IMG/VR virus record: IMGVR_UViG_2744054582_000011
Span: 1 to 18,536 of that record
From: a virus
Taxonomy: Duplodnaviria; Heunggongvirae; Uroviricota; Caudoviricetes
Length of the DNA: 18,536 nt
Reading direction: 5' to 3' (one strand)
Shown: positions 1-18,536 of the stretch, piece after piece
Layout of the letters: each line of letters begins with the position of its first letter
How positions within the stretch are numbered: position 1 is the stretch's first letter
The notes under the pieces: model-generated
What the model was told of the DNA's origin: nothing
What the model saw: the letters and a program-made list of their open reading frames with translations, nothing else
Databases searched by the model: none
Translations under genes and position numbers: made by a program

Positions 1-108
1 TTTTTTTTTTTTAAATCTCTGATCTACTAGAACGTCTTCCACTATCCTCTTCGTCGGAAGCGTAAGATTGTGTATAAGAGACAAACCTCCTTTCATGAAA
101 ATACGCAC
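1..108. other. Probable non-biological adapter-derived sequence (poly-T then Nextera/Tn5 mosaic-end-like adapter with a few errors)
   Basis: Positions 1-13 are poly-T. Positions 51-85 (tcgtcggaagcgtaagattgtgtataagagacaa) match the Illumina Nextera read-1 adapter TCGTCGGCAGCGTCAGATGTGTATAAGAGACAG with 3 substitutions and 1 inserted T. Homology to P2 W stops abruptly at position 109. Confidence 0.6.
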
Positions 109-165
109 AAGGTCAGTGACAGTCAGGCCATCACTGCGATTCATTCCGAGATAACGCGCTGTCAT
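109..165 (-). CDS. W: Baseplate wedge protein gpW, N-terminal 19 codons only (truncated at adapter junction)
   Basis: ATG at 163-165 overlaps the V stop (ATGA). Translation MTARYLGMNRSDGLTVTDL matches the N-terminus of P2 gpW as I recall it, then diverges into adapter-like sequence. Confidence 0.6.
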
Positions 166-797
166 AAAGGACTCCCGGTTGTGCCGCCGCTGTCGCCGGG
201 GTGTTTATGGGTATGCAGTACCTTACCGTTTGATGAGAGTTCACCGCCGGTGTGTTCAATGTTGCCGCGCATCGTCCCGCCCTTCTGCACTTCCAGCGTG
301 CCGGTAATCAGCCTGTTGGTGCAGACCACCTCCGGTGTGTCCAGGGTGATGCGGTTTGACGCTTTCACCATGACCACCGGCACCGTGGCAGTAACAGAAT
401 CAGAAGCCGTCACACTGGCCGTTTTAATTCCGCTTACCGTGAGCGCACTGGTTTCGGGTTCATACTCAATCACCGCCCCGTCAGGGAAACGGATATGCAG
501 GGCATCCGCCGACGCAGACGGTGCGGGATTATCGCCGGAATAAATCCCCGGCAGAACAAACGCCGTGTCGAGTTCACCGCCCACGGACAGAATCAGCACC
601 TGTTCCCCCACGGAAGGTGCCCACCATGTGCGCGAACGACCGGCGCGATGGGTCAGCCACTGCAGCCAGTCGGTACACATGCCGCCGGTCTGCACACGGC
701 AGAGACCGGCGTTAAGGTCGGTTTCGACGATAACGCCGGTGCGAATCATGTTGCGCAGTGCGCGCGCGAGTTCCTGAATATTTGCGAGAGTGTTCAT
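162..797 (-). CDS. V: Baseplate assembly/spike protein gpV
   Basis: 211-aa ORF, ATG at 795-797. Same length and position (after S, before W) as P2 gpV. Confidence 0.85.
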   Translation of the reverse strand: MNTLANIQELARALRNMIRTGVIVETDLNAGLCRVQTGGMCTDWLQWLTHRAGRSRTWWAPSVGEQVLILSVGGELDTAFVLPGIYSGDNPAPSASADALHIRFPDGAVIEYEPETSALTVSGIKTASVTASDSVTATVPVVMVKASNRITLDTPEVVCTNRLITGTLEVQKGGTMRGNIEHTGGELSSNGKVLHTHKHPGDSGGTTGSPL

Positions 798-863
798 AAC
801 GGGAAGGATGCCGCCGGGTCATACCGGCGGCAATGTGACGATGAGGTGTCGGGAATGGCACAA
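798..863 (-). promoter_or_regulatory. Candidate late promoter region upstream of V (PV-like)
   Basis: Intergenic gap between the S stop and V start. An imperfect dyad GGT-N12-ACA on the + strand at 845-862 resembles the TGT-N12-ACA element of Ogr-activated P2 late promoters. Position not verified. Confidence 0.3.
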
Positions 864-1316
864 CTAACGCTCAAGGTGAGCCAGGATAATCTCTTCAATC
901 ATCTGCACATCCTCACCGGTAAAGCCGAGCAGAGGACGCGCAGGATAATCAATTTTCTTACCGTCTTTCCGGGTTTCTTCCGACAGACCAAACTGATGCA
1001 CACTGGCGATTTTCGGTGACTTCCCGCCGTAAAACTCCATTGATGCCTGTTCAGGGCTGGCGCGGATATGCAAAAAACGACTGGTGATAAGTTTCGCAAA
1101 CATTTTTCGCTTAACGCGACCGGTCTTTTTTCTGGCGCTCTGCTGCTGGCGTGGCGCATAGGGTGTGCCGTCCGGAGCTTTCTGTGCCATCACCCGACGC
1201 TGCTGACTCTGCCGCAGGCGTTTCGCCAGTTCGGCACTCAGTCGCCGACGCCCTGACGGTGACAGCGACTCAATAAGTCCGGTCAGCCGGTCTTCAAAAC
1301 GCTTAAACTCATTCAT
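864..1316 (-). CDS. S: Tail completion protein gpS
   Basis: 150-aa ORF, ATG at 1314-1316, overlaps the R stop by 8 nt. Length and order match P2 S. Confidence 0.85.
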   Translation of the reverse strand: MNEFKRFEDRLTGLIESLSPSGRRRLSAELAKRLRQSQQRRVMAQKAPDGTPYAPRQQQSARKKTGRVKRKMFAKLITSRFLHIRASPEQASMEFYGGKSPKIASVHQFGLSEETRKDGKKIDYPARPLLGFTGEDVQMIEEIILAHLER

Positions 1317-1776
1317 CCCACTTGCTCACCAGTTCGCCATTGATATAAAGCTCCATCGGGCGGGTGACCGGCTCTGGCGGCGGAGGTTCCGGGATATTCT
1401 TCACATGCAGTGCGCCGTCAACCTCACTGACCAGCGTGCGCTCGGTCAGCATCAGGCTGATGCTGATATCAAAGCTGCTGTCATTGTTGATGTCTGCATA
1501 AAACGTGAAGCCCTTTTTCTGGCCTTCGTCGGTGGTCATGATGTCGGGCTGATTTTTCCGCAGCCACGCCAGCACCGGCACGATGAGCAGGTCAAAATCA
1601 CCGGTAAAGTCGGTCACAATGACATTGAGCGTGTAACGCTTTTCGAATGACAGCGACGTCGCCAGTGTGGAGGCAATACTCCCGTTATCCACGAATATCC
1701 GCAGCATCTCGGGGCTGGTTTTCAGTACCGTGACGGCATCAGTCAGTGCCCTGCGCAGGCTGTCGGGTTTGAGCAT
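1309..1776 (-). CDS. R: Tail completion protein gpR
   Basis: 155-aa ORF, ATG at 1774-1776. Length and order match P2 R. Confidence 0.85.
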   Translation of the reverse strand: MLKPDSLRRALTDAVTVLKTSPEMLRIFVDNGSIASTLATSLSFEKRYTLNVIVTDFTGDFDLLIVPVLAWLRKNQPDIMTTDEGQKKGFTFYADINNDSSFDISISLMLTERTLVSEVDGALHVKNIPEPPPPEPVTRPMELYINGELVSKWDE

Positions 1777-2029
1777 CGTTTTCGTCCTGACAGTGTTTAA
1801 TCATTTTTACCTGGCTGGCACAGCGTGCCAGCGCGTTCTCAAGCTGCCGGATATCGGCACTTAAATCGCCGTTCGTCTCCGGGTCACTGCCCGGCATCGG
1901 GCAAAGACTCACTTTCGGGCAGGCGTTGGCGACAATCACTGGCGTCAGTGCAGGCGGGGCGCTGGTGCAACCGGCGCACAGCATCAGGCAGGTCAGCGCC
2001 GTACCAGCGGCGAAAATCTTCGTTTTCAT
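1739..2029 (-). CDS. lysC: LysC, Rz1-like outer-membrane lipoprotein spanin, out of frame with the lysB 3' end and running into R
   Basis: ATG at 2027-2029 preceded by GAGG. Product MKTKIFAAGTALTCLMLCAGC has a lipoprotein signal peptide with a lipobox Cys; 96 aa. Embedded architecture as in P2 lysB/lysC. Confidence 0.75.
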   Translation of the reverse strand: MKTKIFAAGTALTCLMLCAGCTSAPPALTPVIVANACPKVSLCPMPGSDPETNGDLSADIRQLENALARCASQVKMIKHCQDENDAQTRQPAQGTD

Positions 2030-2309
2030 TGAGTAACCTCGTGATGGTTTTCTCGCGCTGTGCTTCACGCTTCGCGGCGTTTTCCAGTTCCTGACGCAGT
2101 GCCACCTGCGCCAGCTCGTTTTTGTCTGCCCTGGTGAGGGCAACATGAAGCTGATTTTTCAGCATGGTGATGGTCGTCTGCTGTTCACTGGCGACGCTGT
2201 TCGCCCTGTCCAGCGAGGCGCGCAGGCTGGCATTTTTGTGTTTCACCAGAAACAGACCGGTCACCGCCAGCGATAACAACACGACCAGCACAATCATCAG
2301 CTTTGACAT
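1884..2309 (-). CDS. lysB: LysB, Rz-like inner-membrane spanin
   Basis: 141-aa ORF with an N-terminal TM segment (MSKLMIVLVVLLSLAVTGLFLV) and a coiled-coil-like remainder; ATG at 2307-2309. Confidence 0.8.
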   Translation of the reverse strand: MSKLMIVLVVLLSLAVTGLFLVKHKNASLRASLDRANSVASEQQTTITMLKNQLHVALTRADKNELAQVALRQELENAAKREAQREKTITRLLNENEDFRRWYGADLPDAVRRLHQRPACTDASDCRQRLPESESLPDAGQ

Positions 2310-2722
2310 GGTTCCCGCCCCTCAAGACGCTGACGACAGGCTTTACGTATCAGCCGGAAAAACAGCGACGCCACAAGATAAATCAGCGCGGTAAAAATCC
2401 ACCCGGCAGCGACCAGCGAGATAAACGTCGCCACCATCACTACCAGAGCCGCCGCCCGCCTGCGCCACGGCACCGGCTGCAAAAACAGCGACGTGACAAT
2501 CTTCACGGCCAGCGATTCCGGTGGCAGCTCCCGCCCGTAGCGTTCCAGCACATACTCAGTGGCATACACGCCGACACCACCGGCAACCACACAGATAACC
2601 GTCGCCAGAATCGCCCAGGCGGCGACAAAATTGACGGCCACGCTCTGCGGGTAAATCAGGGACAGTGCCAGCATCAGCGCCAGCGACACATTCAGCATCA
2701 GTGAAAGGGATAATTTCTTCAT
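2297..2722 (-). CDS. lysA: LysA, membrane protein of the lysis cassette (lysis timing)
   Basis: 141-aa ORF with several hydrophobic helices; ATG at 2720-2722; position between K and lysB as in P2. Confidence 0.8.
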   Translation of the reverse strand: MKKLSLSLMLNVSLALMLALSLIYPQSVAVNFVAAWAILATVICVVAGGVGVYATEYVLERYGRELPPESLAVKIVTSLFLQPVPWRRRAAALVVMVATFISLVAAGWIFTALIYLVASLFFRLIRKACRQRLEGREPCQS

Positions 2723-2736
2723 GGTGTTTACTCCGT

Positions 2737-3234
2737 TTAAGCTGGTACACCGCCGGCGGTACGCCAGACGGTGACCAGTTTTTCCAGTGAATGCTCACGC
2801 TGACCGTAACCGGCACCCGGCAGGGACGCCCAGATATTGCGACAGCGTGAAATGGCGCGCTCAATGCGTCCCGCCCGGATGTCATCCAGTGCACCGCGTT
2901 CGCGGATCAACTGAATGGCGAGTCTGTCCTGTGACAACGGACTGAAATCCGGCAGGGCAAGCTGTTTGCGGTAGTGCGGCCAGAACAGGTAAAGCTGCTG
3001 ATAGCGACCGGAGGCCGTGGATTTTTCACCGCGACGGTTAAACACCTTCGCCGGCCGGCCATGCGCGAACGGGTGGTCACTGTAGTCAGTGAAAATTTCC
3101 GGCTTCCCGTCCAGTCCGGTGACTATCACGTCATAGCCCCGGTTTTTCGTCAGCGGATGATTCGCCGTCCCTTCGGACACGGCCAGCATGTCGAGAAAGG
3201 CAGCGATATTCTGATGCGTGTTAATTACCGGCAT
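2737..3234 (-). CDS. K: Endolysin (lysozyme) gpK
   Basis: ORF track starts at a GTG at 3252. I place the start at the in-frame ATG at 3232-3234 (MPVINTHQNIAAFLDMLA...), which gives 165 aa like P2 K and overlaps the Y stop by 1 nt. Confidence 0.85.
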   Translation of the reverse strand: MPVINTHQNIAAFLDMLAVSEGTANHPLTKNRGYDVIVTGLDGKPEIFTDYSDHPFAHGRPAKVFNRRGEKSTASGRYQQLYLFWPHYRKQLALPDFSPLSQDRLAIQLIRERGALDDIRAGRIERAISRCRNIWASLPGAGYGQREHSLEKLVTVWRTAGGVPA

Positions 3235-3515
3235 TACGGTTTCCCCCTGCACTTAAAGCGGCGCTGAATGGCAATCTCAATCACCTGATAACCAGCGATA
3301 CCCAGCATGGAGCCGATGCCGCACACCGCAGGCAGTGACAGGTCAGGAAACTGCACCAGAACAACACCGGCAACCATCGAGACAAAACCACCGAGCAACA
3401 TGCGCCCGATAAACAGACGCGGGGTGATGGGTTCACCACCGGCAAGCACCTTGCCGACAACAATCAGCACCCCAATCATGAAAAGCGACAGGACGCTTTT
3501 TTCTTCTGCTGTCAT
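3234..3515 (-). CDS. Y: Holin gpY
   Basis: 93-aa ORF with TM segments (LSLFMIGVLIVVGKVLAG, LLGGFVSMVAGVVLV); ATG at 3513-3515; immediately upstream of the endolysin. Confidence 0.85.
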   Translation of the reverse strand: MTAEEKSVLSLFMIGVLIVVGKVLAGGEPITPRLFIGRMLLGGFVSMVAGVVLVQFPDLSLPAVCGIGSMLGIAGYQVIEIAIQRRFKCRGKP

Positions 3516-3518
3516 GCG

Positions 3519-3722
3519 TTACTCCCACAGATTGACAGTTTCAGCCACGGGCGCGGTCTGAACGTCGGGCAGTTCGACGGCGGTGCCGTGTGGCAGCACC
3601 GCACCCAGTTCAGCCAGTCCCGGATTTGCGGCGAGCACGGTCTCAACCACGCCCTCAGTGCGCCCGTAATACCGGACACAAATGGCGTCGAGCGTGTCGC
3701 CCTGTAGCGCAAAGGTCTTCAT
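3519..3722 (-). CDS. X: Tail protein gpX (LysM-like)
   Basis: ORF track extends to 3791; start placed at the ATG at 3720-3722 (MKTFALQGDTLDAICVRYYGRTEG...), giving 67 aa and overlapping the L stop (ATGA). Confidence 0.8.
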   Translation of the reverse strand: MKTFALQGDTLDAICVRYYGRTEGVVETVLAANPGLAELGAVLPHGTAVELPDVQTAPVAETVNLWE

Positions 3723-4231
3723 CAGATTTGACTCACGATGCAGCGCGGCTTGTCCTGGATACGCGCCACCGCCCAGCGCATATCCCGCCACAGTTCATCA
3801 ATGGTGCTGTCAATGCTGTCAGCCTTCTTGTCGCCTTTCGCACTGGCATCCACGCCGCGATAACGCTCATAAAGCGACGCGGTCGCCATCGCACACACGG
3901 CGCGCTCGTAGTAAAAAACTTTGATGCTTTCACCGTCGATGTCGTCCGCCGGGACGTCCGCCAGACGCGTAAAACCGGCGGCAATTTTCTGTTCGCGGTA
4001 CTCGTACAGCTCCGCATTCGTCTCCGCCATACCTGACTTGATGGCCTCACGCAGACGGGCGGGGGCGACGGTCTGCTCAAGGCGCATACGTTCCCGGACG
4101 CGCTTCGGGTCGATATCGGGAAAAAAGAACGTGTTTTTAATCACCGGCTCGTCGCCTGCCGGTTGCGGGATGACCACCGTACCCTCACCGGATACAGGAG
4201 CCTCCTTTCGCGGAATAATCAGCGTCATCAT
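3722..4231 (-). CDS. L: Head completion/stabilisation protein gpL
   Basis: ORF track extends to 4291; start placed at ATGATG at 4226-4231 with an upstream GAGG (MMTLIIPRKEAPVSGEG...), giving 169 aa as in P2 L. Confidence 0.85.
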   Translation of the reverse strand: MMTLIIPRKEAPVSGEGTVVIPQPAGDEPVIKNTFFFPDIDPKRVRERMRLEQTVAPARLREAIKSGMAETNAELYEYREQKIAAGFTRLADVPADDIDGESIKVFYYERAVCAMATASLYERYRGVDASAKGDKKADSIDSTIDELWRDMRWAVARIQDKPRCIVSQI

Positions 4232-4330
4232 GACTACCTCTGAAAAGTCGGGCGGTGGACGCCGGTACAGTGTCAGGTGATTCACCCTCACTGACCGGCG
4301 TGCCGCCCTGGCGCGGGGCGCATTCGGTTG

Positions 4331-5074
4331 TTAACTGGCTTTCTTTTTCGGGCGTCCACGTTTTGCCGGTGTCACGCTCCGGGTCTTACGCGGGGTACGG
4401 GTGGCCGCTTTGGGCTGCGGCTCCGGCTTCGGTTTCAGCTCCCGCTCCAGTCGTTCAATCTCTTTTTTGACGCCTGCCTGACAGTCGAGCAGTGTCGCGC
4501 GTTGCAGGTGCGCCAGCGCCCCTGCGGCATCACCAGCGTCACGCAGAAACAGACCGGTGATTTTGTGCAGCTTTGCGCGCACTTCATCAGGCATGTCAGC
4601 CGTGGCGGTCAGTTCAAGGGTCTCCGTCAGCAGGCGGATATCCACAGATTCACCGGCAGCGTGAGCGCGCATGGCCGCGAGTGCGACCTCCTCGGTGAAC
4701 ATGTACGGCGGGGTGCGGCGGTGTTTACCCGGCATGGTCAGACCGTACTTCAGGGCATAACGGGCAATCTCCAGCGCACCGGCAATATCGCCGGTATCCA
4801 GACGCCACAGCATGACCGTCATCAGAATGTCATCCTGTGCACCTTTGCCCTGCTCCAGCACACCGTTCACCCACGGCAACCAGAACGGCAGCAGTTCGCG
4901 CTTTTTCGCGGCCTTAAGCTCTTTTGAATAAATCGCTTTCAGTGTGCGCTGGTCTGCGGCCAGCTTGACCAGCATCTGCTCATAGACAGTTGCATGTCGC
5001 AGCGGGGCGGCTTCCCGCTGCGCGGTCATCGCTGCCGAGACCCGCATCATGTGGCGCTGTGCGGGACTCGTCAT
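4331..5074 (-). CDS. M: Terminase small (endonuclease) subunit gpM
   Basis: 247-aa ORF, ATG at 5072-5074; basic Lys/Arg-rich C-terminus; order N-M-L as in P2. Confidence 0.85.
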   Translation of the reverse strand: MTSPAQRHMMRVSAAMTAQREAAPLRHATVYEQMLVKLAADQRTLKAIYSKELKAAKKRELLPFWLPWVNGVLEQGKGAQDDILMTVMLWRLDTGDIAGALEIARYALKYGLTMPGKHRRTPPYMFTEEVALAAMRAHAAGESVDIRLLTETLELTATADMPDEVRAKLHKITGLFLRDAGDAAGALAHLQRATLLDCQAGVKKEIERLERELKPKPEPQPKAATRTPRKTRSVTPAKRGRPKKKAS

Positions 5075-5077
5075 CGG

Positions 5078-6151
5078 TTACGCTCCCGGCTCTGCGGTCG
5101 CCTTAGCCGGTGTGGAGAAATCACCGACCTTGATTTTTTCCACCAGACAACCGGCGGCGTAGTCTTCCACCACGTAATCAATGTTCATTGACTCGTAGTT
5201 CTCCACGCGGTCGAGTTTCGGGTTTTCCACAATCACGCGGCGATGGCTGTCATCCATGTAGTAGATGGACAGGTTTTCCAGCTTCGTGATGAGCATCGCA
5301 TCCGCCGGGAAGTACGGGACGCGTACCGCCGGCAGGTTACCGATGCGTTTCTGGCTGATGATGACGTCAGCGGCCAGCATTTCGCTGTTGTCCTGCTCCT
5401 TGTTAACGATGGGGAAATACTTGTCCGCCAGTAGCTGACGCCCCACAATCACCACAAGGTCAGGGTCTTCCTGATACCACGGTTCAATCAGGTTGTTGGT
5501 CGCATCCATCACCAGTGCGTCGAGGCTTACATAATCACCGCCCTTACCCACGCGGATAACCTCAGAGGTGGTGTGCCCTTCCTCGTCAGTGACCTTGCTC
5601 ATCACGCGCGCCGGGGCTTCATTGCGGTATTTCTGCAGCCAGCCGACCGCCACATCCTGCAGCATCGGATTGCTGCTGCGGTCAGAGGTTTCGGCACGCC
5701 TCACGCCGTTAAAACCGGCCATGATTAAATCAAGGGACTGGCGTTTGATAATGGCGTTACGGACACGGAGCTGGAAATCCTGATAACGCGCCCACAGGTC
5801 CAGCGTTTTGTAGCGGATATAAAAATCGAAGTTAATCTGGTCGCATTCGTACTTGTTTGACGCCAGCTTCGAGAAGTCCTTCGGCTGACGCTCGGTGCCA
5901 CCGGCGGTGTCGGTGGTGCTGGCGATGGAGCCGGTGACACCGATGCCAATTTTTTCCCCTTTCATTTCGCTGACCGGCACAATGTTGATGCGGGTCAGAA
6001 AGTCAGAGGACTCCTGCATGGTGTTCATCAGGGTCTGGGTGACCGACGGTTCAACGGTGAATTTTTTCGACACATCACCGGCGTCGATGCCGTTCAGTTC
6101 GGCAACACGGGACAGGTAGGCATTAAATTTAAAGCGGGTTTCCTGGCGCAT
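5078..6151 (-). CDS. N: Major capsid protein gpN
   Basis: 357-aa ORF, ATG at 6149-6151; matches P2 N in length and N-terminus (MRQETRFKFNAYLSRVAELNGID...). Confidence 0.9.
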   Translation of the reverse strand: MRQETRFKFNAYLSRVAELNGIDAGDVSKKFTVEPSVTQTLMNTMQESSDFLTRINIVPVSEMKGEKIGIGVTGSIASTTDTAGGTERQPKDFSKLASNKYECDQINFDFYIRYKTLDLWARYQDFQLRVRNAIIKRQSLDLIMAGFNGVRRAETSDRSSNPMLQDVAVGWLQKYRNEAPARVMSKVTDEEGHTTSEVIRVGKGGDYVSLDALVMDATNNLIEPWYQEDPDLVVIVGRQLLADKYFPIVNKEQDNSEMLAADVIISQKRIGNLPAVRVPYFPADAMLITKLENLSIYYMDDSHRRVIVENPKLDRVENYESMNIDYVVEDYAAGCLVEKIKVGDFSTPAKATAEPGA

Positions 6152-6209
6152 AGTTTTTCCTGAAATTAAGGGTTAATCGTGAAGGTTTTCCCGGACTGAC
6201 TGACGCCGG

Positions 6210-7064
6210 TCAGCAGTTCGTCATCAGGGCGTCACCGCCACCACCGGTGGCCTTGCTGCGGCGCTGCTGGGTCAGACTTTCGGTGTGGTCGAGACTGTTT
6301 TTCAGGCGGGTGAATGCCTGGCTGGTTTCATCCGCCCTGTCAGTCACATCCTGCTTAAGTGCGGAAAAAGCGGTTTCCATCTCAGCGAGGCGCTGCTCAG
6401 TGGCGCTCAGTTTTTCCTGCACATGTTCAGCAACAGCGGTCACCGCTTCATGCACGTCATTCAGACGGGCGTCATCGCTGGCCTGTTTGCGGCCAAAAAT
6501 GGACTTCACCTTTTCGGTCAGGGCGGTGAACACGGTTTCAGGCAGGTCTTCAAATTCCAGCTCAACGGGCGTTGCCACTGAAATCAGGTTTTCAGGGCTT
6601 AATTTGAAGCGGTTCAGGGGGTTGTGTTTTGCCGTGCGGCAGAATTCCAGGTATTCCGTGCCGAGGCTTGCCGGGTCATCGGTGACGGCCAGACCCACCA
6701 GATAACATTTGCCTGTATTGGCAAAGTTCGGCTGAATTTCCATTGAGGTATAGACCTTCTGCGCGGCCTTGTTCATCGCGATAAGGTCATCGGTCGGGGT
6801 GATTTTCGCAAACAGCGCCCATTTGCCTTTCAGCGCCGAATCATCGTCAATCTTTTCGGCCTTCAGTTCGGCCACATCGCCATAACGTTTAAAAATACCG
6901 TCAGGCAGGATGCCGCGCAGATGTTCCAGGTTAATGCGGCAACCATAGACACGCGGGTCAAAGGTTTCGGCCATTTCCTGAATATCCTGCGCACTGATGA
7001 CACGCCCGTCACAGGTGTCACCCTCAACGCCGATACGAAAGAATTTTGAGACTTTTTTTGCCAT
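6210..7064 (-). CDS. O: Capsid scaffolding protein gpO
   Basis: ORF track extends to 7130; start placed at the ATG at 7062-7064 (MAKKVSKFFRIGVEGDTCDGR...), giving 284 aa as in P2 O. Confidence 0.85.
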   Translation of the reverse strand: MAKKVSKFFRIGVEGDTCDGRVISAQDIQEMAETFDPRVYGCRINLEHLRGILPDGIFKRYGDVAELKAEKIDDDSALKGKWALFAKITPTDDLIAMNKAAQKVYTSMEIQPNFANTGKCYLVGLAVTDDPASLGTEYLEFCRTAKHNPLNRFKLSPENLISVATPVELEFEDLPETVFTALTEKVKSIFGRKQASDDARLNDVHEAVTAVAEHVQEKLSATEQRLAEMETAFSALKQDVTDRADETSQAFTRLKNSLDHTESLTQQRRSKATGGGGDALMTNC

Positions 7065-7237
7065 TGTCAGGAGTCCTGAATAGTGATTAGAGGAGTCACA
7101 TGTCGGCATCAGTTTCCCGACGATGCGCATCCTCCGCCATCAGTCCCGGATGGCTTATCACTGACACAACAGCACCTTAGCGAATCGCGGGGCGCGACTC
7201 AGTAGCCTTGCCGTGTATTCATCACGGCGAGGTATTC
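7065..7237. promoter_or_regulatory. Divergent late promoter region (PO leftward, PP rightward)
   Basis: Intergenic region between divergent O and P, as in P2 where Ogr-dependent late promoters sit here. Imperfect dyad TGG-N12-ACA at 7151-7168 is a candidate activator box about 70 bp upstream of the P ATG. Confidence 0.45.

Positions 7238-18536: not shown

Follow-up and report, generated by a model that had tools for sequence, protein, structure and literature searches.

The window analysed here, a stretch of 18,536 nt holding a P2-like provirus of E. coli, carries near its start only the first 19 codons of the baseplate gene W. The question raised by this locus is whether W is broken in the genome or only in the assembly. 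In a sequence-only reading of the window, the truncation was attributed most probably to an untrimmed-adapter or chimeric contig end, and it was advised not to regard W as a disrupted baseplate gene or the site of a transposon insertion. The first part of that explanation stood, adapter sequence being present at a true contig end, but the second did not, W being split by the insertion sequence ISEc12. With high confidence, the contig end is interpreted as three layers: an insertion of ISEc12, an assembly break in this multicopy repeat and an untrimmed, error-rich adapter tip.

Source record and layout of the contig start

Whether the source contig terminates at this point had been left to be checked. 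Base 1 of the window was found to be base 1 of NCBI contig LQWX02000003.1 (assembly GCA_001605825.2), which makes it a true contig end. When reverse-complemented, the locus retrieved from this contig (L014) is exactly window positions 385-18536, and record coordinates are window coordinates. The features identified at the contig start are listed in Table 1, together with two of the ISEc12 copies used for comparison. The run of T at the start, previously counted as 13, comprises 12 nucleotides. On the minus strand, W starts with an ATG at 165-163, which the stop codon of V overlaps. Gene V is intact, and the other genes of the window align with P2-like prophages of complete genomes.

Table 1. 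Features at the start of contig LQWX02000003.1 (window coordinates) and ISEc12 copies in gene J of related prophages (locus coordinates).
Feature	Position	Strand	Basis
T12 run	1-12		Sequence
P5 slot, 29-nt P5 expected, badly degraded, content AAATCTCTGATCTACTAGAACGTCTTCCAC	13-42		Position only
Nextera i5 index N503/S503, TATCCTCT, exact	43-50		Catalogue match
Illumina Nextera read-1 primer site TCGTCGGCAGCGTC, two C-to-A substitutions	51-64		Alignment
Tn5 mosaic end AGATGTGTATAAGAGACAG, one inserted T, final G read as A	65-84		Alignment
ISEc12 (IS21 family) terminal 23 nt, istA-proximal inverted repeat, ACCTCCTTTCATGAAAATACGCA	85-107	Minus	Match to ISEc12 ends
W 5' fragment (baseplate wedge, gp25-like), codons 1-19 plus 1 nt	108-165	Minus	Identity to intact W
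V, intact baseplate spike gene, 211 aa	162-797	Minus	Pfam Phage_base_V and Phage_spike; homologue annotation
ISEc12 in J	L004, 1070-3650; L005, 1072-3650	Same orientation as the insertion in W	E. coli QEC11-421 and G6/7; duplications GTGATAAT and GGTGTC

ISEc12 terminus next to W

Positions 87-107 are exactly the last 21 nt of ISEc12, as found at the ends of four reference copies (L002, L003, L004 and L005). Over the full segment 85-107, which reads TGCGTATTTTCATGAAAGGAG[G]T on the minus strand, 22 of 23 nucleotides match the end of the element. The single difference lies at position 86, where the window has C and both ISEc12 and the separately deposited contig described below have T; because that contig carries the T of ISEc12, the C was taken to be a read error. 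The terminal CA of ISEc12 (106-107) directly abuts W nucleotide 58 (position 108). Because the break falls at the last base of the element, the junction is not considered a random chimera.

A 36-nt query covering positions 80-115 was found at 5,295 places in 1,804 of the 5,426 complete E. coli genomes, with a median of three per genome. The top matches correspond to the end of an annotated 'IS21-like element ISEc12', beside istA. The reference copies measure 2579-2581 bp, start with TGCGTATTACCG and finish with CTCCTTTCATGAAAATACGCA, also written GAGTGATCTCCTTTCATGAAAATACGCA, and target duplications of 6-8 bp were seen around them. Two genes are carried by the element, with rve/Mu-transposase and IstB_IS21 domains: istA for the DDE transposase and istB for a helper ATPase. 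Since the istA-proximal end is the one that faces W, istA and istB would lie off the left end of the window, encoded on the minus strand and oriented the same way as W. The remainder of ISEc12 lies off the contig, and the body of the element is absent from the window.

Three other interpretations of this region were tried and rejected. A reading of 85-108 as W corrupted by sequencing errors, with 12 of its 24 positions shared with intact W, was abandoned when the exact ISEc12 terminus was found by BLAST. An extension of the W match to position 101, also returned by BLAST, reflects a chance resemblance (6/8) between the tip of ISEc12 and W. Finally, a target consensus drawn from the flanks CCAGGTCAG and CAGGTCACC of some other ISEc12 copies and compared with CAAGGTCAG at this site was discarded, as the flanks of the two J insertions in Table 1 differ and the flanks compared had been selected by the BLAST ranking.

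Disruption of W in a separate deposit

Two loci with an intact 115-aa W, that of E. coli S14 (L001) and that of a relative carrying the same LysB (L015), were compared with the window. The W sequence of the window is identical to both down to position 108; further to the left, the alignment with L001 turns to noise. The 19 matching codons and the start at 163-165 given earlier were thus correct, but homology does not end at 109, as the identity reaches 108. The domain PF04965 (GPW_gp25) is present in intact relatives. In the relative with the same LysB, the empty site reads GACCTTG followed by AGCATATC.

Using the LysB protein of the window, contig JAGTFE010000006.1 (L016) was retrieved from the separately deposited assembly GCA_050021235.1. 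This contig shows 0 mismatches to window positions 108-8309 (8,202 nt). At its positions 8202 and 8203, GACCTTG is followed by TGCGTATTTTCATGAAAGGAGATCACTC, resulting in the identical junction of W to TGCGTATTTTCATG. Past the junction, the next 731 nt of the contig match ISEc12 without a mismatch and include the istA N-terminus. Fifteen further contigs were collapsed with it because their neighbouring genes are mostly the same. The second contig could represent the same clone or strain, resequenced; it excludes a one-off library chimera, and independent transposition is not thereby shown. The earlier advice against a disrupted gene or transposon insertion is contradicted by this junction and by the ISEc12 terminus at 85-107. 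A match of 1-108 to a genuine genomic locus, named at the time as evidence against an artefact, was obtained for 85-107.

From the sequence of both deposits, the insertion of ISEc12 after W nucleotide 58, truncating gpW after codon 19, is genuine. The reading frame that is left consists of 19 gpW residues followed by IS-derived residues, 36 aa in total in the second contig. Only 19 of the 115 W codons precede ISEc12, and the window holds no full-length GPW_gp25 open reading frame.

Both junctions were also sought by exact-pattern scans of viral, metagenome and GTDB-representative contigs, which yielded no match. Neither the second junction nor its target-site duplication (5-8 bp for ISEc12) was found in these contigs. 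Similarly, a synthetic junction query (150 nt of the ISEc12 end and 150 nt of W) retrieved no complete E. coli genome with the W junction.

Artefact or insertion in part of the culture

It is very unlikely that 1-108 is technical in origin throughout and that the real genome has an intact W. Such an origin would agree with the presence of adapter at a true contig end, and with the sequencing errors in 1-107, because of which this stretch probably rests on very few reads. However, a random chimera would not break where the exact terminus of ISEc12 meets W, and the same junction with 731 nt of ISEc12 in a separate deposit contradicts it. Moreover, an intact W would leave the stop of the contig unexplained.

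Just as improbable is a real insertion confined to part of the culture, following a recent hop of ISEc12, with W intact in the majority of cells. Insertion sequences do move during culture, but a majority intact allele would let the contig run on into W and J, and the contig breaks instead. Another assembly shares the junction, as up to 15 more contigs probably do, which indicates that the insertion is inherited and fixed.

Under the preferred reading, a fixed insertion, the following course of events is proposed. ISEc12 (approximately 2.58 kb) transposed into W of a P2-like prophage in the sequenced E. coli strain, in the same orientation as W. The short-read contig stops 23 nt into ISEc12, presumably because the element is multicopy. 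In a short Nextera fragment, Tn5 may have cut 23 nt inside the ISEc12 end, and read 2 would have continued through the mosaic end, the read-1 site, the i5 index N503 and P5 into oligo-T. This untrimmed tail would have been the only unambiguous extension, probably aided by the miscall at position 86, giving rise to bases 1-84. As a consequence of the insertion, the baseplate wedge protein would be lost, with probable polarity on the downstream late genes J-I-H-G, and the prophage would be unable to build tails.

Library sequence at the contig tip

Positions 51-84 read TCGTCGGAAGCGTAAGATTGTGTATAAGAGACAA, where TCGTCGGCAGCGTCAGATGTGTATAAGAGACAG is expected (TCGTCGGCAGCGTC joined to AGATGTGTATAAGAGACAG). 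The two differ by exactly three substitutions and one inserted T, and the alignment was equalled by 0 of 2000 shuffles. The adapter-like sequence noticed earlier at the contig start, with the same number of differences, was confirmed in this way; a Nextera copy is indeed present, but it ends at 84 and not, as proposed, at 85. The match to the read-1 site (12 of 14 positions) lies directly 5' of the mosaic end, and the 19-nt mosaic end in turn adjoins the insert. Directly 5' of the read-1 site, the sequence at 43-50 is that of index 503, the best among 18 i5 indices tried. Primer 503 is printed as AATGATACGGCGACCACCGAGATCTACAC-TATCCTCT-TCGTCGGCAGCGTC (PMC8225968).

Further to the left, P5 (AATGATACGGCGACCACCGAGATCTACAC) was aligned with 13-42, anchored at the right, with 12 of 29 positions identical (p about 0.04); 143 of 2000 shuffles aligned equally well. 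A panel of Illumina oligonucleotides, compared with 13-42 in both orientations, gave nothing significant. The segment bears a faint similarity to P7 in reverse complement (13/18, not significant) and is approximately 60% different from P5. It is probably a mixed signal from the final read cycles. The T run at 1-12 is presumably the reverse complement of poly-A, as produced when a read passes the end of P5 and enters the flow-cell primer's oligo-T linker.

Deviations from the expected sequence were counted per segment. None were found from position 108 onward. Segment 85-107 (23 nt) has 1, segment 51-84 (34 nt) has 4 and segment 43-50 (8 nt) has none; at 13-42, approximately 60% deviates. Errors climb from right to left, the direction that a read 2 would take; the increase is not strictly monotonic, the index at 43-50 being the exception. 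For bases 1-84, no alignment in E. coli or phage records was obtained: when 1-900 was compared by megablast with phages and complete E. coli genomes, alignments began only at 101. Bases 1-84 are Illumina Nextera library sequence and sit at a true contig end.

A natural Tn5/IS50 end inserted beside W, suggested by the resemblance of 65-84 to the 19-bp Tn5 end, is extremely unlikely and, as had been argued before, was ruled out because the synthetic mosaic end is flanked by the Illumina-only TCGTCGGCAGCGTC and an exact catalogue index N503, with a T run further out, no IS50 and, for 1-84, no match in E. coli or phage records.

Remainder of the provirus and implications

At the other side, the window ends with the stop codon of the integrase gene (18534-18536), and LQWX02000003.1 runs on to 47,932 bp. 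Past the window end, host genes are found that encode a pflA-like radical SAM protein, an MFS transporter and an isochorismatase. The distance between this integrase and pflA in strain M10 is 31 bp. Because the source contig continues with host genes, the right end of the window is considered a provirus-boundary trim and not a contig end.

A 311-aa open reading frame (10385-11320, minus strand) occupies the variable cargo slot between the portal gene Q and the replication gene A. Neither this frame nor the neighbouring 109-aa frame (11376-11705, plus strand) gave a Pfam or PADLOC match. The exact 311-aa sequence is known from LQWX02000003.1 only, and DUF4935 is the name given to a member of its cluster in a Peduovirus P2 record. 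Between cox and a B-like gene of the early operon, a 154-aa open reading frame (16214-16678, minus strand) is present that has no Pfam domain on record and gave no PADLOC match.

The P2-like provirus is very probably tail-defective. Its contig holds only the half from V to int, and the remainder of W together with J-I-H-G lies beyond ISEc12 on another contig. In the public E. coli contig LQWX02000003.1, bases 1-84 represent contaminating adapter that ought to be removed. For the truncated W, the appropriate annotation is W::ISEc12, and the gene should not be set aside as a product of assembly. Error-rich adapter copies can escape adapter screens that rely on exact matches, and a short unexplained spacer between adapter and gene can carry the decisive biological signal.

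Comparison with known systems

In P2, gpW is a wedge protein resembling T4 gp25 (Pfam GPW_gp25). The first 19 codons of the copy described here are identical to those of the 115-aa W of close relatives, but as only these 19 of 115 codons precede ISEc12, no functional GPW_gp25 domain can arise from it.

Contamination of contig ends by leftover adapter is well known. As in untrimmed Nextera read-through in public drafts, the order from contig base 1 is T run, P5 slot, i5 index, read-1 site, mosaic end and insert. Unlike the usual case, the present copy is error-rich, with approximately 12% deviation in the adapter and approximately 60% in P5. This richness in errors is probably the reason why the copy was missed by adapter screening.

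ISEc12 splits tssM in clade C of ST131, with a 5-bp duplication (PMC10711316). Both cases share the element, the splitting of an open reading frame and the breaking of short-read contigs at the insertion sequence; in the present case, however, the target is W of a prophage, and a different contig holds the second junction. Closer still, ISEc12 splits J of P2-like prophages in three complete genomes (E. coli QEC11-421, G6/7 and G8), at two sites. The insertion sequence, the type of prophage, the late operon and the orientation are the same as for the insertion in W. The differences are that J and not W was hit, at other sites, and that both junctions are visible in these complete genomes, with 6-8 bp duplications. 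Another ISEc12 end adjoins an ogr/Delta gene (H53).

With the insertion in W and the two sites in J, three ISEc12 sites are found in the P2-like baseplate module. That ISEc12 repeatedly strikes W and J of this module in P2-like prophages, each time in the same orientation, is unlikely; if true, it would point to a preference for such targets or to selection for prophages that lack tails and are non-infectious but retain their immunity, lysis and cargo genes. Disruption of genes by ISEc12 is already known in kind, and the insertion in W represents a further case of it and no new kind of element.
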